A stretch of DNA of 64,000 bases from an uncultured Candidatus Saccharibacteria bacterium. Its GTDB lineage: Bacteria; Patescibacteriota; JABMPQ01; JAQVVF01. The stretch spans positions 329,852-393,851 of the forward strand of contig CAZNOH010000001.1 in assembly GCA_964574655.1 (NCBI GenBank). The letters run 5' to 3'. Positions 1 to 64,000 of the stretch are shown piece after piece (positions within the stretch are counted from its first letter, which is position 1; each line of letters opens with the position of its first letter). The notes under the pieces are model-generated. The model was given only the letters and a program-made list of their open reading frames with translations. It was not told the origin of the DNA and ran no database searches. Both the position numbers and the translations under genes were made by a program.

Positions 1-624
1 GATATCAAAGATATTGCGGATATTGAAAAAAAAATTGGCTATCCTTGCTTTATCAAACCAGCGAATATGGGATCTTCGGTTGGAATTAGCAAAGCGCATG
101 ATCGAAAAGAATTGATTGCAGGGATTGTTGATGCTTTTAAATATGATGCAAAAGTTTTGATTGAAAAAGCGGTTGAAAAACCAAGAGAGATTGAATGTGC
201 TGTTTTAGGAAATGAAGATCCAAAGGCTTCTGTTTTAGGCGAGATTTTTCCGTCTGAGGAATTTTATAGTTATGAAGCAAAATATGTTTCAGAATCAAAG
301 ACAGAAGCACCAGCAAAATTGCCAGATGAAATTTCAGAAGAAATTAAAAAACAAGCGATTAATGCTTTCAAGGCAGTTGATTGTAAAGGCATGGCAAGAG
401 TTGATTTTTTAGTGAATCAGGATCTATCAGAAATTTATATTAATGAAATAAATACAATTCCTGGATTTACATCAATATCAATGTATCCAAAATTGTGGGA
501 GAAATCAGGATTGAATTATTCTGAATTATTGGATGAATTGATCAAGCTAGCACTGGAAAGAAATAAAGAAAAAAAAGAATTGAAGACGAGTTTTGAAGAA
601 GCAGGAACGTGGCATAAAAAATAA
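1..624 (+). CDS. ddl: D-alanine--D-alanine ligase, C-terminal part (5' end outside window)
   Basis: Frame continuous from position 1; translation DIKDIADIEKKIGYPCFIKPANMGSSVGISKAHD...ATP-grasp Ddl C-terminal motifs (EPKASVLGEI, NEINTIPGFT). Confidence 0.8.
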   Translation, partial: DIKDIADIEKKIGYPCFIKPANMGSSVGISKAHDRKELIAGIVDAFKYDAKVLIEKAVEKPREIECAVLGNEDPKASVLGEIFPSEEFYSYEAKYVSESKTEAPAKLPDEISEEIKKQAINAFKAVDCKGMARVDFLVNQDLSEIYINEINTIPGFTSISMYPKLWEKSGLNYSELLDELIKLALERNKEKKELKTSFEEAGTWHKK

Positions 625-677
625 AATTAAAGATGTAGAGACGTTGCAATGCAACGTCTCTACAAAATTAGAATAAA

Positions 678-1334
678 ATGGCAGGAATTGAAACGGGACA
701 AAATTTGCAAAGAGATATCTCAAGTTCTGAACAAGAAAAGCAAGAGCCTGGTTTGGAATTGGTAAAAGGAGAAGAATTAGATGGTGTTGTTGAAGCAACT
801 AGTGATTTGGCTGGAAAAATGGAAAGAGATGAAAAAATTACTGGCGATGATGTGTTAAAATTAGACGAGGCGTTGGGAAAAGTGAGAGTTAATGTTGGTG
901 GCGAGATGATGACGATTGATGAAGTCAAAAATATTCCGGATTTACAAGAAAATTTGAAACTTTTTGATGAAATATTAAGAGGTTCTATTGTTGCGGAACA
1001 ACATTTAACATTTATTACCCTGAAAATTGCTTCATTATTAATTAATAATGAGTCTCGTGTTTCAATAGATATATATTTAGAAACTCTTGAAGAAATATCA
1101 GATGAGGTTGTACTTTTATTAAGTCAATCGGAATTAAATCTTTTTCTTGATAAGATTAGATATCTGTCTGATAAAGCATTGCAATATTTGCTTGATCGTA
1201 AAGAGGGGCTTGTTTCTTTAAGAGGATTGCGTGATTTGTCAGATCATTCTATAGAATTGTTAAGAAATTATTCAAAAAATAATATTATTGTTTCTCGCTT
1301 GATTAAAGAAAAAATGTTGGAAAATAAAAAATAA
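678..1334 (+). CDS. hypothetical protein; conserved N-terminal domain (PGLELVKGE...LAGKMERDE...LDEALGKV...VGGEMMTIDEVKNIPDL) plus Leu-rich C-terminus; paralog of 32893..33564
   Basis: Clear paralogy with ORF 32893..33564 over ~90 aa; sits between ddl and ftsQ-like gene. Confidence 0.5.
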   Translation: MAGIETGQNLQRDISSSEQEKQEPGLELVKGEELDGVVEATSDLAGKMERDEKITGDDVLKLDEALGKVRVNVGGEMMTIDEVKNIPDLQENLKLFDEILRGSIVAEQHLTFITLKIASLLINNESRVSIDIYLETLEEISDEVVLLLSQSELNLFLDKIRYLSDKALQYLLDRKEGLVSLRGLRDLSDHSIELLRNYSKNNIIVSRLIKEKMLENKK

Positions 1335-1339
1335 ATATA

Positions 1340-2215
1340 ATGGCAAAATTGGGAGGATATTATTATTCAAAAAAAAGAGATAGAGGACTTTCTTCTTACG
1401 CTAAAAAAATGCGGAAGATGAAAAAAAGGTCAATCCAAAGTTTAGGAAAAACTAAGCCAAATTTTGGTGTTTCTTTGCGAGGCAAAACAACGCTTATTGC
1501 TTTGTTAATTGCAGTGATAATTTGCGCTGGCATATTATTTTTTAGTAATTTTTTTGCAGTTAAAAAAGCGGTGTTGGTTGGAAACAACAAAATTAAAAGT
1601 GAAGATATTGAAAGTATATTGAAAGATGCTATTTCTGGAAACAGATTTGTTGTTTTTTCAGCAAGTAATATTATGTTAATTAATGATGGAAAGATAAAAA
1701 ACAAGATAATGGAAGAAATGCCGTTGATTGACAGAATCGAAATAAAAAGAATGTTGCCGAATACTTTGAAATTAAATATTCCTGAAAGAGATCCTTTTGC
1801 TATTTGGGAGACAGGCGGAAAAAAATATCTAGTTGATTCAAAAGGAAAAGTTTGTTATGAAATCAAAGATAATGTTAATATGGACTTGCCAATAATATAT
1901 GATAAGCAAAATAAAGCAGTTGAGGTAAAAGGAGAGGCAACTTTTCCGCAACAAATAAATGTTATTAGAAATATTTTGAATTCATTAAAAGATAAAACAA
2001 AATTAGAAGTTGAATTTGTATCTTTGCCAAATTCATTAGGCTTTGAAGTTGATGTAAAAACAAAAGACGGATTTATGGTTTACTTTAATACTGAAAGAAG
2101 CGTTGATTCTCAAATAAGAGATTTAAAAAGTGTTTTGGATAAACAAGTTGCTGAGCAAAAAAGTTCTCTTCAGTATATTGATTTAAGAGTTGAAAACTGG
2201 GTATACTATAAGTAA
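1340..2215 (+). CDS. ftsQ: FtsQ/DivIB-like cell division protein (basic N-tail, one TM helix, POTRA-like domain)
   Basis: Position downstream of ddl as in dcw clusters; TM segment TLIALLIAVIICAGILFF followed by KKAVLVGNNKIKSEDIESIL POTRA-like region. Confidence 0.5.
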   Translation: MAKLGGYYYSKKRDRGLSSYAKKMRKMKKRSIQSLGKTKPNFGVSLRGKTTLIALLIAVIICAGILFFSNFFAVKKAVLVGNNKIKSEDIESILKDAISGNRFVVFSASNIMLINDGKIKNKIMEEMPLIDRIEIKRMLPNTLKLNIPERDPFAIWETGGKKYLVDSKGKVCYEIKDNVNMDLPIIYDKQNKAVEVKGEATFPQQINVIRNILNSLKDKTKLEVEFVSLPNSLGFEVDVKTKDGFMVYFNTERSVDSQIRDLKSVLDKQVAEQKSSLQYIDLRVENWVYYK

Positions 2216-2279
2216 AAGGCAAAATTAAAAATTAAAAAGTAAAAAACGACAATTAAAAAGTAAAAATAAATTAAAAATT

Positions 2280-2657
2280 GTGGCGAAATTTAAAGAAAAA
2301 ATTGGTTTATTGAAAAAACATCCATATTTTAGATGTAAATTTAGTTTGATTATGCTTTTTAACAGTTTGCTCTTGAATTTAAGCCTGTGGATGTTATTAT
2401 ACTTTAGAATAAAGCCTTCAAATTTTCCTGTGCCTTTGCACTATTCAGTTTATTTTGGCATAGACAATATTGATTATTGGTATAAAGTATTTTTTGTGCC
2501 AGGAATAGGTGTTTTATTCATTTTTTTGAATTTGTTTCTTTGTATTTGGTTTTATAATAAAGAAAGATTTATCACGCATTTTTTAAGTGTGAATAATTTT
2601 GTTGTTCAAGGCGTTTTGTTTGGTTTTGTGATTCCATTAGTATTTATGCAAACATAA
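2280..2657 (+). CDS. small polytopic membrane protein, hypothetical (non-ATG start)
   Basis: Hydrophobic 125-aa ORF; no homology recognised. Confidence 0.3.
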   Translation: MAKFKEKIGLLKKHPYFRCKFSLIMLFNSLLLNLSLWMLLYFRIKPSNFPVPLHYSVYFGIDNIDYWYKVFFVPGIGVLFIFLNLFLCIWFYNKERFITHFLSVNNFVVQGVLFGFVIPLVFMQT

Positions 2658-2760
2658 TACGAATAAAAATACGAATAATGCGAATGTTGCGAATTACGAA
2701 TCGACGTATTTGCAATTCGTATCATTTGCATTATTCGTAAGGGCATTCGTATTATTATAT
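2657..2760. promoter_or_regulatory. 104-nt imperfect palindrome built from 5 forward CGAAT(A) units and 3 reverse ATTCGTA units, upstream of GT2 gene
   Basis: aatacgaataaaaatacgaataatgcgaatgttgcgaattacgaatcgacg / tatttgcaattcgtatcatttgcattattcgtaagggcattcgtatt read directly. Confidence 0.4.
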
Positions 2761-2761
2761 T

Positions 2762-4306
2762 ATGAGAGCAGATCAAATTAAAAATAGAAAAGATAGGATT
2801 TGTTATCGGCTGTATGAAATATTGCCAGGCTTTTTGTCTTGGGGAGTTTTGTTTGGTAGTATAGTTTTATCTTTCATACATCCTGTTTGGGTAGCTATTT
2901 TTATTATTTGTTTTGATGTTTATTGGTTGATAAAAGTGCTGTATTTGGCAGTGTATTTGCTTGTTTCTTATCGAAGGTTAAAAAAGAATGAAAAAGAAGC
3001 ATGGCTCACAAATTGCAAAAAATTGAATCCTACTGACAGGCCAAAATTTGAAGAGATCTATCATCTGGTTATTATTCCAATGGTTTTTGAAGATATTGAA
3101 ATTGTTAAGCAGACTTTTCAAGCTTTAATTTGTGCAAACTATCCGAAAGATAAGATGATTGTGGTTTTGGCAACTGAAGAGAGGGCAGGAATTTGGGCTT
3201 GCAAGGTTGCTGATCGGATAAAAGCGGAATTTGGCGATAAATTTTATCATTTTCAAGTAACAAAACATCCAGATAATATTATTGGCGAGTTAAAAGGCAA
3301 AGGATCTAACGAAACTTGGGCAGCAAAAGAAATTCGTAAATTTATTGATGAAAAAGGATTGTCTTATGAAAGTGTAATTACATCTGTGTTTGATGTTGAT
3401 ACTTGCGTACATCCAGAATATTTTGGCGTTTTGACTTATAAATTTTTGACTGTTCCTGATCATTTGCATGCTTCTTTTCAACCAGTGCCAATGTTTTTTA
3501 ATAATCTTTGGGATTCTCCGGCGTTAATGAGAATCGTGGCAATGAGTACGACTTTTTGGATGCTGATGGAGCAAGGAAGGCCAGAAAAATTGTATACTTT
3601 TTCTAGCCATAGTATGAATTTTAAAACTTTGACTGAAATTGGATTTTGGGAAACCGATGTGGTGTCTGAGGATTCAAGAATATTTTGGCAGTGTTTTAAT
3701 TATTATAATGGCAATTATCGTTGCGAGCCTTTGTTGATTCCTGTTTATATGGATACAGTTTTGGCAGGCACTTTTTGGCAAAGCGTTGTAAATCAATACA
3801 AGCAACAAAGAAGATGGGCATATGGAGCAGAAAATATTCCTTATGTTTTAACTAGATTTTCAAAAAATAAAAAGATTCCATTTTTTAAAAAGCTTGATCA
3901 TGGTTTTTGGGTGGTTGAGGGCATGTTTTCTTGGGCAACAAGCTCAATAATAATTTTTATGGCTGGCTGGTTGCCATTGTTTGTAGGTGGAGAGGCTTTT
4001 TCAAAATCATTATTAGCTCAAAATTTGCCTTATGTGACGCAAATATTAATGACAATGGCAATGTTGGGCATGATCGTTTCTGCTACTCTCAGCATGTTTA
4101 TGCTTCCTCCAAGGCCAAAGAGACATGGGCAACACAAAATATTATTTATGTTGTTGCAATGGATTTTATTGCCGATTTCAACAATTTGTTTGGGTGCTTT
4201 TCCAGCATTAGATGCGCAAACTAGATTAATGTTTGGAAAATATATGGGATTCTGGGTGACTGAAAAGTCAAGAAGGCGTGAGCCAGAAGTAAAAAGTCAA
4301 AATTAA
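2762..4306 (+). CDS. membrane-bound family-2 glycosyltransferase (processive, cellulose-synthase-like)
   Basis: N- and C-terminal TM helices; cytoplasmic domain with DxD-like (FDVDT) and QxxRW motif (QQRRWAYG). Confidence 0.55.
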   Translation: MRADQIKNRKDRICYRLYEILPGFLSWGVLFGSIVLSFIHPVWVAIFIICFDVYWLIKVLYLAVYLLVSYRRLKKNEKEAWLTNCKKLNPTDRPKFEEIYHLVIIPMVFEDIEIVKQTFQALICANYPKDKMIVVLATEERAGIWACKVADRIKAEFGDKFYHFQVTKHPDNIIGELKGKGSNETWAAKEIRKFIDEKGLSYESVITSVFDVDTCVHPEYFGVLTYKFLTVPDHLHASFQPVPMFFNNLWDSPALMRIVAMSTTFWMLMEQGRPEKLYTFSSHSMNFKTLTEIGFWETDVVSEDSRIFWQCFNYYNGNYRCEPLLIPVYMDTVLAGTFWQSVVNQYKQQRRWAYGAENIPYVLTRFSKNKKIPFFKKLDHGFWVVEGMFSWATSSIIIFMAGWLPLFVGGEAFSKSLLAQNLPYVTQILMTMAMLGMIVSATLSMFMLPPRPKRHGQHKILFMLLQWILLPISTICLGAFPALDAQTRLMFGKYMGFWVTEKSRRREPEVKSQN

Positions 4307-4388
4307 AAAATAAAAAGTTACAAGTAAAAATTAAAAAGAACTGCATTCGTTTTTTACTTTTGCCTTTTTATTTTTAACTTTTTAATTT

Positions 4389-6032
4389 ATGTTTGATATT
4401 ATAATCAGGAATGGGACTATTGTAGATGGGACTGGCAAAGAAAAATATCAGGCGGATATTGGAATTAACCGAGATACGATTTCAGAAATTGGAAATTTGG
4501 AAAATGCCAAGGCTTTGCAGCAAATTAATGCTAAGGATTTTTTTGTTTGTCCTGGTTTTGTTGATGTCTTAAATCATTCTGATAGTTATTTTAAGCTTTT
4601 CTCAAATCCAACTTTAGATAGTTTGGCTTTGCAAGGAGTAACAACAATTATCGGCGGTAATTGTGGAACATCTTTAGCGCCTTTATCTTCTAGCTTTACA
4701 ATGAATGAATTAAATAAAAGAATGGGCTTTAAGGCTAATGTAATTACTAATCCAGCTAAAAGTGAGACGTTGTTGAAATCAATGAGAAAATGGATTGATG
4801 TTTCTGGGATTAATATTAATTGGTCTACTCTAGATGAATTTCTTGCTGTTTTAGGTAATCAAGGTCTTTCATTAAATTTTGGTACGTTGATTGGTCATAG
4901 TTCTATTAGGAGAAATCTTGTAGGTGAAAGAATTTCTGATTTATCGACTGATGAACTTACTTTTTTTAAAGAGATGATTGCTGATTCAATTCAACAAGGA
5001 GCATTAGGTATGTCATGCGGTCTTTCTTTTAGTCATGAGAATTTTGTAGAAACTAGCGAGCTTATGGATTTAGCTTCGGTATTGCATGAGTCAGATTCCA
5101 TTATGTCATTTCATCTTCGAAATGAGGCAGAAAGAATTGTTGAATCAGTATCAGAAGCAATCGAAATTGCCAAGAGGAGCGGAGTCAGAGTCGAAATATC
5201 GCATTTTAAGATCAACGGAAAAGAAAATTGGGATAAGATTGACGAAGTTTTATCTTTAGTCGAAAGGGCGAGTGAAAAAGGCTTGGAAATAAATTTTGAT
5301 TTTTATCCTTATGATTTTGGCTGGGCGGTTTTTTATCAATTCTTGCCAAGCTCGTTATATATCGGCGGTAGAGAAAAAATGTTGAAGCGTTTATTAGACG
5401 AAAGAGAGAGACCGGCAATTCTAAATTCTTTGAAGGAAATTTCATTAAGAGTTTCTGATATGATAATTGCTTATAGTCCTTTTAATAAAGCATTTGTGGG
5501 CAGAAGTTTTTCTGACATTGCCAAATCTCAGGGAATAAGTTTGGAAGAAGCAATAATGATGGCTTTGATTGACTCGCGCGGCCATTTAATTTGTTTTGAT
5601 AAAGCATTGGATGAAAAGAATATTGTTAAACAGATAAAACATCCATTGGGAATCTTGTCTTCTGATGGCAGTGGTTTTTTTGAAGAAGAAAATAGAAATG
5701 GCCAGCTTGTTCATCCGAGATGTTTTGGAGCATTTACGCGTTTTTTGGGTAAATATGTTCGTGATTCTAGGTTTTTGGAATGGGAGAAGGCAATCCAAAA
5801 AATTACTTCAATGCCAGCTTTAAAATATGGAATAAATAATAGAGGTTTCCTGCAGGCTGGATTAAAAGCTGATATTGCAATTTTTGATCCAAATAAAATC
5901 ACTGATATGGCAACAATAGAAAATCCTTTTCAATATTCTCGGGGAATAAAATATGTTTTAGTGAATGGGAAGTTCGTAGTTAGCGATTCTAAACATACAA
6001 AAGAATTGGCTGGTGAGATAATTAGAAAATAA
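4389..6032 (+). CDS. amidohydrolase, N-acyl-D-amino-acid deacylase (D-aminoacylase)-like
   Basis: N-term MFDIIIRNGTIVDGTGKEKYQADIGINRDTISEIG...FVCPGFVDVLNHSD typical of D-aminoacylase family; first metal His apparently replaced (NHSD). Confidence 0.55.
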   Translation: MFDIIIRNGTIVDGTGKEKYQADIGINRDTISEIGNLENAKALQQINAKDFFVCPGFVDVLNHSDSYFKLFSNPTLDSLALQGVTTIIGGNCGTSLAPLSSSFTMNELNKRMGFKANVITNPAKSETLLKSMRKWIDVSGININWSTLDEFLAVLGNQGLSLNFGTLIGHSSIRRNLVGERISDLSTDELTFFKEMIADSIQQGALGMSCGLSFSHENFVETSELMDLASVLHESDSIMSFHLRNEAERIVESVSEAIEIAKRSGVRVEISHFKINGKENWDKIDEVLSLVERASEKGLEINFDFYPYDFGWAVFYQFLPSSLYIGGREKMLKRLLDERERPAILNSLKEISLRVSDMIIAYSPFNKAFVGRSFSDIAKSQGISLEEAIMMALIDSRGHLICFDKALDEKNIVKQIKHPLGILSSDGSGFFEEENRNGQLVHPRCFGAFTRFLGKYVRDSRFLEWEKAIQKITSMPALKYGINNRGFLQAGLKADIAIFDPNKITDMATIENPFQYSRGIKYVLVNGKFVVSDSKHTKELAGEIIRK

Positions 6033-6041
6033 TAAAATTTT

Positions 6042-6080
6042 CTACCCAACTTTAGTTGGGGTTCGGAAAGCTTTAGTTTT
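6042..6080. repeat. REP-like element: CTAC + hairpin CCAACTTTAGTTGGGG + TTCGGAAAGCTTTAGTTTT tail, immediately 3' of amidohydrolase gene
   Basis: Family members at 15097, 31798, 34267 with compensatory stem changes. Confidence 0.6.
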
Positions 6081-6134
6081 CATGACTTGGAAATTAAGAA
6101 ATTGACTAATTAAATTGGTTGGATTATTCTGATT

Positions 6135-6155
6135 CTACCCTGCTTATAGCAGGGG
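6135..6155. repeat. REP-like element CTAC-CCTGCTTATAGCAGGG-G
   Basis: CTAC plus perfect 7-bp stem hairpin, same orientation as 6042 copy. Confidence 0.5.
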
Positions 6156-6168
6156 TTTTGGTAAATTT

Positions 6169-6972
6169 ATGCAAAAAATAGTTTCTGAAAAATTAAGTAA
6201 ATATAAAAATCTAGTTCAAAGTTTGTCTATCGGTGACTTTGGGAGATTGAGATTCGGAGAGGATAAAAGCGAAAGTCATATAAAACAGATTATTAAGAAT
6301 AGAGAAGAGTATTTTAAAAATTTTGGTGTTGATTTGAAAAATGTGGTAATGCAGAATCAAGTTCATGGAACTAATATTTCTTTAGTTTCTAAAAATGATT
6401 GCGGAAAAGGTGTATTTGGTCCCAAAACTTATGTTAAAGATAGTGATGGATTAATTACAAAAGATAGAAATGTTTTTTTAGTGTGCTTTACGGCTGATTG
6501 CTTGCCCGTTTCTTTTTATGACCATAAGCTAAAAATTTGTGGCATTGCTCATTCTGGCTGGAAAGGAACTTTAAATAATATTGTTGGCAAAATGATTAAT
6601 GAATTTGAAAAATTGGGCAGTAATGCAAAAGACATTATTGTTTATATTGGACCAGCAATTGGCAAATGTTGTTATGAAGTGAGCAAGGCTAAGGATAATA
6701 GAATCGCAAGATTTGAAAAATTCCTTCTTGGTCTGAAGCCTGCCTGCTCGGTAGGCAGGGCCAAGCCACAAGAAGAGTTGATTATAAAAAAAGAAAATAA
6801 AGCATATATAGACTTGAAAAAAATCGTTAGAGTAGAATTATTGGATGCCGATATTAAGAAAGAGAATATTGAAATCTCGGAAATTTGTACTAGTTGTGAT
6901 GAGCGGTTTCCGTCTTATCATCGAGATTTGGAATGCAAGGCTGATTTGTTGAGCGTGATTGGGATGAAATAG
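6169..6972 (+). CDS. pgeF: PgeF/YfiH family protein (DUF152 purine nucleoside phosphorylase / polyphenol oxidase-like)
   Basis: FLVCFTADCLPVSFYDHKLKICGIAHSGWKGTL...IGPAIGKCCYEV conserved Cys/His motifs; contains in-frame 52-nt palindrome at 6724..6775. Confidence 0.6.
   Translation: MQKIVSEKLSKYKNLVQSLSIGDFGRLRFGEDKSESHIKQIIKNREEYFKNFGVDLKNVVMQNQVHGTNISLVSKNDCGKGVFGPKTYVKDSDGLITKDRNVFLVCFTADCLPVSFYDHKLKICGIAHSGWKGTLNNIVGKMINEFEKLGSNAKDIIVYIGPAIGKCCYEVSKAKDNRIARFEKFLLGLKPACSVGRAKPQEELIIKKENKAYIDLKKIVRVELLDADIKKENIEISEICTSCDERFPSYHRDLECKADLLSVIGMK
6724..6775. repeat. intragenic in-frame GC-rich palindrome (CTTCTTGG..CCTGCCT-GCTCGGT-AGGCAGG..CCACAAGAAG) inside pgeF
   Basis: Nested stems read directly; encodes LLGLKPACSVGRAKPQEE; contains GTAG. 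Confidence 0.5.
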
Positions 6973-6990
6973 CTTGCGAAAAGCTTGTTA

Positions 6991-7020
6991 TTCGGATATT
7001 ATGATATTAAGATATTTGAT
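6991..7020 (+). promoter_or_regulatory. TTCGRATATT-type tandem array (ttcGGATATTAtGATATTAaGATATTTGAT) upstream of murD
   Basis: GATATT repeated at 8-9 nt period; same motif at 15062, 15145, 21466, 35681, 40329, 2657. Confidence 0.35.
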
Positions 7021-7132
7021 AATCGAAACTCGGTTTTGTACAAAATTGAAAGATAAATGTGATTAAGAACAGCTTGATATGAATATTGTGTTGTTTGATT
7101 TAGTAAAAAACCGAGTATCTTAAGTTATCTCT

Positions 7133-8620
7133 ATGACAATAGAAGATCTAAAAAAGAAAAATATCCATGTTTTAGGCGTTTCTGGTGCTGAAGGAAGCGC
7201 GGTTTTGGAATTTTTGGCAGATAATGGCATTAAGAATATTACTGCTCATGATTTTTGCGATGAAGATAAATTTAAAGAAAGTTTTTTTTCTTTTCATGAT
7301 AGGTTGAATAAAAAAGAAAAAGAATCAGCTTTTGAAAAAGTCTTCCGCCTTCGCCAAGGCTTTGGCGGACAAGGAAAAATAAAGTTTAATTATAAAGATA
7401 CTTATCTTGACCAAGTTGAAAAGGCTGATCTTGTTTTTGTGCCACAATCTTGGTTCAGATATCCACAAAATAGCGTTTTGCATCAATACAAAGGTAGGAT
7501 TGAATTTTCCAATATTACTAAATTGTATTTTCAATTTTGTAAAGGAAAAATAATCGCAGTAACTGGAACTTCTGGAAAATCAACAACATCGGCATTAGTG
7601 AATGATGTAATGAAGAGAGGTTACAAATCAGGCAAAGTTTATTTTACTGGCAATGATCGCGAAAATGTCCAAGTATTAAATGATATTTTTGAAATAAAAG
7701 AAAATGATATTCTAGTTTTGGAAGTCAGTAATAGACAATTGATGATTGACTTAAAAAAAAGTCCTCATATCGGAATTATTACTAATATTTCGCCAAATCA
7801 TATGGATGATCATAAGACTTTTACTGATTACATTACGACAAAAAGAAGTTTGCTTAGATATCAGAAAAAGGATGATTTTGCGATTTTGAATTTTGATAAT
7901 GATATTACAAAAGATATCGGCTTAGATATTGATTCTACTGTTTATTTTTTTTCAAGAAAAGGCAGAGTTGATCGAGGCGCATATGTCAAATTTAATGAAA
8001 TAACTATTTTAGATGGTGCAAGAGAAAAAAGAATTTGTTCAGTGTTAGATCTCAAAATTCCTGGTCCACATAATATTGAAAATTCTTTGGCTGCAAGTTT
8101 AGTTGGCTATCTGATGGGAATTAATACAAAAGACATTAGAGAAGCGTTGTTAGGGTTTAAAGGAATAAAGTCTAGGTTGGAATTAGTAAAAGAAATTGAT
8201 GGTATTTCATATATAGAAGATTCTTCAGCTTGTAATCCTGAAGGGGCTGCTGTTGCTGTTTCTTCTTTTAGAAAACCGATGCTATTGATTGCCGGAGGTT
8301 CAAGGAAAAAACCTTATCCCGGAGAGTTTGATCGCATGGCTGATTCTGTAATTAATTCTAAAGTAAAAATGGCATTCCTTATTGGAGAAAGAGCAGAAAC
8401 AATAAAGCAGGCTTTGAAAAATTCAAGCATTAGATTTCAGAAAGCTGGTCCAATAATTAAAATTTGTGATAGCTTGGAGGATGCAGTGATATCTGCTAGC
8501 AAGTCAGCAAAAAAGGGTGATATAGTAATTATGTCTCCTGGTTGCGAAAGTTTTGGAATGTTTATTGATTATAGAGACAGAGCAAAGCAGTTTAAACGTT
8601 TGGTTAAAAACCTGGGTTAG
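7133..8620 (+). CDS. murD: UDP-N-acetylmuramoylalanine--D-glutamate ligase
   Basis: Mur ligase P-loop VTGTSGKSTTSAL, position before ftsW; carries in-frame palindromic insert at 7342..7378. Confidence 0.75.
   Translation: MTIEDLKKKNIHVLGVSGAEGSAVLEFLADNGIKNITAHDFCDEDKFKESFFSFHDRLNKKEKESAFEKVFRLRQGFGGQGKIKFNYKDTYLDQVEKADLVFVPQSWFRYPQNSVLHQYKGRIEFSNITKLYFQFCKGKIIAVTGTSGKSTTSALVNDVMKRGYKSGKVYFTGNDRENVQVLNDIFEIKENDILVLEVSNRQLMIDLKKSPHIGIITNISPNHMDDHKTFTDYITTKRSLLRYQKKDDFAILNFDNDITKDIGLDIDSTVYFFSRKGRVDRGAYVKFNEITILDGAREKRICSVLDLKIPGPHNIENSLAASLVGYLMGINTKDIREALLGFKGIKSRLELVKEIDGISYIEDSSACNPEGAAVAVSSFRKPMLLIAGGSRKKPYPGEFDRMADSVINSKVKMAFLIGERAETIKQALKNSSIRFQKAGPIIKICDSLEDAVISASKSAKKGDIVIMSPGCESFGMFIDYRDRAKQFKRLVKNLG
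7342..7378. repeat. intragenic in-frame palindromic element (TCCGCC-TTCGCCAAGGCTTT-GGCGGA-CAAGGAAAA) in murD
   Basis: Near-identical copy in murC at 12821..12860 with compensatory stem change; encodes RLRQGFGGQGK. Confidence 0.65.
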
Positions 8621-8624
8621 ATGT

Positions 8625-8700
8625 TTTAAATACAAAAAATTCTAAATTCTAAACACAAAATTCTAAATAAACTCAAAAAATTAAATTACAAAATTGCGAT
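8625..8700. repeat. intergenic AAATTCTAAAT / AAATTACAAAAT repeat cluster (inverted copies at 8735..8765)
   Basis: aaattctaaattctaaacacaaaattctaaataaactcaaaaaattaaattacaaaattg; same units occur in-frame inside secA. Confidence 0.5.
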
Positions 8701-8776
8701 TATGGCGTTGGTTTTGGTAATTTTTATTTTGTATTTTTAATTTATTTAGAATTTAGGATTTAGAGTTTTTAAAAGA

Positions 8777-9883
8777 ATGCAAAAACAAAAACCAGATTAT
8801 GTTTTTCTTGTCGTAGCACTAATTTTAGTGGTTTTTGGTTTGATTATGTTGTCTTCAGCAAGCGTTGTTTTGTCGTATCAGAATTTTGGCAATAATTATT
8901 ATTATTTTACTCATCAGCTTTTGTTTGGAGTGCTGATCGGATTAGTTGCAATGTTTGTTTGTTACAAAATTGATTATCATAACTGGAAAAAGTTTGCAGC
9001 ATTGATGTTAATTCTGACTTTGGTTTTGTTGGTCTTGGTTTTTATTCCAGGACTTGGTTTTGAATATGGAGGTGCGAAAAGATGGGTCAATTTGGGTCCC
9101 TTTGGGACCATTCAACCAACAGAAATTGCAAAATTAACTTTTCTTTTATATTTGGCAACTTGGCTAGACAAGAGATCTCAAGGAATAAAGGATTGGAAAT
9201 ATAGCTTTGCGCCATTTTTGCTTATGCTTGCTGTTGTTGGAACTTTAATAGTATTGCAACCCGATGTTGGTACAATGACAGTAATTATCTTAATGTCAAT
9301 CGTTGTGTATTTTGTGGCAGGAGGTAAAATAACGCATTTGGCAGTTCTGGGAGTGGGCGCTGTCTTGATCATGATGCTGTTGATAAAAATTGCGCCTTAT
9401 AGAATGTCACGTTTTACAGTGTTTTTAAATCCAGAACTAGATCCGCAGGGCATTGGTTATCAGATAAATCAATCTTTATTGGCCGTAGGATCTGGCGGAA
9501 TTTTGGGTAGAGGCTTGGGCAAGAGTATACAGAAACATAATTATTTGCCAGAGGCGTCTGGTGATTCTATTTTTGCTGTCATTGCTGAAGAAATGGGTTT
9601 TATTAGAATAATTTTCTTGTTATTACTTTTCTTATTTTTTACGTATCTTGGATTTAGAATTGCAAAAAGAGCGCCAGACATGTATGGAAAACTAATCGCA
9701 GCAGGAATTACAGCATGGGTAGCTTTGCAGGCTTTGATTAATATGTCAGCAATGATCTCTTTGATTCCCTTGACTGGCATTCCTTTGCCTTTTATATCTT
9801 ATGGTGGATCAGCGATTATTTCTTTGTTAGCGGCGTGTGGGATAATGTTGAATATTTCAAAGCAGTCGAGAGTTTCGGATTAA
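8777..9883 (+). CDS. ftsW: cell division protein FtsW (SEDS family)
   Basis: 10 TM helices, conserved SEDS motifs (GGAKRWV, SGGILGRGLG, PEASGDSIFAVIAEE). Confidence 0.8.
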   Translation: MQKQKPDYVFLVVALILVVFGLIMLSSASVVLSYQNFGNNYYYFTHQLLFGVLIGLVAMFVCYKIDYHNWKKFAALMLILTLVLLVLVFIPGLGFEYGGAKRWVNLGPFGTIQPTEIAKLTFLLYLATWLDKRSQGIKDWKYSFAPFLLMLAVVGTLIVLQPDVGTMTVIILMSIVVYFVAGGKITHLAVLGVGAVLIMMLLIKIAPYRMSRFTVFLNPELDPQGIGYQINQSLLAVGSGGILGRGLGKSIQKHNYLPEASGDSIFAVIAEEMGFIRIIFLLLLFLFFTYLGFRIAKRAPDMYGKLIAAGITAWVALQALINMSAMISLIPLTGIPLPFISYGGSAIISLLAACGIMLNISKQSRVSD

Positions 9884-9932
9884 ATTCTCTAATTCGATCT
9901 CTAATTCGCCTAATAAAATCTCTAATAATTTA

Positions 9933-9965
9933 AATCCTGATCTTTTTGACTTCAGGGTTTTTTTG
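9933..9965 (+). terminator. rho-independent terminator after ftsW (hairpin AATCCTGA...TCAGGGTT + T7)
   Basis: Stem-loop followed by TTTTTTT. Confidence 0.45.
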
Positions 9966-9980
9966 TATTATATTGGAATT

Positions 9981-11588
9981 ATGAAAATACTTTTAGCAGG
10001 CGGAGGAACTGGCGGGCATATTATGCCTATTTTGGCTACAGTAAAGCAAATAATAAGAATAAATCCTGAGACGCAATTTTTATGGATAGGAACGAAAAAG
10101 GGTCCGGAAGCAAGAATTGCTCGCGATAATAAAATTGAGTTTAAGGCTGTTTTGGCTGGTAAAATGAGACGCTACGTTTCATTTTGGAATCTTGTTGATT
10201 TGATTAAGTTGCCTTTAGGTGTTGTGCAAGCTTATTTTAAAGTAAAAAAATTCAAGCCAGATGTTTGTTTTAGCAAGGGCGGATATGTAAGCGTTCCAAC
10301 TGTTCTTGCTTGCCATCATTTTAAAATTCCAGTTTTATTACATGAATCAGATATAATTGCTGGCAAATCAAATTTGTTTATGGCGAAATATGCCAATAAA
10401 ATTGCTTTAGGTTTTGAAGAAGGCAAGCAGAGTTTTAAAGATTATTCCAATAAAGTTGTTATTACTGGCAATCCAGTACGTGATGAAATTTTGTCAGCAA
10501 ATAGAGAAAATGGTTTAAAAGATTTTAAATTGAATAATAATAAGCCAGTTTTGTTGATAATGGGTGGGAGCCAAGGCGCTCAAAGAATAAATGAATTAAT
10601 TGGTCAAGTTTTGCCCAAGTTTTTGGAAAAATGGCAAATTATTCATCTTGTTGGTCCAGAGCATGGAAATCAAATTTTAGGAAATCTGGGTGCATTGGAG
10701 AATGATTATCATGTTTTTAAATTTTTGGATGGAAAAAAGATGGGCGAGGCTTTAGCAGTTGCGACATTAATAGTTTCAAGGTCTGGTGCTAATAGTTTGG
10801 CGGAAATTGCAGCATTGGGCAGACCAGCAATATTAATTCCATATCCTCATTCTGCAGGCGATCATCAAAAAATCAATGCTGATATTTATGCTAAAAATAA
10901 TGCAGCGATTGTCTTGGATGAGAAGGATCTGACTCCAGAAAAACTATTGAAAGAAATTAATAATTTGTTAATAGATAAAGGAAAATTAGAAAAATTGCAG
11001 TTAGCGATGTTAAAAATGTCTAATAAAGAGGCGAATAGCAAGTTAACAACTGAAATTTTAGCTTTGGCCAAATCAAAAAATGTTTTGGCTAAAAAGAATA
11101 AGAAGATTTTAGTGTTTGTAGAGGGTACTATTTTGATGCAAAAAAAAGCTTTTGGTGAAAGTCGTGATAAAATTGTTTTGCAGGTTAAAAATAACGATCC
11201 TTCAATTGATGATTTTGCTAATTATATTATGATTGGCCAAGCAAATTTGAAATTAAAAAAATGGCAAGAGCAAGGCGCAAAAATTTTGTATTTAACTTCA
11301 AGAACTTTGGCTGAAGAAGTTGCTCAGATCGGTGAAGTCTTGGCTAAAAATAATTTTCCAGAAGGTGATTTATTCTATAGAAAAGAAAATCAGCAATATA
11401 AAGATATTGTTGAATATATAAAGCCAGATATTTTGATTGAAGATGATTGTGAAAGTATTGGTGGAATAAAAGAGATGGCTATTTCTCAAGTTAAGCCAGA
11501 AATTAAAAATAATATTAAATTAATTGTTGTTAAAGAATTCGCTGGCATTGATAATCTTGTGGATGAAATTTCTGATTTGATGAAATAA
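9981..11588 (+). CDS. murG: UDP-N-acetylglucosamine--N-acetylmuramyl-(pentapeptide) pyrophosphoryl-undecaprenol N-acetylglucosamine transferase with ~180-aa C-terminal extension of unknown function
   Basis: MKILLAGGGTGGHIMPIL N-terminus; GT28 motifs (HESDIIAGKSN, GGSQGA); extra C-terminal domain after ~residue 365. Confidence 0.75.
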   Translation: MKILLAGGGTGGHIMPILATVKQIIRINPETQFLWIGTKKGPEARIARDNKIEFKAVLAGKMRRYVSFWNLVDLIKLPLGVVQAYFKVKKFKPDVCFSKGGYVSVPTVLACHHFKIPVLLHESDIIAGKSNLFMAKYANKIALGFEEGKQSFKDYSNKVVITGNPVRDEILSANRENGLKDFKLNNNKPVLLIMGGSQGAQRINELIGQVLPKFLEKWQIIHLVGPEHGNQILGNLGALENDYHVFKFLDGKKMGEALAVATLIVSRSGANSLAEIAALGRPAILIPYPHSAGDHQKINADIYAKNNAAIVLDEKDLTPEKLLKEINNLLIDKGKLEKLQLAMLKMSNKEANSKLTTEILALAKSKNVLAKKNKKILVFVEGTILMQKKAFGESRDKIVLQVKNNDPSIDDFANYIMIGQANLKLKKWQEQGAKILYLTSRTLAEEVAQIGEVLAKNNFPEGDLFYRKENQQYKDIVEYIKPDILIEDDCESIGGIKEMAISQVKPEIKNNIKLIVVKEFAGIDNLVDEISDLMK

Positions 11589-11609
11589 AAAACCCAAAAA
11601 ATATTTGGG

Positions 11610-11843
11610 TTAGTGCAAAGTAGAAGCAAGCGCAAGTTGAAGAGCTAAATTAGCTAAAATCAGTCCAGTGACAAGCGTTGGTTCGTTGATGCGAAGGGTG
11701 AGCTGACTTGCAATGTTGGAAGTTCCTTGGAAACTGATAACTTCAAGGCAAGGTTTACCGTCATCGAAAAAATTCAGAGGATTATTTAGACTTTTGACGA
11801 GCTGTTCGAGTTGCTTGCTAGTCAATTTGATTGTTGCGAGCAT
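11610..11843 (-). CDS. small hypothetical protein with hydrophobic C-terminus
   Basis: Strong SD GGAGGGGAAATG upstream of ATG; GC content higher than neighbours. Confidence 0.4.
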   Translation of the reverse strand: MLATIKLTSKQLEQLVKSLNNPLNFFDDGKPCLEVISFQGTSNIASQLTLRINEPTLVTGLILANLALQLALASTLH

Positions 11844-11908
11844 TTCCCCTCCTTTTTTCTTTGCAGTTTGAAAAAGCAGGACAACTTATTATATTCTCTA
11901 CTTATATT

Positions 11909-13204
11909 ATGTCAATAAATTTAGAAAAAATCAAGAAGGCGTATTTTATTGGTATCGGCGGAATTGGTGTTTCGGCTGTTGCTAGAATTTTTATGGAAAA
12001 AGGAATCCAAGTTTTTGGATCTGATTTGGTTGAAAGTATAGTTACAAAAGATTTAATTAAAAAAGGTGCTAAGATTTTTATTGGCAAACATAATGCAAAA
12101 AATTTGCAAGATGATGTTGATTTAGTTATCTATACTGTGGCAACGGAAAATGATAATCCAGAATTAGTTAAGGCTATTAAATTAAAAATTAAAACATTAA
12201 GCTATCCTCAAGTTTTGGGTGAATTAACAAAAAATAAATATTTGATTGCAGTATCAGGTACTCATGGAAAGACAACGACGACGGCGATGATTGGATTAAT
12301 GTTAGTAAGAGCAGGCATGGATCCAACCGTGATTGTTGGATCAAACATCAAAGAATTTGGTGGTAATGCAAGATTGGGTAAAAGCGATTATTTTGTTATT
12401 GAAGCAGATGAATACAGAAGAGCATTTTTAAATTATAATCCAAAGATTGCAGTTGTTTTAAATATTGAATTTGATCATCCTGATTGCTATAAAAATTTAG
12501 ATGATGTGAAAGATGCTTTTGATATTTTTATGGCTAAGGCTGATTATATTGTTGATCATCCAGAAAATTTAATAAATGATTTAGATTTAAGATTAAAAGT
12601 GCCTGGAAAAGGTTTTTTGCTTGATGCGCTGTCTGCTCGTGAAGTTGGTAGAATTTTGGAAATTGATGATAAAATAGTTAAGGAAAGTTTGGAAAACTAT
12701 CAAGGTTCTTGGCGGAGATTTGAGATAAAAGGTGAAGTTAATGGAGTAATTGTCATTGATGATTATGCTCATCATCCAACAGAAGTAAAATCAACTTTGC
12801 AGGCGGCAAAAGAAAAATATCCGACCCGCCTTCGCCAAGGCTCCGGCGGGCAAGGTAAAAATATTATTTGTGTTTTTCAACCGCATCATCAAGATCGATT
12901 TAATGCATTGTTTGATGAATTTGTTAATTCTTTTAAAGATTGCGATAAATTAATTTTGACGGATGTGTATCATGTGGCAGGACGTGAATCGCGAATAAAC
13001 ACAAATGCTCTTCGGGTTACAAATAGCACAAAAAAAACCTCTAAAGAATTGGCTGAAAAAATTGGTGGAAAGGCTGTTTATGTTGGGTCTTTAGATAAGG
13101 CTTTGGAATGGCTGACTAAAAATGTTAAAGCTGGCGATGTTGTGATTACGATGGGAGCTGGAGACGTGACAAAAATAAGCGATGAATTGGTTAAGAAATT
13201 ATAA
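11909..13204 (+). CDS. murC: UDP-N-acetylmuramate--L-alanine ligase
   Basis: YFIGIGGIGVSAVARIF N-terminus, P-loop SGTHGKTTTTAM; in-frame palindromic insert at 12821..12860. Confidence 0.8.
   Translation: MSINLEKIKKAYFIGIGGIGVSAVARIFMEKGIQVFGSDLVESIVTKDLIKKGAKIFIGKHNAKNLQDDVDLVIYTVATENDNPELVKAIKLKIKTLSYPQVLGELTKNKYLIAVSGTHGKTTTTAMIGLMLVRAGMDPTVIVGSNIKEFGGNARLGKSDYFVIEADEYRRAFLNYNPKIAVVLNIEFDHPDCYKNLDDVKDAFDIFMAKADYIVDHPENLINDLDLRLKVPGKGFLLDALSAREVGRILEIDDKIVKESLENYQGSWRRFEIKGEVNGVIVIDDYAHHPTEVKSTLQAAKEKYPTRLRQGSGGQGKNIICVFQPHHQDRFNALFDEFVNSFKDCDKLILTDVYHVAGRESRINTNALRVTNSTKKTSKELAEKIGGKAVYVGSLDKALEWLTKNVKAGDVVITMGAGDVTKISDELVKKL
12821..12860. repeat. intragenic in-frame palindromic element (CCCGCC-TTCGCCAAGGCTCC-GGCGGG-CAAGGTAAAA) in murC
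   Basis: Homolog of murD insert; encodes RLRQGSGGQGK. Confidence 0.65.
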
Positions 13205-13232
13205 ATTTTAAAAATAAATTAATAAAAACAAA

Positions 13233-15059
13233 ATGAAAAGACAGAAATTATTAATTATCGGGATGATGTTTGTTGTGTTTTCTTTTCTTGGTATTAATGC
13301 AAATGCCGAGATTTTGGATAGGACAACTGATTCCTTGTTTGATTTCGAGACTTATGGCGATTCTAGGACAGGTCATACCGCACATCAACAAATTGTCGAT
13401 CAAATGGTGCCATTGAATTCTGATTTTGTGTTGCATGTGGGAGATATAGTGGACTCAGGTGCTTCAATACCTGAATGGAACATTTTTTTGAGCATTACAG
13501 CAGGATATAGAGACAAAGCTATAAAGAACGGCTTGACTAGAAATTTTTATCCAAGCATTGGCAATCATGATTATCCTTTAGCAAACTATGATGATTTGTT
13601 TGGCGTAGATCATTATTATTCTTGGGATTATAAAGGTTTTCATTTTATTTCTTTAAATACGCTGGAATCTTATATTCAAGGGAGCGATCAATATAATTGG
13701 CTAGTTAATGATTTAGTTGTAAATGATGATAAAGAAATAATAGTATTTTTTCATAATCCGCCTTATAGTTCTGGATCGCATGGTAGTGATTCTGGTGTGC
13801 AGAATATTCTAGTTCCATTATTTGAACAAGCGGGTGTAAGTTTAGTTTTTAATGGACATGATCATCTATACGAGAGGACCTATCCGATTTATAATAACGC
13901 TGTAAATTATTCAAATGGCGTAACTTATATTACAACTGGAGGAGGTGGCGCTCCGTTATATAATTTTACATCGGGAAATTGGTGGACAGCGTATATTAAA
14001 AAAACTTACGAATTTGTTTATTTGCAAGTAACGAGCAGTAGAATTTATGGAACTGCTGTTGATGAAAATGGAAATCAGTTTGATAGTTTTGAAATAACAA
14101 ATAGAAAGAACCAGAAATATTTAATGACTTCTTTGGAAGATAATGGACGTGAGAGAATAAAACAATATCAAACTTCAAGAGATCTCTATGATAATGGATT
14201 TTATGCCTATAAAAATTCTAATAAAAATAATGGGACTAGGATTGCAAGAGCTGATGTTGATTTAGATGGCAAAGATGAATTAATAATTGGCGCTGGACCT
14301 GGCGGAAGGCCGTGGGTAAAAATATTTAAAACTGATGGGACTTTATTGAAGAAATTTTATGCGTTTAAGAAATCTTATTCTGGAGGAGTAGATGTGGCAG
14401 GAGGTGATGTGAATAATGATAACTATGATGAAATTGCAGTGTCAAAATTTTCTGGAGATGGATCGAAAGTAAAAATTTTTAATTATCTTGATAATGCTGT
14501 TCTTTTTGATAGAATAATATTTCCGAACTTAAATACAGGTGCTTCGATATCAATGGGAGATGTTGATTCAGATGGCAAAGATGAATTAATTGCTGGAACT
14601 TCTGGATCAGTCTCTACTATTGTTAAATTCTATAATATCCGTACAAATGATATTAATGGCAAAAAATTAGATATTGAATTAAAACCATTTAAAAGTTCAA
14701 TAAAAACTGGGATAGATGTCAGCAACGGAGATGTTGATGATGATGGTTTGGTTGAAATTGGAGTGTCAAAATTATCTGGCGACAAAGGCAGAATTAAAAT
14801 TTTGGAATATGATGTGTCTGGTATTGTTTTGAAAAAGATTTCTGTTTTTAGGAAAGATCATAAAAGTGGTGCGAATATTGAAATGTTTGATGTAAATTCT
14901 GATGGTAAAACTGAAATAATTGCAAGTTCTAGAAAAGCAAACGATAGCCAACCTAGAATAAAAATTTTTAAGACTAATGGTAAAAAGTATAGTGATATTT
15001 TTTATCCATACAATAAAAGTTTGAAAGCGGGAGTTGTTGTTGCAGGTGTGAATGAATAG
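13233..15059 (+). CDS. secreted calcineurin-like metallophosphoesterase fused to FG-GAP (integrin-alpha-like) repeats
   Basis: Signal peptide; GDSRTGHT, VGDIVDSG, GNHDY, NGHDHLYER phosphoesterase motifs; repeated DVDxDGKDEL..GAGPGG..VKIF..GGVDVAGGDV units. Confidence 0.6.
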   Translation: MKRQKLLIIGMMFVVFSFLGINANAEILDRTTDSLFDFETYGDSRTGHTAHQQIVDQMVPLNSDFVLHVGDIVDSGASIPEWNIFLSITAGYRDKAIKNGLTRNFYPSIGNHDYPLANYDDLFGVDHYYSWDYKGFHFISLNTLESYIQGSDQYNWLVNDLVVNDDKEIIVFFHNPPYSSGSHGSDSGVQNILVPLFEQAGVSLVFNGHDHLYERTYPIYNNAVNYSNGVTYITTGGGGAPLYNFTSGNWWTAYIKKTYEFVYLQVTSSRIYGTAVDENGNQFDSFEITNRKNQKYLMTSLEDNGRERIKQYQTSRDLYDNGFYAYKNSNKNNGTRIARADVDLDGKDELIIGAGPGGRPWVKIFKTDGTLLKKFYAFKKSYSGGVDVAGGDVNNDNYDEIAVSKFSGDGSKVKIFNYLDNAVLFDRIIFPNLNTGASISMGDVDSDGKDELIAGTSGSVSTIVKFYNIRTNDINGKKLDIELKPFKSSIKTGIDVSNGDVDDDGLVEIGVSKLSGDKGRIKILEYDVSGIVLKKISVFRKDHKSGANIEMFDVNSDGKTEIIASSRKANDSQPRIKIFKTNGKKYSDIFYPYNKSLKAGVVVAGVNE

Positions 15060-15061
15060 AT

Positions 15062-15090
15062 ATTCGGACATTGTGATATTCGGATATTAG
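15062..15090 (+). promoter_or_regulatory. TTCGRATATT-type array (attcggacattgtgatattcggatattagg)
   Basis: Shared motif family. Confidence 0.3.
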
Positions 15091-15096
15091 GAATCG

Positions 15097-15139
15097 CTAC
15101 CCAACTTTTGTTGGGGTTCGGCAAACTTTAGTTTGCAGG
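15097..15139. repeat. REP-like element CTAC-CCAACTTTTGTTGGGG-TTCGGCAAACTTTAGTTTGCAGG
   Basis: Member of the 6042 family, 3' of FG-GAP phosphoesterase gene. Confidence 0.6.
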
Positions 15140-15144
15140 AGGTT

Positions 15145-15178
15145 GAGATATTTTAATATTAAGATATTTGGGTATTAG
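15145..15178 (+). promoter_or_regulatory. GATATT tandem array (gagatattttaatattaagatatttgggtattag) immediately upstream of murB
   Basis: Shared motif family. Confidence 0.3.
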
Positions 15179-15183
15179 AAATT

Positions 15184-16122
15184 ATGAATAATTTTTTCGA
15201 AAAATGCGAACGAAATGTTAGTTTAAGTGAACATACAACATTTAAAATTGGCGGACCAGCTGATTACTTTTTTGTAGCAAAAAATCAGGAAGATTTAATT
15301 GAGGCGTTGAAGGTAGCACAGGAAGAAAAAATTGATTATTATATTCTAGGCGCTGGGTCAAATGTGTTAATTTCAGATGATGGTTTTAGAGGCTTGATAA
15401 TTAAAATAGAGATTACTGATTTGAATTTAGAGAATAATATTATAAAGGCAGGTGCTGGTGTTGCAGTTGGAAAAATCGTGAGTTCAGCTTTAGATAATAA
15501 TTTGACAGGCGTTGAATTTTGGACAGGAGTGCCTGGAACAATTGGCGGGGCAATTTTTGGAAATGCTGGAGCTTATGGAAAAGACGCAAAAGATGTCTTA
15601 AAAAGTGTGACTTATTATGATATTACTGAAAACAAAATAATCAAGAAAGAAATTAGCGAGCTTGGTTTTTCTTATCGATCCAGCGAATTTAAAGAAGATA
15701 AAGATAAAATTATTTTGTCTTGTGAAATTAAATTAGAAAAAGGCGATAAAAATAAGATAATCGCTGAAATGTCGGATATTGCAAAAAAACGAGTTTCTAA
15801 AATTCCTGTTGAACAAAGCGCTGGTTCAGTTTTTAAAAATGTAGTTTTAAAAGAATTAAGAATAGAGAATAGAGAATTGAGAAAATACTTGAAAGAATTT
15901 GTACATGGAAAGATTCCTGTTGCATTATTAATTGAAAAATGTGGATTAAAAGGTAAGCAAGTTGGTGGCGCAAAAGTTTCAGAAAAGCATGCTAATTTTA
16001 TAGTGAATACTGGTAGCGCAAAAGCAAAAGATGTGCTAGAGTTAGTTGAAATAGTAAAAAAGAGCGTGAAGGAAAAGTTTGGTGTAGAGTTAGAGCTGGA
16101 GAACATTTTAGTTGGATTCTGA
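15184..16122 (+). CDS. murB: UDP-N-acetylenolpyruvoylglucosamine reductase
   Basis: FAD-binding HTTFKIGGPADYF, GAGSNVL, C-terminal MurB domain. Confidence 0.8.
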   Translation: MNNFFEKCERNVSLSEHTTFKIGGPADYFFVAKNQEDLIEALKVAQEEKIDYYILGAGSNVLISDDGFRGLIIKIEITDLNLENNIIKAGAGVAVGKIVSSALDNNLTGVEFWTGVPGTIGGAIFGNAGAYGKDAKDVLKSVTYYDITENKIIKKEISELGFSYRSSEFKEDKDKIILSCEIKLEKGDKNKIIAEMSDIAKKRVSKIPVEQSAGSVFKNVVLKELRIENRELRKYLKEFVHGKIPVALLIEKCGLKGKQVGGAKVSEKHANFIVNTGSAKAKDVLELVEIVKKSVKEKFGVELELENILVGF

Positions 16123-16175
16123 ATTTTTCAGGAATAAAAAAATCGCCTTTTGAAAAGCGATTAGAGAAAGTACTT

Positions 16176-16601
16176 TTAGTCGATTGTTGACGCAACGAGG
16201 TCAAGAATCGTTTGCGTATTTGCAGGTTTTTCAAGTTGGACAGCATTGTATTGTTTTACTTGCTCCAATGCTTCATACGTAGACGAGAAAAGAATAATTG
16301 GCTTGGAATAGCCATTGCTTCTTAGTTGAATAATGGCTTGAAGTCCAGTCATTTCCGATCCCGTATCATGATCAGAAATGATCAGATCAAAGATGCGTGA
16401 CGATGCAATTTCAAATCCTTCTTCAGCAGTTTCTGCTATAACAACATCATATTGTCTTTTCAAGAGACGATTTAACATTCCACGGATCACTCGATCATCG
16501 TCAATGATCAGAATTGTCCTTTTCGTTGTTGCATGAAGAGTAGCGAGAAAAAGGCAAAGTGCAACCCCGACGCCTCCCAGAACCATGCCGGTCTCGATCA
16601 T
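16176..16601 (-). CDS. single-domain response-regulator receiver protein with N-terminal hydrophobic segment
   Basis: ILIIDDDRVIRGML...LIISDHDTGSEMTG...KPIILFSS receiver motifs; SD GAGG upstream. Confidence 0.65.
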   Translation of the reverse strand: MIETGMVLGGVGVALCLFLATLHATTKRTILIIDDDRVIRGMLNRLLKRQYDVVIAETAEEGFEIASSRIFDLIISDHDTGSEMTGLQAIIQLRSNGYSKPIILFSSTYEALEQVKQYNAVQLEKPANTQTILDLVASTID

Positions 16602-16690
16602 TTAGGAACCTCGCAGTATTACCCGCGCTTCTGGCTTTATGTGGGCCAGTGTGTATATAGTATCATATTTTAATAATTTGTCAATACTTT

Positions 16691-17023
16691 ATGAAAATCA
16701 CAATTTATCACAAAAAAATTGAATTAACGGACAAGCTTTATGCTTATGTCCAAGAAAAAGTCGGCGGGTTAGAGCAATATATTGACAATGTCATTGAATG
16801 TTTTGTAGAGTTAGACGAAGATACTTCAATGAAATCAGGCAAAAAATTTAGATGCGAAGTGCAAATGAAAATTCCAAGATCTTCAATTCGAGCTGAAGAA
16901 ATCGCTTATGATATTTTTGAAGCAATTGATTTGATAATTCCAAAATTAACTAAACAAATTGAGAGATACAAAGATAATCAAGAACATAAAAGAGGAATAA
17001 GAGAGGTAATGGGTAAAATCTAA
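16691..17023 (+). CDS. hpf: ribosome hibernation promoting factor (HPF/RaiA)
   Basis: MKITIYHKKIELTDKLYAYVQEKV..., typical position upstream of secA. Confidence 0.75.
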   Translation: MKITIYHKKIELTDKLYAYVQEKVGGLEQYIDNVIECFVELDEDTSMKSGKKFRCEVQMKIPRSSIRAEEIAYDIFEAIDLIIPKLTKQIERYKDNQEHKRGIREVMGKI

Positions 17024-17116
17024 TTATTATTGTTATTCTGTAGCTTTGCGAGGAATCCCAAAATTATTTTTAATAACGGGATCTCTCGCCGCGGCTCGAG
17101 ATGACAGAAATTTTTT

Positions 17117-19960
17117 ATGGCATTTAATTTTTTAAAAAAAATATTTGGTGATCCAAATAAGCGAGTTTTAGATCAGCTCGCTCCTTTGGTTGAAAAAATA
17201 AATTCATTAGAGCTGGAAATAAAGAAACTATCGGCTGATGAATTAAAATCTAAAACTCAAGAATTAAAATCGGAATTAAAAAATGGCAAGACTCTAGATG
17301 ATATTTTGCCGAAAGCTTTTGCATTGGTTCGTGAAGCTTCAAAAAGAACAACAAAGATGCGACATTTTGATGTTCAGCTTTTGGGTGGAATAGTTCTTCA
17401 TCAAGGAAAGATTTCGGAAATGAAAACTGGTGAAGGAAAAACATTAGTTGCGACATTGCCATTATATCTTAATGCTTTGTTAGGCAAGGGCGCGCATTTA
17501 GTAACTGTAAATGATTATTTGGCAAGACGTGATACTGTTTGGATGGGACAGATATATAATGCATTAGGGTTAAGTGTTGGCTGTATTCAGCATGAGCAGG
17601 CATTTGTTTATGATCCTAGTTTGAAAAATCCTAAATCCCAAATCCTAAATCCTAAACAAATTACAAATAACAAATTACAAAATTCTAATGACGACGAAAC
17701 TGCTGGCGAACTTGATGAAGAGCGGGATGAGATGGGAAGTTTTAAGGTTTTTCATGAATTTTTACGGCCAGTTACTCGTAAAGAAGCATATTCGGCTGAT
17801 ATCACTTATGGAACAAACAATGAATATGGTTTTGATTATTTGAAAGATAATATGGTTGCAGAATTGTCTGAAAAAGTGCAAAGAGATTTTAATTTTGCGA
17901 TTGTTGATGAAGTTGATTCTATTTTGATTGATGAAGCGAGGACTCCTTTAATTATTTCTGCACCGGCTGAAGAGGCAGTTGATTTGTATAATCAATTTGC
18001 TAGATTAATTCCAAAATTAGAAGAAAACAAAGATTATAATATTGATGAAAAAATGCGGGCAGCAACTTTGACAGATGCTGGAATTGCAAAATTGGAAAAG
18101 ATGTTGGGTTTAAAAAATATTTATGAGGAAAAGGGCATTGAGGTTGTACATCATATAGAACAAGCTTTGAAAGCTCATACTCTGTTCAAAAGGGATAAAG
18201 ATTATGTTGTTAAAAATAATGAAGTAATGATTGTTGATGAATTTACTGGAAGATTAATGCCAGGCAGACGTTTTTCAGAAGGTCTGCATCAAGCATTGGA
18301 AGCAAAAGAAAATGTGGCGATTCAAAGAGAATCAAGGACATTGGCAACGATTACTTTCCAAAATTATTTTAGGATTTATAAAAAATTAGCTGGCATGACT
18401 GGAACAGCGGCAACGTCAGCTGAAGAATTTTCGAAAGTTTATAAATTAGATGTTGTTATAATTCCTACAAACAAACCGTTGGTCCGTAAAAATTTGAATG
18501 ATTTGGTTTATAAAAATGAATTAGGAAAATATATTGCAGTTGTTAAAGATGTGAAAGAGAGGAATAAATTAGGCCAGCCAGTTTTGATTGGCACTATATC
18601 GATTGAAAAAAATGAAAGACTGGGTCAGATGCTAGAAGATGAAGGAATAAAATGCAATGTTTTGAATGCTAAGAACCATGAAAAAGAAGGAGAAATAATT
18701 GCTCAAACTGGAAAAATGGGAGCTGTGACTGTTGCTACAAATATGGCAGGTCGTGGTGTAGATATTATTTTAGGCGGAGTGCCTTTGAATAAAGAAGAAG
18801 CCAAAAAAGTTTGCGATTTAGGAGGTCTTCATGTGATTGGAACAGAAAGGCATGAAGCACGAAGAATTGACAATCAGCTAAGAGGACGCGCCGGACGTCA
18901 AGGCGATCCTGGTTCTTCGCAATTTTTTGTTTCCATGGAAGATGACTTGATGAGAATATTTGGTTCAGACAGAATGAAAGGAATGATGGATACTTTGAAA
19001 TTGCCAGATGATCAGCCAATTGAACATGGATTGATTTCAAGATCAATTGAAGCAGCACAAAGCAAAGTTGAAGGTAATAATTATGATATTAGAAAGCATG
19101 TTTTGGAATATGATGATGTAATGAATAAACATCGCGAAGTTATTTATAAAAAGCGTAATAATGTTTTATTGGCATGGGAGCGTGAAAAATTAAAAGCTAC
19201 AAATTCTAAATCTCAAATCTTGCCTACTGGTAGGCAAGTAGATGACAAATTACAAAATACGAATTCGAAACAACTGACAACTAAAGAAATAGTTTTACAA
19301 TATGTTGAAGATGAGATTGATCAGGTTGTAACTAATCATACTGGAGCAGAAGAAGTAGAAAATTGGAATTGTGAAGAAATTTATGAATCGATTAATTCTA
19401 TTTTTTCAGTTTCAAGCGAGATCCATATTGAATTAAAAAATTTAGCTAAGAAAGCTGGAAATGAAAAAAATGGCGCGGAAGCGAGGACAATAATTATAAA
19501 TTATCTTCTAGGCTTGATGAAGAAGGCTTACGATGTTAAAGAAAAAGAAAATGGATATGAAGGAATGCGACAGATTGAAAGAGCAGTATTGCTTCGAACT
19601 ATTGATTCTTTGTGGATGGATCATCTTGATGCTATGGAGTATATGAGAGAGGGAATTGGTTTAAGAGGTTTTGGTCAAAAGGATCCATTAGTTGAATATA
19701 AAAAAGAAGCATTTGGAATGTTTGGCGCTTTATTGGCAGAAATTCAAAATCGAGTTGTTTACACAATTTTTAAAGTTGGTATTGTTACACAGCAAGTATC
19801 TCCGATGCAAAAAGCAAAACAGCAAATGCAAACTTCTGGAGCAGAAAAAGGCGAAGATTCTAAAATTTTGCCGGAACGGGTTGATGAGATAGGTAGAAAT
19901 GAGCCGTGTCCTTGCGGTTCAAAAAGAAAATATAAGAAATGTTGTGGTAAAGATAAATAA
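17117..19960 (+). CDS. secA: preprotein translocase ATPase SecA, with two in-frame repeat-derived insertions
   Basis: DEAD motor motifs, C-terminal Zn finger CPCGSKRKYKKCCG; insertions at 17625..17700 and 19193..19285. Confidence 0.9.
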   Translation: MAFNFLKKIFGDPNKRVLDQLAPLVEKINSLELEIKKLSADELKSKTQELKSELKNGKTLDDILPKAFALVREASKRTTKMRHFDVQLLGGIVLHQGKISEMKTGEGKTLVATLPLYLNALLGKGAHLVTVNDYLARRDTVWMGQIYNALGLSVGCIQHEQAFVYDPSLKNPKSQILNPKQITNNKLQNSNDDETAGELDEERDEMGSFKVFHEFLRPVTRKEAYSADITYGTNNEYGFDYLKDNMVAELSEKVQRDFNFAIVDEVDSILIDEARTPLIISAPAEEAVDLYNQFARLIPKLEENKDYNIDEKMRAATLTDAGIAKLEKMLGLKNIYEEKGIEVVHHIEQALKAHTLFKRDKDYVVKNNEVMIVDEFTGRLMPGRRFSEGLHQALEAKENVAIQRESRTLATITFQNYFRIYKKLAGMTGTAATSAEEFSKVYKLDVVIIPTNKPLVRKNLNDLVYKNELGKYIAVVKDVKERNKLGQPVLIGTISIEKNERLGQMLEDEGIKCNVLNAKNHEKEGEIIAQTGKMGAVTVATNMAGRGVDIILGGVPLNKEEAKKVCDLGGLHVIGTERHEARRIDNQLRGRAGRQGDPGSSQFFVSMEDDLMRIFGSDRMKGMMDTLKLPDDQPIEHGLISRSIEAAQSKVEGNNYDIRKHVLEYDDVMNKHREVIYKKRNNVLLAWEREKLKATNSKSQILPTGRQVDDKLQNTNSKQLTTKEIVLQYVEDEIDQVVTNHTGAEEVENWNCEEIYESINSIFSVSSEIHIELKNLAKKAGNEKNGAEARTIIINYLLGLMKKAYDVKEKENGYEGMRQIERAVLLRTIDSLWMDHLDAMEYMREGIGLRGFGQKDPLVEYKKEAFGMFGALLAEIQNRVVYTIFKVGIVTQQVSPMQKAKQQMQTSGAEKGEDSKILPERVDEIGRNEPCPCGSKRKYKKCCGKDK
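17625..17700. repeat. in-frame tandem-repeat insertion in secA (AAATCCTA/AAATCCCA x4 then ACAAATTACAAATAACAAATTACAAAAT)
   Basis: Units match intergenic repeat at 8625..8700; encodes NPKSQILNPKQITNNKLQNS. Confidence 0.55.
19193..19285. repeat. second in-frame repeat insertion in secA containing perfect palindrome CTTGCCTACTGGTAGGCAAG flanked by ACAAATTCTAAATCTCAAATC and ACAAATTACAAAAT
   Basis: Shares ACAAATTACAAAAT with first insertion and the 8690 intergenic copy. Confidence 0.55.
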
Positions 19961-19964
19961 GGTT

Positions 19965-20504
19965 ATGAAAAGTAAAATTAAGAAATGGAAGGTATTATCA
20001 AGAAAAGCAGTATTTGAAAAATATGGTAGAAAGATTGAAAAGGTTGTTTTTCGATTGTCTAATGGCAAAGATAGCGATTTTTATATATTGAATATAGAGA
20101 AGCCCATAGTCTGCATTCTCGCCTTAACAAAAAGAAAACAAATAGTTTTGGTAAAACAGTTTCGACCCGGACCAAATCAAATTTTAATGGAAATGCCTGG
20201 AGGTTATGGCAATAAGAATGAAGAACAAATTAAAACTGCGGAAAGAGAGCTTCTCGAAGAGACTGGATATAAAGGTAAATTAAAATTGGTTGCAAAATGC
20301 ATTGATGATGGTTATACAACGATTGATCGTTTTTGTTATGTTGCAACAGATTGTGAAAAAGTTTCCGATCAAAAATTAGATGAGTCAGAATTTGCAGAAG
20401 TAAATTTGCTTTCAATTAATAATTTTAGAAAATTGTTAAGAAGTGGCAGGATGACTGACGTGGAAGTTGGCTATTTGTGTTTAGATTATTTAGGATTGTT
20501 ATAA
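19965..20504 (+). CDS. NUDIX hydrolase (ADP-ribose pyrophosphatase-like)
   Basis: Nudix box GGYGNKNEEQIKTAERELLEETGY. Confidence 0.65.
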   Translation: MKSKIKKWKVLSRKAVFEKYGRKIEKVVFRLSNGKDSDFYILNIEKPIVCILALTKRKQIVLVKQFRPGPNQILMEMPGGYGNKNEEQIKTAERELLEETGYKGKLKLVAKCIDDGYTTIDRFCYVATDCEKVSDQKLDESEFAEVNLLSINNFRKLLRSGRMTDVEVGYLCLDYLGLL

Positions 20505-20516
20505 ATAAAAATAAAA

Positions 20517-20538
20517 AAACGAACATGGAAGTTCGTTT
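20517..20538. terminator. bidirectional rho-independent terminator AAACGAACATGGAAGTTCGTTT flanked by A/T runs
   Basis: 7-bp stem, A-run upstream and T-run on the minus strand; near-identical copy at 20946..20967. Confidence 0.55.
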
Positions 20539-20544
20539 AGAGGG

Positions 20545-20853
20545 CTAGATGGATAGGATACGGCAAGATGAAATGAATTGAGTGGAGTATACTGTTTGAA
20601 CATGTGGATTTTTGATTTCAATTTTGTTACAGAAATTGCTGAGAAGTAGAGCATTAGTTATGTTTTCAATTTCTTTACGAAGTCTTGGACCCGTTTCAGA
20701 TTCGGAATCAGCGATGATAGTGAGTTCTTCTCTTAGTAAACTTTGCGATATAGGTGAAATGTTAATGATTCGTTCGGCGATTTCTTTGGCGACTAGCCAT
20801 TTTTGCCAATCTGGCATATCAGCAGTAACTACGAAAAGTTTTCTTTCCGTCAT
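20545..20853 (-). CDS. hypothetical protein, tandem paralog A
   Basis: Strong SD GGAGG; N-terminus FVVTADMPDWQKWLVAKEIAERI similar to paralog B. Confidence 0.45.
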   Translation of the reverse strand: MTERKLFVVTADMPDWQKWLVAKEIAERIINISPISQSLLREELTIIADSESETGPRLRKEIENITNALLLSNFCNKIEIKNPHVQTVYSTQFISSCRILSI

Positions 20854-20965
20854 TTTCTTTTGACCTCCTTGCTTAGTCCTCTTTTTCGAGGAAGGTGCGA
20901 TGTTTTATATTATGCTTTTTAAAATAAAAAATCAAGAGAATAAAAAAAACGAACGTGGAAGTTCG

Positions 20966-21376
20966 TTATAGAGCGACGTGCTGGGTGAGTCTGATTTGAA
21001 ATGAACGCATGTATTTGTGTTGGTGTTCCAGAAAAGGATTTGGTGTAGTAGAAGAATTTTCGGATAATTCAAAACGGTATTTGTACCCAAGAGAATTGAG
21101 GTAGGCGAGAAATCTGAGCTTATCGTCAAATTCTTTATTGGATTGAGATTTGGTGACGAAGTGAATCGTTCCATAAATTGATGAAGATAACCCAAATATT
21201 TCTAGCAGCTTGTCTTCTGTCTCTTGATCTGAATATATGCAATTTATTGCGAGATTTTGGAAAAGATCTCCGACTTGAAGCCTTACATGATCTAAAATTC
21301 TGGCGGCTACGTTCCAGAGTTCCCATTCGGGAGTTTCATCATGGATAACGAAATTGTCTTGTTGTCTCATCGTATT
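20966..21376 (-). CDS. hypothetical protein, tandem paralog B
   Basis: Strong SD GGAGGAG; FVIHDETPEWELWNVAARILDHV; own copy of the shared terminator at 20946..20967. Confidence 0.45.
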   Translation of the reverse strand, partial: NTMRQQDNFVIHDETPEWELWNVAARILDHVRLQVGDLFQNLAINCIYSDQETEDKLLEIFGLSSSIYGTIHFVTKSQSNKEFDDKLRFLAYLNSLGYKYRFELSENSSTTPNPFLEHQHKYMRSFQIRLTQHVAL

Positions 21377-21455
21377 TCTCCTCCTGGTTGTCTCCCAGTT
21401 TCTAGGAAGGTACACTAAATATTTTGATTTAATATAATAACAAAAATCAAAATTT

Positions 21456-23174
21456 ATGTCAAGATTTAATCGGATATTGCGGATATTAGATATTCGGATA
21501 TTAGGATATTTGATTTTGGTTGTGCCGATTTTTTTTGGTTTTCGGGTTTTGAGTGTATATGCATCTGACTATATTCAGCCGGAGATCAAAGTTTACAGCG
21601 AGGCTGGCGATAAGATCGAGGCTGATTTTTTAGCTTTTGACAAGAATTTTAAAGGCGGAGCTTATCCAGCAATTGGAGATATCAATAATGATGGAAAGGA
21701 TGAAATTGTTATTGGCGCAGGATATAGTGGCGGGCCACAAGTTAGGATTTTTGATAAAAAAGGAAATTCAATTGGCATTAATTTTTTTGCTTTTGAAAAA
21801 GAATACACATCTGGTGTTAATGTTGCAGTTTGTAATTTGGATAACAAAAAAAGAAATGAGATTGTAGTTGGCAAGGCATTGCAAGATAAAAGCGAGATTA
21901 GAATTTATAGAATAACTAAAAAAAATAAAGCTAAATTTTTAAGCAAGACTATTGTTTATGACGAAAGTTTTGAAGGCGGAGTAAATATTGCTTGCAGTGA
22001 TTTAAATGATGATAAAAAAGATGAAATTATAACAGGACCTGGACCGACAGGGCGTAGTCATATCAGAACTTTTAAATATAAATCAGCTAAGAAAGAGATT
22101 GTGAATTTCGGTTTATCATTTTTTGCTTTTAACGATGATTTTATGGGAGGAGCAACAGTAAGTGCTTATAATAGCAAAATAATTGTAGGACAGGCCACAA
22201 AAGGTGGATTGGCTTATGTTTATGAAGTGAATCGTAAAGATGTGAAGAAGTTTGCTAAGCTAGGTACTTTGGATAAAATGACGCCAAAATTAGTTAGGAA
22301 GATTTTAGCATTTAAAAATTTTTCAGGAGGCGTTAATGTTGCTATTGGAAAATTGGATTTAGGAAAATCTAAGATTTTAATTTCTCCAGTTTCAAGCGGT
22401 GGCCCAACGGTTGAAATATTTAATTTAAATGGTAAATTATTAAAGAATTTCAGTGTATATTCTGGTGATTTTAAGGGGGGAGTTAGAATCGCGAATTCAC
22501 ACAAATCTGTCACAAATAGCACAAATAATAATAAAACTGATTTTAATTTTGTTGTAGCGCCTGGTTTTAAATTGGGAATTAAATGTGAAAGGAATTGTGT
22601 GGCTTTAACTCTTGATGATGGTTATACTTCTGCTAGTGGATCGTTTGATCGAATTTTAGATACCTTGAAAGCTAAAAAAGTGCATGCTACTTTTTTTATG
22701 TTGGGAGTAGTAATGAAGGGCTATCCTGATCGAATGTTGCGACTTGATAGAGAGGGTCATCAGTTAGCAAATCATAGCTATTCTCATGGCAGTTTTACAT
22801 TGATGTCAACTTCGCAAATAGTAGAGGAAATAACTTATACTGATCAGATTGCTAAAAGTATTACTGGCAAAGAGACTAAGCCATATTTTCGTTATCCTGG
22901 TGGCAGTCATAATTCTTCAACTGATGCAATTGTGAAAAATTTAGGCTATAAATATTTTGGTTGGACTGCTTCGGCTGGCGATACAGGATCTGGTGTTACA
23001 GTACAATCTGCGACTTGGGGAATGCTGTGGAATTTGCATGATGGCTCGATTATTTTGGCTCATACGATGAAAGATCAGACAGCAGGTGCATTGCCTACTG
23101 TTATTGATGCAATAAGAAATGCTGGATATACTTTGGCAACACTTGATGAAATGAGTAGTTATTGGGGAACGTAA
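21456..23174 (+). CDS. secreted FG-GAP repeat protein with C-terminal polysaccharide deacetylase (NodB/CE4) domain; true start probably ~21510-21522
   Basis: FG-GAP units (GDINNDGKDEIVIGAGYSGGPQVRIF...); CE4 motifs TLDDGY, NHSYSHG; 5' end of ORF overlaps GATATT array. Confidence 0.6.
   Translation: MSRFNRILRILDIRILGYLILVVPIFFGFRVLSVYASDYIQPEIKVYSEAGDKIEADFLAFDKNFKGGAYPAIGDINNDGKDEIVIGAGYSGGPQVRIFDKKGNSIGINFFAFEKEYTSGVNVAVCNLDNKKRNEIVVGKALQDKSEIRIYRITKKNKAKFLSKTIVYDESFEGGVNIACSDLNDDKKDEIITGPGPTGRSHIRTFKYKSAKKEIVNFGLSFFAFNDDFMGGATVSAYNSKIIVGQATKGGLAYVYEVNRKDVKKFAKLGTLDKMTPKLVRKILAFKNFSGGVNVAIGKLDLGKSKILISPVSSGGPTVEIFNLNGKLLKNFSVYSGDFKGGVRIANSHKSVTNSTNNNKTDFNFVVAPGFKLGIKCERNCVALTLDDGYTSASGSFDRILDTLKAKKVHATFFMLGVVMKGYPDRMLRLDREGHQLANHSYSHGSFTLMSTSQIVEEITYTDQIAKSITGKETKPYFRYPGGSHNSSTDAIVKNLGYKYFGWTASAGDTGSGVTVQSATWGMLWNLHDGSIILAHTMKDQTAGALPTVIDAIRNAGYTLATLDEMSSYWGT
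21466..21515 (+). promoter_or_regulatory. GATATT tandem array CGGATATTGCGGATATTAGATATTCGGATATTAGGATATTTGAT (9-nt period)
   Basis: Five units read directly. Confidence 0.35.
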
Positions 23175-23345
23175 TTAAATAACAAAATAACGAAATTATA
23201 AATAACTAAATTGCTGGCTTGAATATTGGATATTTTTGTGCTATTATGATGTTGTAAGAAGACGTAATAGTTCTATTGTTACATTGTTACATTGCTAACT
23301 TTTTTTGCTTAGTAATTAAACAATTTAATAATTATAATTATAACT

Positions 23346-24749
23346 ATGAAAAAAGGAGCTTGGTTATTTGCGTTAACGTTAATTTTTGGTTGCGGTTTTT
23401 TAGTTTCTAACGTTTCTGCTGATGTTACTTCTCCGGAGGTTAAAGTATATAAAGGCAAAGGTCAGATTAGCAAAACTTTTTTTGCTTTTGAACAAGCATT
23501 TCAAGGCGGAGGCTTTATTGCTACTGGCGATGTTGATAACGATGGTTTAGATGAGATTGTCATTGGTGTTGGACCAGGCGGAGGTCCTAGGGTAAAGGTT
23601 TTCAAAAAGAATGGCAAGTGTATTCTTGATTTTATGGCTTTTGAATCAACTTTCAGAGGTGGTGTTGATGTTGCTGTGGGCAATGTTGATGGTAAGGGAA
23701 GGGCAGAAATCATTGTAACAAAGGCAACTTCAGGTCAGGCTTGGGTTAAAGTATTCAGAGGTAAAAAACAAATTAGTAATTTTTTAGCTTTAACTCCTTT
23801 GCATACTGGTGGAGCTTCTGTTTCTTCAGGTGATGTTAATGGTGATAAAAAAGATGAGATTGTCGTTGGTTCTGGATTGGGATCAAAAGCTCATGTTAAA
23901 GTGTTTAGTGGCAAGGGCAGAGAATCAGACAAAATTTTTTGGCCTTTTGAAGATTCATATAAAGGCGGAGTTGATGTTGCTGTCGGAAATTTTGATGGAG
24001 GCAAAGAAGAGGAAATTGTAATTTCAAAAGCTAGATTTTCTAATGCTAGATTAAAAGTTTATAAATTTGATAAGGAAAAAACTATTTTAGGCCAATTTGA
24101 TGCTTATCCAGCTTCTCATCAAGAAGGTGCAAATGTTGATGCAGGCGATATTGATAATGACGGGATAGACGAAATTATTACTGGTGCGAATGGTCAGACT
24201 TCAGAAGTAAGGGCTTTTAAAGTAAATGGCAGACAGCTGAAAACTAGTTTGAAGCCTTATGGCAATTATATTAGCGGAGGAACAAGAGTAGCTGTTGGAA
24301 AATTTTTTAAAGGTGTAAAATCAGAAAGAATTACAACAATACCTGGAAAAAAATATTATCAAGGCAGAAATGAATATCGTTATATTGAAATAAGCTTAGC
24401 TAATCAAAGATTATATGTTTATGAGCAGGGCAGAGTAATAAATGAAATGTTGATTTCATCTGGTATTGCTAGATATCCAACGCCAACTGGTGATTTTTAT
24501 ATTCTAGCTAAGATATCGTCAACTCGAATGAAGTATGAATATGGGCCTGATAATCCGGATAATTATGATATTCCTAATGTACCTTATGCAATGCCTTTTG
24601 ATGGACCGTATACAATACATGGCGCTTTTTGGCATAATAATTTTGGAACTCCAATGTCGCATGGTTGCGTTAATTTGTCAGTGCCAAATTCTAAATGGCT
24701 TTTTGAATGGGCAAATTTAGGAGATAGTGTACATGTTACACCATGGTGA
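23346..24749 (+). CDS. secreted FG-GAP repeat protein with C-terminal L,D-transpeptidase (YkuD) domain
   Basis: Signal peptide; FG-GAP units; Ldt catalytic region YTIHGAFWHNNFGTPMSHGCVNL. Confidence 0.65.
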   Translation: MKKGAWLFALTLIFGCGFLVSNVSADVTSPEVKVYKGKGQISKTFFAFEQAFQGGGFIATGDVDNDGLDEIVIGVGPGGGPRVKVFKKNGKCILDFMAFESTFRGGVDVAVGNVDGKGRAEIIVTKATSGQAWVKVFRGKKQISNFLALTPLHTGGASVSSGDVNGDKKDEIVVGSGLGSKAHVKVFSGKGRESDKIFWPFEDSYKGGVDVAVGNFDGGKEEEIVISKARFSNARLKVYKFDKEKTILGQFDAYPASHQEGANVDAGDIDNDGIDEIITGANGQTSEVRAFKVNGRQLKTSLKPYGNYISGGTRVAVGKFFKGVKSERITTIPGKKYYQGRNEYRYIEISLANQRLYVYEQGRVINEMLISSGIARYPTPTGDFYILAKISSTRMKYEYGPDNPDNYDIPNVPYAMPFDGPYTIHGAFWHNNFGTPMSHGCVNLSVPNSKWLFEWANLGDSVHVTPW

Positions 24750-24780
24750 ATTATAAATAACTAAATAACAAAATAACAAA

Positions 24781-26334
24781 ATGTCCATAAGGAAAAAGGT
24801 CTGGTTATCATTTTTAGGTATAATTGTTTTGGCTGTTTTGGCTGGCATTGTAGATTGGCCAAAGGGTCCAAATATTGATTTCACAATTAATGGCAAGAAA
24901 ATTTTCAGAGAGCTCAAAGTTCATTTAGGTTTAGATTTGCAAGGTGGGACGCAATTGGTTTATCAAGCTGATCTGAAAAATGTTGAAAAGAGCGAATATG
25001 AAAATGCGATGTCAGGAGTACGCGATGTTATTGAAAGAAGAGTTAACGGCTTAGGTGTTTCAGAGCCTGTTGTCCAGACAAACAAAGTTGATAACAACTG
25101 GAGAGTTCTTGTTGAACTACCAGGCGTTACAGATATCAATGAGGCAGTTAAGTCTATCGGCGAGACTCCGTCTTTGGATTTCAGAGAGTTGCCAAAAAGT
25201 GAAGCTCCAGCTACTGAGCCGAAAACAGGTAGCGCTGATTTAATTGTTCAAGCTAATGACAAGACAAAAGCTGTAAAAGTAAATGAGCCAACAGCAGTGC
25301 AAAATAAAGGAACAACAAGCCAAGAAGTTATTGATACAAAAGGATTGAAGGTTGTTGGCGAAGGAAATGATGCAAAGGTTGTTGATAAAGATGGTAAGGA
25401 AATTGATATCAATACTTTGACTGAACAACTAAAACAACAAGAGTCTGGTTTGGATTCAGGAAGCTGGATAATGACAAAGTTGACTGGTCAAAATTTAAAA
25501 AAGTCACAATTACAATTTGATCCGCAAACTAATCAGCCTGTTATAGCACTAGAATTTGATAATGAAGGAAAAAAGTTATTTGCTGATATAACGGAACGAA
25601 ATATCGGCAAGCCATTAGCAATATTTTTGGATGGTCAATTAATTTCCGATCCTGTTGTTAATGAGAGAATAGGCGAGGGACAAGCAATTATTTCAGGTAA
25701 ATTTACAGTAGACGAAGCAAAACAATTAGCAATCAGGTTAAATGCTGGCGCATTGCCGGTGCCTGTTGCTTTGGTTTCTCAAACTAATATTGGTCCATCA
25801 ATTGGCAAAATTGCTATAGAAAAAAGTTTTATTGCTGGTTTATTTGGCTTGCTATTGGTTGGAATATTTATGGTTGCTATGTATCGTTTGCCTGGATTAA
25901 TTTCAGTCATAGCTTTGTTTATTTATGCGTTATTATCTTTAGCTATATTTAAGTTTATTCCTGTGACAATGACATTGGCAGGTGTTGCTGGTTTCATAAT
26001 GTCTATTGGCATGGCGGTTGATGCCAATGTTTTGATTTTTGAGAGAATGAAAGAAGAGCTGTATTCTGGAAAAAGTTTAAGCGTTGCTTTGGATGACGGA
26101 TTCAAACATGCTTGGTTGTCAATTAGAGATTCACATGTTTCAACCTTGATTACATGTTTTATTTTAGCTTGGTTTGGAACATCAATGATTAAAGGCTTTG
26201 CTATTACGCTTGGAATAGGAATTTTATTAAGTTTATTTTCGGCTTTGACTGTTACTAGAACTTTTCTAAGATTAGTTTTAATGATAAAAGGTTTAAAAAA
26301 CAGATTATGGTTATTTAGCATTAGGAAGTCATAA
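24781..26334 (+). CDS. secD: protein translocase subunit SecD
   Basis: LGLDLQGGTQLVYQADL, six C-terminal TM helices. Confidence 0.85.
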   Translation: MSIRKKVWLSFLGIIVLAVLAGIVDWPKGPNIDFTINGKKIFRELKVHLGLDLQGGTQLVYQADLKNVEKSEYENAMSGVRDVIERRVNGLGVSEPVVQTNKVDNNWRVLVELPGVTDINEAVKSIGETPSLDFRELPKSEAPATEPKTGSADLIVQANDKTKAVKVNEPTAVQNKGTTSQEVIDTKGLKVVGEGNDAKVVDKDGKEIDINTLTEQLKQQESGLDSGSWIMTKLTGQNLKKSQLQFDPQTNQPVIALEFDNEGKKLFADITERNIGKPLAIFLDGQLISDPVVNERIGEGQAIISGKFTVDEAKQLAIRLNAGALPVPVALVSQTNIGPSIGKIAIEKSFIAGLFGLLLVGIFMVAMYRLPGLISVIALFIYALLSLAIFKFIPVTMTLAGVAGFIMSIGMAVDANVLIFERMKEELYSGKSLSVALDDGFKHAWLSIRDSHVSTLITCFILAWFGTSMIKGFAITLGIGILLSLFSALTVTRTFLRLVLMIKGLKNRLWLFSIRKS

Positions 26335-26381
26335 GGCTATTTAAAGGGCAGTAAGATAATTAAACTAATAAACTAAATATA

Positions 26382-27290
26382 ATGTTAAGAATTATAAAAC
26401 ACAGAAGAATATTTTTGACGATTTCAGGGCTTTTGGTTTTGGCATCAATTTTAAGTTTAATATTTATTGGATTTAAGCCAGGAATTGATTTTACTGGCGG
26501 TACGTTGATGGAAATTGATTTTAAAAATAGCAGACCAGATGTTCTTTTGGTAAGAGACAAATTGAATTCATTAGATTTGGGTGTTGCGTTAGTTCAGCCA
26601 GCTTCTGAAAAGGGCGTGATTATAAGAGCAAAAGATTTGAATAATGAACAAAGAAATACAATATTAAAGACTTTAAAAAGTGATTTCAAAGATGCTGGCA
26701 AGGTTTCAGAGCTTCGTTTTGAATCTATTGGTCCAAGTATTGGCAAGGAATTGAAGAACAAGGCAATTATTGCCGTTGCATTGGCATCGATATGTATGAT
26801 TTTGTATATTGCATATGTTTTTCGAAAAATGTCTTCAACTATTTCTTCTTGGAAAATGGGTATTTGCGCTATTTTGGCTTTAATTCATGACATTTTGATT
26901 GTTTGCGGAGTGTTTGTCTTTTTAGGCTATTTCTTAGGTATTGAAATTGATGTTTTGTTTGTGACTGCCTTGCTTGTTGTTCTAGGTTATTCTGTTAATG
27001 ATACAATTGTTGTTTTTGATAGAATCAGATTCAATGTTTTGAAAGATCCATCTATTGATTTAGAAGCCAATACTGAATTAAGCATTAATCAGACTTTGGT
27101 TAGATCTTTGGGTACAGGAATAACAACCTTGTTAGTCTTGTTTGTGCTTTATTTATTTGGAGGACAGGCAATACATTGGTTTGTTTTTGCTTTAATAGTT
27201 GGTATTTCAATTGGCGCTTATTCTTCGATATTTGTTGCTTCATGTTTGTTAGTAGCGTGGGAAAAATGGGATAAGCGTAGACATGCTTAA
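26382..27290 (+). CDS. secF: protein translocase subunit SecF
   Basis: GIDFTGGTLMEIDF, TM pattern; follows secD. Confidence 0.85.
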   Translation: MLRIIKHRRIFLTISGLLVLASILSLIFIGFKPGIDFTGGTLMEIDFKNSRPDVLLVRDKLNSLDLGVALVQPASEKGVIIRAKDLNNEQRNTILKTLKSDFKDAGKVSELRFESIGPSIGKELKNKAIIAVALASICMILYIAYVFRKMSSTISSWKMGICAILALIHDILIVCGVFVFLGYFLGIEIDVLFVTALLVVLGYSVNDTIVVFDRIRFNVLKDPSIDLEANTELSINQTLVRSLGTGITTLLVLFVLYLFGGQAIHWFVFALIVGISIGAYSSIFVASCLLVAWEKWDKRRHA

Positions 27291-27318
27291 TTGCTGAATT
27301 GTTAAATTGTTATGTTAA

Positions 27319-27346
27319 ACAGGATTTAATAGGTCCTGTTTTTTTA
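27319..27346 (+). terminator. rho-independent terminator after secF (AACAGGA..TCCTGTT + T7); back-to-back with minus-strand terminator 27354..27376
   Basis: Hairpin + T-run. Confidence 0.55.
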
Positions 27347-27371
27347 TAATAAAAAAACGAGATTAACTCGT

Positions 27372-27752
27372 TTAGATAGGACAATTTTGTTCTTTGAGCC
27401 ATTGAACAATTTTTTCCAAGTCTGAATAACATTCTTCTCGATTTTGAAATACGAATGGTTTTTTGGGATTTTGTTTCGGTGTTCTTCTTACATGCAGCAT
27501 TTCTTTAAAGTCATAAAAAACTACAAAAGTATTTTCCGGAATTTTTCCGTATAAATCAATGTAAGAAATTTCGGTGTGTGTTTCTCCTCCGATAATTACA
27601 ATAAATGGAGGTTGGGATACTCGGACTGCTCTTTCAAATTCTTCTTCTTCGTCAACTGTTTGGATAGTTGAATCTTTGAGGCATGAATGTCTAAGACATG
27701 ATCTTATTATTTTTGCGCTTTGTTCGTCTTGTTCATAGAGAACGATTTTCAT
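27372..27752 (-). CDS. hypothetical protein, degenerate receiver-like (pseudo-receiver) fold
   Basis: MKIVLYEQDEQSAKIIRSCL...FIVIIGG pattern resembles CheY-like fold lacking phospho-Asp; strong SD GGAGGAG. Confidence 0.4.
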   Translation of the reverse strand: MKIVLYEQDEQSAKIIRSCLRHSCLKDSTIQTVDEEEEFERAVRVSQPPFIVIIGGETHTEISYIDLYGKIPENTFVVFYDFKEMLHVRRTPKQNPKKPFVFQNREECYSDLEKIVQWLKEQNCPI

Positions 27753-27880
27753 GGCTCCTCCTTGTTTCTTAGGGTGCTGGTTTTAAATTTATGCTTGAAA
27801 TGGGTTTTTGTCAAGCAGGTTTTGACTTTTAAGCTTTGGATTGTTATACTAAAGATTGAAAATGAATTTATTTTTTTATT

Positions 27881-28369
27881 ATGTTAGAGAATTTGAATAA
27901 TTACGCGTTTATTGATAGCCAAAATATTAATTTGTCAATTTTAAAGCAAGGTTGGAAATTAGATTTTGCAAAGTTTAGAAAATATATAAGTGACAAATAT
28001 AGTATAAACAAGGCCTTTCTTTATATTGGCTATGTTCCGCAAAATCAGAGAATGTACACTTTTTTACAGCAGAAAGGATATATATTAGTTTTTAAGCCTA
28101 CAAATTTATTACCAAACGGAAAAGTAAAAGGCAATGTTGATGCGGAACTTGTTTTGCATGCGATGATTGAATTTAAAAATTATAATAAGGCATTAATAGT
28201 GACTGGTGACGGTGATTTTTATTGTTTGGTTGATTATTTAAAAAAATGTAATAAATTACTAAAATTAATGGTGCCAAATAAATATAAATATTCTTCTTTG
28301 TTTAGAAAGCTGAATCCTGATATTGTTTTTATGAATAATTTAAGAAATAAGTTAGCATATAAAAAATAA
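27881..28369 (+). CDS. NYN/LabA-like PIN-family nuclease domain protein
   Basis: AFIDSQN...GNVDAELVLHAM...LIVTGDGDF acidic residues of NYN domain. Confidence 0.6.
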   Translation: MLENLNNYAFIDSQNINLSILKQGWKLDFAKFRKYISDKYSINKAFLYIGYVPQNQRMYTFLQQKGYILVFKPTNLLPNGKVKGNVDAELVLHAMIEFKNYNKALIVTGDGDFYCLVDYLKKCNKLLKLMVPNKYKYSSLFRKLNPDIVFMNNLRNKLAYKK

Positions 28370-28479
28370 AAGAGAGGCATTGCCGCAGGACGGAACCCTT
28401 TGGATAGCCTCTCATCGTGATTGCTTTAAGTATCGCATATTTTAATTTTTTGTCAATATAATTTTTGTAAGTCAAATTT

Positions 28480-30273
28480 ATGTTAAGAACTCATACTTGC
28501 GGGCAATTGAGCCTGAAAGATAATAAAAATAAAGTTAAATTGGCTGGATGGGTAAATTCCAGGCGCGATCATGGCGGGTTGATATTTTTGGATTTGCGGG
28601 ATCGATACGGAATTACGCAGGTTGTTTTTGATCCAAAAAATAAAGAAGCTTTTGATTTGGCAGATAAAGTAAGAGATGAATTTGTTGTTTTAGTTAATGG
28701 TTTAGTTAGAGAAAGACCTGAAGAAATGATTAATAAAAAAATTAAAACTGGCGTGATAGAAATTTTAGCTGATAAAATTGAAGTTTTAAGTACTTCAAAG
28801 ACTCCGCCCTTTACTATTAATACTGAAAAAGAAGTCAACGAGGATTTAAGATTAAAGTATAGATTTTTGGATTTGCGACATGCAAGACTTCAGAATATTT
28901 TGAAAAAAAGAGATGAAATGATTACTTATATACGTGAATATTTTCACAAGAATGATTTTATTGAAGTTCAGACTCCAATTCTAGCAAATTCTTCTCCAGA
29001 AGGAGCAAGAGATTATTTAGTTCCATCAAGAGTTTATCCGGGAAAGTTTTTTGCTTTGCCTCAAGCTCCACAACAATTCAAACAATTATTGATGGTTGCA
29101 GGATTAGATAAATATTTTCAAATTGCGCCATGCTTTCGCGATGAAGATCCAAGAGCTGATCGTCATCCTGGCGATTTTTATCAAATTGACATGGAGATGA
29201 GCTTTGTTGATCAAGAAGATGTTTGGAAAATGATTGAACCTTTAATGATCGAACTAACTGAAAAATTTTCAGATAAAAAAATAATTACAAAGCCTTTTCC
29301 AAGATTTACTTACAAAGAAATAATGAGCAAATACGGATCTGACAAACCTGATTTGAGATTTGATTTTGAAATAAAAGATGTGTCTAAAATAGTTGAAAAA
29401 TCTGGTTTCAAAGTTTTTAGCGAGGTCTTAAATAATAAAGGCGTGGTTTACGCGTTGAAAATTACTGATGGCGCCAAGTTTTCAAGAAGCGAGATTGATA
29501 GTTTAACAGAGATTGCAAGAAGTAAAGGCGCAAAAGGTTTGGCTTATATTGTCTATGGAGCTTCGGAAATCGGAGATCAGAAATCGGAAACTTCTGGTTT
29601 AAAATCGCCGATCCTGAAATTTTTGTCGGACGATGAAGTTAAAGGAATTACTGATTTAACGAAAGCGAAATCTGGTGATATCGTATTTTTTGGTGCTGAT
29701 GTTTGGAAAACTGCTTGTATGTCTTTGGGAGCTGTTAGAGAAGAATGTGGCAGGAAATTAAATTCAAAAGATCCAAAAAAAGCTGCTTGGCTTTGGATTT
29801 GTGATTATCCAATGTATGACATGTCAGAGCTTGAGCATGGTAAGATTGATTTTTCCCACAATCCTTTTTCAATGCCACAAAGAGGCTTTGAAGCTTTAGA
29901 GAAAAAAGATCCATTAGAAATATTGGCTTATCAATATGATATTGTTTGCAATGGCTATGAAGTGAGCTCTGGAGCAATTAGAAATCATGATCCAAAAACA
30001 ATGTACAAAGCCTTTGAGATTGCTGGATATTCTAAAGAAGATGTTGATAAAAAATTCGGCCATATGATCAAAGCTTTTGAATTTGGCGCTCCTCCTCATG
30101 GTGGTTGTGCTCCTGGCTTAGATAGGTTAATGATGATTTTGTTAGAATGTCCAAGCATCCGTGATATTTATGCTTTTCCAAAAAATGGCAAAGCTCAAGA
30201 TGTAATGCTTGGCGCACCATCAACTGTTTCTGAAAAACAATTGAAAGAATTGCATCTGAAGATAGTTGATTAG
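28480..30273 (+). CDS. aspS: aspartyl-tRNA synthetase
   Basis: Class II aaRS motifs (FRDEDPRADRHPGDFYQIDMEMSF, GGCAPGLDRLMMIL), OB-fold N-term. Confidence 0.9.
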   Translation: MLRTHTCGQLSLKDNKNKVKLAGWVNSRRDHGGLIFLDLRDRYGITQVVFDPKNKEAFDLADKVRDEFVVLVNGLVRERPEEMINKKIKTGVIEILADKIEVLSTSKTPPFTINTEKEVNEDLRLKYRFLDLRHARLQNILKKRDEMITYIREYFHKNDFIEVQTPILANSSPEGARDYLVPSRVYPGKFFALPQAPQQFKQLLMVAGLDKYFQIAPCFRDEDPRADRHPGDFYQIDMEMSFVDQEDVWKMIEPLMIELTEKFSDKKIITKPFPRFTYKEIMSKYGSDKPDLRFDFEIKDVSKIVEKSGFKVFSEVLNNKGVVYALKITDGAKFSRSEIDSLTEIARSKGAKGLAYIVYGASEIGDQKSETSGLKSPILKFLSDDEVKGITDLTKAKSGDIVFFGADVWKTACMSLGAVREECGRKLNSKDPKKAAWLWICDYPMYDMSELEHGKIDFSHNPFSMPQRGFEALEKKDPLEILAYQYDIVCNGYEVSSGAIRNHDPKTMYKAFEIAGYSKEDVDKKFGHMIKAFEFGAPPHGGCAPGLDRLMMILLECPSIRDIYAFPKNGKAQDVMLGAPSTVSEKQLKELHLKIVD

Positions 30274-30307
30274 TTAATTAGTTTATTAGTGATTAGGGTC
30301 GAGATTT

Positions 30308-30393
30308 CTACTCTGTCCATGGCAGAGGTAGTACAGATTGCATATAAAATTTAGTTTTTGACAATATCGAAACCCTTGCCATGGGCAAGGTAG
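30308..30393. repeat. two REP-like hairpins with CCATGG loops: CTAC-TCTGTCCATGGCAGAG-GTAG (30308..30331) and CCCTTGCCATGGGCAAGG-TAG (30373..30393)
   Basis: GTAG/CTAC flanks, 3' of aspS. Confidence 0.55.
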
Positions 30394-30421
30394 AATACTT
30401 TAAAAAATTAAAATAAAAATT

Positions 30422-31783
30422 ATGTTGAAAAAAATTGTTTTTTCTTTGCTGGCTTTGGTTTTTTCTCTGCCTTATGTTGTTTCTGCAGATGGAGGTATAT
30501 TACCGCCACCGAATTATTATGTTAGAGAAGACAGTCAAAAAGCAGTAATTGTTTATGATCAAGGTGTTGAAACTTTGATTTTGTCAGTTGAATTTTCTGG
30601 TGATGCAAAACAATTTGGCTGGATAATTCCAACACCAGCTAGGCCAGAAGTCTCAAAATCTTCAGATGAATTATTTAAATCTCTGGAAGATTTGACTGGT
30701 AGTACAGTAGTCTATGATCAAACTTATGGTTTAGGTAGCGCGCCAGAAGCTATGAAAGAAAGTGTTACTGTTTTGGAAAGAAAGAAAATTGATATTTATG
30801 ATATTGCAGTTTTGGAATCAACTAGCAGTCAGGATCTTGCAAAATGGTTAAAAGATAATGGATTTCAATATCCAGAGAATGAAGCTTATATTTTTGATGA
30901 TTATATCAAAAATAGTTGGGTCTTTACGGCTGTAAAAGTCCAGGCAGAATTTTTAGATACTGTTGCTTCAAAAAGATTGAGTGAGGGTAGAGCAACACCT
31001 TTGCAATTGGTTTTTAAATCAGAAAATATTGTTTATCCTTTGAAAATTTCTGCTGTACAAGTCGAAAAAGCAAAACAGAAAAATACAAATGCTGTTTTTG
31101 ATGATGAAAGAGATTTGTATACAATTCAAGGCGAAACAGCTGTTTTAAAACAAGAATATTTATCAATATATTATCCGCCAACTGAACCACAGGTTGGAAT
31201 TACGCTTTATGTTTTAGCAGATCATAAAAAAACAGTGCCAGGATTTGCAACTGATTATGCTGGATTTGTAAAACCTGAACAAGTTGAAAAATGGGCAATT
31301 GTTTCTGGAAAGCCATGGATGGAAACTTCAAATAAGTATTTTTTGACTAAGCTGTATGACTCGATGACAACTTCTGAGATGACTGATGATTTGTATCTGC
31401 GAGATGCTGATGATAATAAAACGGTTGGGACTGGAATTGATCAAGGATGGAAAACAGTCACTAAAGAAATATTGTATTTCTTTTTGTATTTAATAATCTG
31501 GATTATTTCGCCAATTGGAATTATCTTTTTGATTGCAACGCTAGTTCAATTTTTAGCTAAATCAAATGTGGCGCATATTATTGCTTGGGTATTTCAGATT
31601 TTGATGTTTTTGGGAAATTTAGTTTTTGTGATTTTGTTTAATTTGGCTTCTTTAGATTCTGGTTCAACCTCAACGTTTAAAATGTCTTTAGGGTTGAATA
31701 TTGCGAGTTATTTGACGATATTGATAATGGTCATTGTTGTAATTTGTCAGGAAATGTATAAACGACGGAAATTAAAAAAATAG
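30422..31783 (+). CDS. secreted protein with C-terminal TM helices, hypothetical
   Basis: Signal peptide; GGILPPPNYY...FGWIIPTP; 3 C-terminal TM segments. Confidence 0.4.
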   Translation: MLKKIVFSLLALVFSLPYVVSADGGILPPPNYYVREDSQKAVIVYDQGVETLILSVEFSGDAKQFGWIIPTPARPEVSKSSDELFKSLEDLTGSTVVYDQTYGLGSAPEAMKESVTVLERKKIDIYDIAVLESTSSQDLAKWLKDNGFQYPENEAYIFDDYIKNSWVFTAVKVQAEFLDTVASKRLSEGRATPLQLVFKSENIVYPLKISAVQVEKAKQKNTNAVFDDERDLYTIQGETAVLKQEYLSIYYPPTEPQVGITLYVLADHKKTVPGFATDYAGFVKPEQVEKWAIVSGKPWMETSNKYFLTKLYDSMTTSEMTDDLYLRDADDNKTVGTGIDQGWKTVTKEILYFFLYLIIWIISPIGIIFLIATLVQFLAKSNVAHIIAWVFQILMFLGNLVFVILFNLASLDSGSTSTFKMSLGLNIASYLTILIMVIVVICQEMYKRRKLKK

Positions 31784-31797
31784 ATATTACTGACATT

Positions 31798-31872
31798 ACG
31801 ACCCAACTTTTCACCCTGCGGGTGATCAACCGAAGGTTGAAGTTGGGGTTCGGCAAACTTTAGTTTGCAGGG
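31798..31872. repeat. REP-like element with nested hairpin: CGACCCAACTT-[CACCCTGCGGGTG..]-AAGTTGGGG-TTCGGCAAACTTTAGTTTGCAGGG
   Basis: Same tail as 15097 copy; 3' of preceding gene. Confidence 0.55.
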
Positions 31873-31915
31873 TTAGGGAATTTGTAGATGAATATTAATA
31901 ATTAGTTTTAAAATC

Positions 31916-32359
31916 ATGAAAGAAGGAGAGCCAAAAGGATTTGAAGATGACCAGCAATCTGCAAATGATGGACAAGAGCCAAAAGAAGGAACAACTGGCA
32001 ATGAACAAAAAATAGAAACTGAAGAAACAGGCAAAATGGAGCAATGGGAAATTGATTCTTTTTTAGAAAAATCTATCGAAGCTTACAGGGAACAGGTCAG
32101 ATCTTGCGAGGAACATGTTATAAAAGCTGATTTAGATATTGCAGAGGCTGAGAAACTTAGAGATGGTGTAAAAAATAATCCAAAGCTTTTAGAATATGCT
32201 GATCGTGTTGTGAAAGATTGGAAGGAGTTGCGACGAAATTTTATTGATGATAAAAATAGAGCTTTATTTATGATCGAACAATATCAAGAGGCTTTGGACG
32301 AACGTCAAAAACTGTATGAGCAAATCGCTGAAAAAACTAATCAAGGATCGGATAATTAA
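31916..32359 (+). CDS. acidic coiled-coil hypothetical protein
   Basis: ORF only. Confidence 0.35.
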   Translation: MKEGEPKGFEDDQQSANDGQEPKEGTTGNEQKIETEETGKMEQWEIDSFLEKSIEAYREQVRSCEEHVIKADLDIAEAEKLRDGVKNNPKLLEYADRVVKDWKELRRNFIDDKNRALFMIEQYQEALDERQKLYEQIAEKTNQGSDN

Positions 32360-32365
32360 TTTTTT

Positions 32366-32851
32366 ATGTTAAAGAAATTAGAAAATTTTTTAAAGAATAA
32401 AAAAGCGAAATTTAAAACAATAAATCATCGCAAAGTTTATACTGCTTGGGATAGTGCAGCAACACAACATATAAATATTAAAACTGTTGCAAAAACTTTA
32501 TTAGTCAAGGCAGATAATGATTATTATTTTGTTGTTTTGTCAGCAAATAAAAAGTTAGATATTAATAAATTAAAGAAAGTTATTAATAAAGAAAGAAAAA
32601 AAGAAGATTTGAAAGCTATTAAAAGAATATCTTTGTGTTCTGAAACTGTTGTTAAGAAAAAGATTGTTGGAAAAGAAGGAGCTTTGTCAGTATTTGGCAG
32701 TTTTTATGGATATAAAACTTTTGTAGATTCTTTATTATTAAAGCAAAAGAAAATTAATTTGAATGCTGGAAGTTTTACTGAATCATTGGAAATGACGCCA
32801 GCGAATTATAAAAAAATAGAAGAGCCGATTATTGGAAGTCTTGGAAAATAA
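32366..32851 (+). CDS. YbaK/ProX-type aminoacyl-tRNA deacylase domain protein
   Basis: KTLLVKADNDYYFVVLSANKKLDINKLKK...GSFYG pattern of YbaK family. Confidence 0.5.
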   Translation: MLKKLENFLKNKKAKFKTINHRKVYTAWDSAATQHINIKTVAKTLLVKADNDYYFVVLSANKKLDINKLKKVINKERKKEDLKAIKRISLCSETVVKKKIVGKEGALSVFGSFYGYKTFVDSLLLKQKKINLNAGSFTESLEMTPANYKKIEEPIIGSLGK

Positions 32852-32892
32852 TAATCGCGAATTTACACAAATTTACCACCAATACTACACAA

Positions 32893-33564
32893 ATGCGAGA
32901 ACAAGCACCAATTCATGATATGAGCATAGAAACTGGAATAGAATCCAAGCCTGGTTTGGAATTGGCGAAAGGCGAGGGATTTGATGCTGTTGTTGATATA
33001 GCTAATTATTTGGCTGGAAAAATTGAAAGAGATGAACCAATAAAAGTTGAACAGGTGATGAATTTGGACGAAGCTTTGGGTAAAATTAAAATTGATGTCG
33101 GTGGTGATCAAATGACATTGGCGGAAGCAAGGCGAATTCCTGATTTGGGGAGCAATCTGGAAATTTATAAAATGTTTGAAAGGCAAGATAGGAGGGGTTT
33201 AGGACTATTCAAATCTGATTATGAACAAATGACATATTTGCCTATAAAAATTGCAAGAATTTTAATTCGAAGGTCAGCCGGATCAGTCGAATATTTGTAT
33301 TTAGGCAATATAAAAGTAATATCTGATGAAGTCGCGCAAGAGATAAGCAATTTTAGAGGAACAGTGCTATTGAATGGATTGGAGACATTGACTGACATCC
33401 AAGCTGATCATTTGGCTAATATATATGGTGTTCTTACGTTGTATGGTTTGAAAAATATTTCTGATGCTGGTTTAGGATCTTTATTGTGGTCAAATGCGAG
33501 TTTGGATGTAAGGTTTTCGAAAGATATTCAAAAAAAGTTTGGATTATTTAGTAGAACAAAATGA
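32893..33564 (+). CDS. hypothetical protein with leucine-rich-repeat-like C-terminus; paralog of 678..1334
   Basis: PGLELAKGEGFDAVVDIANYLAGKIERDE...LDEALGKIKIDVGGDQMTLAEARRIPDL; C-term LxxLxxLTDIQADHLANIYGVLTLYGLKNISDAGLGSL. Confidence 0.5.
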   Translation: MREQAPIHDMSIETGIESKPGLELAKGEGFDAVVDIANYLAGKIERDEPIKVEQVMNLDEALGKIKIDVGGDQMTLAEARRIPDLGSNLEIYKMFERQDRRGLGLFKSDYEQMTYLPIKIARILIRRSAGSVEYLYLGNIKVISDEVAQEISNFRGTVLLNGLETLTDIQADHLANIYGVLTLYGLKNISDAGLGSLLWSNASLDVRFSKDIQKKFGLFSRTK

Positions 33565-34280
33565 TAGTTTATAAAGTTAAATTAGAAAAATTTGAAGGAC
33601 CTTTGGATTTACTTTTAGATTTGATTGAAAAAGAAAAAATGGATATTACCCATGTTTCTCTTTCAAAAGTAACAGATGATTATCTAAAGTATCTAGAAAG
33701 TTCAGAGGGAATTAATCCAAGCATCTTGGCTGATTTTTTGCATGTGGCTGCTCAATTAATTTTAATAAAGTCAAGAAATCTTTTGCCAGAAATTAATTTA
33801 GGAACAGATGAGGAAGTGTCAGCAGCTGAATTGCAAGCTAGATTGATGCAATACAAAAAATATAAAGATTTGTCATTAAAGATTCAAGAATTATATGGCA
33901 AGAACATTTCTTTTGAGCAAAAATTTAGTATGCAAAAAATTGATGCTTTTTATCCTGGCAAGACTTTGGATTTTAAAAATATGAATTTAGCTTTGGTTGA
34001 TTTGTTAGGCAGATTTGAAAAGCTAGTTGTTTTGGAAAAGAAAATAATTAAAAAGGCTGTTTCGATTAAAGAAAAAATTGTTTATATAAAAAGTTTGATT
34101 TTAAAACAGGCAAAATTTAAATTTCATGATTTGATAAAAAATAAAAAATCAAAAACTGAAACAATTGTTTCTTTTTTAGCATTATTAGAATTAGCAAAAC
34201 AGCATTTTTTGTTTGTACAGCAAGACAAAATTTTTGGCGATATTTCAATAAATAATTCTTCGGATTCTACCCGGCTTTAG
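33561..34280 (+). CDS. scpA: segregation and condensation protein A
   Basis: KLEKFEGPLDLLLDLIEKEKMDITHVSLSKVTDDYLKYL. Confidence 0.75.
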   Translation: MIVYKVKLEKFEGPLDLLLDLIEKEKMDITHVSLSKVTDDYLKYLESSEGINPSILADFLHVAAQLILIKSRNLLPEINLGTDEEVSAAELQARLMQYKKYKDLSLKIQELYGKNISFEQKFSMQKIDAFYPGKTLDFKNMNLALVDLLGRFEKLVVLEKKIIKKAVSIKEKIVYIKSLILKQAKFKFHDLIKNKKSKTETIVSFLALLELAKQHFLFVQQDKIFGDISINNSSDSTRL

Positions 34281-34336
34281 CCGAGGGGTCGGAAAGCTTT
34301 AGCTTTCGTCACTTGTGAACTGAAGTTCACCGACCC
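34267..34336. repeat. REPIN-like doublet: CTACCCGGCTTTAGCCGAGGGGTCGG ... CCGACCCTTTGGCTAAAGCCAAGTAG (two inverted REP copies), overlapping scpA stop
   Basis: Second copy is reverse complement of first with compensatory changes; GTAG/CTAC at outer ends. Confidence 0.6.
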
Positions 34337-34370
34337 TTTGGCTAAAGCCAAGTAGAAATAAAAAAATATT

Positions 34371-34931
34371 ATGTTAAATATGAATAGTGCGCTAGAATCA
34401 TTAATATTTGCATCAGGAAAACCAATCGAAATAAAAAAGCTTGGAAAGATTTGTAATCTAGATTGCAAAAAAGTTCAGGATTCTCTTGTAAAATTAAATG
34501 ATGAATACGAAAAAAATGATCGAGGCATTAGACTAGTTTTAAAGTCAGACGTTGTGCAAATGGTTACAGCTCCCAAGAATTCAGAGATTGTAAAAAGTCT
34601 TTCAACAAGCGAATTAGCTGAAGATCTATCAACTGTGTCATTGGAAAGTTTGACGATTATTGCCTATAAGGGTCCAATTACTCGCGCTGAGCTTGAGGCA
34701 ATCAGAGGAGTTAATTGTTTATATGTTTTGAGAACTTTGTTGATAAGAGGTTTGATTGAGAAAAAACAACATCCAAAAGATTCGAGATTAGGAATCTATG
34801 AAGTAACAACAAAATTTTTACGGCATTTAGGATTAAAAAATATTTCTGATTTGCCAAATTATGAAGATTTGAAGAAAAAAATAAATGCGCCAGCAATTGA
34901 AAAGAAAGATGAGCAAAAAATATCGGTTTAA
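34371..34931 (+). CDS. scpB: segregation and condensation protein B
   Basis: LESLIFASGKPIEIKKL...winged-helix tandem. Confidence 0.75.
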   Translation: MLNMNSALESLIFASGKPIEIKKLGKICNLDCKKVQDSLVKLNDEYEKNDRGIRLVLKSDVVQMVTAPKNSEIVKSLSTSELAEDLSTVSLESLTIIAYKGPITRAELEAIRGVNCLYVLRTLLIRGLIEKKQHPKDSRLGIYEVTTKFLRHLGLKNISDLPNYEDLKKKINAPAIEKKDEQKISV

Positions 34932-35016
34932 TAGTCTTGACTGGTTATTGATTTTGGCAACTAAAAAAGGTAAACTTTAAGATAAAAGAAATTATTAAAA
35001 TTTAAAAATAATATTT

Positions 35017-35595
35017 ATGGGAAAGTATTTCAGACCGTCATGGGATGATTATTACATGGCGATTGCAAAGATTATTGGGACAAGAGGGACTTGCGACAGA
35101 TTGAGGGCTGGAGCAGTATTGGTGAAAAACAAAAGGATTATTTCAACTGGATATAATGGCGCGCCTCCAGAATTAGGACACTGCGATGATATTGGTCATT
35201 TGATGGAAGAAGGTCATTGCGTTAGAACAATTCATGGCGAGCATAATGCTATTTTGCAAGCCGCTGTTTTGGGCAGTACTTCAACTGTTGGATCAATATT
35301 ATATACTCTTTATAATCCTTGTATTCATTGCGCAAAATATGTTGTGATGGCTGGTATAAAAAGAATAGTAATTGGACAAATTTATCGTGGAGAAAAAGCA
35401 TTAGATTATTTGAAAAAAGCTGGATTAGAAGTCGAATTATACAAACCAAGCGCTGAATGGGATAGAAATTTATTAAAACTTTTTTCTGCTGATATCGAAA
35501 AAGTTGAGGCAAAGGAAGGAAATGTGAAATTAAGCGAAGATAAGATTGATGATTTGAATATTGTACAGCCTAATCAAACAGTCAGGCCGTTATAA
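35017..35595 (+). CDS. dCMP deaminase (ComEB-like cytidine/deoxycytidylate deaminase)
   Basis: HGEHNAI and PCIHCAKYVVMAGIKRIV zinc-binding motifs. Confidence 0.75.
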   Translation: MGKYFRPSWDDYYMAIAKIIGTRGTCDRLRAGAVLVKNKRIISTGYNGAPPELGHCDDIGHLMEEGHCVRTIHGEHNAILQAAVLGSTSTVGSILYTLYNPCIHCAKYVVMAGIKRIVIGQIYRGEKALDYLKKAGLEVELYKPSAEWDRNLLKLFSADIEKVEAKEGNVKLSEDKIDDLNIVQPNQTVRPL

Positions 35596-35600
35596 TTTTG

Positions 35601-35677
35601 TGTCATCCCGAACCGCTGTGAGGGATCCCGTTATCGAGTAAATAATCACGGGATTCTTCGCTTCGCTCAGAATGACA
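35601..35677. repeat. 77-nt hairpin element with TGTCATYCTGAG-type terminal inverted repeats (copy A)
   Basis: TGTCATCCCGAACC...CTCAGAATGACA; inverted copy at 36297..36375. Confidence 0.55.
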
Positions 35678-35680
35678 AAA

Positions 35681-35700
35681 TAGATATTATGGATATTCGG
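35681..35700 (+). promoter_or_regulatory. GATATT array tagatattatggatattcgg upstream of kinase gene
   Basis: Shared motif family. Confidence 0.3.
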
Positions 35701-35722
35701 AAATTAAATTATTTATTAATTT

Positions 35723-36295
35723 ATGAAAAAAAACAAAGTGATTGCTGTTGTTGGAATGCCAGGAGCGGGCAAAACTGAAGCAGCAATGTATTTATTAAAA
35801 AAGGGATTAAACAGAGTTTACTTTGGTGATTGTTGTTTTGATGAGATCAAAAAAAGAAAATTAAAAACTAATGCAAAAATTGAAAAAGAGATCAGAGAAG
35901 AATTAAGGAAAAAACATGGGATGGGTGCTTTCGCGATCCTTTCAATGCCAAAAGTAAAAGATGCTTTTAAAAAAGGGGATGTGGTAATTGAAAGTATGTA
36001 TTCTTGGGATGAATACAAGATTGTTAAAGATAAATATAAGAATGATTTTAAAGTTATTGCTGTTTGCGCCAATACTGAGCTTAGACACAAGAGATTAACA
36101 GGCAGAAAAGAATTGAAACATGGTGTTGCTCGAAAATTTTCTTTGAAAGATGCATCTGAAAGAGACTTTGTTCAGATTGAAAATATTGCAACTGGCGGAC
36201 CGATTGCAATTGCTGATTATATTATTTTGAACGAAGGATCAAAGAAGGCTTTGTTTGAAAATTTGGATAAAGTATTGAAAAAAGAAAAAGTTTGA
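35723..36295 (+). CDS. P-loop nucleoside/nucleotide kinase family protein (dNMP/dephospho-CoA-kinase-like)
   Basis: Walker A VIAVVGMPGAGKT; located between dCMP deaminase and thymidine kinase. Confidence 0.5.
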   Translation: MKKNKVIAVVGMPGAGKTEAAMYLLKKGLNRVYFGDCCFDEIKKRKLKTNAKIEKEIREELRKKHGMGAFAILSMPKVKDAFKKGDVVIESMYSWDEYKIVKDKYKNDFKVIAVCANTELRHKRLTGRKELKHGVARKFSLKDASERDFVQIENIATGGPIAIADYIILNEGSKKALFENLDKVLKKEKV

Positions 36296-36296
36296 T

Positions 36297-36375
36297 GTCA
36301 TTCTGAGGCCGTAGCCGAAGAATCTCGTGATTTTTGTTTAACGACGGGATCCGTAGCTTTGGCTCAGGATGACAG
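36297..36375. repeat. 79-nt hairpin element with 12-bp terminal inverted repeats TGTCATTCTGAG/CTCAGGATGACA (copy B, inverted relative to A)
   Basis: Approximately reverse complement of copy A. Confidence 0.55.
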
Positions 36376-36376
36376 T

Positions 36377-36455
36377 TTTAAATCCTGCTTAAAATAAAAA
36401 TTTGGCAGGATTTTTTGTAAATAAAAAAACGGATTAATTAAGAAATCCGTTTTGA
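36377..36455. terminator. back-to-back terminators: AATCCTGC..GCAGGATT+T6 (for + kinase gene) and AAACGGATT..AATCCGTTT (for tdk on minus)
   Basis: Two hairpins with flanking T/A runs. Confidence 0.55.
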
Positions 36456-37004
36456 CATTCGTTCTGTCCAGCATTCAAAACAAAGAGCAACGTAATTATA
36501 ACCAACAGTGAATCTTTCAGTACTTTGATCAAGACGAAAACTGCGAGTGGCATCCTTTCCACAGTCAACGCAGATAGCAGTTAGTTTTGTAATCTTGACT
36601 TCAGGAATAGGCATAAGTAGTTCAACAAGTTTGAATGTTTTGCCTTGAAAGTCAGTATCAAGAGTGGTAATGTAGCAAATTTTTTTTTTCTGGTAAAGAG
36701 CTAGGACGACTTCAACTAGTTCAGGGGCGTTTTCATCTCCATAAAATTGAGCCTCTTCAATTCCATAGACTTGTACGTTTTGAGTTAGAGGAATGATTTC
36801 CCGTGGGCATTGAGTGGTAACAGGATTTTCCCAACGAATTCCACATCTTGATTCTACGTCTTCGGTTCTTGTTTCAAGAGCTGGACGGAAGACTTCAACT
36901 CTTTTTTGAGCATATTGATGTCTTCTGAGTTTACGGATAAATTCGAGAGTTTTTTCAGAACAAACTGGACCAGTAATGAGATGTATCTGGGGCTCGCGAT
37001 CCAT
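36438..37004 (-). CDS. tdk: thymidine kinase
   Basis: P-loop ITGPVCSEKT, C-terminal zinc ribbon CVDCG...CFEC; strong SD GGAGGAGG. Confidence 0.8.
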   Translation of the reverse strand: MDREPQIHLITGPVCSEKTLEFIRKLRRHQYAQKRVEVFRPALETRTEDVESRCGIRWENPVTTQCPREIIPLTQNVQVYGIEEAQFYGDENAPELVEVVLALYQKKKICYITTLDTDFQGKTFKLVELLMPIPEVKITKLTAICVDCGKDATRSFRLDQSTERFTVGYNYVALCFECWTERMSKRIS

Positions 37005-37161
37005 TTGTTTCCTCCTCCTTGTTGGTGGTTTTTTGTTTTTAGGGTTGCACTACTTTAAAGAATTATATAAGATTAATATGTTTTAGAGAATGCTAACTTA
37101 TACACATGGTATTTGCACACGCTCCAGCTGGATATTTAATACTTAGATTTACTGAAAAATT

Positions 37162-38310
37162 TTGGAACAAAAAAAAACTTTTAAAAAGAAAAAAAGGTTA
37201 GTTTTGTATTTGATCGGAATACTATTTTCCATTTTTCCTGATTTTGATTTGTTTTATCATTATTTTTATTCAGCTAATACTCCGCATCGCCAATATATTT
37301 CACATGGAATTGTTATTTATCTCTTATTATTTTTGTCTATCTATTTAATTGGTTCAATATCTAAAAGGCAATTTATTAAATCTATTGCTTGGGTGATTTT
37401 GCTTGGCGTATCGACTCATTTATTTTTTGATATGATTGCTTCTGGAATTGCAGTTTTTGCGCCAATTTCTAATTTAATGATCGGCTTTCGATCTATTTCG
37501 TTATTAAAATATAGTTTTTTTACTGAAAATATATTTTTGATAAATTGTTCTTTAGAGCTATTAATTATTCTCTCAGCAATTGTTGCCTTTGCTTATGATT
37601 TTATAAAAAATGCAAAATTAAAATTAGCAATTTTGATTACTAGTATTATATTATTTATTGCTGGATTTTCGGCATTATTCTATGTGAACAGCCATATTTA
37701 TAATGGCGGACAATTTGATGCTTATTTTGAAGATAATGATCATGACAAAAAAATTAATTTAGTTGATTTTGATATCGATAATGATGCTTTTGATAATATT
37801 TATGATAATGACGCTAATGGCAATGGCTTGTCTAATCAAGACGATATTTTGCGAGCGACAAAATTAATGAAAGGCAAATGGTATGATTTTACAGAAGGCA
37901 GCTGGGGCGAGATTTTTTCTCGCTGGGGTGTATTGACTAATTCTGATATTATAACAAAGTCTTACGAAACTGCTGGAATATATTTTCAAACTGAATTTGA
38001 TCGAGATTACAAAAACAATCCAAATGACTATGTTGGCGTGCCTGAAGATCCTTTGTTTGATAGGCGAACAGAAAATATTTATGCATTTTGCTTGCATAAT
38101 ATTCGATTATTCGATGGTGCAGATTTGCAAGTTGGTGATGTAATATTCTTTAATGATAATTTGGTTGGATTAACGACTTTTGTTGATAATTCTAACAAAG
38201 CTGATATAATAATAGGAAAACGTGGTAAGATGATATATGAAGACGATATTGACGTACTGAGTAATGAAATGAACGGCGTAAAAGCATATTGTCGGATAGT
38301 TAAGAATTAA
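37162..38310 (+). CDS. polytopic membrane protein with Asp-rich (Ca-binding-like) repeats and C-terminal globular domain, hypothetical
   Basis: 5-6 TM helices; DNDHDKKINLVDFDIDNDAFDNIYDNDANGNGLSNQDD. Confidence 0.4.
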   Translation: MEQKKTFKKKKRLVLYLIGILFSIFPDFDLFYHYFYSANTPHRQYISHGIVIYLLLFLSIYLIGSISKRQFIKSIAWVILLGVSTHLFFDMIASGIAVFAPISNLMIGFRSISLLKYSFFTENIFLINCSLELLIILSAIVAFAYDFIKNAKLKLAILITSIILFIAGFSALFYVNSHIYNGGQFDAYFEDNDHDKKINLVDFDIDNDAFDNIYDNDANGNGLSNQDDILRATKLMKGKWYDFTEGSWGEIFSRWGVLTNSDIITKSYETAGIYFQTEFDRDYKNNPNDYVGVPEDPLFDRRTENIYAFCLHNIRLFDGADLQVGDVIFFNDNLVGLTTFVDNSNKADIIIGKRGKMIYEDDIDVLSNEMNGVKAYCRIVKN

Positions 38311-38405
38311 CAAAGTTTTATAGAATTGCTAAATTGTTTCATTGTTAAATTGTTAACATGAAAAATATTAGCAATTTAACAATTTAGCAATTAAGCTATA
38401 AATTT

Positions 38406-38861
38406 ATGATGGTCCAAGAAGTAATGACGAAGAAAATTATCAAGATAAAAAAAGGCACGACTTTGCGCGAGGCGGCAAAAATTTTGATTAAAAATGAGAT
38501 TACCGGCGCTCCAATTGTTAATGAAAAAGACAAAGTAATTGGTATTATTTCGGAAAAGAATGTTTTTAGAGCTTTGTATCCGAATTATGAAGAATTTTAT
38601 ATTGATTTAGATGTAATTACAAAGCCAAATAATTTGGATGACAGATTATTAAAAATAGTTGATTTGAAAGTTGAGGATTTTATGGTAAAAGATGTTGTTT
38701 CAGCCTTGCCTTCTGATTCAGTAGTAAAGGTTGGCGGAATTATGATGGCAAGAGGGATACACCGTGTTTTAGTAGTAGATGAAAAAGAAATTTTGTTGGG
38801 TGTTGTTAGTAGAAGAGATATTTACCCCGCAGTGTTCAAAATGTTATTAAATATAAAATAA
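38406..38861 (+). CDS. CBS domain pair protein
   Basis: Two CBS motifs (VIGIISEKNVF, LLGVVSRRDI). Confidence 0.7.
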   Translation: MMVQEVMTKKIIKIKKGTTLREAAKILIKNEITGAPIVNEKDKVIGIISEKNVFRALYPNYEEFYIDLDVITKPNNLDDRLLKIVDLKVEDFMVKDVVSALPSDSVVKVGGIMMARGIHRVLVVDEKEILLGVVSRRDIYPAVFKMLLNIK

Positions 38862-38871
38862 AGCGTAAATT

Positions 38872-38900
38872 GTAGAGACGCCCAAATTGGGCGTCTGTAC
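38872..38900. repeat. REP-like GTAG palindrome GTAGAGACGCCCAAATTGGGCGTCTGTAC (identical copy at 62511)
   Basis: Perfect 11-bp stem; related copy GTAGAGACGTTGCAATGCAACGTCTCTAC at 635..663. Confidence 0.6.
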
Positions 38901-38912
38901 AAAAATAAAAAA

Positions 38913-39731
38913 ATGCCTGAACTTCCTGAAGTAGAAACAATTAAACGACAGCTTGAGACAAAAATAGTTGGCAAAAAAATTAAGAATGTTGAAGTTCGTT
39001 ATGCAAAACTATTGAACATGCTTGAAAAAGAATTTGTTGCTCAGGTTGTTGGAAGTAAAATTATTGCCCTGAAAAGAAGGGCAAAACTTTTAATTTGGGC
39101 ATTATCTGAAAATAAGAATTTGGTTTTTCATTTAAAGATGGCTGGCCAGGTAATTTGGGCTGGAAAAAATCCTAATCCTGCAAAATATACTTATGTTATT
39201 TTTACTTTGTCAGATGGTAATACGGTATTTTTTAATGATAAGAGAAAGTTTGGCTGGGTAAAATTATTAGATTATCAAGAATTTGAAAAGTTATTATTAT
39301 CATATGGTCCTGAGCCATTGGATAAAAATTTTACTTGGCAAAATTTAAAAGAGATATTGTACAAGAAAAAAAGAATCAGAATCAAGCCATTATTAATGGA
39401 TCAAACATTATTGGCTGGAGTTGGAAATATTTATGCTCAAGAAGCTTGCTTTTGCGCTGGAATTTTGCCAGAAAGAAAGGCAGGCGATATAGTTGACAAA
39501 GAAATTGAAAAGCTATATGCTTGCTTGAAAAAAGTATTATTGGAATCTATCAAACATCATGGTACTTCAGCTGATGCCTATGTTGATGCATTAGGGAACA
39601 AAGGCAGTTTTGAAGCTAGATTAAAAGTTTATGGACGACAAGGCGAGAAATGTTATCGATGTGGCGGAATAGTTGAAAAAATGAAGCTTGGTGGACGTGG
39701 AACTTATTATTGTCCGAAATGCCAGACTTAG
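38913..39731 (+). CDS. mutM: formamidopyrimidine-DNA glycosylase
   Basis: N-terminal MPELPEVE, C-terminal zinc finger CYRCGG...YYCPKCQ. Confidence 0.8.
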   Translation: MPELPEVETIKRQLETKIVGKKIKNVEVRYAKLLNMLEKEFVAQVVGSKIIALKRRAKLLIWALSENKNLVFHLKMAGQVIWAGKNPNPAKYTYVIFTLSDGNTVFFNDKRKFGWVKLLDYQEFEKLLLSYGPEPLDKNFTWQNLKEILYKKKRIRIKPLLMDQTLLAGVGNIYAQEACFCAGILPERKAGDIVDKEIEKLYACLKKVLLESIKHHGTSADAYVDALGNKGSFEARLKVYGRQGEKCYRCGGIVEKMKLGGRGTYYCPKCQT

Positions 39732-39766
39732 TTCGAAAGTTATAAAGTTATAAAGTTATAAAGTTT

Positions 39767-39800
39767 GCCTGCTGAAAGGCAGGTATTTAAATATTTTGTT
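39767..39800 (+). terminator. terminator GCCTGCTGAAAGGCAGG + T-rich, preceded by AGTTATAA x3 tandem repeat
   Basis: Hairpin read directly. Confidence 0.45.
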
Positions 39801-39866
39801 CTTTGACAACGAGGCTTGAAAAAAGCAAAATTGTTGAATCGCGCTAAGCCAAGAGAGGAGGGCGAG

Positions 39867-40049
39867 ATGGAAACACCATGGATATATATTGCAATTTTTG
39901 TTGGCATTTTAGTTTTTGTGTTTATTTCGGTTATGGTTGATATTTTTTCAGAGAGTTCTGGAAATGAGATTTCCAAATCATGTAGTTGCACGGGTAACGA
40001 AAGATGTCCAATTTGTTCATCTTATCTTGATAGTTTTGGTAATCATTGA
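39867..40049 (+). CDS. small membrane-anchored Cys-rich protein (KSCSCTGNERCPICSSY); second homologous Cys module continues in +1 frame to 40200
   Basis: Strong SD AGAGGAGGGCGAGATG; TM helix; duplicated CxC-x5-CPxC module split by frame change. Confidence 0.4.
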   Translation: METPWIYIAIFVGILVFVFISVMVDIFSESSGNEISKSCSCTGNERCPICSSYLDSFGNH

Positions 40050-40161
40050 AAAGTCCGGATCTTGCACTTGTGAAACAAGCTATGAAAGTTGTCCTTATTG
40101 TAGTGCTTATACCAAATTCAGCGAATGTGTTCTAGCTAAAAAACTATTTGTTTGTCTAGCT

Positions 40162-40227
40162 GGTTGCAGAGTCCTCTCTGCAACCACATTATCGCGTTGA
40201 TTTGGTTTCAGAGAGGACTCTGAAACC
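40162..40227 (+). other. twin perfect hairpins GGTTGCAGAG-TCCT-CTCTGCAACC and GGTTTCAGAG-AGGA-CTCTGAAACC with mutually complementary loops
   Basis: Read directly; G/T difference compensated in stem. Confidence 0.45.
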
Positions 40228-40298
40228 AGCATCGCAACAGATTAAATGAATTTGGTATTATAAAAGTAGTTTCGGCAATCATAGATAATAAGTTCTTT

Positions 40299-40321
40299 AA
40301 CTGGTTTTTACCAGTTTTTTG
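40299..40321 (+). terminator. rho-independent terminator AACTGG-TTTTTA-CCAGTT + T6
   Basis: Hairpin + T-run. Confidence 0.5.
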
Positions 40322-40328
40322 TTGCCTC

Positions 40329-40420
40329 ACTCGAATATTTTTTCGAATATAAGCGAATACTTTTTCGAATATTTGAAAATAGATTAGAATATTATTCGAA
40401 AATAAATTAGAGTGAGATCT
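40329..40420 (+). promoter_or_regulatory. TTCGAATAT x5 direct-repeat array enclosed by CTCACTC/GAGTGAG inverted repeat, upstream of prfB
   Basis: ctcgaatattttttcgaatataagcgaatactttttcgaatatttgaaaatagattagaatattattcgaaaataaattagagtgag. Confidence 0.4.
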
Positions 40421-40461
40421 GTTTTTGACCAGTTTTTTTTATTATGCTATCTTGGTAGTAT

Positions 40462-41545
40462 ATGCAGGATTTATTAACAAAATTAGAAAAAATAAAACAG
40501 GACATTGCGAAAGTAATGGATCGTCTTTGATATTGTTAGTAAAAAAGAAAAAATAGCAAAATTAGAAAAAGATATCCAAAGCCCTGATTTTTGGAAGAAT
40601 ACCAGAAAAGCAAAAGCAATAATGCGTGATCTTGATAGTCTGAAAAAATTTGTTGAATTGTGGGAAGGATTAATGCTTGAAACAAAAGATTTAATTGAAG
40701 TGATTGATATTGCAAATGAAGACGAATCGTTGAAAAAAGAAATAGAACAGCGTTTTCTAAAGCTGAACAAAAAATTTGAACAGCATGAATTTGAAATAAT
40801 GATGTCCGGTGATTATGATTTGAACAATGCAATTTTGATGATTCATTCTGGTACTGGTGGTACAGAAGCGCAGGATTGGGCAGAGATGTTACTTCGAATG
40901 TATTTGCGATATTGTGAAAAAAGAGATTGGCAGACTGAAATTTTGGATAAAATAATGGGCTCGGAGGCAGGAATAAAAAGTGCTATAGTAAAGGTGACTG
41001 GAAATTATGCTTACGGCTATTTGAAGGCTGAAGCTGGAATTCATCGTTTGGTTCGTCAATCGCCGTTTGATTCTGATCATGCTAGGCACACATCTTTTGC
41101 TTTAGTTGAAGTGATTCCAGAATTGTCTTCTGATGTCAATATAAAAATAGATTCAAAAGATTTACGAATTGATACATATAGATCAAGTGGAGCAGGAGGT
41201 CAGAGTGTTAATAAAACAAGCTCAGCAGTCAGAATTACTCATTTGCCATCAGGCATTGTTGTTGCTTGTCAGAATCAAAGATCTCAGATTCAGAATAGAG
41301 AAACAGCAATGATGATTCTGAAATCAAGGCTTTATGAAAAAGAATTAAAAAAGAAAAAAGAAGAAAAAGCAAAATTGCGAGGCGAGCATCTTGAGGCAAG
41401 TTGGAGCAATCAAATCAGATCTTATGTCTTGCATCCGTACAAAATGGTAAAAGATCATCGGACAGAATATGAAGTTGGTGATGCAGAAGCTGTGTTAGAT
41501 GGTGATTTAGATGGATTTATTGAGGCGTTTCTGAAGATAAAATAA
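40462..41545 (+). CDS. prfB: peptide chain release factor 2 with programmed +1 frameshift at CTT TGA (40525..40530)
   Basis: Frame-0 MQDLLTKLEKIKQDIAKVMDRL then TGA; +1 frame continues DIVSKKEKIAKLEKDIQSPDFW...; SPF and GGQ motifs downstream (SPFDSDHARHTSF, SGAGGQSVNKTSSAVR). Confidence 0.85.
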
Positions 41546-41631
41546 TTTTAAATTTTAAATTTCGAATCAATTTTAAAATTAGAATTTTGAAATTTATTTA
41601 AAATTTTGAATTTGAAATTAAAAATTAGACT

Positions 41632-42309
41632 ATGATTGAATTAAAACATATAAATAAGTCTTATCAGGATGCCTTGGTCTTGAGCGATATCAATGTCACA
41701 ATTAATGATGGAGAGTTTGTGTCTTTTGTTGGCAGATCTGGTGTTGGCAAGACAACGATTTTTAGATTGCTGATTGGTGAGGGAAAAGCTGATTCAGGCG
41801 AGTTGATTGTGAATGGTTGCAATGTTGAAAAATTGAGCAAAAGTAAAATTCCATATTATCGTCGCAAATTGGGAGTGGTTTTTCAGGATTTTAAATTACT
41901 GTCTAGGAAAAATGTTTATGAAAATGTTGCTTTTACTTTGATTGTGTCAGGCGCTTCAAATAAAAAAATAAAAGAATTAGTGCCACAAGCAATAGGCTTG
42001 GTTGGATTGTCAGGCAAAGAAGATCGTTTTCCGCATGAATTATCAGGTGGTGAACAACAACGTTGCGCAATTGCTCGATCTATTGTTCATCAGCCAAAAA
42101 TTTTGATTGCTGATGAGTTGACTGGTGATTTGGATGCAATTTATTCTTGGGAAATTATGGAAATATTATTGAGAATTAATAAATTAGGCAATACGGTTTT
42201 GATTGCAACTCATGATCGAGATATTGTAAATCGCTTGAATAAAAGAGTGATTACAATGGAAGGCGGAAAGATTATGAAAGATCAGCAGGTAGGGCGTTAT
42301 ATGATCTAA
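41632..42309 (+). CDS. ftsE: cell division ATP-binding protein FtsE
   Basis: Walker A GRSGVGKTT, signature LSGGEQQR, followed by ftsX. Confidence 0.8.
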   Translation: MIELKHINKSYQDALVLSDINVTINDGEFVSFVGRSGVGKTTIFRLLIGEGKADSGELIVNGCNVEKLSKSKIPYYRRKLGVVFQDFKLLSRKNVYENVAFTLIVSGASNKKIKELVPQAIGLVGLSGKEDRFPHELSGGEQQRCAIARSIVHQPKILIADELTGDLDAIYSWEIMEILLRINKLGNTVLIATHDRDIVNRLNKRVITMEGGKIMKDQQVGRYMI

Positions 42310-42360
42310 TTTTAAAATTTATTTAAAATTTAAAATTTGAAATTTAGTTTTTAATAGCAT

Positions 42361-43275
42361 ATGTTAAGGTCTTTATCTCGTGTTATAAAATTTGGATTCA
42401 TGAATTTCTGGCGAAATATTTGGCTTTCTTTTGCTACGACTTTGATTATGGTTTTGACATTATTTTCTATCAGCTTGTTGATTGTTTTGAATCTTTATGG
42501 AGATTTGATTATTCAAAATATCAAAAATAAAATTGATGTAACTGTTTTTTTTCAGACTGATGTTAGCAAAGCGCAAATGGATGAAATGCAAAGCGCTTTA
42601 ACTAATATGAATGATGTTGAAGAAGTAAAATTTACTTCAAAAGATGAGGCATTAAAAGAATTTCAGGCAAAACATGGCGATAATCCTTTGATTTTGTCTT
42701 CTATTGCTGAATTAGAGGGTAATCCTTTGCGAGATACTCTTGTAATCCGCGCAAAGAATTTGGATAAATATAATGAAATAAAAGTTTTCTTAGATAATGA
42801 AAAATATCAGCCGATAGTTGATAAATTTACTTTTGATGATAATAAAGAAATTATTAGTAAGGTTTCGGCAGCTTTAACTATTGCAAAAAAGATTGGGATC
42901 GGAGTCAGCGTGATTTTCTGCGTTATTGTTGTTTTGGTCATGTTCAATACTATCCGAATGACAATTTATACTCAAAAAGATGAAATTAGTATTATGAGAT
43001 TGGTTGGAGCGACAAATACTTTTATTGAAATTCCATTTATAATAGAAGGCATGTTGTATGGTATTTTTGCGAGTGTGATTTCAACTTTGATTATTTATCC
43101 GGTTATTTTATATACAACACCGAAAATTAATCAATTTTTTCAGCTTGTGAATGTTGATGCAGCTTCTGTAATAAATAAAAATTTGTTAATTATTATTGCG
43201 GTTCAATTATTGCTTGGAATATTTTTAGGAGTAGTGTCTAGTGCGATTGCGATAAGGAAGTATTTGAAGGTGTAA
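42361..43275 (+). CDS. ftsX: cell division permease FtsX
   Basis: 1 TM + periplasmic domain + 3 TM; follows ftsE. Confidence 0.75.
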   Translation: MLRSLSRVIKFGFMNFWRNIWLSFATTLIMVLTLFSISLLIVLNLYGDLIIQNIKNKIDVTVFFQTDVSKAQMDEMQSALTNMNDVEEVKFTSKDEALKEFQAKHGDNPLILSSIAELEGNPLRDTLVIRAKNLDKYNEIKVFLDNEKYQPIVDKFTFDDNKEIISKVSAALTIAKKIGIGVSVIFCVIVVLVMFNTIRMTIYTQKDEISIMRLVGATNTFIEIPFIIEGMLYGIFASVISTLIIYPVILYTTPKINQFFQLVNVDAASVINKNLLIIIAVQLLLGIFLGVVSSAIAIRKYLKV

Positions 43276-43300
43276 ATTAAAATTAATTTTTAACAATAAT

Positions 43301-43324
43301 AAAATCCCTTTTTGGGATTTTTTG
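43301..43324 (+). terminator. rho-independent terminator AAAATCCC-TTTTT-GGGATTTTTTG after ftsX
   Basis: Hairpin + T-run. Confidence 0.6.
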
Positions 43325-43409
43325 TATTGAAGTTTGGGCTGATAAGATGTAAGATTATATGTTATGATTAAATAAAATTGATTTTAATTAATAATTTGTA
43401 GATAAATTT

Positions 43410-44456
43410 ATGGTATATCCGGAAATCGAAATTACAAAAGATGATTTGAAAAAAATAATTTATTTCATCTTAATGAAATTTAAAGGTGATCAGCTTCATA
43501 GGCAAGGTACGTCTGCTAAGCGTGATTTGATAGGAGGATATATTGAGCGCTGGTTTAACAAAATTGCTGAAACAGTTATTTTTGATAATTTATTAAACAA
43601 AAAAGATTACGAAGCGGTTTCTGATTATTTTATTTATTCAGATGACAAGAAGAATGTTCCAGATATACTTGGATTAAAAAAGCTTAAGAAAATATTGCCT
43701 TTTGTGAAATATAATAACGGTACTTGGGATACCATATCGGGAATGCCGAGAATTGAAGTTAAAGTTTTTAGAAAAGACCAAGCTCTTGTAAGCATTCGTG
43801 AGCCACAAATGATTGATGATTATTATGTTATTATTGATTCTGATTTGAACGGTGATTATTTAACTGCAATTTTTAGGGACGAGGTTTTTGAAGACAAGTT
43901 TTTTAATAGCTTAATTGTTGATGATGTGTTTATTGAAAGCGACATTGATAATAATATGATCGAACATATGAAAGTTATGCCAGCTAAAAAAATTGGAACA
44001 ATGAGGTTAATAGGTATTTATACAAAAAAAGAATTCAAAGATAATTCAATCTTATGTCGCAAGGGCGTTAGTCCGTATTATTTCGGATGGGCATCTAATA
44101 AAATTTTGGCTAGTAAATTACGATTAAACGAAAAATTGAATTTGGATAAAATGGGACGGTTTGTTTATAAGTATAATAGCTCATATGTTTGCTTGCCAGT
44201 GGCGATAGATAGTCCTAAAAATAATAAAATTACTGTATTAAAAAGAAATAAAGGATCGGTATATATCAATTCGTTAGAAAATATAAGTATTGGAGGCATA
44301 AAGTTAAAAGCAGGGGATATTTGCGTCGAGTTTAAAAAATTTGACCGAAGTTCAAAATGGGACGAGAATGTTTTACTGAAACAAACTCTTGAAAAGTATG
44401 GAAAAGATTCCACGAAAGATTTGATCGATCTTTTTGATGAGTTAGTGAGCAAGTAG
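43410..44456 (+). CDS. hypothetical protein; candidate restriction endonuclease partner of the adjacent C5-MTase
   Basis: Convergent with MTase gene with a 1-nt gap; possible PD..ExK-like segment IIDSD...FEDK; no recognised homology. Confidence 0.35.
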   Translation: MVYPEIEITKDDLKKIIYFILMKFKGDQLHRQGTSAKRDLIGGYIERWFNKIAETVIFDNLLNKKDYEAVSDYFIYSDDKKNVPDILGLKKLKKILPFVKYNNGTWDTISGMPRIEVKVFRKDQALVSIREPQMIDDYYVIIDSDLNGDYLTAIFRDEVFEDKFFNSLIVDDVFIESDIDNNMIEHMKVMPAKKIGTMRLIGIYTKKEFKDNSILCRKGVSPYYFGWASNKILASKLRLNEKLNLDKMGRFVYKYNSSYVCLPVAIDSPKNNKITVLKRNKGSVYINSLENISIGGIKLKAGDICVEFKKFDRSSKWDENVLLKQTLEKYGKDSTKDLIDLFDELVSK

Positions 44457-44457
44457 G

Positions 44458-46035
44458 TTATTCCATTGCTTTTTTTATTTGCTTTGCGACTGCTTCGACG
44501 ACAGGTACGCTTACAGAATTTCCTAGTTGTTTATATAGTGCTGAATCTGAAATTTCTGGCAATTTGAAATTAGCCGGAAATCCTTGAATTTTTGCGCATT
44601 CTAGCGGAGTCAACTTTCTGATGCCTTTTTTATCTTTAATGATTGGGACATTGTGTCCGCCAGTTCCCATATTCGCTGTCAATGTCGGGCATACGTCGCT
44701 TTTATTCTCTCGAACATACTGTCGGCGCCATTGATAAACCTTATTGCTGTCTTTTATAAAATTTTTTAATTTTTTAAATAGCGGTTTTCCGTTATAATAA
44801 TATTTTTCAGGCACATTTTTTTCTAGCAGATCAGTAATTTTTTTTGTGAGTTTTACTGGCTTTGGAAATTCAAATTTGTCGCAATAATCTTTATTTTTGA
44901 AGCCAGCAATGTAAATGCGTTCGCGATTTTGGGGAATATTTCCATATTCCATGCTGTTCAAAACTTTAGCTTTTAAATAATAGCCAAGACTTTCCAATGT
45001 TTCTTGAATTGTTTTAAAAGTTTTTCCATCGTCATGGCTTTTCAGATTTTTTACATTTTCAAGCAGGAATCCCTCTGGTTTTCTAGCATCAAGTATTCTT
45101 GCAATATCAAAAAATAAATTGCCTCTGCCTTTTTTATCATTGAATCCTTGCCTATATCCAGCAATGGAAAATGCTTGGCAGGGAAATCCGCCGAGAAGAA
45201 AATCGAATTTTGGCAGATCATCAATGCCAATTTTTCTTATATCTTCAACTACAAGTTTTGATTTTTTGAAATTTAAATCATAAGTAAGCTTGCATTTTTC
45301 GTCAAAATCATTAGAAAATACCGTATTGAATCCAGCTTTTTCAAAACCAAGCCTAATTCCGCCGACTCCTGCAAAAAGATCGATAGTTTTAAATCCGTGT
45401 TTGATTTTTTTTGCAATTATTTTTTCTGGTTCTTTGGAAAAATTACTGATAACTTGTATTACAACGCCTCTTACTTCAACTTCGTTTCTGAAAAAGGGGA
45501 GCATATTTTGATTTCTTGGTTGAAGTCGGAATCTGTTTTGTTCTCTGTAAAGCTTTTTAAGCGTTGCTTCATTGTCATCAATGATAGCAACGACAGTTTG
45601 GCCATTTTCTGCTGAAGACTGTTTTTTTATAATTACAGTATCGCCATCAAATATTCCTTCATCGATCATGCTATCGCCAACAACGCGAAGAGCATAATAG
45701 TCCTTCTTATTTTTGATAGATGGATTAAATACTGGAATATTTTCTTGAAAATTTTCGATGGCTTCAATCGGTTTGCTGGCAGCTATATTTCCAATAACCG
45801 GAATATCGATAACTGTTCTCTGTTTTTCTTTTGGCGTAATGTCGCGCGCGGAATTATTATTTTTTGAGAGATAGCCTTTTTTTATCAGAGTATTAATATG
45901 TTCATGGATTGTTGATACTGCCTTAAGCTTCAGTTTCTTTCTTATTTCTTCGATTGTTGGCGAAATTCCGTTTTCTGTGCGATAGGCATTAATAAAATCG
46001 AATACTAACTTTTGTTTTTGTGTTAAATTTTGCAT
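44458..46035 (-). CDS. fusion protein: full-length LexA-like repressor (wHTH + S24 autopeptidase) fused to C5-cytosine DNA methyltransferase
   Basis: LexA: LTQKQKLVFDFI..., VIGNIAASKP (cleavage-loop position), RVVGDSM (Ser), ATLKKL (Lys). MTase: DLFAGVGGIRLGF (I), GGFPCQAFS (IV), ENV (VI), QNRERIYI (VIII), GNSVSVPV (X). Confidence 0.8.
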   Translation of the reverse strand: MQNLTQKQKLVFDFINAYRTENGISPTIEEIRKKLKLKAVSTIHEHINTLIKKGYLSKNNNSARDITPKEKQRTVIDIPVIGNIAASKPIEAIENFQENIPVFNPSIKNKKDYYALRVVGDSMIDEGIFDGDTVIIKKQSSAENGQTVVAIIDDNEATLKKLYREQNRFRLQPRNQNMLPFFRNEVEVRGVVIQVISNFSKEPEKIIAKKIKHGFKTIDLFAGVGGIRLGFEKAGFNTVFSNDFDEKCKLTYDLNFKKSKLVVEDIRKIGIDDLPKFDFLLGGFPCQAFSIAGYRQGFNDKKGRGNLFFDIARILDARKPEGFLLENVKNLKSHDDGKTFKTIQETLESLGYYLKAKVLNSMEYGNIPQNRERIYIAGFKNKDYCDKFEFPKPVKLTKKITDLLEKNVPEKYYYNGKPLFKKLKNFIKDSNKVYQWRRQYVRENKSDVCPTLTANMGTGGHNVPIIKDKKGIRKLTPLECAKIQGFPANFKLPEISDSALYKQLGNSVSVPVVEAVAKQIKKAME

Positions 46036-46131
46036 GTTTGTTTTATAAAATAATTTGTGCTACAATTTGATTATAACCGAAAATTAACCGAAATTCAAAG
46101 CGGTAGTTATCCACAGCTTTAATTAAATTTT

Positions 46132-46533
46132 ATGGACGTTTTTTCTAAAAAGAAGAGAAGCGAGATAATGTCGAAGATTCGTTATGAGAATACGGAAGTT
46201 GAGAGGATTATTTTTAGTGGATTGATAAAAAGAAAGATATATTTTCAGAAGCATTATAAAAAGGCTATTGGTTCGCCAGATATTGCTTTTCCGAGAAAAA
46301 AGATAGCAATATTTATCGATGGTGATTTCTGGCATGGAAGGCATTTTGCGAAAACAGAAAAAAGGCTTCCTAAAGAGTATTGGAGAGAAAAGATAAAGTC
46401 AAATATTTTGAGAGATAAAAGGAATCGATCAAAATTGAAAAGACAGGGTTGGAAGGTATTGAGGTTTTGGGAAGGCGAGATAAAGATGCGACCGAAAAAG
46501 ATAATAGGTCTCTTGATTATGTTTATAAAGTAG
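46132..46533 (+). CDS. vsr: very-short-patch repair endonuclease
   Basis: RSEIMSKIRYENTEVE...GSPDIAFPRKKIAIFIDGDFWHG. Confidence 0.75.
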   Translation: MDVFSKKKRSEIMSKIRYENTEVERIIFSGLIKRKIYFQKHYKKAIGSPDIAFPRKKIAIFIDGDFWHGRHFAKTEKRLPKEYWREKIKSNILRDKRNRSKLKRQGWKVLRFWEGEIKMRPKKIIGLLIMFIK

Positions 46534-46578
46534 TTTTTTAGAAAAATATATTTTTGACTAAATTAGATTACATCTATA

Positions 46579-48438
46579 ATGTCTACAAAAAAACAAATAA
46601 AGGAAATTCTTGAAAATATTGATAATGTTGCTGAAAACTCTAAATATTTGCATTCAGTAGCAGATGAATATCGAAAAGTTAGAGATTTGTATTTTGTGAA
46701 ATTGAAAGACGAAAAGAGTGCCAAAAGAATTCAATCGTTAATTGACGTGTTGAATTTTGTGATTTCTGACAATATGCTAAAAGAAGTATCGTCAGGAGTG
46801 TCAGAAAATGGAATATGTTGGAAATATCCTGATATTTCATTTTTTACTGAAAATGGTTTTAAAGAAGTGGAACAGGCATTTAAGACTACAAAAAGTATTA
46901 AACTAAAAGCAAGGTATTCAGATTTTTTTTGGTTATCCAAGAAGGATTATAAAAAAGCCAGAATCGCATTTGATAATTATTTCATTTTAATTAAGAAATA
47001 TGAAGAAGCGGACAAGAAAAATCCAATTGGTTATTTTGGACTTGATGTTTTAGATTCTACTAGAAGAGCTTTTCAAATATCAAAGAGTATTAGTTATCGA
47101 CAATCAGACATTATAAAAGAGATAGAGCGTTTGAGTTTGAATTTTAATTCAAAGAGTAGTTCGAAGTATAAACTAGTAATTGATCTTGTTTCAATAGCAC
47201 TCAATAACAAAAAAGAGTTTAAGAGTGAAGAGTTTTGGCAAGGATTAGTTCTTATTTGTGAGAAATATTATAAAGAATTGAGTAAAGACAAAAATTGGTA
47301 TTTTTCTAGGGATTATCTAAATAATGCTAAAAAAATTGAATTGATGATCTTTAGTAAGAAAAGCAAAAAGTGGGATAAATTGGTTGCAAAAAGTTATCTA
47401 TGCGAGGCTGATTATCATGGAATGCAAGAAAGTTTGGCAGAGCTACCTTCTTTATTGAGCTCAATTGAAGAATATAAAAAGTTAAAAGATTTCAGGAAAA
47501 CTGAAGAGTTAAAGAAACGCTACGAAAAAGCATCCAAAAATGTGAGACTTAAAGAATTAAGAACAGAGATAAATATTTCGAGAATTGTTACTGTTGCCAA
47601 AAATCAAGCAAATGAGTTGTGCAAACAGCGACCCGACGAAGTTTTTAAATATTTACTCTTGAGTCCGGATTTATTTCCGATATACAATAGTATAGAAATT
47701 GAGGCGAAAAAAAATGAAAAAAGATTTGTGTTCATGCATCTAGGCAGTCAAATTGTTTTTGATCAAAAGATGAATATTGCTCGAAGATATTGCTCTAAAG
47801 AAGAAAAACATTTTTTTGCAATTTTACGACAATTTGGAGTGTCTTTTATAATTAACAAGATTTATACAGATATTATTTTTGAGAAGTTAATCGAGAAAAA
47901 TATTTTGACATGGGTTAACACAAGTTCTTTCCTAAGAAAATATTGTTGGTACAAAAATGTTTATGAAGTAAAGAATGATAAAGGAATAACTTTATTTAAA
48001 TCACAAAAATGGCTTGATCTTATGGCACCCGGAATAAAATTATATTTAAATAACGCGAAAAAATATTTAAGAAAAAAAGATAAAAAAATTCCTTATTCAG
48101 AAATTATTTTGGCATCAGATTCATTGGCTATGAAAATAGAGGGAGTGATTAGAGAAATCTTCCGCAAATTGGGTAGATCTACTTTTAAGGTTAAAAGAAA
48201 GGGTGACGAGAACATTACAGTGGAAAAAGATTTAAATGATTTTTTGATTGATAATTTTTCAGAGCAAATGTTTTCTAAGGATTTGACATTATTAATGAGA
48301 TTCTTATTAATAGAACCATCGGGTTATAATCTAAGAAACAACATAGGACATTGCTTGATTCAAAAAGAAGATTATAATTTGTCAAATTTGCATTTTTTAT
48401 TTTTGATTTTGCTCAGATTGGGTAATTATAAATTTTAA
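46579..48438 (+). CDS. large hypothetical protein with C-terminal HEPN-like Rx4H motif (LRNNIGH); candidate defense protein
   Basis: 619-aa ORF, no P-loop; 12-nt gap to downstream Cas4-like nuclease gene. Confidence 0.4.
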   Translation: MSTKKQIKEILENIDNVAENSKYLHSVADEYRKVRDLYFVKLKDEKSAKRIQSLIDVLNFVISDNMLKEVSSGVSENGICWKYPDISFFTENGFKEVEQAFKTTKSIKLKARYSDFFWLSKKDYKKARIAFDNYFILIKKYEEADKKNPIGYFGLDVLDSTRRAFQISKSISYRQSDIIKEIERLSLNFNSKSSSKYKLVIDLVSIALNNKKEFKSEEFWQGLVLICEKYYKELSKDKNWYFSRDYLNNAKKIELMIFSKKSKKWDKLVAKSYLCEADYHGMQESLAELPSLLSSIEEYKKLKDFRKTEELKKRYEKASKNVRLKELRTEINISRIVTVAKNQANELCKQRPDEVFKYLLLSPDLFPIYNSIEIEAKKNEKRFVFMHLGSQIVFDQKMNIARRYCSKEEKHFFAILRQFGVSFIINKIYTDIIFEKLIEKNILTWVNTSSFLRKYCWYKNVYEVKNDKGITLFKSQKWLDLMAPGIKLYLNNAKKYLRKKDKKIPYSEIILASDSLAMKIEGVIREIFRKLGRSTFKVKRKGDENITVEKDLNDFLIDNFSEQMFSKDLTLLMRFLLIEPSGYNLRNNIGHCLIQKEDYNLSNLHFLFLILLRLGNYKF

Positions 48439-48450
48439 AAATATATATTT

Positions 48451-49209
48451 ATGTCCACATATTACAAATCCAATCGTACAAAAAATATCTACGATCCAAA
48501 AAGCAAAGAGCCATACAAATTATCTCGCTCAAAGATTGAGAGTTTTTTGAGATGTCCGAAATGTTTTTATTTAGACAGGCGTCTTGGAGTTGGCCAGCCA
48601 CCTAGTTATCCTTTGAATTTGAATACTGCAGTTGATCATCTTCTCAAAAAAGAATTTGATTTGCACAGAGCAAAACAAAAAGCGCATCCGTTGATGAAAG
48701 CTTATGGGATTAAAGCAGTTCCTTTTGCTCATGAGATGATTAATGAGTGGCGAGAAAATTTTAAAGGCGTTAGATATCATCACAAGTCGACCAATTTCAT
48801 TATTTCTGGAGCAGTTGATGATTTATGGAAAGATACAAAAGGCAAGATTATTGTTGTTGATTACAAGGCGACAAGCAAGGATGCAAAAGTAACTTTGGAT
48901 GCAGAATGGCAAGGCGGATACAAAAGGCAGATGGAAATATATCAGTGGTTGCTTCGCAAGAATGGTTTGAAGGTTTCTGATACTGGTTATTTTGTTTATT
49001 GCAATGGAAAGAGAGACAGAAAAGCATTTGATGCAAAATTAGAATTTGATATTGATTTATTGCCATACGAGGGCGATGCTTCTTGGATTGAAAAGACTTT
49101 GAAAGATATTAAAAAATGTTTGAATGGAAAAATGCCGAAATCAGATGATGATTGCGATTATTGTAATTATCGGAATGCAGTTGAAATCGCAGAAAAACGC
49201 AGAAGCTAA
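48451..49209 (+). CDS. Cas4/RecB-family PD-(D/E)xK nuclease with four-Cys cluster
   Basis: N-terminal RCPKCFYL (CPRxxY-like), VDDLW...IIVVDYKAT (D..DxK), QMEIYQ (QxxxY), C-terminal CDYCNY. Confidence 0.65.
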   Translation: MSTYYKSNRTKNIYDPKSKEPYKLSRSKIESFLRCPKCFYLDRRLGVGQPPSYPLNLNTAVDHLLKKEFDLHRAKQKAHPLMKAYGIKAVPFAHEMINEWRENFKGVRYHHKSTNFIISGAVDDLWKDTKGKIIVVDYKATSKDAKVTLDAEWQGGYKRQMEIYQWLLRKNGLKVSDTGYFVYCNGKRDRKAFDAKLEFDIDLLPYEGDASWIEKTLKDIKKCLNGKMPKSDDDCDYCNYRNAVEIAEKRRS

Positions 49210-49237
49210 TGCAGAAAATACGGAATTTATTAAAACT

Positions 49238-49513
49238 ATGTATTATCTTTATATTTTAGAATGCGCTGATAAGACTTTATATACTGGAATTACAACAGAT
49301 TTGAAGCGAAGATTGATTGAGCATAATAATTCTAAATTAGGTGCAAAATATACATGTGCTAGAAGACCAGTAAAATTAGTTTATTCTAAAAAATTTAAAA
49401 CCAGATCATCTGCTAGTAAGGAAGAAGCTAGAATTAAAAAATTGAAAAAATCGGATAAATTGGAATTGATTCGTAGGGGTTCAACCCTGTCATTCGACAG
49501 GGCAAGTATTTGA
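49238..49513 (+). CDS. GIY-YIG nuclease domain protein (YhbQ/UPF0213-like); 3' end overlaps REP element
   Basis: YYLYILECADKTLYTGITTDLKRRLIEHN...EEARIKKLK. Confidence 0.6.
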   Translation: MYYLYILECADKTLYTGITTDLKRRLIEHNNSKLGAKYTCARRPVKLVYSKKFKTRSSASKEEARIKKLKKSDKLELIRRGSTLSFDRASI

Positions 49514-49521
49514 ACCCCTAC
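49473..49521. repeat. REP element GTAGGGGTTCAA-[CCCTGTCATTCGACAGGG CAAGTAT]-TTGAACCCCTAC
   Basis: GTAG...CTAC ends; same family as 51063 and 51375. Confidence 0.65.
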
Positions 49522-49536
49522 TGTTTTATTTTTGTC

Positions 49537-49565
49537 TTGAAATTTGGTCTGAATTGGCGTAATAT
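49537..49565 (+). promoter_or_regulatory. sigma70-like promoter for tRNA-Gln: -35 TTGAAA, 17-nt spacer, -10 TAATAT
   Basis: Read directly; ends 12 nt before tRNA 5' end. Confidence 0.45.
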
Positions 49566-49577
49566 GATCTTGATTAT

Positions 49578-49648
49578 TCCGGGATCATCTAATGGTAGGA
49601 TAGCAGGTTCTGGACCTGCTTATCTTGGTTCGAATCCAAGTCCCGGAG
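49578..49648 (+). tRNA. tRNA-Gln (anticodon CTG)
   Basis: Acceptor TCCGGGA/TCCCGGA 7 bp, anticodon stem GCAGG/CCTGC with loop TTCTGGA, T-arm CTTGG-TTCGAAT-CCAAG; manual fold, D-arm short. Confidence 0.65.
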
Positions 49649-49662
49649 TGAAATGTAATTTT

Positions 49663-51045
49663 ATGTTAAAACACCACTTTTTCACGCCAGAGTACATGAA
49701 TGTTTTTGATCTGGATCAAATCTACATGACGAGCTCAATGTGGCATGACACAAAAATGAAAGATACTTGGGCGACTTTTGATCTGATTGTCAGAGACATG
49801 CCAAAGAATAGAAACTTTTTAATTTTTACTGGCTTGGAAGAAATGGCAACACATCTGCAAAATTGGAAATATACTGATGAGCAAATTGCAATGCTTAAGA
49901 AAATGAAATTAATTTCTGATAATTTTGCAAAATATTTAAAGAATTTAAAATTTGAAGGCGATGTTTATGCAATGCCAGAAGGCAGTGTTTTTTTTAATAA
50001 TGAGCCAGTTGTCAGAATTACAGCGCCTTTAATTCAATGCAATCTGTTGACAGCATTTTTAATTACTTCTTTGAGTTCTAATACAATTTTTTCTTCAAAA
50101 TTTGTAAGATCAGTTATTGCTGCCAAAGGTAAAAGTGTAATTGGTCCAAGCTCAGTGAGAGCGCAAGGTTTTGAATCTGCTTTCAAAGCGCAAAGAAGCG
50201 CCTATATTGTTGGAAGCAAACAAGTGCCTTCTCCGGTTGTTAGAGATTTTCTGAACATACCAATGGGCGATAACGTAACAATTGCTTATCATGCTTTTAT
50301 TAATTCTTATGAATCTGAACAAGAAGCGATGCAAGTTGCCGCAGATCATGCAAAAGTTGATCTTGCATTAATGGTGGATACTTATGATTATGATAAAGGT
50401 ATTGAAAACGCAATCGTAATTGGAAAGCAGTATAAAAGAATGGGCAAGAATTTAAAAATAGTCGTGGATAGCGGTGATCTATATGAGAATGTAAGCAAAG
50501 TTAGAAAAAGGCTTGATAAGGTTGGTTTGCAAAATATTAGAATTATAGTTGCGAGCAATTTAGATGAATATAAAATTACTGATTTAATGAAAAAGAAAAT
50601 TCCTGCTAATATTTTTATCGTTGGTACTGAAGCTGTGACGTCATCAGATGTTCCAAAACTAGAAGTTGTTTATAAAATTTCTGAAATAATTGAAAAAAGT
50701 GGCAAGATAATTAATAAAATGAAATTGTCGCCAGGCAAGATGAGCTTGCCAGGCCGAAAACAGATTTATAGAAAATTTAAAAATAATTATTTTGAAAAAG
50801 ATGTTATTGGTTTGGAAGGCGAGAAGGGATTGGGCGAGCCATTATTGAAACCGATATTTAAAAAAGGAAAATTAGTTCATGATTTGCCAAGTGTTTTAAA
50901 AATTAGAGATTTTGTGAAAGAACAATTAAAACAGTTGCCAAAAAGATATTTAGAAATTGAAAAGACTTATAAATATCCAGTTGAAATTAGTGATAAATTA
51001 AATAAATTACTTGATAAAACAAAAAAAGAAATTCAGGCGAGATAA
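49663..51045 (+). CDS. pncB: nicotinate phosphoribosyltransferase
   Basis: FDLDQIYMTSSMWH N-term, VDTYD and VVDSGDL motifs; upstream part of ORF-track ORF overlaps tRNA and is rejected. Confidence 0.6.
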   Translation: MLKHHFFTPEYMNVFDLDQIYMTSSMWHDTKMKDTWATFDLIVRDMPKNRNFLIFTGLEEMATHLQNWKYTDEQIAMLKKMKLISDNFAKYLKNLKFEGDVYAMPEGSVFFNNEPVVRITAPLIQCNLLTAFLITSLSSNTIFSSKFVRSVIAAKGKSVIGPSSVRAQGFESAFKAQRSAYIVGSKQVPSPVVRDFLNIPMGDNVTIAYHAFINSYESEQEAMQVAADHAKVDLALMVDTYDYDKGIENAIVIGKQYKRMGKNLKIVVDSGDLYENVSKVRKRLDKVGLQNIRIIVASNLDEYKITDLMKKKIPANIFIVGTEAVTSSDVPKLEVVYKISEIIEKSGKIINKMKLSPGKMSLPGRKQIYRKFKNNYFEKDVIGLEGEKGLGEPLLKPIFKKGKLVHDLPSVLKIRDFVKEQLKQLPKRYLEIEKTYKYPVEISDKLNKLLDKTKKEIQAR

Positions 51046-51062
51046 AATAAATTTGGAGGGGA

Positions 51063-51087
51063 GGGGTTGAAAATATTCAACCCCTAC
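51063..51087. repeat. REP element GGGGTTGAA-AATA-TTCAACCCCTAC immediately upstream of RAYT
   Basis: Same family as 49473. Confidence 0.6.
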
Positions 51088-51095
51088 AGATTATA

Positions 51096-51671
51096 ATGGA
51101 ATATAATTTTTCAAAACGTCGTCGTAAATTAATTAGGTTGAAAGGATTTGATTATTCTAGCGATAATTGCTACTTTATAACAATTTGTACGAAACAAAAG
51201 GAATGTTTGTTTGGCAATATTATAAATCAGAAAATGGTATTAAATAATGCCGGAGTTATTGCAAAAAAATATTGGTTAGAAATTCCAAAGCATTATCAAT
51301 ATATAATTTTAGACGAATATATTGTGATGCCAAATCATATTCATGGAATTTTGGTGATCGATAAAAAATATCCGGTAGGGGTTCAATATATTGAACCCCT
51401 ACGCCAAAATAAATTTCAAAAAATTATATCTGGTTCAATTGGTGCGATCGTTCGTGGTTATAAAATCGGAGTGACAAAATGGTATAGACAAAATACAAGA
51501 TATAAAATTGTTTGGCAAAGATTATTTTATGACCACATTATCCGCGACGAACGATCGTTAAATATTATTCGAAATTATATTAAAGAAAATCCCAAAAATT
51601 GGTTATTTGATAGGAACAATATCGAGGACATCGGATTATTGAATGCAATAATTGAAATCAAAAAATTATAA
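51096..51671 (+). mobile_element. REP-associated tyrosine transposase (RAYT, IS200/IS605-like Y1 HuH transposase)
   Basis: IRLKGFDYSSDNCYFITICTKQKECLFG, HuH MPNHIHGIL, C-terminal WQRLFYDHIIRDERSLNIIRNYIKENP signature; REP copy embedded in-frame at 51375..51402. Confidence 0.75.
51375..51402. repeat. REP element GTAGGGGTTCAATATATTGAACCCCTAC inserted in-frame within RAYT CDS (encodes VGVQYIEPLR)
   Basis: Perfect 12-bp palindrome arms; frame checked (offset 279 from start). Confidence 0.65.
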
Positions 51672-51703
51672 ATTTTTTATATATTAATTAAAAACAAAAA
51701 AAC

Positions 51704-52702
51704 ATGAAAAATAAGATATTTATTATTGTTTTGGCGGTATTATTTTGCAGTGCTTTTGGTTATTATGTTTTGGCAGCTAAAAAGCAAGATATTACGCTAA
51801 CAAGAAATAAGACAGTCCTTGTCAAGGGTGAAAAAGTAAAATTGTCTGGAACGGTAACGCCAAAAAGAAAAAATGTTGAAGTGAAAATTTATTCAAAAAA
51901 AAGGAAAACAGGCCAGTTTTCTTTATTTAAGACTGTAATAACAAATAATAAAGGCAATTATAAATATAGCTTTAGACCTGACAAAACTGCTTATTATCAA
52001 CTTAAAGCTGAAGTTAGTAGTAAGACCTTGATTAGCAAAACAAAGAAAATAAAAGTTGGAATCGTGCCGGTATTAAGAAATTTAGAGTTTAATTTTGATA
52101 GATATAATCCAGATACTAGCAGGGCAGGAGCATTTTTGTTTGGATCTTTTGATTCGCAGATTTTTCTGGAATTTGGCGATACTGTTGTTAATGATCAAGG
52201 ACCAAAGATGTTGGCGACTTTTGAATATAGAGTTGATCCAAATGCAAAGCTATATGCTGTTTCGTATGGAACTGTCTATCGAGTTCATTATAAAGCCACA
52301 GAAGGTGATTATGAAATTTTGACTTATACTTCTGATAATTCTGAAGATGAACTAAGTTGGAATGTTAATTATGATCATCTGCAAAATCCTAATGTAAAAG
52401 TTGGGGACGTGGTAAATGCCGGAGATGTATTGGGTAACGCTGGAGCTTGGACTGATGGGTTAGCTAGGACAGAATTGATCGTTACTGACGGCTATGTTAA
52501 TGGATCGTATGCGTATTGTCCATTTGATTATTTTGAACCAAAACTAAAAGTTATGTATGAACAAAAGATGACTAATTTGATGCTCGATTGGGAAAGTTAC
52601 AAGAATGATCCTGCTATTTATAATCAGAGCGCAATGGTTGCGCCTGGATGTTTGTATCATAAAATGGTTGACGACGGTGGCGGTGCGCACCCAGCAAATT
52701 AA
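51704..52702 (+). CDS. secreted hypothetical protein
   Basis: Signal peptide MKNKIFIIVLAVLFCSAFG. Confidence 0.4.
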   Translation: MKNKIFIIVLAVLFCSAFGYYVLAAKKQDITLTRNKTVLVKGEKVKLSGTVTPKRKNVEVKIYSKKRKTGQFSLFKTVITNNKGNYKYSFRPDKTAYYQLKAEVSSKTLISKTKKIKVGIVPVLRNLEFNFDRYNPDTSRAGAFLFGSFDSQIFLEFGDTVVNDQGPKMLATFEYRVDPNAKLYAVSYGTVYRVHYKATEGDYEILTYTSDNSEDELSWNVNYDHLQNPNVKVGDVVNAGDVLGNAGAWTDGLARTELIVTDGYVNGSYAYCPFDYFEPKLKVMYEQKMTNLMLDWESYKNDPAIYNQSAMVAPGCLYHKMVDDGGGAHPAN

Positions 52703-52724
52703 TTTGATAAAGAATGCAAGTTTG

Positions 52725-52757
52725 TAGGGAACAAATATTTTGTTCCCTATTTTTTTG
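52725..52757 (+). terminator. rho-independent terminator TAGGGAACAAA-TATT-TTGTTCCCTA + T7
   Basis: 11-bp stem + T-run. Confidence 0.65.
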
Positions 52758-52801
52758 CAAATAAAAAAAGGCTCATTGAGTCTTTGTGAATAAAGTTCTT
52801 T

Positions 52802-53467
52802 TTAGAGAGCGGTGAACCACTCGCCGAGAGTAGATGCCTTCTTTTTCATCATCTTTCTGGCTAAGATATATGCTTCATGCCAATGCCTATCAGAATAGGA
52901 ATCGCGAATATTTTTCCAATCCTTAAACGTTGATTCGACTTCTTGCATTTTTTCCAAAGCGAGTTCTGTTACTTTACTTTTGGCATGCTCTTTATATATT
53001 TTCAGCCATTCTGCAAATGTAGAATCTACTTCTGACATCCTTCTGAAAGCTAATGTTTCAAGATCGTTGCCTTCTTTTTTGCCTGTAGATTCGTAGTGAT
53101 AGATTTCAAACCATTCATTTAGTGAGAGATCCATTTCTTCTATTTTTCTTAAAGCTACTAAATTTAGTTCGCTTCCTAGAGCCGAATTATCATAATACCA
53201 TCTCCATATTTTTAGAGTGGTGTTTATTACTCCAATCTTTTCTAGAGCGAGGATTTTCAATCTATTCCCGGAAGTAGAAGCCTTGTATACATCATGCTAT
53301 TCGTAAATAGTAAGGTTAAATTCTTTCATTTTTGCTAGCGCTAGTGTTTGTTGTTCGTTGTTAGTAGATGCAGAGTTATAGATTTCTTGCCAGGTGGTAA
53401 AGGAAAAATCTTTTTGTTCCAGTTCCTCTATGGATAGTTTTAAAATTTTTTCCAGGTTCATGTACAT
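52802..53467 (-). pseudogene. tandem-repeat protein (ExxxxSTFxEWxxIYxE units) interrupted by in-frame TAG at 53297..53299
   Basis: Strong SD GGGAGGA before ATG 53467; same frame continues after TAG into 152-aa ORF that lacks own ATG/SD. Confidence 0.4.
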
Positions 53468-53619
53468 GGTCTTCCTCCCTTGGCTGTTTTTCGGTTTAGA
53501 GGGTGCGAGAATCTTTAGAACAATTTAAAGTAACATATTTTATAATATTATGCAAGAGTATTGCGCAGATTTGTTTTCAGTTGATTTTCAGCTTTATTTG
53601 ATATAAAATAGTTAAGCTT

Positions 53620-54294
53620 ATGAGAATATTAGTAATCGAAGATGACAAAAAGATTGCCTTAGCAATCAAAAAAGGGCTAGAACAAGAGTCTTATTCTGTT
53701 GATGTTGTTTTTGATACAAAAGATGACAAATTAGGTTTAGCTTTATTGATAAATTATGACTTAATAATTTTGGACAGAATGTTGCCTGGAATTTCTGATG
53801 GTCTAAATATTTGCAAAAAATTAAGAAATGAAGGCAAAAAAATGCCAATTTTAATTTTGACTGCAAAAGATAAAATTAATGAACGAGTGGAAGGCTTGGA
53901 CGCTGGAGCAGATGATTATTTGATTAAGCCTTTTGCTTTTGAAGAATTATTGGCAAGGGTTAAAGCATTGCTTCGGAGACCAAATCAAGCTTTGAATCAA
54001 GTTTTAAAAGTCGGTGATTTGTCATTAGATACACAAACTTTCAAAGTAATGCGAAAAAATATTGAAATTAAATTATCAAGTACTGAATTCAAGTTATTAG
54101 AATATTTAATGAGAAATAAAGGTAGGATTTTGACAAAAGACAATATTATGGAACACGTTTGGGATTATGATGCAGAGATTTTGCCAAACACAGTTGAAGT
54201 ATTCATTGGCTATTTGCGTAATAAAATCGATAAGCCATTTTCTAATTCGGGCCATGTTCAAACAATCAGAGGATTTGGGTATAAAATAGAATAG
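53620..54294 (+). CDS. OmpR/PhoB-family response regulator
   Basis: Receiver (ILVIEDD, LDRMLPG, KPF) + winged helix (RGFGYKI). Confidence 0.8.
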   Translation: MRILVIEDDKKIALAIKKGLEQESYSVDVVFDTKDDKLGLALLINYDLIILDRMLPGISDGLNICKKLRNEGKKMPILILTAKDKINERVEGLDAGADDYLIKPFAFEELLARVKALLRRPNQALNQVLKVGDLSLDTQTFKVMRKNIEIKLSSTEFKLLEYLMRNKGRILTKDNIMEHVWDYDAEILPNTVEVFIGYLRNKIDKPFSNSGHVQTIRGFGYKIE

Positions 54295-54395
54295 TAATAA
54301 TATTTAATATTCAGTATTCAATTTTCTGATTTATGCTAAGAACTTAATTATATAATTGAATATTAAATATTGAATATTAGCGATTAATCTAGACG

Positions 54396-55406
54396 ATGAC
54401 ATTTAAATCTGCTTATCTAAAATTAACAGCATTTTACGTTCTGATTGTAATGATAATCAGTGTTTTTTTTAGTGTTGTATTATATCGGATTTCGTCAAAT
54501 GAATTGAATGAGAGGTTGAGACAGCAAATGAAAAATTTTCAAGAAATGCAATTTTTTGAAGGCAGTATGAATTATATTTCTAGTTTTGAATTGATGCGAT
54601 TACAACAATTAGCAGAAGCAAATCATAATCTAAAATTCTTTTTAATCTATTTTAATTTTTTTATCCTGGCTGTATCTTTTGGCTTAGGATATTTTTTAGC
54701 AAAGCGGACGTTAAAGCCAATTAGGCAAATGATGGAATCTCAAAACAGATTTACTGCTGATGCTTCTCATGAATTAAGGACGCCGTTAACTGCGATGAAA
54801 TCTGAAATAGAAGTTAATTTGCGCGATCAAAATTTAAGCTTAGAAACAGCAAAAAAATTATTGAAAAGTAATTTGGAAGAAGTAGAAAAGCTAGAAAATT
54901 TGTCTAGTTCATTATTAAAATTAGCAAATTATGAAAGTAACAAAAATTTAATAATTACAAATGTGGCTTTAGAAGATATTATTGCTGAAAGTTATTTGCG
55001 AGTTGAAAAACAAGCAAAAGAAAAGCAGATTAATTTTGAAAATGATTTGAAAAATATAAAAATTAATGGCAACAGAGATTCTTTGATCCAGCTTTTTAAG
55101 ATCTTGCTAGATAACGCTATCAAATATAGCAAGCCGAATTCTAAAATATTTATTTTAATGGACAAAATAAACAATAATGCAGTGATAAAAGTTCGCGATC
55201 AAGGCATGGGTATTAATAAAGAAGATCTAAAACATATTTTTGATCGTTTTTATCGAACAGATCTATCTCGTTCGAAGAGCAAAAATAATGGTTATGGATT
55301 AGGTCTATCAATTGCAATGCAAATTGTGAAATTGCATAAAGGAAAAATAAATGTGGAAAGTCAGATTGATCAAGGAGCTGAATTTATTGTTGTTTTACCA
55401 GTTTAA
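54396..55406 (+). CDS. sensor histidine kinase (HisKA + HATPase_c), two TM
   Basis: H-box FTADASHELRTPLT, N-box, G-boxes DQGMGIN, GYGLGLSIA. Confidence 0.8.
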   Translation: MTFKSAYLKLTAFYVLIVMIISVFFSVVLYRISSNELNERLRQQMKNFQEMQFFEGSMNYISSFELMRLQQLAEANHNLKFFLIYFNFFILAVSFGLGYFLAKRTLKPIRQMMESQNRFTADASHELRTPLTAMKSEIEVNLRDQNLSLETAKKLLKSNLEEVEKLENLSSSLLKLANYESNKNLIITNVALEDIIAESYLRVEKQAKEKQINFENDLKNIKINGNRDSLIQLFKILLDNAIKYSKPNSKIFILMDKINNNAVIKVRDQGMGINKEDLKHIFDRFYRTDLSRSKSKNNGYGLGLSIAMQIVKLHKGKINVESQIDQGAEFIVVLPV

Positions 55407-55505
55407 AAAGATTTAAAAGCAGTTCTGAATTTAGAGCTGTTTTTGTTTTGCGATATTTATTTATGTGCTATACTTATTTAACTTAAAAAATTAATTTAAA
55501 ATATT

Positions 55506-56321
55506 ATGACTGAAGTTTATAATGCAGTAAACGTAGAGGGCATGAAAAATTTTAAGAAAAAAATGCCAATTATTATTTTGGCAGTGGTAGTAGCATTATT
55601 AATATTTGATGGAGTAGGAACAATTGGAGCAGGTGAGCGAGGAATATTATTGCAGTTTGGAGCAGTAAAAGAAAATATTTTTGGCGAAGGTCTTTATTTC
55701 AAGATTCCTTTAGTTCAAAAAGTAGTAAAAATGGATGTAAAGATTAAAAAAGATGAAGTGCCAGCAAGTGCATCTTCAAAAGATTTGCAAGTTGTAACAT
55801 CAAAGATTGCGATCAATTATCATTTAGATCCTGATGCAGTTAATAAAATTTGGAAAGAAGTTGGCACAGATTACAATGATCGAATAATTGCTCCAGCAAT
55901 TCAGGAAGCAGTAAAAGCAACAACAGCAAAATTTACAGCTGAAGAATTAATTATTAAAAGACAAGTTGTTAAAGAACAAATTAAAGAAAATTTAGCAAAA
56001 AGATTAGTAAAAAATTATATAACTGTTGATGAGTTGAATATTGTTGCTTTTGATTTCTCAGAAGCATTCAATAGCGCAATTGAAGCAAAAGTAACTGCAG
56101 AGCAATTGAAATTAAAAGCTGAAAGAGATTTGCAAAGAATTAGAATTGAAGCTGATCAAAAAATTGCTGAAGCAGAAGGAAAGTCTAAAGCGATCAGAAC
56201 AGAAGCTCAAGCTTTGAGTGAAAATGCAAAAGTGGTAGAACTTAGATGGATTGAAAAATGGGATGGCAAGACTCCGACATATTGGGGAGGAGCAACTCCT
56301 TTCATTGGATTGGAAAAATAG
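55506..56321 (+). CDS. SPFH/band-7 (prohibitin-like) membrane protein
   Basis: N-terminal TM + SPFH domain pattern. Confidence 0.65.
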   Translation: MTEVYNAVNVEGMKNFKKKMPIIILAVVVALLIFDGVGTIGAGERGILLQFGAVKENIFGEGLYFKIPLVQKVVKMDVKIKKDEVPASASSKDLQVVTSKIAINYHLDPDAVNKIWKEVGTDYNDRIIAPAIQEAVKATTAKFTAEELIIKRQVVKEQIKENLAKRLVKNYITVDELNIVAFDFSEAFNSAIEAKVTAEQLKLKAERDLQRIRIEADQKIAEAEGKSKAIRTEAQALSENAKVVELRWIEKWDGKTPTYWGGATPFIGLEK

Positions 56322-56363
56322 GTTAAATTTAAAACAGCCTTGAAATTTAGGGCTGTTTTTAAA

Positions 56364-56918
56364 TTACAAAATATGTCCAAGTAAAATTTTTAAGCCAATA
56401 ACAATTAAAACAATTCCGCCGATGATTTCAGCTTTTTTGCCCCATTTTTCGCCGCTTTTTTTACCTATATAAATAGAAATTAATGATAATACAAATGTTG
56501 TGATACCAATTATCGAGACTGATAGCCAAATATTTACAGGCAACAAAGCAATTGTTATGCCAACTATGAGAGCATCAATACTAGTTGCGACTGATTGAGT
56601 TAATAATATTTTGAAACTATGAATGTCAATTTTTTTTTCCTCTTCTTTTTTGAATGATTCAATCAACATTTTTACTCCCAAAATAGTTAAAAGGATAAAT
56701 GCAATCCAATGATCAATACCGGAAATGAATTGGACTAATCCAATGCCTAGCACATAGCCAATCAAGGGCATTATGAATTGGAAAAAACCAAAATAGAAAG
56801 CAATTTTCAAAGCTTTTTTTGTTTTCATCTGGTGATGATGTGCGCCATTAGCTGCAGCAACTGCCATGGCATCAAATGACAAGGCAATGGCAATGAATAA
56901 AATATTGATTAGTGACAT
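56364..56918 (-). CDS. mntP: manganese efflux pump MntP family membrane protein
   Basis: Duplicated SFDAMAV / SIDALIVG motifs, 6 TM. Confidence 0.6.
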   Translation of the reverse strand: MSLINILFIAIALSFDAMAVAAANGAHHHQMKTKKALKIAFYFGFFQFIMPLIGYVLGIGLVQFISGIDHWIAFILLTILGVKMLIESFKKEEEKKIDIHSFKILLTQSVATSIDALIVGITIALLPVNIWLSVSIIGITTFVLSLISIYIGKKSGEKWGKKAEIIGGIVLIVIGLKILLGHIL

Positions 56919-57030
56919 ATGAAAATATTATATATTATCTATAAAATATTAACTAGGAAGATAATCAGATTGATTTTTGCGCGATAACAAAGTAATATTA
57001 AATTATAGCCATTCTAAACGGGAGGAAGCA

Positions 57031-57300
57031 ATGTTGAAAACACATGCGAGTGCATTGCCATCATATTTACATCCAGGAGCAGTCAGTATAGAAATTGGCT
57101 GGTTTAATTTTTTTGGTGCATGTAGCAGTCCGAATTGTTCTCTATCCAGTGGTGTAAATTCAGCAAAAGCAGATGCTGTTTTGGAAGACGAAAATGATGA
57201 TGATGATTGGAGATTGACAAAAGAAAGGCGGGATGAATTTTTTCGATCGGCAACGCCTAGTTATGCAAATCGTAGACATTTGGATAGGCTTGGGGATTGA
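57031..57300 (+). CDS. small hypothetical protein
   Basis: Very strong SD GGGAGGAAGCAATG; followed by terminator at 57319..57342; relatively GC-rich. Confidence 0.25.
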   Translation: MLKTHASALPSYLHPGAVSIEIGWFNFFGACSSPNCSLSSGVNSAKADAVLEDENDDDDWRLTKERRDEFFRSATPSYANRRHLDRLGD

Positions 57301-57318
57301 TTTAAATTTGTACCTTAT

Positions 57319-57342
57319 AACACCTTCAAGGTGTTTTTTTTG
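57319..57342 (+). terminator. rho-independent terminator ACACCTT-CAAGGTGT + T8
   Basis: Hairpin + T-run. Confidence 0.6.
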
Positions 57343-57417
57343 ATAATAAAAATTCAGTTGAAACTATTGTTAGCATGATGTATAATATAAAAGCTTATTT
57401 ATTAATATGAATAAAAT

Positions 57418-58704
57418 ATGATAGAAATTTTAAGAAATCTATGGAGGAGAAAATTCAGAACATTATTGACTGTTTTTGGTATTGCAATCGGTATTTTTGC
57501 ATTTACAGTGATGGGATCTATGGCATTAAAGCTGAATAAAATGATTGATGGCGGAAAAAAATATATTACTGGTCAGATAACTATTGCACCAAAAGGCACT
57601 GATTTTATGACAGGTCAAATGGGAGCGATGTTGCCTGTTGATACATTAAATAAAATTGATAAGGTTGAAGGCGTAGAAGCAGTAACTGGAGGTATTGAAA
57701 TGTCATTGGATGAGCCTAATCCTGATGATCCAGCTTCAATGAGTTTTGGCATACCAGCTACAATCGAGGGCATGGATTTAAAAACTGATTTTAAGAATCG
57801 CAATTGGGAAACAATGGATATGAAGGAAGGCAGAATGATTAAAGAAGGAGATCCTGATGATGTGATTGCGATTGGTTCGACAATTGCATTAGATAAAAAA
57901 TGGAAATTAGATGATAAAGTCAAAATTAGAGGCAAGGAATTTAAAGTTATTGGTATTTTGGATAAGACAATGACTGGACCTGATTCTTATGTTTTTATGC
58001 CATTGAGCTCAACTCGAGAATTATATGTTGAATCAAATCCATTCTTAAAATCTTTAAAAGAACAACAGGAGCAAGCTGCAAATATTTCGGCACGAGAATT
58101 GGCAATGTTGCCAAAAGCAACAAGAGATCAAATAATGCAGGCTAAGGCTTTTAAGATGGCAGATCTATCAACAATGGGATCTGTGTCTTGGAAAGATGGC
58201 GCGAATTCAGAAGATGTTGCAAACAGAATTAAGGAACAATTTAAAGATCAAGTAATAGTATTATCTCCGAAAAAAATGGGAGAGGAAATTGATAAAGCTT
58301 CAGCAATGATGAATGCAGTGATTTTAGGTGGTGCATTATTGGCATTGCTAGTTGGAAGTTTTTCAGTAATTAATACTATGATTATGTCTATTTCCGAGAG
58401 AACTAGAGAAATAGGTATTAAAAAATCTTTAGGTGCATCTAATAGATCAATTGCTTTGGAATATGCTTTGGAAGCAGGAGTGATTGGAACTTTAGGAGGT
58501 CTATTGGGTATTGGAATCGGAGTTTTGTTGATTGTGATATTTAATAATAAGATGGCTGCTACTGGCGCTGAAATATTCTTGCTTGATATTATATTCTTGG
58601 TACAAGTATTAATATTCTCTTTTGTATTAGGAATTGTGGCAGGCATTATGCCAGCAATTAAGGCAGCAAAGATGAAAGTAATCAAAGCGATTAGAGAAAT
58701 GTAA
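57418..58704 (+). CDS. ABC transporter permease, MacB/FtsX-like
   Basis: 1 TM + periplasmic domain + 3 TM (FtsX fold). Confidence 0.7.
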   Translation: MIEILRNLWRRKFRTLLTVFGIAIGIFAFTVMGSMALKLNKMIDGGKKYITGQITIAPKGTDFMTGQMGAMLPVDTLNKIDKVEGVEAVTGGIEMSLDEPNPDDPASMSFGIPATIEGMDLKTDFKNRNWETMDMKEGRMIKEGDPDDVIAIGSTIALDKKWKLDDKVKIRGKEFKVIGILDKTMTGPDSYVFMPLSSTRELYVESNPFLKSLKEQQEQAANISARELAMLPKATRDQIMQAKAFKMADLSTMGSVSWKDGANSEDVANRIKEQFKDQVIVLSPKKMGEEIDKASAMMNAVILGGALLALLVGSFSVINTMIMSISERTREIGIKKSLGASNRSIALEYALEAGVIGTLGGLLGIGIGVLLIVIFNNKMAATGAEIFLLDIIFLVQVLIFSFVLGIVAGIMPAIKAAKMKVIKAIREM

Positions 58705-58786
58705 CAAGCGCTGATTTGACGTGGATTTCTAACGCTGATATGATGCTGACTCAAAAATTAATAAATGAATAAATTATAATTATTTT

Positions 58787-59467
58787 ATGAAAAATGTAAT
58801 TGAAGCCAAGGGCTTAAAAAAAATATATAAAATGTCAAAGACAAATATTGTTAATGCTTTGAATGGAGTTGATTTGAATGTCGAAGAAGGCGAGTTTACA
58901 GCAATTATTGGACCTTCTGGATCTGGAAAATCAACTTTGATGCACATTTTTGGATTGTTAGACAAGCCTGATGAAGGCACTTTGATTATTGATGGCGTTG
59001 ACATGTCTGACTTGAAAGACAAAGAAGCTTACAAATTACGTGCCAAAAAAATTGGTTTTGTTTTTCAAGGATTTAATTTGATTCCTGCTTTGTCTGCTTT
59101 GGAAAATATTATGCTAGCTGGAAAATACGGAGGAATGAAAATGTCAGAAAGAAAGATGAGAGCTATAGAATTATTAAAATTGGTTGGACTAGAATCGAGA
59201 ATGAATCACAAGCCAAATGAATTATCAGGCGGACAACAGCAAAGAGTAGCAATTGCTCGAGCTTTGATGAACAAGCCAGCAATTATTTTAGCTGATGAAC
59301 CAACTGGTGAATTGGATACAAAGACATCTTTAGAGATTATTGAATTAATGAAAAAATTGAATCGAGAAAATAATCAAACTTTCTTGCTAGTAACTCATAA
59401 TATGGAAGTGGCAAATGCTTGCAAAAAAATTGTAGAAATGAGAGATGGACAAAAAATAACAAAATAA
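58787..59467 (+). CDS. ABC transporter ATP-binding protein (LolD/MacB type)
   Basis: GPSGSGKST, LSGGQQQRVAIARAL, ILADEPTG. Confidence 0.8.
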   Translation: MKNVIEAKGLKKIYKMSKTNIVNALNGVDLNVEEGEFTAIIGPSGSGKSTLMHIFGLLDKPDEGTLIIDGVDMSDLKDKEAYKLRAKKIGFVFQGFNLIPALSALENIMLAGKYGGMKMSERKMRAIELLKLVGLESRMNHKPNELSGGQQQRVAIARALMNKPAIILADEPTGELDTKTSLEIIELMKKLNRENNQTFLLVTHNMEVANACKKIVEMRDGQKITK

Positions 59468-59583
59468 CTAAATTGAAAACAGCTTAAAAAGGCTGTTTTG
59501 TTTTTACATAATTGGATATCATAAATTGTGATTTACAAAACAATTTTTTTGATGTTCTTATCTGATTGTGATAAATTTAAAAT

Positions 59584-60108
59584 ATGAATAAATACTTAGC
59601 AATTCCAACTGAGAAAATAGTCAGCAAAATTTTTATAATTAGAAATAAAAAAGTAATGCTGGATCGTGATTTGGCAATACTTTATGGTGTCAAAACTAAA
59701 GTATTGAATCAGGCAGTCAAGCGAAATTTGAAACGTTTTCCAAGTGATTTTATGTTTAGGTTAGAAAAACAGGAATTTGAAAATTGGAAGTCACAAATTG
59801 TGACCTCCAATTCTGATAAGATGGGACTAAGAACATTACCTTTTGTTTTTACCGAGCAAGGTGTAGCAATGCTGGCAAGTGTTTTGAAAAGCGGTAAGGC
59901 AATACAAGTGAATATTCAAATTGTCCGGACTTTTACAAAATTGCGTGAATTATTGGCAACAAATGAAGAATTGCAATCTAAACTAATGAGATTAGAACAG
60001 CGTTATGATAAAAAATTGAAAGAGGTTTTTAATATTTTACGGCTTTTGTTGACAGAAAAGAATGAGCCAAAAGAAGAGTTGGGATTTAAGTACAAAATAA
60101 TTAAATAA
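59584..60108 (+). CDS. ORF6N domain protein (KilA-N-like DNA-binding)
   Basis: IIRNKKVMLDRDLAILYGVKTKVLNQAVKRNLKRFPSDFMFRL. Confidence 0.6.
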   Translation: MNKYLAIPTEKIVSKIFIIRNKKVMLDRDLAILYGVKTKVLNQAVKRNLKRFPSDFMFRLEKQEFENWKSQIVTSNSDKMGLRTLPFVFTEQGVAMLASVLKSGKAIQVNIQIVRTFTKLRELLATNEELQSKLMRLEQRYDKKLKEVFNILRLLLTEKNEPKEELGFKYKIIK

Positions 60109-60184
60109 TCAACAGCTGGAAGAGGCTGTTTTTTGTTTACAATAATTTTATGCTATTATAAATTGTTAATTAACAAAAAAATAA

Positions 60185-61528
60185 ATGCAAAGAATAAAAT
60201 CAAAAGAAGAAGTCTTAACATTATGTGAAAGAGAAAAAGTGAAGTTTATTGATTTACAGTTTTCTGATTTGTTAGGCCATGTAAAATCTGTGACAATTCC
60301 AATTGCAAAATTACCTGAAGCAATTGATCAAAACATTTGGTTTGATGGATCTTCTATCGAAGGTTTTGCGAGAATCTGTGAAAGCGATATGTATTTAAAA
60401 TTAGATTTGTCGACTTTTGCGATTTTACCTTGGACAACTGATAATGGAAATGTGACTGCTCGATTTATTTGCGATGTCTATAAGCCAAATGGAGAAGCTT
60501 ATGAAAGCGATCCAAGATATATTTTGAAGAAACAAGTTGCTAAAGGTTTAGCTTTTGGTTTTAAATATTTTGTTGGACCAGAATTGGAATTTTATTTAAT
60601 GAAAAGAGATGAAAATGGAAAGATCATTCCGCTCCCACATGATCATGCTGGATATTTTGATTATGCTACTGACGAAGATTCAGAAGTCCGCAAAGATATG
60701 ACTATTGCTCTGCAAAAATTAGGTATTCAAGTTGAAGCTTTACATCATGAAGTTGGTCCAGGACAGCATGAGATTGATTTCAAATATGGAGATCCGATTA
60801 CTACTGCTGATTCAGTCCTAACTTTCAAAATTGCTTTGAAACAAATTGCAAGGAAGCATGGTTTGTTTGTTAGTTTTATGCCAAAACCATTTTTCGGATA
60901 AGCTGGAAATGGCATGCATGTGCATCAAAGCATTTTTATAAATGACAGGAACGCTTTTTATGATGCAACAGGCTTATATCACATTAGCGAATTAGCAAAA
61001 TCTTTTATCGCAGGACAGTTATTTCATATCAAGGCGCTTAATTCAATTTTAAATCCAATTGTTAATTCTTATAAAAGACTGGTTTCTGGATATGAAGCGC
61101 CAGTTTATATTTCTTGGGGACAAGTTAATCGTTCAGCATTGGTTAGAATTCCAAGAGTAAATGATAATAAACCAAGCGCAACAAGAGCTGAACTTCGTTG
61201 TCCAGATCCTTCAGCAAATCCGTATCTTGCTTTTGCAACAATGTTCGCTTGTGGATTAGACGGAATCGAAAATGAAATGTTACTGCCATATCCAGTTGAA
61301 GAAAATGTTTATGAAATGACTAATGAAGAAATGTTGAATCGAGGAATTGAAACTTTACCAGCAAATTTGTTTGAATCATTGAGACATTTATCAAAAGATC
61401 AGATTTTGCGAGATGTTTTTGGAGAGACAACTTTCAAAAAATATTATGATATTAAAATGAAAGAATGGGATAATTTTAGAATATTTGTGACTGACTGGGA
61501 GAGAGATAATTATTTAGAAAAGTATTGA
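60185..61528 (+). pseudogene. glnA: glutamine synthetase type I interrupted by in-frame TAA at 60899..60901 (..PKPFFG*AGNGMHVHQS..)
   Basis: N-terminal beta-grasp and catalytic motifs across both ORFs; stop replaces the acidic residue of FGDNGSGMH motif. Confidence 0.65.
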
Positions 61529-61687
61529 TTATATATTACAAATCATATTGAGAATAGGCGAAAGCCTATTTTTTATAACTGTTTTTTGTTAAAATAAACG
61601 TGAATTGCGAAATGGTTTAATTGCTAAATTGTTAATAAAAATAATTATTTTAACAATTTGGCAATCTAACAATTAAATAATATAGTT

Positions 61688-62017
61688 ATGAATTTCAATG
61701 AGTATCAGAGGAAGGCAAGAAGGACAGCAATTTATCCGAATAAGGATAACAATTTTGTTTATCCAACTTTAGGAATGGTTGGAGAGGCTGGAGAAGTTGC
61801 AGAAAAAGTAAAGAAAATCATCAGAGATAATGATGGAAAAATTACCAAAGAAAATAGAGAAGAAATAAAAAAAGAATTAGGTGATGTTTTGTGGTATATT
61901 GCTTCGTTATCTTCAGAGTTAAAGTTATCTTTAGAAGATGTTGCGCAATATAATTTGGAAAAATTAATGTCAAGAAAAAAGAGGGGCGTTATTCGTGGTG
62001 ATGGAGATAATCGATAA
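61688..62017 (+). CDS. MazG-like nucleotide pyrophosphohydrolase
   Basis: EAGEVAE...ELGDVLWY motifs. Confidence 0.7.
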   Translation: MNFNEYQRKARRTAIYPNKDNNFVYPTLGMVGEAGEVAEKVKKIIRDNDGKITKENREEIKKELGDVLWYIASLSSELKLSLEDVAQYNLEKLMSRKKRGVIRGDGDNR

Positions 62018-62073
62018 GCCAAAAAATCTAAAATCTAAAGTCAAAAATAGAATCAAAAATTAAAAATAAAACT

Positions 62074-62514
62074 ATGCGGATCGAAAGCGTATTTCAAAAT
62101 GGAGAAAAAATTCCTTCCAAATATACTTGTGATGGCGAGAATATTAATCCGCCTTTAAAATTTAGCGATGTACCAGAAAATACAAAAAGTTTGGCTATTA
62201 TTTTTGATGATCCTGATTCACCGTCAGGTACTTGGACTCATTGGACTATTTTTAACATTGATCCAAAAGTAATTGAAATAATAGAAAATAATGTGCCTGA
62301 AAATTCTGTTTTAGGCAAAACAACTTTTAGTGATGTTAAATATGGCGGACCTTGTCCTGGATCTGGCGAGCATCGATATGTTTTTAAGTTGTTTGCTTTG
62401 GATATGGTGTTAGATCTAAAACAAGGGGCTGATATTTCTGAGTTAGAAAAAGCAATTGAGGGACATATAATAGAAAAAGCGGAGTTGATGGGAAAGTATG
62501 AACGAATTATGTAG
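62074..62514 (+). CDS. YbhB/YbcL family PEBP-like protein
   Basis: DDPDSPSGTWTHW and GPCPGSGEHRYVFKLFALD motifs. Confidence 0.7.
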   Translation: MRIESVFQNGEKIPSKYTCDGENINPPLKFSDVPENTKSLAIIFDDPDSPSGTWTHWTIFNIDPKVIEIIENNVPENSVLGKTTFSDVKYGGPCPGSGEHRYVFKLFALDMVLDLKQGADISELEKAIEGHIIEKAELMGKYERIM

Positions 62515-62539
62515 AGACGCCCAAATTGGGCGTCTGTAT
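62511..62539. repeat. REP-like palindrome GTAGAGACGCCCAAATTGGGCGTCTGTAT; its GTAG supplies the TAG stop of the PEBP gene
   Basis: Identical to 38872 copy. Confidence 0.6.
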
Positions 62540-62542
62540 TAA

Positions 62543-64000
62543 ATATAAAAAGATGTCAAAAAAGTTTTATTTTATTATTTTTGGTTTGTTATGTGTTTTA
62601 AATTTTATAATTTTAGAAAATAATTGTTTTGCATCTGGCACTACCTATTATGTTTCGACAAGCGGAAATGATGCAAACACTGGATTAAAAGGCAGTCCAT
62701 GGCGAACTCCTGGTTTTGCGTCAAAACAATTGCATGTTGGAGATACATTAATAATAAGACAAGGCGAATATGTGATGGATGAATATTATACAGATATGAT
62801 TACTCCAGAAAATTCTGGCACAGCTTCAAATTGGATAACAATCATGGGTGAAAAAGGAAAAAGGCCAGTTTTAAAAGCAAGTAATAATTTGCTTGCAACG
62901 ATTTCTTTCAATCAAAAAAGTTATTTAAAATTTAAGAATCTAAAAATAACTAGTTTGATTGATAATCCATATTCTGGCGGAGTGCGAGTGGGAATTGATG
63001 CTGGAGGTGCATCTGGAGAGAGCAGTTACAATAATCATATTATTTTTAAGAATATTGATATTTATGATACTGAACAAGGCGGAATTAATTTTTCTGGAAA
63101 TATTAATGATGTTGTGATGGATAAATTAATAATTCATCATGTTGGAGGAAATGCGATCGCTGCTCCATCTGCTTATGGTGGATTAGGGTGGCAAAATGTT
63201 TTGATAAAAAATTCAAGAGTTAGCTATGCTGGATATTTCATGGATGGAATGAGGCAAGTATCAGATTGGTCAAGGCCAGATGGGATTGGCATGGAGGTAT
63301 CAAATGGTCCATTAACAATTAGAAATTCTGTTTTTCAGCATAATCGAGGAGATGGAATTGATTCAAAATCTAAAAATACTTATATATATAATACAATTAT
63401 TGCTAACAATACTTCGGACAGTTTGAAATTATGGGGTGGTGGTAGCAAAGTTAAAAATGTTTTGATTTATGGAGATGGAGACTCTAATGCTGATAACGGT
63501 CCTTGGTCAAGCATTACAATTGGAACTGACACTCCTGGAGATTTCGAATTTATTAATGTTACAGTTGATGATAATGAGGCAAGAAATAATTATCCAAGCT
63601 ATATGCAGTATTCTGAGACTGCAGAAATTAATGTCTTAATGCGGAATTGTATTTTTGCACATGGATCAGAGGTCATTTTTATGGGTGATTCTGTAAATTT
63701 GACAGCTGACCATAATAATTTTTATCGATCTTCTAATTCTAATGAGCCAGTAATTCATGTTTTTGGCAAAGATTATTTGCCGTCGGAATTGAATTTATTA
63801 GGCAATAATAATTATTCTGTTGAGCCATTGTTTAAGCAAAGAGCATGGGGAAGTGATGGTGATTATAGATTGAAAAAAGATAGCTTGATGATTGATAAAG
63901 GATCAACAAATAAAGCTTTGAATGTTGATTTGTTGAATGTGAAAAGACCGCAGAAAAAAGCTTATGATTTGGGAGCTTATGAGCGATGTTTTGGCTATTG
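62543..64000 (+). CDS. secreted right-handed parallel beta-helix (pectate-lyase-like) repeat protein, 3' end outside window
   Basis: Manual translation without stops to window end; signal peptide; repeated NxxxxN/GxxG beta-helix-like turns. Confidence 0.5.

Follow-up and report, generated by a model that had tools for sequence, protein, structure and literature searches.

The best described relatives of the repeats reported here belong to the CGTC-tagged REP superfamily (Di Nocera, De Gregorio, Rocco 2013, BMC Genomics 14:522; PMC3733652), which includes dRS3 of Neisseria and RPE-4 and RPE-6 of Rickettsia. According to that paper, members are defined by an unpaired CGTC tag at one hairpin end, often TGTC (also CCTC), by A-T at the first and second stem positions, by a stem of 8-9 bp with a loop of 4-5 nt and by a short unpaired tail, CCA. 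Head-to-head dimers predominate, accompanied by heterodimers, structured spacers, singletons and few clusters. The paper places the repeats in five phyla and near the 3' ends of ORFs, and reports neither a dedicated transposase nor an association with tyrosine transposases (PMC3733652).

A nuclease partner has been described for a repeat of similar design, the NTS (CGTCATTCCCGCGMAVGCGGGAATCYRG; Chenal et al. 2025, Nat Commun 16:2388, PMC11893778). Ssn, a small single-domain GIY-YIG (cd10448) nuclease, binds the hairpin of the unit and cuts single-stranded DNA upstream of the tag, at a distance of a few bases. Both binding and cleavage depend critically on the GTC before the palindrome and the C after it. 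The Ssn gene typically lies between two repeat units, and a role of NTS/Ssn in the control of transformation has been shown in Neisseria (PMC11893778).

Here, we analysed palindromic elements in a 64-kb stretch of DNA, hereafter the window. A preliminary description had recorded two elements bracketing a P-loop kinase gene and had suggested a MITE pair or composite element that could have delivered, or can excise, this gene. In our judgement these elements, and a third copy in the same window, are probably non-autonomous TGTC/CGTC-tagged REP head-to-head dimers of an Ssn-linked superfamily that takes in dRS3, NTS and the Ssn-related motifs (SRM). They would have inserted independently of one another, and the kinase would be a resident gene.

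Three head-to-head dimers in the window

The features of the two loci are as follows.

35601-35677, no strand assigned: element A, two tagged REP hairpins joined head to head (covariance model 70.9 bits, E 7.5e-19)
35601-35627, + strand: left half-unit of A, with tag TGTC, stem ATCCC/GGGAT, 2x2 internal loop and apical mini-hairpin, then C
35628-35651, no strand assigned: spacer of A, variable, its ends pairing (CCCGT..ACGGG) and extending the central hairpin
35652-35677, - strand: right half-unit of A, canonical TGTCATTCTGAGCGAAGCGAAGAATC
35723-36295, + strand: P-loop kinase-like gene (Pfam AAA_17/AAA_18), bracketed by A and B, between the dCMP deaminase and thymidine kinase (tdk) genes
36296-36374, no strand assigned: element B, second head-to-head dimer, inverted relative to A (covariance model 56.1 bits, E 1.8e-14)
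36296-36324, + strand: left half-unit of B, TGTC-ATTCT-GA-GGCCGTAGCC-GA-AGAAT-C
36348-36374, - strand: right half-unit of B, TGTC-ATCC..GGAT-C
36380-36416, + strand: hairpin plus T-run, AATCCTGC..GCAGGATTTTTT, a likely terminator of the scpA..kinase unit as read from the sequence
17031-17106, no strand assigned: element C, third, more diverged head-to-head dimer, oriented like B (covariance model 45.5 bits, E 2.6e-11)
17031-17057, + strand: left half-unit of C, starting with TGTT
17080-17106, - strand: right half-unit of C, with stem variant ATCTC/GAGAT

The two palindromic elements of about 78 nt first recorded around the kinase gene are where they had been placed, B starting one base further left (36296-36374 instead of 36297-36375), and they do flank the gene between dCMP deaminase and tdk. 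A starts 5 nt past the stop codon of dCMP deaminase and ends 45 nt ahead of the kinase start, while B directly follows the TGA stop of the kinase, upstream of the terminator hairpin. The latter was not called by the consensus scan because its loop exceeds 8 nt; the same hairpin comes directly after the kinase in the relative L165. Element C, missed earlier, sits in the spacer between hpf (16691-17023) and secA (17117-19960). On the transcribed strand, all three elements follow a stop codon at a distance of 0-7 nt.

With a covariance model of the family (R1), for which A but not C was among the building sequences, a scan of the 64 kb returned nothing better than E 0.25 beyond A, B and C. The end motif TGTCATTCTGAG/CTCAGAATGACA is exact at three of the four ends of A and B, namely 35666-35677(-), 36296-36307(+) and 36363-36374(-), and the fourth end, at 35601, reads TGTCATCCCGAA, with two mismatches. 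Taken alone and allowing two mismatches, this 12-mer is not above chance (8 matches, 7.4 expected), unlike the whole elements, which the covariance model places far above it. These ends had been interpreted as terminal inverted repeats; the motif stands, but it marks two independent REP hairpins with outward tags and not the termini of a transposon. The internal ATCCCG..CGGGAT stem was correctly seen.

A is 75% identical to the reverse complement of B and 66% identical to B itself, against a mean of 49% and a maximum of 57% for shuffled B, in keeping with the approximate reverse complementarity already proposed. The self-complementarity of each element, about 65% identity with its reverse complement, makes orientation a weak property.

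The hairpin unit and its family

The unit of about 26 nt reads (T/C)GTC-AT-YCTGAG..GAAGR-AT-C, and every element contains two, tags outward, separated by a variable spacer hairpin. Its parts are an unpaired (T/C)GTC tag, a stem opening with A-T and T-A, an internal pair of G.A/A.G mismatches and a three-base loop clamped by G-C; C immediately follows the stem. Counted in pairs, the stem comprises 5 bp, two non-Watson-Crick positions (G.A, A.G) and 2-3 bp below a loop of 3-4 nt; the left half-unit of A folds into a 5-bp stem, an internal loop and a 2-bp apical stem. In the window, five of six half-units carry the tag TGTC, the left half of C having TGTT, and four different stem sequences occur among the six, all of them paired.

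Covariation identifies which of the possible structures is conserved. The Y/R stem position is paired within each half in 126 of 130 unique elements, which come from more than 12 phyla. Read over the four Y/R positions, these elements are CGCG (36), CGTA (32), TACG (29), TATA (29) or other (4), so that the position assorts randomly between halves and the conserved unit is the local hairpin. In 68 aligned elements the two local pairs are CG42/UA25/UG1 and CG38/UA28/UG2, with none unpaired in either, versus 17 and 14 unpaired for the long-range alternatives. The first two stem pairs are A-T and T-A in 61-67 of the 68, and alignment column 39, next to the stem, holds a C in about 62-65, the bases that follow it being mostly TC or CC and pairing into the spacer hairpin. 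Each element of the window also folds as a hairpin as a whole (RNA minimum free energy -27 to -33 kcal/mol, z -3.9 to -5.0). Under standard thermodynamic parameters this one long hairpin is favoured over the local ones, which counts against the interpretation preferred here.

The pattern GTCATYCTGAG-N40-70-CTCAGRATGAC retrieved 42 loci from the viral collection and at least 120 from species genomes. The matches listed include Bacteroidota, Chloroflexota, Acidobacteriota, Patescibacteria, Omnitrophota, Firmicutes, Planctomycetota, Verrucomicrobiota, Gemmatimonadota, Nitrospirota, Synergistota, Cyanobacteria-related lineages and Proteobacteria. The inner blocks CGAAGRATC/GATYCTTCG are conserved although the pattern did not demand them. 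The GTC of the tag was demanded, and it is also found in copies recovered by the model or by the protein-first search; the base before it (position -1) is T in 85% and C in 12%. The fetched loci held 217 dimers with outward tags versus 132 solo half-units, a ratio biased towards dimers because the loci were chosen with a dimer pattern, and tandem arrays also occur. At an unrelated locus, L197, a near-identical copy of the A subfamily sits between the genes for a glycosyltransferase and a flippase and shares the unusual loop GAACCGCAGTGAAGG.

Target-site duplications were absent from 153 of 169 family members, and no recurrent protein family was found beside the elements among 1121 ORFs within 300 nt. 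As to ORF clusters near the elements, only duplicate phage contigs and ABC ATPases recurred. The intergenic context of family members resembles the background of intergenic types. Rfam searches of the window and of canonical members, at gathering and permissive thresholds, returned no family, only sub-threshold miRNA-like hairpin noise. BLAST with the consensus element gave one weak match in plasmid records and none in phage records, and a literature search with motif strings of 11-15 nt and translated peptides returned only primers and a paper on Bpu elements of Cycas.

The data show that A, B and C belong to this family by their architecture, that the local hairpins covary, that target duplications are lacking, that presence or absence at orthologous sites is independent, and that Ssn-type GIY-YIG genes lie between half-units of the family elsewhere. 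The family resembles the CGTC REP superfamily in its unpaired terminal tag, its A-T/T-A stem start, its structured spacers and its dimers, often heterodimers, with outward tags, its intergenic location near ORF 3' ends, its lack of a transposase and its occurrence in several phyla. It was placed there by the described features, and not by the four family consensus sequences published with the superfamily. It differs in its stem, which is 5 bp, a G.A/A.G internal loop and 2-3 bp with a loop of 3-4 nt instead of a continuous 8-9 bp; counted as eight positions plus a 5-nt loop this stem fits the CGTC definition, but as continuous pairing it does not. Its tail is CTC/CCC and not CCA, and its range exceeds twelve phyla, Patescibacteria among them, versus five in PMC3733652.

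Classical MITEs (Correia/NEMIS, RUP, ERIC) are likewise short, non-coding, palindromic, dispersed and variably present between relatives. That much of the earlier comparison with MITEs holds, the repeat being dispersed, non-autonomous and of a mobile type, with presence varying between close relatives. The family departs from MITEs in lacking target-site duplications and in having two independent hairpins for terminal inverted repeats, and we know of no DDE transposase partner for it. The Bpu elements of Cycas and Ginkgo mitochondria (consensus AAGGTTATCCCTTTCCTGAGCGTAGCGAAGGGAAGG; PMC8297867) contain an identical 17-nt core, CCTGAGCGTAGCGAAGG, which forms a T-A / G.A / A.G / G-C / C-G / GNA-loop mini-hairpin. 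However, they have neither a GTCAT tag nor an ATC tail, carry AAGG terminal direct repeats and are single organellar units of 36 nt; the resemblance may reflect convergence on a very stable mini-hairpin.

Association with GIY-YIG nuclease genes

The window family shares with NTS the frame CGTCAT-palindrome-ATC (CGTCATTCCCGCGMAVGCGGGAATCYRG for NTS, TGTCATYCTGAGCGNAGCGAAGRATC for the window family), and keeps the GTC before the palindrome and the C after it. As with NTS, a repeat-gene-repeat arrangement around a single-domain GIY-YIG gene of about 95 aa is found, in the loci L077 and L038 but not in the window. In L077, a 96-aa GIY-YIG ORF (4104-4394; PF01541 E 3.8e-18) lies between the half-units TGTCATTCTGAG..GAAGAATC (4057-4088) and GATCCTTCG..CTCAGGATGACA (4395-4431). 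A similar ORF that also matches PF01541 lies between half-units in L038. Ssn-type genes are therefore embedded in exactly the window family at two independent loci, both first picked by the repeat pattern, the contig of L038 being recovered by the protein-first scan as well (as L241). Matches to the published SRM pattern stand beside 8 of 21 protein-selected Ssn-type genes, and most other Ssn-type genes inspected by eye have YGTCAT- or CGTCAT-tagged hairpins with other stem sequences nearby.

The published SRM pattern, HGTCWYN(0-2)YYVSBRHN(0-5)WNVSBRGN(0-2)RNCYNB, matches the NTS and NTSvar controls and finds nothing in the window, the six half-units, the family consensus or the L077 units. 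Besides being missed by this degenerate pattern, the window family differs from NTS in being known here from sequence and in the type of the GIY-YIG gene that the window encodes. A search of the viral collection for split dimers with an insert of about 300 nt gave nine matches, which we take as chance because none has flanking tags.

The candidate gene of the window is the following.

49238-49513, + strand: GIY-YIG gene, the only one in the window (91 aa, single domain; PF01541 E 2.1e-18)

The best PDB relatives of its product are UPF0213 proteins (1ywl, E 2.5e-17), and its identity with the Ssn-type protein of L077 is 38% over 66 aa. The UPF0213-like GIY-YIG protein is unusually conserved, at 75-90% identity across many CPR lineages. 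No repeats flank the gene in the window or in two relatives, and no Ssn-type gene was found within the 64 kb. Being UPF0213-like and free of flanking repeats, the gene is unsupported as the cognate nuclease of the window repeats. Both the action of a GIY-YIG nuclease on the copies of the window's genome and the mode by which copies spread are inferred.

Locus history, alternative readings and implications

Homologs of the kinase are widespread in Patescibacteria, and the gene belongs to a conserved block, scpA-scpB-deaminase-kinase-tdk-ydjM, whose synteny is kept in the relatives L165, L167 and L168. In L165 (kinase 90% identical) an orthologous copy of A is present (5872-5948) and B is absent from its orthologous site; L167 (74%) has neither element, and L168 (68%) has the kinase without elements. 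The 640-nt kinase-tdk spacer of L167, considered as a possible RNA gene, had no Rfam match and no convincing ORF. C is absent from the hpf-secA spacer of the relatives L220 and L221. More distant kinase homologs (P0006, P0008) stand in other contexts without elements and are thus uninformative on the history of insertion. On these sequence comparisons the kinase is a resident gene that appears to predate A and B, not cargo carried by them.

The orthologous copies of A are 85.7% identical between the window and L165, compared with 60% for the adjacent spacer and about 70% for third positions of synonymous sites. Changes in the stem are compensatory, ATCCC:GGGAT in the left stem facing ATCCT:AGGAT in L165, and the spacer of A differs in sequence with its pairing retained. 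This conservation above neutral proxies could indicate a host function rather than a selfish repeat, and it speaks, together with the position of all three elements just past stop codons, for hairpins that are primarily cis-acting RNA structures, selected because they stabilise the 3' side, serve as sites of RNase processing or modulate translation termination in the deaminase, kinase and hpf messages. The more stable sense-strand fold of B (-32.7 kcal/mol, -27.2 antisense) and the report that REPs close to ORF 3' ends function at the RNA level (PMC3733652) go in the same direction. Yet family members lie between divergent genes at about the background rate (22 of 94, background 131 of 773), the strand of solo half-units is not significantly biased with respect to transcription (23 versus 13), B and C are absent from close relatives and no Rfam family matches. 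Moreover, both strands give one and the same family consensus, which leaves pyrimidine mismatches in the 3' half of the element on any transcript. We consider a primary RNA function unlikely, and dropped the more specific notion of a 3'-UTR or terminator element, its context and strand statistics being like background. Stable hairpins in or at transcript ends may nevertheless alter mRNA decay or translation termination of upstream genes as a side effect.

If the dimers were REPINs mobilised by a REP-associated Y1 (IS200/IS605-like) transposase, their architecture, the missing target duplications and singletons as remnants would all be expected (PMC3116915, PMC3337134). Like the REPIN/BIME elements served by RAYT (Bertels and Rainey 2011, PMC3116915), the family consists of inverted REP doublets with a spacer, intergenic and in many copies. 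However, REPs served by RAYT are tagged GTAG and the window family (T/C)GTC, and CGTC repeats are reported to lack an association with tyrosine transposases (PMC3733652). The genes embedded between family units encode GIY-YIG nucleases and not Y1 transposases, no transposase-like neighbour recurs among the ORFs near elements, and the family keeps its sequence across phyla, in contrast to the lineage-specific REPIN families. A Y1-driven origin is accordingly very improbable.

The composite transposon proposed at the outset, with A and B terminating a unit that brought in the kinase or is able to excise it, is suggested by two inverted relatives bracketing exactly one gene, by kinase homologs of 53-62% identity in other gene contexts and by the phage contig L026, where two identical inverted copies bracket 3.2 kb. 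Examined as a composite element in its own right, L026 was rejected: the 3.2 kb are a duplicated tape-measure module with no clean cargo. At the kinase locus, the comparison of relatives that the preliminary description had called for tells against this origin, the gene occupying the same position with A only (L165) and without elements (L167, L168). The search for target-site duplications, likewise recommended, found none around single elements and, by eye, none around the A..B block. End sequences covary within halves and not between ends, C is the same element as a singleton, and no associated transposase was found among the neighbouring ORFs. We regard delivery or excision of the kinase by A and B as highly improbable.

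Integron cassettes are delimited by attC sites with the core sites GTTRRRY/RYYYAAC, and imperfect palindromes of attC-like length do surround a single promoterless-looking ORF here, but a cassette bounded by A and B has next to no chance of being correct: the two sites are inverted and not direct, no core sites were seen by eye in the sequence and no integrase among the ORFs read near the locus, the same element occurs singly between hpf and secA, and the kinase is fixed in relatives lacking the sites.

Under the preferred interpretation, that of independently inserted REP dimers, each unit would fold as a local hairpin on single-stranded DNA, as in NTS/Ssn systems, and a small single-domain GIY-YIG nuclease, Ssn, would bind the unit and cut a few bases upstream of the tag. 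A, B and C would have entered intergenic spacers independently, each just past a stop codon, with the kinase in place before A and B arrived. A bolder version, which we hold to be unlikely, extends the analogy further: the TGTCATYCTGAG..GAAGRATC hairpin would define a distinct pan-bacterial Ssn-type branch missed by current motifs and serviced in Patescibacteria by the UPF0213-like GIY-YIG protein in place of a classical cd10448 Ssn, the kinase bracket would be an analogue of NTS-gene-NTS and, as a further stretch, the Bpu core would share ancestry with it. If so, the repeat-gene-repeat bracket would mark incoming single-stranded DNA for cleavage and thereby limit replacement of the kinase by transformation.

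The analysis reveals no new kind of system, and it removes a false lead: the kinase is an ordinary salvage gene resident at the locus and not mobile cargo. It also offers a simple explanation for small spurious ORFs of a very common type, VILSEAKNL and HPERSEGS being examples of their peptides, and the repeats may further explain contig breaks in metagenome assemblies. For the family itself, it documents a CGTC/TGTC-tagged REP variant whose mini-hairpin has a G.A bulge and whose sequence is kept nearly unchanged in more than a dozen phyla, Patescibacteria with their small genomes among them. Having a link to Ssn-type GIY-YIG genes while escaping the published SRM motif, this family would widen the known range and sequence space of the partnership between Ssn and its repeats.

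Three copies of a tagged hairpin repeat

The window is a stretch of AT-rich DNA from a Patescibacteria (CPR) genome. Run unfiltered over the 64 kb, a covariance model of the repeat family returned exactly three significant matches (next best E 0.25), namely the two elements that flank the P-loop kinase gene (A and B) and a more diverged copy (C) overlooked in the preliminary description. A was among the model-building sequences and C was not.

Copies of the repeat in the window
35601-35677: element A, starting 5 nt 3' of the dCMP deaminase stop; covariance model 70.9 bits, E 7.5e-19
36296-36374: element B, directly 3' of the kinase stop and 5' of a conserved terminator hairpin; 56.1 bits, E 1.8e-14
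17031-17106: element C, in the hpf-secA spacer, 7 nt from the end of hpf and 10 nt short of the secA start codon; 45.5 bits, E 2.6e-11

A and B are imperfect palindromes that fold far better than shuffled controls, the RNA minimum free energies of the elements ranging from -27 to -33 kcal/mol (z -3.9 to -5.0). Their initial description as an inverted pair holds, since A matches the reverse complement of B at 75% identity, versus 66% for B in direct orientation (mean for shuffled B, 49%), orientation being a weak character because each element is itself ~65% self-complementary. Taken by itself, the 12-nt end motif showed no excess over chance in the window once mismatches were permitted. We consider it likely that A, B and C each consist of two TGTC-tagged REP hairpins in a head-to-head dimer, of a kind already known from CGTC REPs and Ssn-related repeats, Ssn being a small GIY-YIG single-strand nuclease.

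Anatomy and spread of the family

The family consensus reads TGTC-AT-Y-CT-GA-G-CGNAGC-G-AA-G-R-AT-C, followed by a variable spacer and then this block again in reverse complement. Scoring the outer-left Y, inner-left R, inner-right Y and outer-right R in 130 unique elements gave the combinations CGCG (36), CGTA (32), TACG (29), TATA (29) and others (4); in 126 of the 130, Y is thus paired to the R within its half, the halves assorting independently of one another. In a 68-sequence alignment, the local pairs were CG42/UA25/UG1 and CG38/UA28/UG2, paired in every sequence, and the long-range pairs required by a single long hairpin were unpaired in 17 and 14 cases. In many elements the loop variant differs from one half to the other, and the six half-units of the window adopt one common fold, with stems ATCCC/GGGAT, ATTCT/AGAAT, ATCC/GGAT and ATCTC/GAGAT. 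Because of this covariation within halves and the uniform half-unit folds, the repeat unit is a local hairpin of ~26 nt, and what had been taken for terminal inverted repeats are instead two such hairpins. Standard energy models favour a long hairpin for the whole element, but covariation gives that fold no support. The unit comprises an unpaired TGTC, a 5-bp stem opening with A-T and T-A, a G.A/A.G internal loop, an apex of the GCGNAGC mini-hairpin type (2-3-bp GC clamp, 3-4-nt loop) and a C after the stem.

The base 5' of GTC is T in 85% and C in 12% of cases, with nothing conserved further out, and the borders of 153 of the 169 elements show no direct repeat. Solo half-units numbered 132 versus 217 dimers and displayed no significant strand bias relative to transcription. 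Tandem, convergent and divergent gene contexts occurred near background proportions, and no recurrent protein family was found among the 1121 ORFs neighbouring elements.

The pattern GTCATYCTGAG-N40-70-CTCAGRATGAC matched 42 loci in a viral-contig collection and at least 120 loci in a one-genome-per-species collection. Among the matches listed from the latter, genome G+C spans 0.34 to 0.67; the phyla among listed matches are Bacteroidota, Chloroflexota, Acidobacteriota, Patescibacteria, Omnitrophota, Firmicutes, Planctomycetota, Verrucomicrobiota, Gemmatimonadota, Nitrospirota, Synergistota, Melainabacteria-like Cyanobacteria and Proteobacteria. Although outside the search pattern, the inner blocks CGAAGRATC / GATYCTTCG are almost invariant. 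No match to any Rfam family was found.

Several fetched contigs carry tandem arrays and dense dimer clusters that resemble BIMEs (L019 8546-8969, with constant linkers of 12-13 nt; L028 9003-9429; L056 7582-7723; L091 3265-4891). A recurrent 57-nt chimeric unit, in which one canonical half-unit is fused to CTCATGATTTTTATTGAATTTCTCACCCGACA with a conserved outer flank AACGATTGCYTTATT, was observed in AT-rich metagenome contigs (L206 5354-5410, L181 877-933, L180 201-257, L204 944-1000, L186 2251-2307, L214 622-701, L194 and L172), which suggests that another organism has a composite repeat of larger size. The phage-like contig L026 bears two identical inverted copies (5173-5252 and 8427-8506) around 3.2 kb that include a second tape-measure-like gene; direct repeats occur at a spacing of 2726 nt, suggesting recombination or duplication at the repeat copies.

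History of the kinase locus

The flanking pair had also been read as a MITE pair or composite element that could have delivered, or could excise, the kinase gene, a reading contradicted by the locus in relatives. Homologs of the kinase-like protein number in the hundreds in Patescibacteria. In L165 (kinase 90% identical), the scpA-scpB-deaminase-kinase-tdk-ydjM-CBS-fpg block is kept and A occupies the same site, B is absent and the terminator directly follows the kinase stop; L167 (74%) has the same block without A or B, and in L168 (68%) the kinase comes next after scpB with no element. The hpf-secA spacers of two relatives, L220 and L221 (HPF 89% and 86% identical), are likewise devoid of C. 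The three copies were therefore each gained or lost independently, and the kinase is not cargo of A and B. A copy sharing the unusual left loop of A, GAACCGCAGTGAAGG, lies at an unrelated site between glycosyltransferase and flippase genes (L197), and a related one between radA and recG (L207).

Orthologous A is 85.7% identical between the window and L165, versus 60% for the adjacent spacer and ~70% for synonymous third positions, and its stem changes are compensatory (e.g. ATCCC:GGGAT versus ATCCT:AGGAT); hence either selection or conversion among copies maintains its hairpins.

Further observations concern these loci. The kinase (190 aa; C-terminus at 36284-36295) is four codons shorter than that of L165 (194 aa; 6560-6585). 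Its TGA stop is immediately followed by B, so insertion of B may have reshaped the C-terminus. The 640-nt kinase-tdk spacer of L167 (2655-3293) has a GC-richer core between short palindromic AT-rich repeats, with no Rfam match and no convincing ORF. In place of C, the hpf-secA spacers of L220 (3340-3470) and L221 (3325-3420) contain long AT-rich palindromes unrelated to it; each genome seems to have a hairpin of some sort in this spacer. Two kinase-bearing Logan short-read contigs from the same organism (L001, L002) both start inside A, as would be expected if assemblies break at a multi-copy repeat.

Known repeats and the GIY-YIG link

Di Nocera et al. (PMC3733652) describe a REP superfamily with an unpaired CGTC tag and a short tail, found in several phyla near 3' ends of ORFs and without a dedicated transposase. 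The units mostly form head-to-head dimers whose tags face outward, in many cases heterodimers that have structured spacers; Neisseria dRS3 is its CGTC-1. Chenal et al. (PMC11893778) reported that SsnA, a 94-aa single-domain GIY-YIG nuclease, binds the longer Neisseria repeat NTS, CGTCATTCCCGCGMAVGCGGGAATCYRG, as ssDNA, the C just 3' of the palindrome being most important, and cuts a few bases upstream, the three bases 5' of the palindrome mattering for cleavage. Repeats are common on both sides of ssn genes, and the system reduces transformation by NTS-bearing DNA (PMC11893778).

Among element-selected loci we found three Ssn-type GIY-YIG genes, two of which sit between units of exactly this repeat family. 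In L077, an Omnitrophota MAG, TGTCATTCTGAG..GAAGAATC precedes a 96-codon GIY-YIG ORF by 15 nt and GATCCTTCG..CTCAGGATGACA begins at the first base after its stop; the arrangement in L038/L241 is similar. For 21 Ssn-type genes fetched through protein similarity alone, matches to the published SRM (Ssn-related motif) pattern adjoin eight, and most of the others that were inspected by eye have YGTCAT-/CGTCAT-tagged hairpins with other stems nearby. The window encodes a single GIY-YIG protein:

49238-49513: GIY-YIG gene; 91 aa, single domain; PF01541 E 2e-18

Its nearest solved relatives are UPF0213 proteins (1ywl, E 2.5e-17). It is 38% identical to the L077 protein over 66 residues, is devoid of the GFTKKY/REKQIKGW motifs of Ssn-type sequences, and has no flanking repeats, either here or in relatives. 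Action of a GIY-YIG nuclease on A, B and C, be it this protein or an Ssn encoded elsewhere in the genome, is possible, if somewhat doubtful; a CPR-specific GIY-YIG partner with a protective repeat-gene-repeat bracket appears improbable.

Homologs of this gene are 75-90% identical across many Patescibacteria lineages (>3500 matches at E<=1e-10), a conservation far above expectation for such divergent genomes. The terminator hairpin at its end (49470-49530; GTAGGGGTTCAA..TTGAACCCCTAC) carries a 25-nt insert, CCCTGTCATTCGACAGGGCAAGTAT, itself a small hairpin, which lengthens the ORF; the loop in relative L278 is only TATA. Directly upstream of the GIY-YIG gene, 46579-49209 encodes a DUF7380/DUF4209 protein of 619 aa and a Cas4-like PD-(D/E)XK nuclease, different genes (SNase, AttH) occupying the matching position in L278; the region, adjacent to tRNA-Gln (49577-49649), may be a small islet of variable or defence-like genes.

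The 36-nt consensus of the Cycas/Ginkgo mitochondrial Bpu elements (PMC8297867) contains a 17-nt core, CCTGAGCGTAGCGAAGG, that exactly matches the apical module of the bacterial half-unit in its C/G variant. Either common ancestry or convergence on a stable mini-hairpin could account for this. NTS and the window family share the frame YGTCAT..ATC and differ in the stem. The degenerate SRM pattern, as published, recognizes NTS and NTSvar and not the window family, and the published survey would therefore have missed this variant. Both the stem variant and the phylum of the window repeats lie outside the published motif's coverage.

Follow-up and report, generated by a model that had tools for sequence, protein, structure and literature searches.

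A small four-cysteine membrane-protein gene, a split duplicate of its 3′ part and a REP-doublet-like palindromic repeat probably overlie one another at the fpg–prfB locus of a Patescibacteria genome

The window analyzed here is a stretch of 64,000 nucleotides with a GC content of 32%, and positions refer to it unless a contig is named. Its nearest relative in the genome collection was the Patescibacteria MAG JAQVVF010000004.1, whose Fpg was 86% identical to that of the window. The genes surrounding the locus are all on the plus strand, in the order CBS-domain protein gene (38406–38861), fpg/mutM (38913–39731), a small gene designated ORF1, prfB encoding RF2 (40462–41545), and then ftsE and ftsX. 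ORF0 of prfB (40462–40530) contains the canonical programmed +1 site, CTT TGA (40525–40530), which is also kept in a remoter relative (L008). Since the RF2 gene depends on a frameshift at UGA, this codon serves as a stop in the source organism.

ORF1 (39867–40049, plus strand) follows fpg. It starts with ATG at 39867, stops with TGA at 40047–40049, and encodes 60 amino acids comprising a single hydrophobic transmembrane (TM) helix followed by KSCSCTGNERCPICSSY. Its C-terminal unit, KSCSCTGNERCPICSSYLDSFGNH with the stop codon (39975–40049, plus strand), is referred to as unit 1. A strong Shine-Dalgarno (SD) sequence, GAGAGGAGGG (39853–39862), lies 4 nt before the ATG, and a sigma-70-like promoter, TTGACA-17-CAAAAT, was predicted at 39803–39831, where the block GTTCTTTGACAACGAGG is common to the window and the relative L010. 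A consensus scan located an intrinsic terminator, AACTGGTTTTTACCAGTT, at 40299–40316, with a T-run behind it (whole feature, 40299–40320). Both the SD-bearing ORF with a TM helix ending at 40049 and the terminator at 40299 had been recognized in the initial annotation. The ORF1 transcript would accordingly run from the promoter at 39803 to the terminator at 40299.

Homologous peptides were found at the orthologous locus in relatives. In L001, L006, L012, and L013, fpg is followed by a gene for a membrane protein of 164–170 amino acids and then by one for a 68-amino-acid protein. ORF1 and the latter, in which a TM helix is combined with KLSACTCTKNEKCAICRS, share 37.5% identity over 48 amino acids; the Fpg proteins of L001 and L006 are 86–88% identical to that of the window. 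L010 and L011 (Fpg, 86%) encode a multi-TM protein of 187 amino acids from ATG 4315, or 196 amino acids as called, that ends in QCTCDGGEMCDACRYYYNHINQ and the stop codon. ORF1 is orthologous to the 68-amino-acid gene of the former four and to the C-terminus of the 187/196-amino-acid protein of L010. Alignment of four sequences (ORF1, the peptides of L001 and L006, and the C-terminus from L010) showed the four cysteines (CxC-x5-CxxC) to be invariant, and in L001, L006, and L010 the stop codon lies 0–8 nt ahead of a shared terminator motif, CTTTAACTGG...CCAGTTTTTT. Because relatives with 86–88% identical Fpg carry a homologous protein with a TM helix and CxCx5CxxC in the same place and with the same terminator, ORF1 is a genuine, lineage-restricted gene for a predicted small membrane protein with a TM helix and a four-cysteine knuckle. 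In remoter relatives the content of the fpg–prfB gap is different: L008 has an unrelated 113-amino-acid ORF there, and in L009 no gene is called. Pfam gave no meaningful match for ORF1 and its relatives, large-database searches revealed nothing of the family beyond the fpg–prfB locus, and a profile of the four known members matched only one 68-amino-acid cluster, from the same locus. Two giant repeat proteins retrieved by an exhaustive HMMER search with ORF1 were rejected as spurious; they contain no cysteine, and their scores were sums of many 3-bit hits.

The fpg–prfB interval (L001 4876–6840; L010 4103–4878) was found to be a variable array of one to five small membrane-protein genes per genome, each with a similar GGAGG leader and with the same terminator motif behind it. 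There were also signs of fusion and fission, the 196-amino-acid protein of L010 corresponding to the pair of 170- and 68-amino-acid proteins of L001. Judging from this gene content, the interval is a fast-turnover array of predicted small membrane-protein genes, a hot spot where such genes appear to be duplicated, fused, broken, and invaded. In the window, the ORF1 terminator is followed by a second terminator-like motif (40419–40438), which is orthologous. The stretch separating the two (40321–40418) is a window-specific expansion, not present in L001, in which TTCGAATA palindromes are abundant and which includes a 22-nt tandem duplication (40332–40375) and a 24-nt inverted repeat (40326–40349/40393–40416).

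Behind ORF1, in its +1 frame, lies the module KSGSCTCETSYESCPYCSAY (40051–40110, plus strand), which is 57% identical to the ORF1 module over 21 amino acids. This frame is open up to the TGA at 40198–40200, as had been noted from the start. The corresponding tail, YKSSFGNHR followed by TAA, was found in the third frame at 40259–40288 (plus strand); it matches the ORF1 tail LDSFGNH, and its stop, 6 nt before the terminator motif, is located where the genes of the orthologues end. Module and tail together are referred to as unit 2. The matches were evaluated against 20,000 sequences generated from the downstream DNA by a first-order Markov chain, which keeps dinucleotide frequencies on average. 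The scores of the module and tail matches to unit 1 were each reached by 0 of the 20,000 composition-preserving resamplings, the tail being accepted on this protein-level resampling and on its position; as an unrestricted DNA match, it had been put at chance level by a manual estimate. When 148 nt (40111–40258) are deleted, the reading ...CSAY-YKSSFGNHR and stop is restored, yielding KSGSCTCETSYESCPYCSAYYKSSFGNHR and the stop codon, which is collinear with unit 1 and 58.6% identical to it over 29 amino acids.

The C-terminal unit of ORF1 was therefore tandemly duplicated in the source lineage. CPxCSxY..SFGNH is common to both units and missing from the orthologues. A second module was not found in the relatives L001, L006, L010, L012, and L013; the contig of L011 is cut off before the gene end. 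The reading of the initial annotation as a frameshifted gene or a duplication is supported, the second module being a diverged tandem duplicate of the ORF1 C-terminal unit. Unit 2 retains all four cysteines, and its three length differences relative to unit 1 are all in frame. This pattern argues for translation during much of its past, most simply as a second in-frame module.

At present, unit 2 carries two lesions. One is its offset of 76 nt (3n+1) from unit 1, combined with the TGA at the junction; the other is the 148-nt insertion, which swaps the native tail for a frame ending inside a repeat. Deletion of one T in CATTGA (40044–40049) would fuse both frames into a 110-amino-acid ORF (...SFGNH-EKSGSC...), and a protein search with the fused two-frame peptide gave 0 matches. 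An assembly error might have explained the frame break. The Logan assembly of SRR13723393 (L005), however, is identical to the window over 38854–41108 (2255 nt, zero differences), indicating that the break is not an assembler artefact, with the qualification that both assemblies may share one read set. The +1 frame is open for 49 codons, a length equalled by only 3% of the resampled sequences, which suggests that the inactivation was recent or incomplete. Unit 2 is most likely untranslated today, and annotation of the +1 ORF as a gene is not warranted.

A recoding event had also been proposed. Programmed +1 frameshifting at CAU-UGA-A (40044–40050) would yield the two-module protein when RF2 is scarce. 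The precise location of the UGA stop at the unit junction, the rarely matched open frame with its intact four-cysteine module, and the presence of prfB with its own canonical site directly downstream are all consistent with such an event. However, tRNA-His cannot re-pair from CAU to AUU, and the site (GGT AAT CAT TGA A) has no SD-like stimulator upstream. The relatives have neither a second module nor a similar junction, their single module ending at the terminator, and the shifted frame ends inside the inserted repeat with the module's own tail in the third frame. Frameshifting at this site is therefore considered very improbable. It is just as hard to credit that the second module belongs to a separate overlapping gene starting from the ATG at 39964 (78 amino acids). 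That ATG and an open frame do exist, and the product would have the layout of a hydrophobic segment, VQFVHLILIVLVII in the +1 frame of ORF1, followed by a Cys module; yet a proper SD is missing from this start, NNT-rich codons are expected to yield such a hydrophobic run when read in the +1 frame, in the L001 orthologue that frame is open for 29 codons only, and the C-terminus would come from the inserted repeat.

The segment of about 148 nt that parts the unit 2 module from its tail (40111–40258) is bounded by an imperfect inverted repeat of 23 nt (40109–40131/40236–40258; 83%), the outer 12 nt of which are perfect. The breakpoints coincide with this inverted repeat, and possible TAT direct repeats occur at the edges (40108–10 and 40256–58). 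An IS630/Tc1-type TA duplication was considered and rejected; excision of 146 nt leaves the frame unrestored, whereas excision of 148 nt (TAT duplication) or 151 nt restores it. No second copy of the outer 148-nt unit (ATACCAAATTCA...TGAATTTGGTAT) was found in the sequences compared, and the outer segment could be a local rearrangement instead of a transposed element.

Inside this segment lies a 72-nt core with two hairpins (40159–40230, plus strand), resembling a REP doublet. Hairpin 1 (40161–40186, plus strand) contains GGTTGCAGAG-TCCT-CTCTGCAACC exactly at 40162–40185, and hairpin 2 (40203–40228, plus strand) contains GGTTTCAGAG-AGGA-CTCTGAAACC exactly at 40204–40227; a variable spacer (40187–40202, plus strand) separates them. 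The two perfect 10-bp hairpins of the initial annotation are exact, and each stem reaches 11 bp by an added T-A pair. The 3′ end of the +1 ORF, said to overlap both hairpins, overlaps the first but not the second, as its stop lies in the spacer between them. The hairpin pattern occurs nowhere else in the 64-kb window, where 0 matches are expected by chance. Because each hairpin is the other in inverted form, the entire 72 nt can also fold as one long hairpin; its arms (40159–40194/40195–40230) are 86% complementary, with a perfect 11-bp hairpin within each arm, and RNA structure prediction gave the single long hairpin as the minimum-free-energy structure.

A scan of public metagenome contigs with the pattern TGGTTNCAGAG-N4-CTCTGNAACCA retrieved three loci, all from Ga0172379. 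Each contains the full unit of 72–73 nt, GCTGGTTGCAGAR-TCCT-YTCTGCAACCAC, spacer, TGGTTTCAGAG-AGGA-CTCTGAAACCAGC (L002 3677–3749, L003 3585–3656, and L004 1388–1460). The three copies were 82.7–90.5% identical to the window copy by blastn, and their flanks were unrelated. They come from contigs of one metagenome, possibly of more than one genome, and the same metagenome also contains the relative L010. The L002 copy lies 40 nt behind the stop of a gene of unknown function, the L003 copy between a cupin-like gene, whose stop is 3 nt away, and the next start, 22 nt further on, and the L004 copy within the leader of an intein-containing dnaB. This dnaB (L004 1470–4325) encodes 951 amino acids, apparently including the intein. 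No copy was present at the orthologous fpg–prfB locus in any relative examined. Searches of 147 kb with nhmmer and a covariance model found no further copies, and the hairpin pattern had 0 matches in viral contigs; a weak model match in a glycosyltransferase coding region (L003 45–131) was judged to be due to chance. The occurrence of further copies in unrelated contexts, together with the absence at the orthologous locus, indicates that the hairpins form a dispersed repeat, known from four copies at four unrelated loci, one of them in the window. Neither an empty-site pair nor a target-site duplication was found for the 72-nt core. Integron attC sites share an R′/R″ core consensus. They were considered in view of the cassette-like array and rejected, as this consensus was absent by eye and the other copies lie between housekeeping genes.

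In the alignment of the four copies, columns 7–32 and 50–75 are nearly invariant or compensated, and columns 34–49 are variable. Over the four copies, pairing amounts to 98.9% in the small hairpins, where both partners of three pairs have changed, and to 87.5% in the long hairpin, which has zero compensated pairs and is weakened by every change. L003 has kept both small hairpins, although its long inverted repeat has ceased to be detectable. As pairing is conserved in the small hairpins and not in the long one, the conserved units are the two small palindromes. The compensated G/T difference between the stems (G-C vs. T-A), pointed out in the initial annotation, is real and is retained in all four copies, as expected if the copies descended from one master copy.

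These data bear on the proposal that the locus is a small regulatory RNA or a type-I toxin-antitoxin system, in which ORF1 would be a membrane toxin controlled by an RNA with kissing hairpins. ORF1 is indeed a 60-amino-acid peptide with a single TM helix, and a 10-nt match joins 39946–39955 to the hairpin arms. The match, however, does not exceed chance (E 0.2), a scan of the minus strand at the locus for promoter-like sites gave none, and the hairpins are a multi-locus repeat missing where orthologous peptide genes occur. The loops are complementary (TCCT and AGGA), as originally described, because hairpin 2 is an inverted copy of hairpin 1; the kissing interpretation is not supported, the complementarity being a by-product of inversion that is lost in L003, where the loop is AAGA. 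No Rfam 15 family matched at the gathering score, and a permissive search gave chance-level miRNA-like and FasX hits far below threshold. The regulatory reading fails on the two points on which the initial annotation had hung it, since a single indel joins the frames and the hairpins are absent in relatives. Such a system can hardly be credited here.

A different function for the host deserves somewhat more weight. The twin hairpin might be kept because it acts in RNA, as a 3′-end or stability element or as a processing site, or because it provides a dimeric DNA-binding protein with a paired operator. In that case its spread would be secondary, and it would not be a selfish mobile repeat. The compensatory changes that preserve each small hairpin, the retention of the stem difference, and the order of the hairpins, hairpin 1 preceding hairpin 2 along the direction of the flanking genes in 4/4 copies, are consistent with this explanation. 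On the other hand, the copies differ in where they lie relative to genes (3 nt or 40 nt past a stop, a 5′ leader, and a dead coding remnant), the hairpins have no T-run behind them and no Rfam match, and four copies provide weak statistics. We consider it unlikely as an account of its own; it overlaps with the explanation favored below, as domesticated REP elements do both.

About 11 kb from the twin hairpin, the window encodes a putative RAYT-like Y1/HUH transposase homologue of 191 amino acids (51096–51671, plus strand) with an HIH motif and YIKENP. It matched NCBIfam REP_Tyr_transpos (NF047646) with an E-value of 1.7e-13 but a score below the cut-off; the scores of the protein, 50.7 and 18.9 bits, fall short of the respective curated cut-offs of 80 and 23 bits. 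Its HUH (HIH) and YIxxNP motifs could be aligned with TnpA-REP of E. coli (PDB 4ER8). An AlphaFold model computed without an alignment had a mean pLDDT of 34.7 and was unusable. A syntenic orthologue lies beside the NAPRTase gene in L008 (8488–9054); a 187-amino-acid protein adjoining NAPRTase in L009 was rejected as a homologue, with only 18% identity. A perfect 28-nt palindrome, GTAGGGGTTCAATATATTGAACCCCTAC, was observed within the RAYT-like coding sequence (51375–51402) and is kept in L008 (8758–8791).

Several other palindromes were found. The RAYT-like gene is flanked by GTAG/CTAC palindromes (51062–51087 and 52724–52749) whose sequence is distinct from that of the twin hairpin, and no twin hairpin was found beside this gene. 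REP-like singlets of the form GTAGAGACG-N-CGTCTCTAC and variants, with GTAG...CTAC feet, make up a family that includes these flanking palindromes; further members occur at 636–662, 38872–38900, and 62511–62539 of the window, as well as in L010 (3960–3990), L011 (2589–2619), and L003 (3056–3084). The three in the window are of the GTAGAGACG...CGTCT(C/G)TA type, and one of them is immediately upstream of fpg; in L010 and L011 a singlet lies just after fpg. A GTAG/CTAC tetranucleotide is conserved at the foot of E. coli-type REPs. The singlets in the window carry the GTAG foot. It is not conserved in the twin hairpin, the four copies of which have CTAG, GGAG, GTAG, and AATC as 5′ flanks. A third palindromic repeat of about 80 nt, CTGTCATCCTGAGCC...GGCCTCAGAATGACAG, is found in the window (36296–36375, minus strand) and in L002 (5180–5260), 76.5% identical between these two unrelated intergenic regions. 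L002 also contains CIRCE-like inverted repeats (TTAGCACT...AGTGCTAA) at 5120–5170, upstream of hrcA.

The motif and profile matches make the RAYT-like gene a candidate trans-acting partner of the palindromic repeats of this genome. A more specific proposal, that this transposase mobilises the 72-nt twin hairpin as an element of REPIN type, is put forward tentatively as a possibility with the balance of probability against it. If true, it would mean that a working REPIN–RAYT system in an ultra-small Patescibacteria genome has been caught remodelling the 3′ end of a fast-evolving small membrane-protein gene. A report of REPIN/RAYT systems in Patescibacteria (CPR) was not found in the literature searched, and the present data point to at least three dispersed palindromic repeat families and a syntenic RAYT-like gene in these tiny genomes.

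Taken together, the results suggest that a real small gene, a dead split duplicate, and a REP-doublet-like repeat are superimposed at this locus, which we regard as the probable explanation. The C-terminal unit of ORF1 (K..SFGNH) would have been tandemly duplicated in the source lineage, the second unit remaining coding for some time. Where the units join, the frame would be broken by 1 nt and a TGA would now stop translation after unit 1, leaving unit 2 dead, and a segment of about 148 nt with inverted-repeat ends would have parted its module from the tail and stop, which still lie beside the terminator. The twin hairpins would be the 72-nt core of this insertion, a copy of a dispersed palindromic doublet of the REPIN/REP-doublet design, namely two inverted copies of a hairpin with an 11-bp stem and a 4-nt loop around a variable spacer. 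The element may spread as single-stranded hairpin DNA by means of an HUH/Y1 transposase, for which the RAYT-like gene is the obvious candidate. In the ORF1 mRNA, it would be a structured 3′-UTR passenger that may stabilise the transcript. The locus is, on this evidence, ordinary genome wear and not a new regulatory RNA or recoding signal. A tempting false lead is thereby removed, as recoding, a small RNA, and a toxin-antitoxin function are unsupported and the "kissing" loops are the product of two inverted palindrome copies. A mildly interesting by-product is the evidence for REP/RAYT-like systems in a Patescibacteria genome.

Four known systems can be compared with the locus. Like the prfB frameshift, a real case of which lies 480 nt downstream in the window, the ORF1 junction has a UGA stop followed by a +1 frame; it differs in having no slippery CUU_U, SD stimulator, or conservation, and the frame downstream is a disrupted remnant. 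Like ORF1, type-I toxins (Hok, TisB, Fst, and the like) are small peptides with a single TM helix whose genes have a structured 3′ region, but ORF1 has a conserved four-cysteine knuckle of cytoplasmic type and no antisense partner, and it is part of the variable small membrane-protein gene array between fpg and prfB.

The resemblance to MITEs (enterobacterial RU/ERIC, PMC2759123; review, PMC3184786) lies in a short non-coding element with inverted-repeat ends in a coding region that supplies a new C-terminal reading frame and stop, here an outer 148-nt unit whose termini are inverted repeats of 23 nt, with possible direct repeats of 3 bp (TAT). In contrast to MITEs, the outer unit is known as a single copy; the repeated part is the inner 72 nt, whose arms act as terminal inverted repeats and at which no target-site duplication was seen.

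In a REPIN, two REP palindromes in inverted orientation enclose a variable spacer, and asymmetric bases at the centres show which way each points (PMC3337134). The twin hairpin differs from REPINs and their RAYTs (Bertels & Rainey, PMC3116915, PMC3337134) in its apparently low copy number (1 per 64 kb here vs. hundreds per genome), in that the RAYT-like gene is flanked by palindromes of another sequence family, and in lacking the conserved GTAG/CTAC foot, which goes unmentioned in the REPIN paper (PMC3337134). It agrees with them in having two inverted short palindromes around a less conserved spacer, in the ability of the whole 72-nt element to fold as one long hairpin, in centre bases that mark orientation (TCCT/AGGA here vs. 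TT/AA in Pseudomonas), in a length within about 70–110 nt, in its extragenic location, and in the presence of a single RAYT-like gene in the genome.

Follow-up and report, generated by a model that had tools for sequence, protein, structure and literature searches.

[quoted passage not shown] Methylation can lag after repair synthesis and recombination, during establishment in a new host, and under replication stress. To our knowledge, no Type II protection mechanism senses DNA damage, and we know of damage-triggered restriction alleviation for Type I enzymes only. In the Type I case, ClpXP degrades HsdR after damage, lowering self-restriction at unmodified sites left by damage or recombination (PMC4231737, PMC11109961). 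HTH-MTase fusions autoregulate R-M systems (PMC12707154, PMC3978073, PMC2760811); in SsoII, Ecl18kI, and EcoRII, a flexible linker connects an N-terminal DNA-binding transcription factor to the Type II C5 MTase of the same protein, and the factor represses its own gene by binding an operator within the MTase promoter (PMC3978073, PMC2760811, PMC12707154). In C-protein systems, a dedicated repressor/activator times and balances R-M expression (PMC12707154). LexA, in turn, is cleaved at a defined Ala-Gly scissile bond, a reaction that requires RecA* and from which DNA-bound LexA is shielded (PMC3159453), and its known boxes include a direct-repeat class, GTTC-N7-GTTC (PMC8565304).

Architecture of the fusion and its neighbors

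In the window (the whole stretch of DNA analyzed, 64 kb of a ~654-kb contig), a LexA module, a C5 MTase, and a candidate nuclease lie together with a Vsr gene as follows.

44458..46035, minus strand: LexA-M.C5 fusion gene, one open reading frame (ORF) of 525 aa
45844..46035, minus strand: LexA winged-HTH (wHTH) DNA-binding domain (aa 1-64; PF01726)
45457..45801, minus strand: S24 autopeptidase/dimerization domain (aa 79-193) with Ser122 and Lys160 (PF00717)
45775..45780, minus strand: cleavage-site codons A86-S87, aligned to A84-G85 of E. coli LexA
45403..45441, minus strand: flexible interdomain linker (aa ~199-211), of low confidence in AF2
44470..45393, minus strand: C5 cytosine DNA methyltransferase domain (aa 215-522; PF00145)
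43410..44456, plus strand: convergent candidate restriction endonuclease (348 aa, PD-(D/E)XK), from its fold and an invariant motif
46132..46533, plus strand: Vsr very-short-patch repair endonuclease (TIGR00632, PF03852, PADLOC Vsr)

The original prediction, that a whole LexA is fused in frame to a full C5 MTase, was borne out by Pfam, NCBIfam, and a PDB sequence search. LexA_DNA_bind matched residues 1-64 (57.5 bits), Peptidase_S24 residues 79-193 (100 bits), and DNA_methylase residues 215-522 over its whole profile (314 bits). Residues 1-199 aligned with positions 1-202 of 203 in the lexA equivalog model TIGR00498 at 177 bits (cut-off, 111), and thus all three models supported LexA/S24 within residues 1-200. 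The MTase part scored 341 bits against the dcm model TIGR00675 and 416 bits as MTase_II in PADLOC. Among PDB sequences, residues 211-521 resembled full-length M.HhaI (its residues 8-319; E 4e-58) in an alignment that spans the MTase domain from end to end, and residues 1-196 resembled the LexA proteins of E. coli and Thermotoga over their full length. The frame is unbroken over its 525 aa, with neither a stop nor a frameshift that would split it, and AF2 predicted confidently folded domains on either side of the linker at residues 199-211 (pLDDT ~35).

The catalytic residues expected of both halves were located by alignment. Ser122 (GDSM) and Lys160 (TLKK) of the S24 dyad align with S119 and K156 of E. 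coli LexA, the scissile pair is A86-S87 (IAASKP), and the recognition helix of the wHTH reads S41-T-I-H-E-H-I. The MTase part carries motifs I, IV (PCQ), VI (ENV), VIII, and X in order, with the residues FAGVGG, P285-C286-Q287, E326-N327-V328, Q369xRxR373, and G505-N506-S507-V508, and a target-recognition domain between motifs VIII and IX.

The 348-aa ORF lies tail to tail with the fusion, with 1 nt between the stops, and a PD-(D/E)XK fold together with an invariant PD...ExK motif supports its anticipated role as a restriction endonuclease. The locus pairs an MTase with an adjacent predicted endonuclease gene, as Type II R-M systems do, and these data show that the LexA module and the C5 MTase form a single locus with the predicted PD-(D/E)XK nuclease lying tail to tail with them. 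The 348-aa family gave no significant hhalign match to the other partners of C5 fusions (349-aa, 279-aa, 295-aa, and Bsp6I-like; all probabilities below 1%), and a common origin of these partners thus gained no support. In the hhalign comparison of the 348-aa and 349-aa families, PDIxG and xEIK fall into register, which is no more than suggestive. RE_Bsp6I-family nucleases accompany MTase domains that share 71-86% identity with that of the window, and the window system is probably GCNGC specific, like the Bsp6I system (GCNGC), although its own partner comes from another PD-(D/E)XK family, which is unannotated. Site counts are ambiguous for specificity: GGCC and GCNGC reach ~0.35-0.40 of the Markov expectation, yet base composition by itself predicts about as many sites as are seen, GCNGC being at 0.40 of the Markov value and equal to the base-composition value.

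The Vsr gene, also foreseen as divergent from the fusion, exceeded the TIGR00632 cut-off (106.3 bits against 97.85), matched PF03852 over residues 1-74, and was called Vsr by PADLOC. It shares a 96-bp control region with the fusion gene. Vsr stands upstream in just 2 of 15 C5-fusion loci, with a degraded remnant in L005. The tRNA scan of the window placed a tRNA-Gln at the border of the island; apart from it, the Rfam and tRNA scans of the window returned nothing bearing on the locus.

Promoter and putative operator

The control region upstream of the fusion gene contains three elements.

46070..46098, minus strand: fusion promoter from a consensus scan, with -35 TTGAAT at 46093-46098, a 17-nt spacer, and -10 TATAAT at 46070-46075
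46074..46095, minus strand: putative LexA operator of two 11-bp direct repeats, AATTTCGGTTA and ATTTTCGGTTA (gene strand)
46107..46115, plus strand: DnaA-box-like motif TTATCCACA, immediately upstream of the -35 element

The promoter matches the consensus at 10 of 12 positions, and related loci have a like architecture. The direct repeat AACCGAAA at 46074-46095 fills the spacer between the -35 and -10 elements, and both it and TTATCCACA, which had been noticed in the divergent promoter from the start, proved to be conserved cis elements. A period-11 repeat with 8 of 8 matches was present in 32 of 62 fusion promoters compared with 0.5% of controls, and no other period emerged. Similarly, an exact copy of the DnaA-box-like motif lay at most 120 nt upstream in 35 of 62 fusion loci compared with 0.1% of controls; in the window it is the sole exact copy. 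The repeat is of the GTTC-N7-GTTC-like type with an 11-bp period, resembling the direct-repeat boxes of alphaproteobacterial LexA, and a putative LexA box in the gene's own promoter is consistent with autoregulation. Furthermore, the operator core covaries with the residue class of the recognition helix, TCGG accompanying E/Q and TC[G/T]A accompanying F/Y/H (19/19 and 26/26; Fisher p 4e-13, uncorrected for phylogeny). This pairing shows coevolution between the recognition helix and the core of the putative operator.

The operator occurs once in the 64-kb window, and a self-operator search of 66 related loci (~0.5 Mb), nuclease promoters included, found nothing beyond lexA promoters. A look-alike at 53575-53592 was set aside; it precedes the gene of an OmpR-type response regulator, which is the more likely protein to bind there.

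As in SsoII-type systems, an N-terminal regulator on the MTase is accompanied by a putative operator in the MTase promoter. The regulator, however, is a whole 200-aa LexA (wHTH plus S24 autopeptidase/dimerization domain) rather than a homologous ~70-aa Xre-like HTH region, and the operator is an 11-bp direct repeat rather than an inverted one. The R and M genes converge here with no operator at the R promoter, whereas in SsoII-type systems they diverge with the operator between the promoters; the module described here is also common to all MTase classes and carries a predicted built-in proteolytic off-switch. C proteins are small, separate, Xre-type, and usually control R, in contrast to a LexA fused to M with no site at the R promoter. 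With canonical LexA, the fusion shares the full equivalog match, the Ala-Gly/Ser/Lys machinery (at the level of the family), and an operator overlapping its own promoter. It differs by adding a C-terminal 310-aa DNA methyltransferase, by having restriction and defense genes as neighbors with no boxed SOS genes found nearby, and, in the window copy, by Ala-Ser. None of the 10 large window ORFs scanned was identified as an SOS gene.

Distribution in Patescibacteria

Related loci were gathered by a metagenome scan with an alignment of the LexA module; a genome-contig scan with the single protein gave 10 loci, its peptide patterns being over-specific. The same three-domain architecture of ~525 aa was found in at least 120 protein clusters at 76-90% identity, drawn from NCBI, JGI, ENA, and Logan assemblies, with conserved linker length, and every named source was Patescibacteria. 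The fusion is thus common in this group, where it is labeled only "LexA" or "cytosine methyltransferase" and in no case a controller-MTase. No description of a LexA-MTase fusion was found in the searchable full-text literature, whose coverage leaves outside the study of the Patescibacteria SOS network by Sanchez-Osuna, Barbe and Erill (2017); a 2025 review of R-M systems nowhere mentions LexA.

The LexA module has its best relatives at the N termini of proteins of 222-890 aa, the C-terminal parts of which are C5, N6_N4, D12, or N6_Mtase/Eco57I/TaqI_C methyltransferases. In this LexA clade, fusion or operon linkage extends to C5, beta N4/N6, D12/Dam, and gamma N6 methyltransferases, and the window's fusion is real but, rather than an isolated oddity, is one instance of a much wider rule extending over all MTase classes. 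The classes are interspersed in the LexA tree, and near-identical promoter-plus-LexA cassettes precede different classes (beta in L040, D12 in L038 and L041). Almost all fusion loci have a convergent partner at a gap of -23 to +10 nt; those partners that match Pfam do so to RE_Bsp6I, MvaI_BcnI, RE_BsaWI, RE_TaqI, EcoRV, BglII, AlwI, and Endonuclease_7, with HNH enzymes among them. In L011, the same MTase family and the 349-aa nuclease family occur with LexA absent, which indicates that LexA is an added control module. Standalone LexAs of the clade precede an MTase or a DpnI-family gene (L025, L033, L084, L092, P0129, and P0149), and relatives with the same promoter design head lexA-dinB and lexA-uvrB operons (L081 and L086). 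The window and L003 are syntenic, with different genes flanking the fusion. A mainly phage-borne origin was rejected, as LexA-MTase fusions were seen only in L093 and L094 among the best 12 of 80 viral loci.

Cleavage, competing readings, and significance

We lean, if only modestly, toward reading the fusion as a cleavable, RecA*-responsive LexA autorepressor of its own MTase gene, the MTase being the modification subunit of a Type II R-M system. The LexA module would bind the direct repeat and repress its own gene, and in a new host such autorepression would let methyltransferase surge at first and then settle at a low amount, in the manner of the SsoII-type regulatory methyltransferases. RecA* filaments form after DNA damage, one source of which would be the system's own nuclease when it cuts both strands at sites that are under-methylated. 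Free repressor would then cut itself at Ala-Gly, the wHTH would be released, and the derepressed promoter would yield more methyltransferase; read-through into the convergent nuclease gene may dampen the nuclease too. This circuit would couple methylation to RecA* and DNA damage, with damage-triggered restriction alleviation for Type II systems as the outcome, and the adjoining DnaA-box-like site would add a replication-linked input. Type I alleviation works on the R subunit after translation, whereas the step proposed here is a transcriptional derepression of M through a RecA*-cleavable repressor.

Some observations weigh against this reading. In E. coli, ClpXP and Lon degrade both LexA cleavage fragments (PMC3159453), and if the same held here, cleavage would destroy the methyltransferase instead of boosting it. 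Likewise, where a standalone LexA shares an operon with a DpnI-family methyl-dependent nuclease, derepression would raise restriction, not protection. The window's own scissile bond, Ala-Ser, is a further counterpoint.

The loop had been read as Ala-Ser (IAASKP) where LexA has Ala-Gly, and the alignment to E. coli LexA places A86-S87 at this bond; the reading holds for the window but is untypical of the family. Ala-Gly was kept in 118 of 120 close homologs and in all 57 diverse fusions, the window sequence being the sole case of Ala-Ser, and the Ser and Lys of the dyad were invariant in 177 of 177 fusion sequences examined. These comparisons show strong purifying selection on the predicted cleavage site and catalytic dyad family-wide, and Ala-Ser is, as judged from the alignments, a substitution private to the window's genome. 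Since the P1' glycine is replaced by serine there, cleavage is probably slowed or lost, and mainly the autorepressor function is probably left to the window copy. It is possible, although rather doubtful, that G87S went further and made this repressor non-cleavable (Ind-like), a purely constitutive autorepressor of the SsoII kind that does not respond to DNA damage. The uniqueness of Ala-Ser among the fusions would agree with this, as would lexA3 (G85D), the classical non-inducible allele. Ala-Gly is also the scissile bond proper (PMC3159453), but serine is small, and the papers examined contained no statement on what Gly-to-Ser at P1' does. Moreover, the dyad and the remaining loop are intact, and S87 comes from one assembly and a single-member cluster, so that it may be a sequencing or consensus error.

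We consider it unlikely that the fusion is instead the sole bona fide SOS master repressor, with the 3' end of the conserved lexA gene serving as a landing pad onto which R-M cassettes have recombined repeatedly, and with the link favoring selfish maintenance or exchange of R-M genes rather than regulation. The full match to the equivalog model, the interspersed MTase classes and swapped cassettes, the lexA-dinB and lexA-uvrB operons, and the differing genes beside the fusion in the synteny with L003 would all suit such a role. However, neither the 64-kb window nor ~0.5 Mb of related loci yielded a second operator, and the standalone LexAs also precede an MTase or a DpnI-family gene, which points to a dedicated R-M role. 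In addition, operator cores have diversified with the helix, as those of insulated paralogous controllers would.

Considerably less likely still is a suicide switch, in which RecA*-dependent cleavage would expose degrons and deliver the S24-MTase fragment to ClpXP/Lon, methylation would lapse, and the stable nuclease would kill the damaged or infected cell, much like abortive infection or post-segregational killing. The N-terminal fragment would end in -IAA, presumably similar to the -VAA/-LAA degrons, and the nuclease would go on being expressed, as its gene lacks a LexA box. In E. coli, too, the products of LexA cleavage are quickly degraded (PMC3159453). Cleavage would, however, derepress the promoter as well, and synthesis of new full-length protein would therefore rise; the C-terminal fragment shows no sign of a degron, and death at each SOS episode would seem a high price for a gene that is chromosomal and present at 76-90% identity in many lineages. 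Finally, an assembly chimera or a missed frameshift uniting two genes can be dismissed despite the existence of split versions (338-aa MTase-only members, a frameshifted L037, and P0129, which overlaps an MTase gene), because the window ORF is uninterrupted and the ~525-aa fusion recurs, with a linker of conserved length, in at least 120 clusters drawn from independent assemblies.

Beyond the cleavable autorepressor of the window's family, we propose, more tentatively, that Patescibacteria have taken over LexA as a universal, proteolytically switchable restriction controller with diversified operators and a DnaA-box second input. LexA would be fused or operon-linked to every MTase class and to DpnI-type nucleases, and the diversified operator specificities would let several systems coexist. 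The occurrence of the fusion across every major MTase class suggests that these bacteria tie self-protective methylation to a DNA-damage signal. With a self-cleaving LexA attached to the methyltransferase, Type II systems would receive the RecA* signal directly, through a compact circuit of one protein and one 22-bp operator. If this is true, a Type II R-M system would sense both RecA* and replication status, avoiding or exploiting self-restriction, and the circuit would be the first damage-sensing control described for such systems. The fusions also alter how "LexA" annotations in CPR are to be interpreted: many of these proteins are R-M subunits, and reconstructions of SOS regulons in this large, uncultivated radiation consequently need revisiting. 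The natural series of co-evolved LexA helix/operator pairs is useful both to understand and to engineer LexA specificity.

A LexA repressor fused to a cytosine methyltransferase

The original prediction held that a complete LexA-like repressor is fused in one frame to a C5-cytosine methyltransferase (MTase), and this was confirmed. The ORF at 44458..46035 (minus strand) is uninterrupted and encodes 525 aa, in which Pfam recognizes LexA_DNA_bind (residues 1-64), Peptidase_S24 (79-193), and a full-length DNA_methylase domain (215-522). The N-terminus covers the NCBIfam lexA equivalog end to end with 177 bits (cut-off, 111), and the dcm model of NCBIfam scores 341 bits. In PDB sequence searches, residues 1-196 matched full-length LexA structures and 211-521 matched full-length M.HhaI, with no solved chain spanning both halves. 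An AlphaFold2 model based on 51 family members folded both halves and left the linker (199-211) as the sole unstructured segment. The residues named beforehand were also present: in the alignment to E. coli LexA, A86-S87 occupies the cleavage position as Ala-Ser instead of Ala-Gly, Ser122 and Lys160 form the dyad, and the MTase part carries motifs I, IV (PCQ), VI (ENV), VIII, and X. The genes surrounding the fusion are as follows.

Genes of the fusion locus
43410..44456, plus strand: 348-aa ORF, candidate restriction endonuclease, stop 1 nt from the stop codon of the fusion
44458..46035, minus strand: LexA-C5 MTase fusion, 525 aa
46132..46533, plus strand: Vsr, 133 aa, divergent from the fusion
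46579-48438: 619-aa DUF7380/DUF4209 protein, matching the PADLOC candidate defence system PDC-S39
48451-49209: Cas4-like PD-(D/E)XK nuclease
49577-49649: tRNA-Gln, border of the island

The proposed restriction endonuclease, convergent with the fusion across a 1-nt gap, and the divergent Vsr gene both stood up to analysis. The 348-aa ORF gave zero matches in Pfam, NCBIfam, and PADLOC. Its family consists of 71 clusters, every one labelled hypothetical; the sources are Patescibacteria and, for one record, Nanoarchaeota. Because the residues P84-D85...E116-x-K118 are invariant in the family alignment and the AF2 model is confident (pLDDT, 90.5), a restriction endonuclease is the best reading of this candidate. 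No terminator-like hairpin was seen between it and the fusion gene. The Vsr product exceeds the curated cut-off; among 15 loci with C5 fusions, an intact Vsr occurs only in the window and in L013, and frameshifted Vsr remnants lie upstream of the C5 fusion in L005 (1230-1449), which marks Vsr as an optional accessory subject to gain and loss. With defence-related neighbours lying between ftsX and tRNA-Gln, the restriction-modification (R-M) genes, Vsr, PDC-S39, and the Cas4-like nuclease thus constitute a small defence island.

The window as a whole is AT-rich (GC content, 32%) and holds a housekeeping set usual for small Patescibacteria (CPR) genomes: prfB, ftsE, ftsX, secA, aspS, and NAPRTase. 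The prfB gene appears to begin at about 40464 and has, near 40525-40531, the classical CTT TGA site for programmed +1 frameshifting; only its downstream frame, from 40622, figures in the ORF list. Upstream of prfB lies a cluster of TTCGAATAT repeats (40300-40420), within an inverted repeat CTCACTC...GAGTGAG; a long imperfect hairpin stands at about 40150-40240. Neither had an Rfam match. Immediately past the ORF at 38913-39731, a tandem repeat (AAGTTAT/AAAGTTAT, four copies; 39735-39765) is followed by the GC-rich hairpin gcctgctgaaaggcaggt.

Spread of the fusions and exchange of their methyltransferases

A search of 5.8 billion proteins retrieved at least 120 clusters matching the fusion at 76-90% identity, all of about 525 aa with the identical three domains, which go by "transcriptional repressor LexA" or "DNA (cytosine-5)-methyltransferase" and are assigned to Parcubacteria, Staskawiczbacteria, and Yanofskybacteria. 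In a search with only the LexA part, covering 1.84 billion representatives at 50% identity, the module was N-terminal in every one of the best ~60 relatives (41-62% identity; 222-890 aa), whose named members are Patescibacteria or Nealsonbacteria. Pfam scans of 20 relatives placed every major DNA methyltransferase class downstream of the same LexA module: C5 (in one case with an Eco57I-type second MTase), beta N6_N4_Mtase (the largest group), D12/Dam, and gamma N6_Mtase/Eco57I/TaqI_C. A metagenome scan with the LexA-module alignment yielded 80 loci, about 55 of which are fusions of these four classes. Among the best 12 of 80 viral loci, L093 and L094 (IMG/VR, classed as viral) are LexA-beta-MTase fusions whose operator has the inverted orientation, TATAATCGAAA(A/G)T-N-AATCGAAAGT.

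The "standalone" LexAs of the clade are usually followed directly by a restriction-related gene, either a separate MTase gene (L025, L033, L084, and P0129) or a DpnI-family methyl-dependent nuclease (L092 and P0149). The LexA-DpnI gap is 14 nt in L176 and L177 (P0149) and 74 nt in L092, without a methyltransferase, and these pairs resemble a Type IIM/IV nuclease under LexA control. A neighbour-joining tree built on LexA modules scatters the MTase classes and has standalone forms nested within the fusions; furthermore, near-identical promoter-LexA cassettes carry different MTase classes (L040 versus L038 and L041). The MTase part has therefore been repeatedly exchanged on a conserved lexA cassette. 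The window and its relative L003 share ftsE and ftsX on one side and the Cas4-like nuclease on the other, but their nuclease partners are different, and Vsr and PDC-S39 are not common to both.

Almost all fusion loci have a tail-to-tail convergent gene, with gaps of -23 to +10 nt. The families represented include RE_Bsp6I, MvaI_BcnI, RE_BsaWI, RE_TaqI, EcoRV, BglII, and Endonuclease_7/HNH; an AlwI partner is co-directional with the fusion. These partners mark the fusion loci as predicted R-M systems. On the upstream side the neighbours vary, and many look defence-related. L011 (SYAR01000044.1, 2031-4045; a MAG labelled Rickettsiales) has an unfused C5 MTase, 62% identical to the window MTase domain, and co-directionally behind it a homologue (~43% identity) of the 349-aa family of partner nucleases. 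This R-M cassette therefore also occurs outside Patescibacteria and with no LexA.

The MTase domains of the C5 family are 71-91% identical to that of the window, the variable target-recognition region included (84-100% over residues 451-475). This identity holds across the 348-aa, 349-aa, 295-aa, 279-aa, Bsp6I-like, and 153-aa partners and suggests that the C5 enzymes share a single specificity. Profile comparisons did not reveal kinship among the partner families. Because Bsp6I-family nucleases, whose recognition site is GCNGC, partner the C5 MTase in four loci, GCNGC is our best guess for the predicted specificity. The window contains 41 GCNGC sites against 103 expected under a maximal-order Markov model (z, -6.1), but the base-composition expectation is also 41, so avoidance is suggestive only. 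GGCC is equally depleted (34 observed versus 99 Markov-expected; z, -6.5), which may point to another restriction pressure in the lineage, of HaeIII type, and GGWCC and GGNCC are over-represented.

A putative operator within the fusion promoter

The promoter of the fusion lies in the 96-bp intergenic region, with TTGAAT (-35) and TATAAT (-10) separated by 17 nt. The direct repeat previously noticed in this divergent promoter is real and of conserved design: two 11-bp copies, AATTTCGGTTA and ATTTTCGGTTA (46074-46095), fill the spacer and form the sole such site in the 64 kb. Irrespective of MTase class, nearly every related locus shows the same layout, with TTTCGGT, GTTCGGT, ATCGGGT, TTTCTAT, or TTTCGAT as the core; in some loci the repeat is inverted and sited just downstream of the -10. 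A period-11 repeat with 8/8 matches occurs in 32 of the 62 fusion promoters versus 0.5% of control windows, and one with at least 7/8 matches in 51 of 62 versus 6.9%, while periods 8-10 and 12-14 reach 8/8 in only 0-1 of 62. This design matches GTTC-N7-GTTC, an established direct-repeat type of LexA box (as cited in PMC8565304).

The two repeat copies vary in concert across loci, and their cores covary perfectly with the residue class in the recognition helix of the wHTH. Helices of the form H-[E/Q]-H pair with TCGG cores in 19/19 non-redundant pairs, and H-[F/Y/H]-[H/Y] helices pair with TC[G/T]A cores in 26/26 pairs (Fisher p, 4e-13, computed without phylogenetic correction). Such covariation provides good comparative support for binding of the direct repeat by the LexA module. 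The loci have no second operator, and the nuclease promoters in particular lack one.

The second promoter motif flagged earlier, TTATCCACA (46107-46115), is likewise conserved. It matches the DnaA-box consensus perfectly, and the window has no other exact copy; 35 of 62 fusion loci, versus 0.1% of controls, carry an exact copy in the 120 nt upstream of the gene. The consensus (TTATCCACA / TGTGGATAA), in one orientation or the other, adjoins or takes the place of the -35 in most loci (L013-L092), and standalone LexAs of the clade carry it too, which suggests a replication-linked input via DnaA at this putative box.

A third motif, GTCAA[T/G], lies 5-30 nt before the lexA-module start (L018-L063) in 28/87 loci versus 1.3% of random 30-mers. 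It occupies the Shine-Dalgarno position, and on the opposite strand it reads ATTGAC, similar to the -35 of a divergent promoter. In the C5 family of the window, (G/A)CAAT immediately precedes the ATG in its place. Elsewhere, an 11-bp-period direct repeat (TTTCAGTTGATTTTCAGC, 53575-53592) stands 28 nt upstream of an OmpR/PhoB-type regulator gene (53620-54294), with a histidine kinase next, and is probably the binding site of that response regulator, not a LexA box.

Predicted self-cleavage and a possible damage-responsive circuit

The scissile Ala-Gly is found in 118/120 close homologues and in 57/57 diverse fusions, and every one of these sequences keeps the catalytic Ser and Lys. The family therefore appears built to self-cleave, and the alignment argues that its cleavage machinery is under selection. 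The window protein alone among the aligned fusions has Ala-Ser; it matches the curated LexA model but lacks the Ala-Gly feature. L003, syntenic and 90% identical to it, has Ala-Gly, and the P1' substitution (the residue after the scissile bond) thus appears private to the window genome. G85D is the classical non-inducible lexA allele of E. coli. The scissile bond of the E. coli protein is Ala84-Gly85 (PMC3159453), and its cleavage fragments are degraded by ClpXP/Lon (PMC3159453).

For the family, we propose that the LexA module, as a dimer on the direct repeat, represses the promoter of its own gene. Such autorepression would give MTase first and a low level later, as the fused HTH does in SsoII, Ecl18kI, and EcoRII (PMC12707154, PMC3978073, PMC2760811). 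RecA* filaments, arising after damage that would include cuts by the partner nuclease where methylation is missing, would stimulate self-cleavage of the free repressor. Cleavage would then derepress the promoter and raise MTase output, and unterminated transcription from the fusion gene would run antisense into the convergent nuclease gene. We lean slightly towards a damage-triggered alleviation of restriction as the net effect; until now such alleviation is documented only in Type I systems, where it works through ClpXP (PMC4231737, PMC11109961).

In the window genome only, the Ala-Ser copy might be non-cleavable and act as a plain autorepressor, a possible but doubtful reading that is compatible with the family model. 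The fusion might also be the SOS master repressor of the cell, with R-M cassettes recombining onto lexA. More distant relatives (L081 and L086), which head classical lexA-dinB and lexA-uvrB operons with unchanged promoter design, speak for this reading, and the lack of a second operator in the window and the related loci speaks against it; we consider it unlikely. That cleavage leads to MTase degradation and suicide is improbable. Returning to alleviation, the LexA-DpnI operons indicate that the role of the module is wider than protection, so the physiological effect may run in either direction.

Functionally, the SsoII-type regulatory MTases are nearest, but the fusion lies outside that family because the regulator is non-homologous and the operator type and gene arrangement differ. 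The original prediction had presented the architecture as unfamiliar; likewise, our full-text literature search, which did not cover the likeliest mention (Sanchez-Osuna et al. 2017), found no description of a LexA-MTase fusion, and the word LexA is absent from the 2025 EcoSal Plus review of R-M biology. The finding is a regulatory MTase fusion with a qualitatively new type of regulator, which would be proteolytically switchable and damage-sensing and is shared by all major MTase classes within a large radiation of bacteria.
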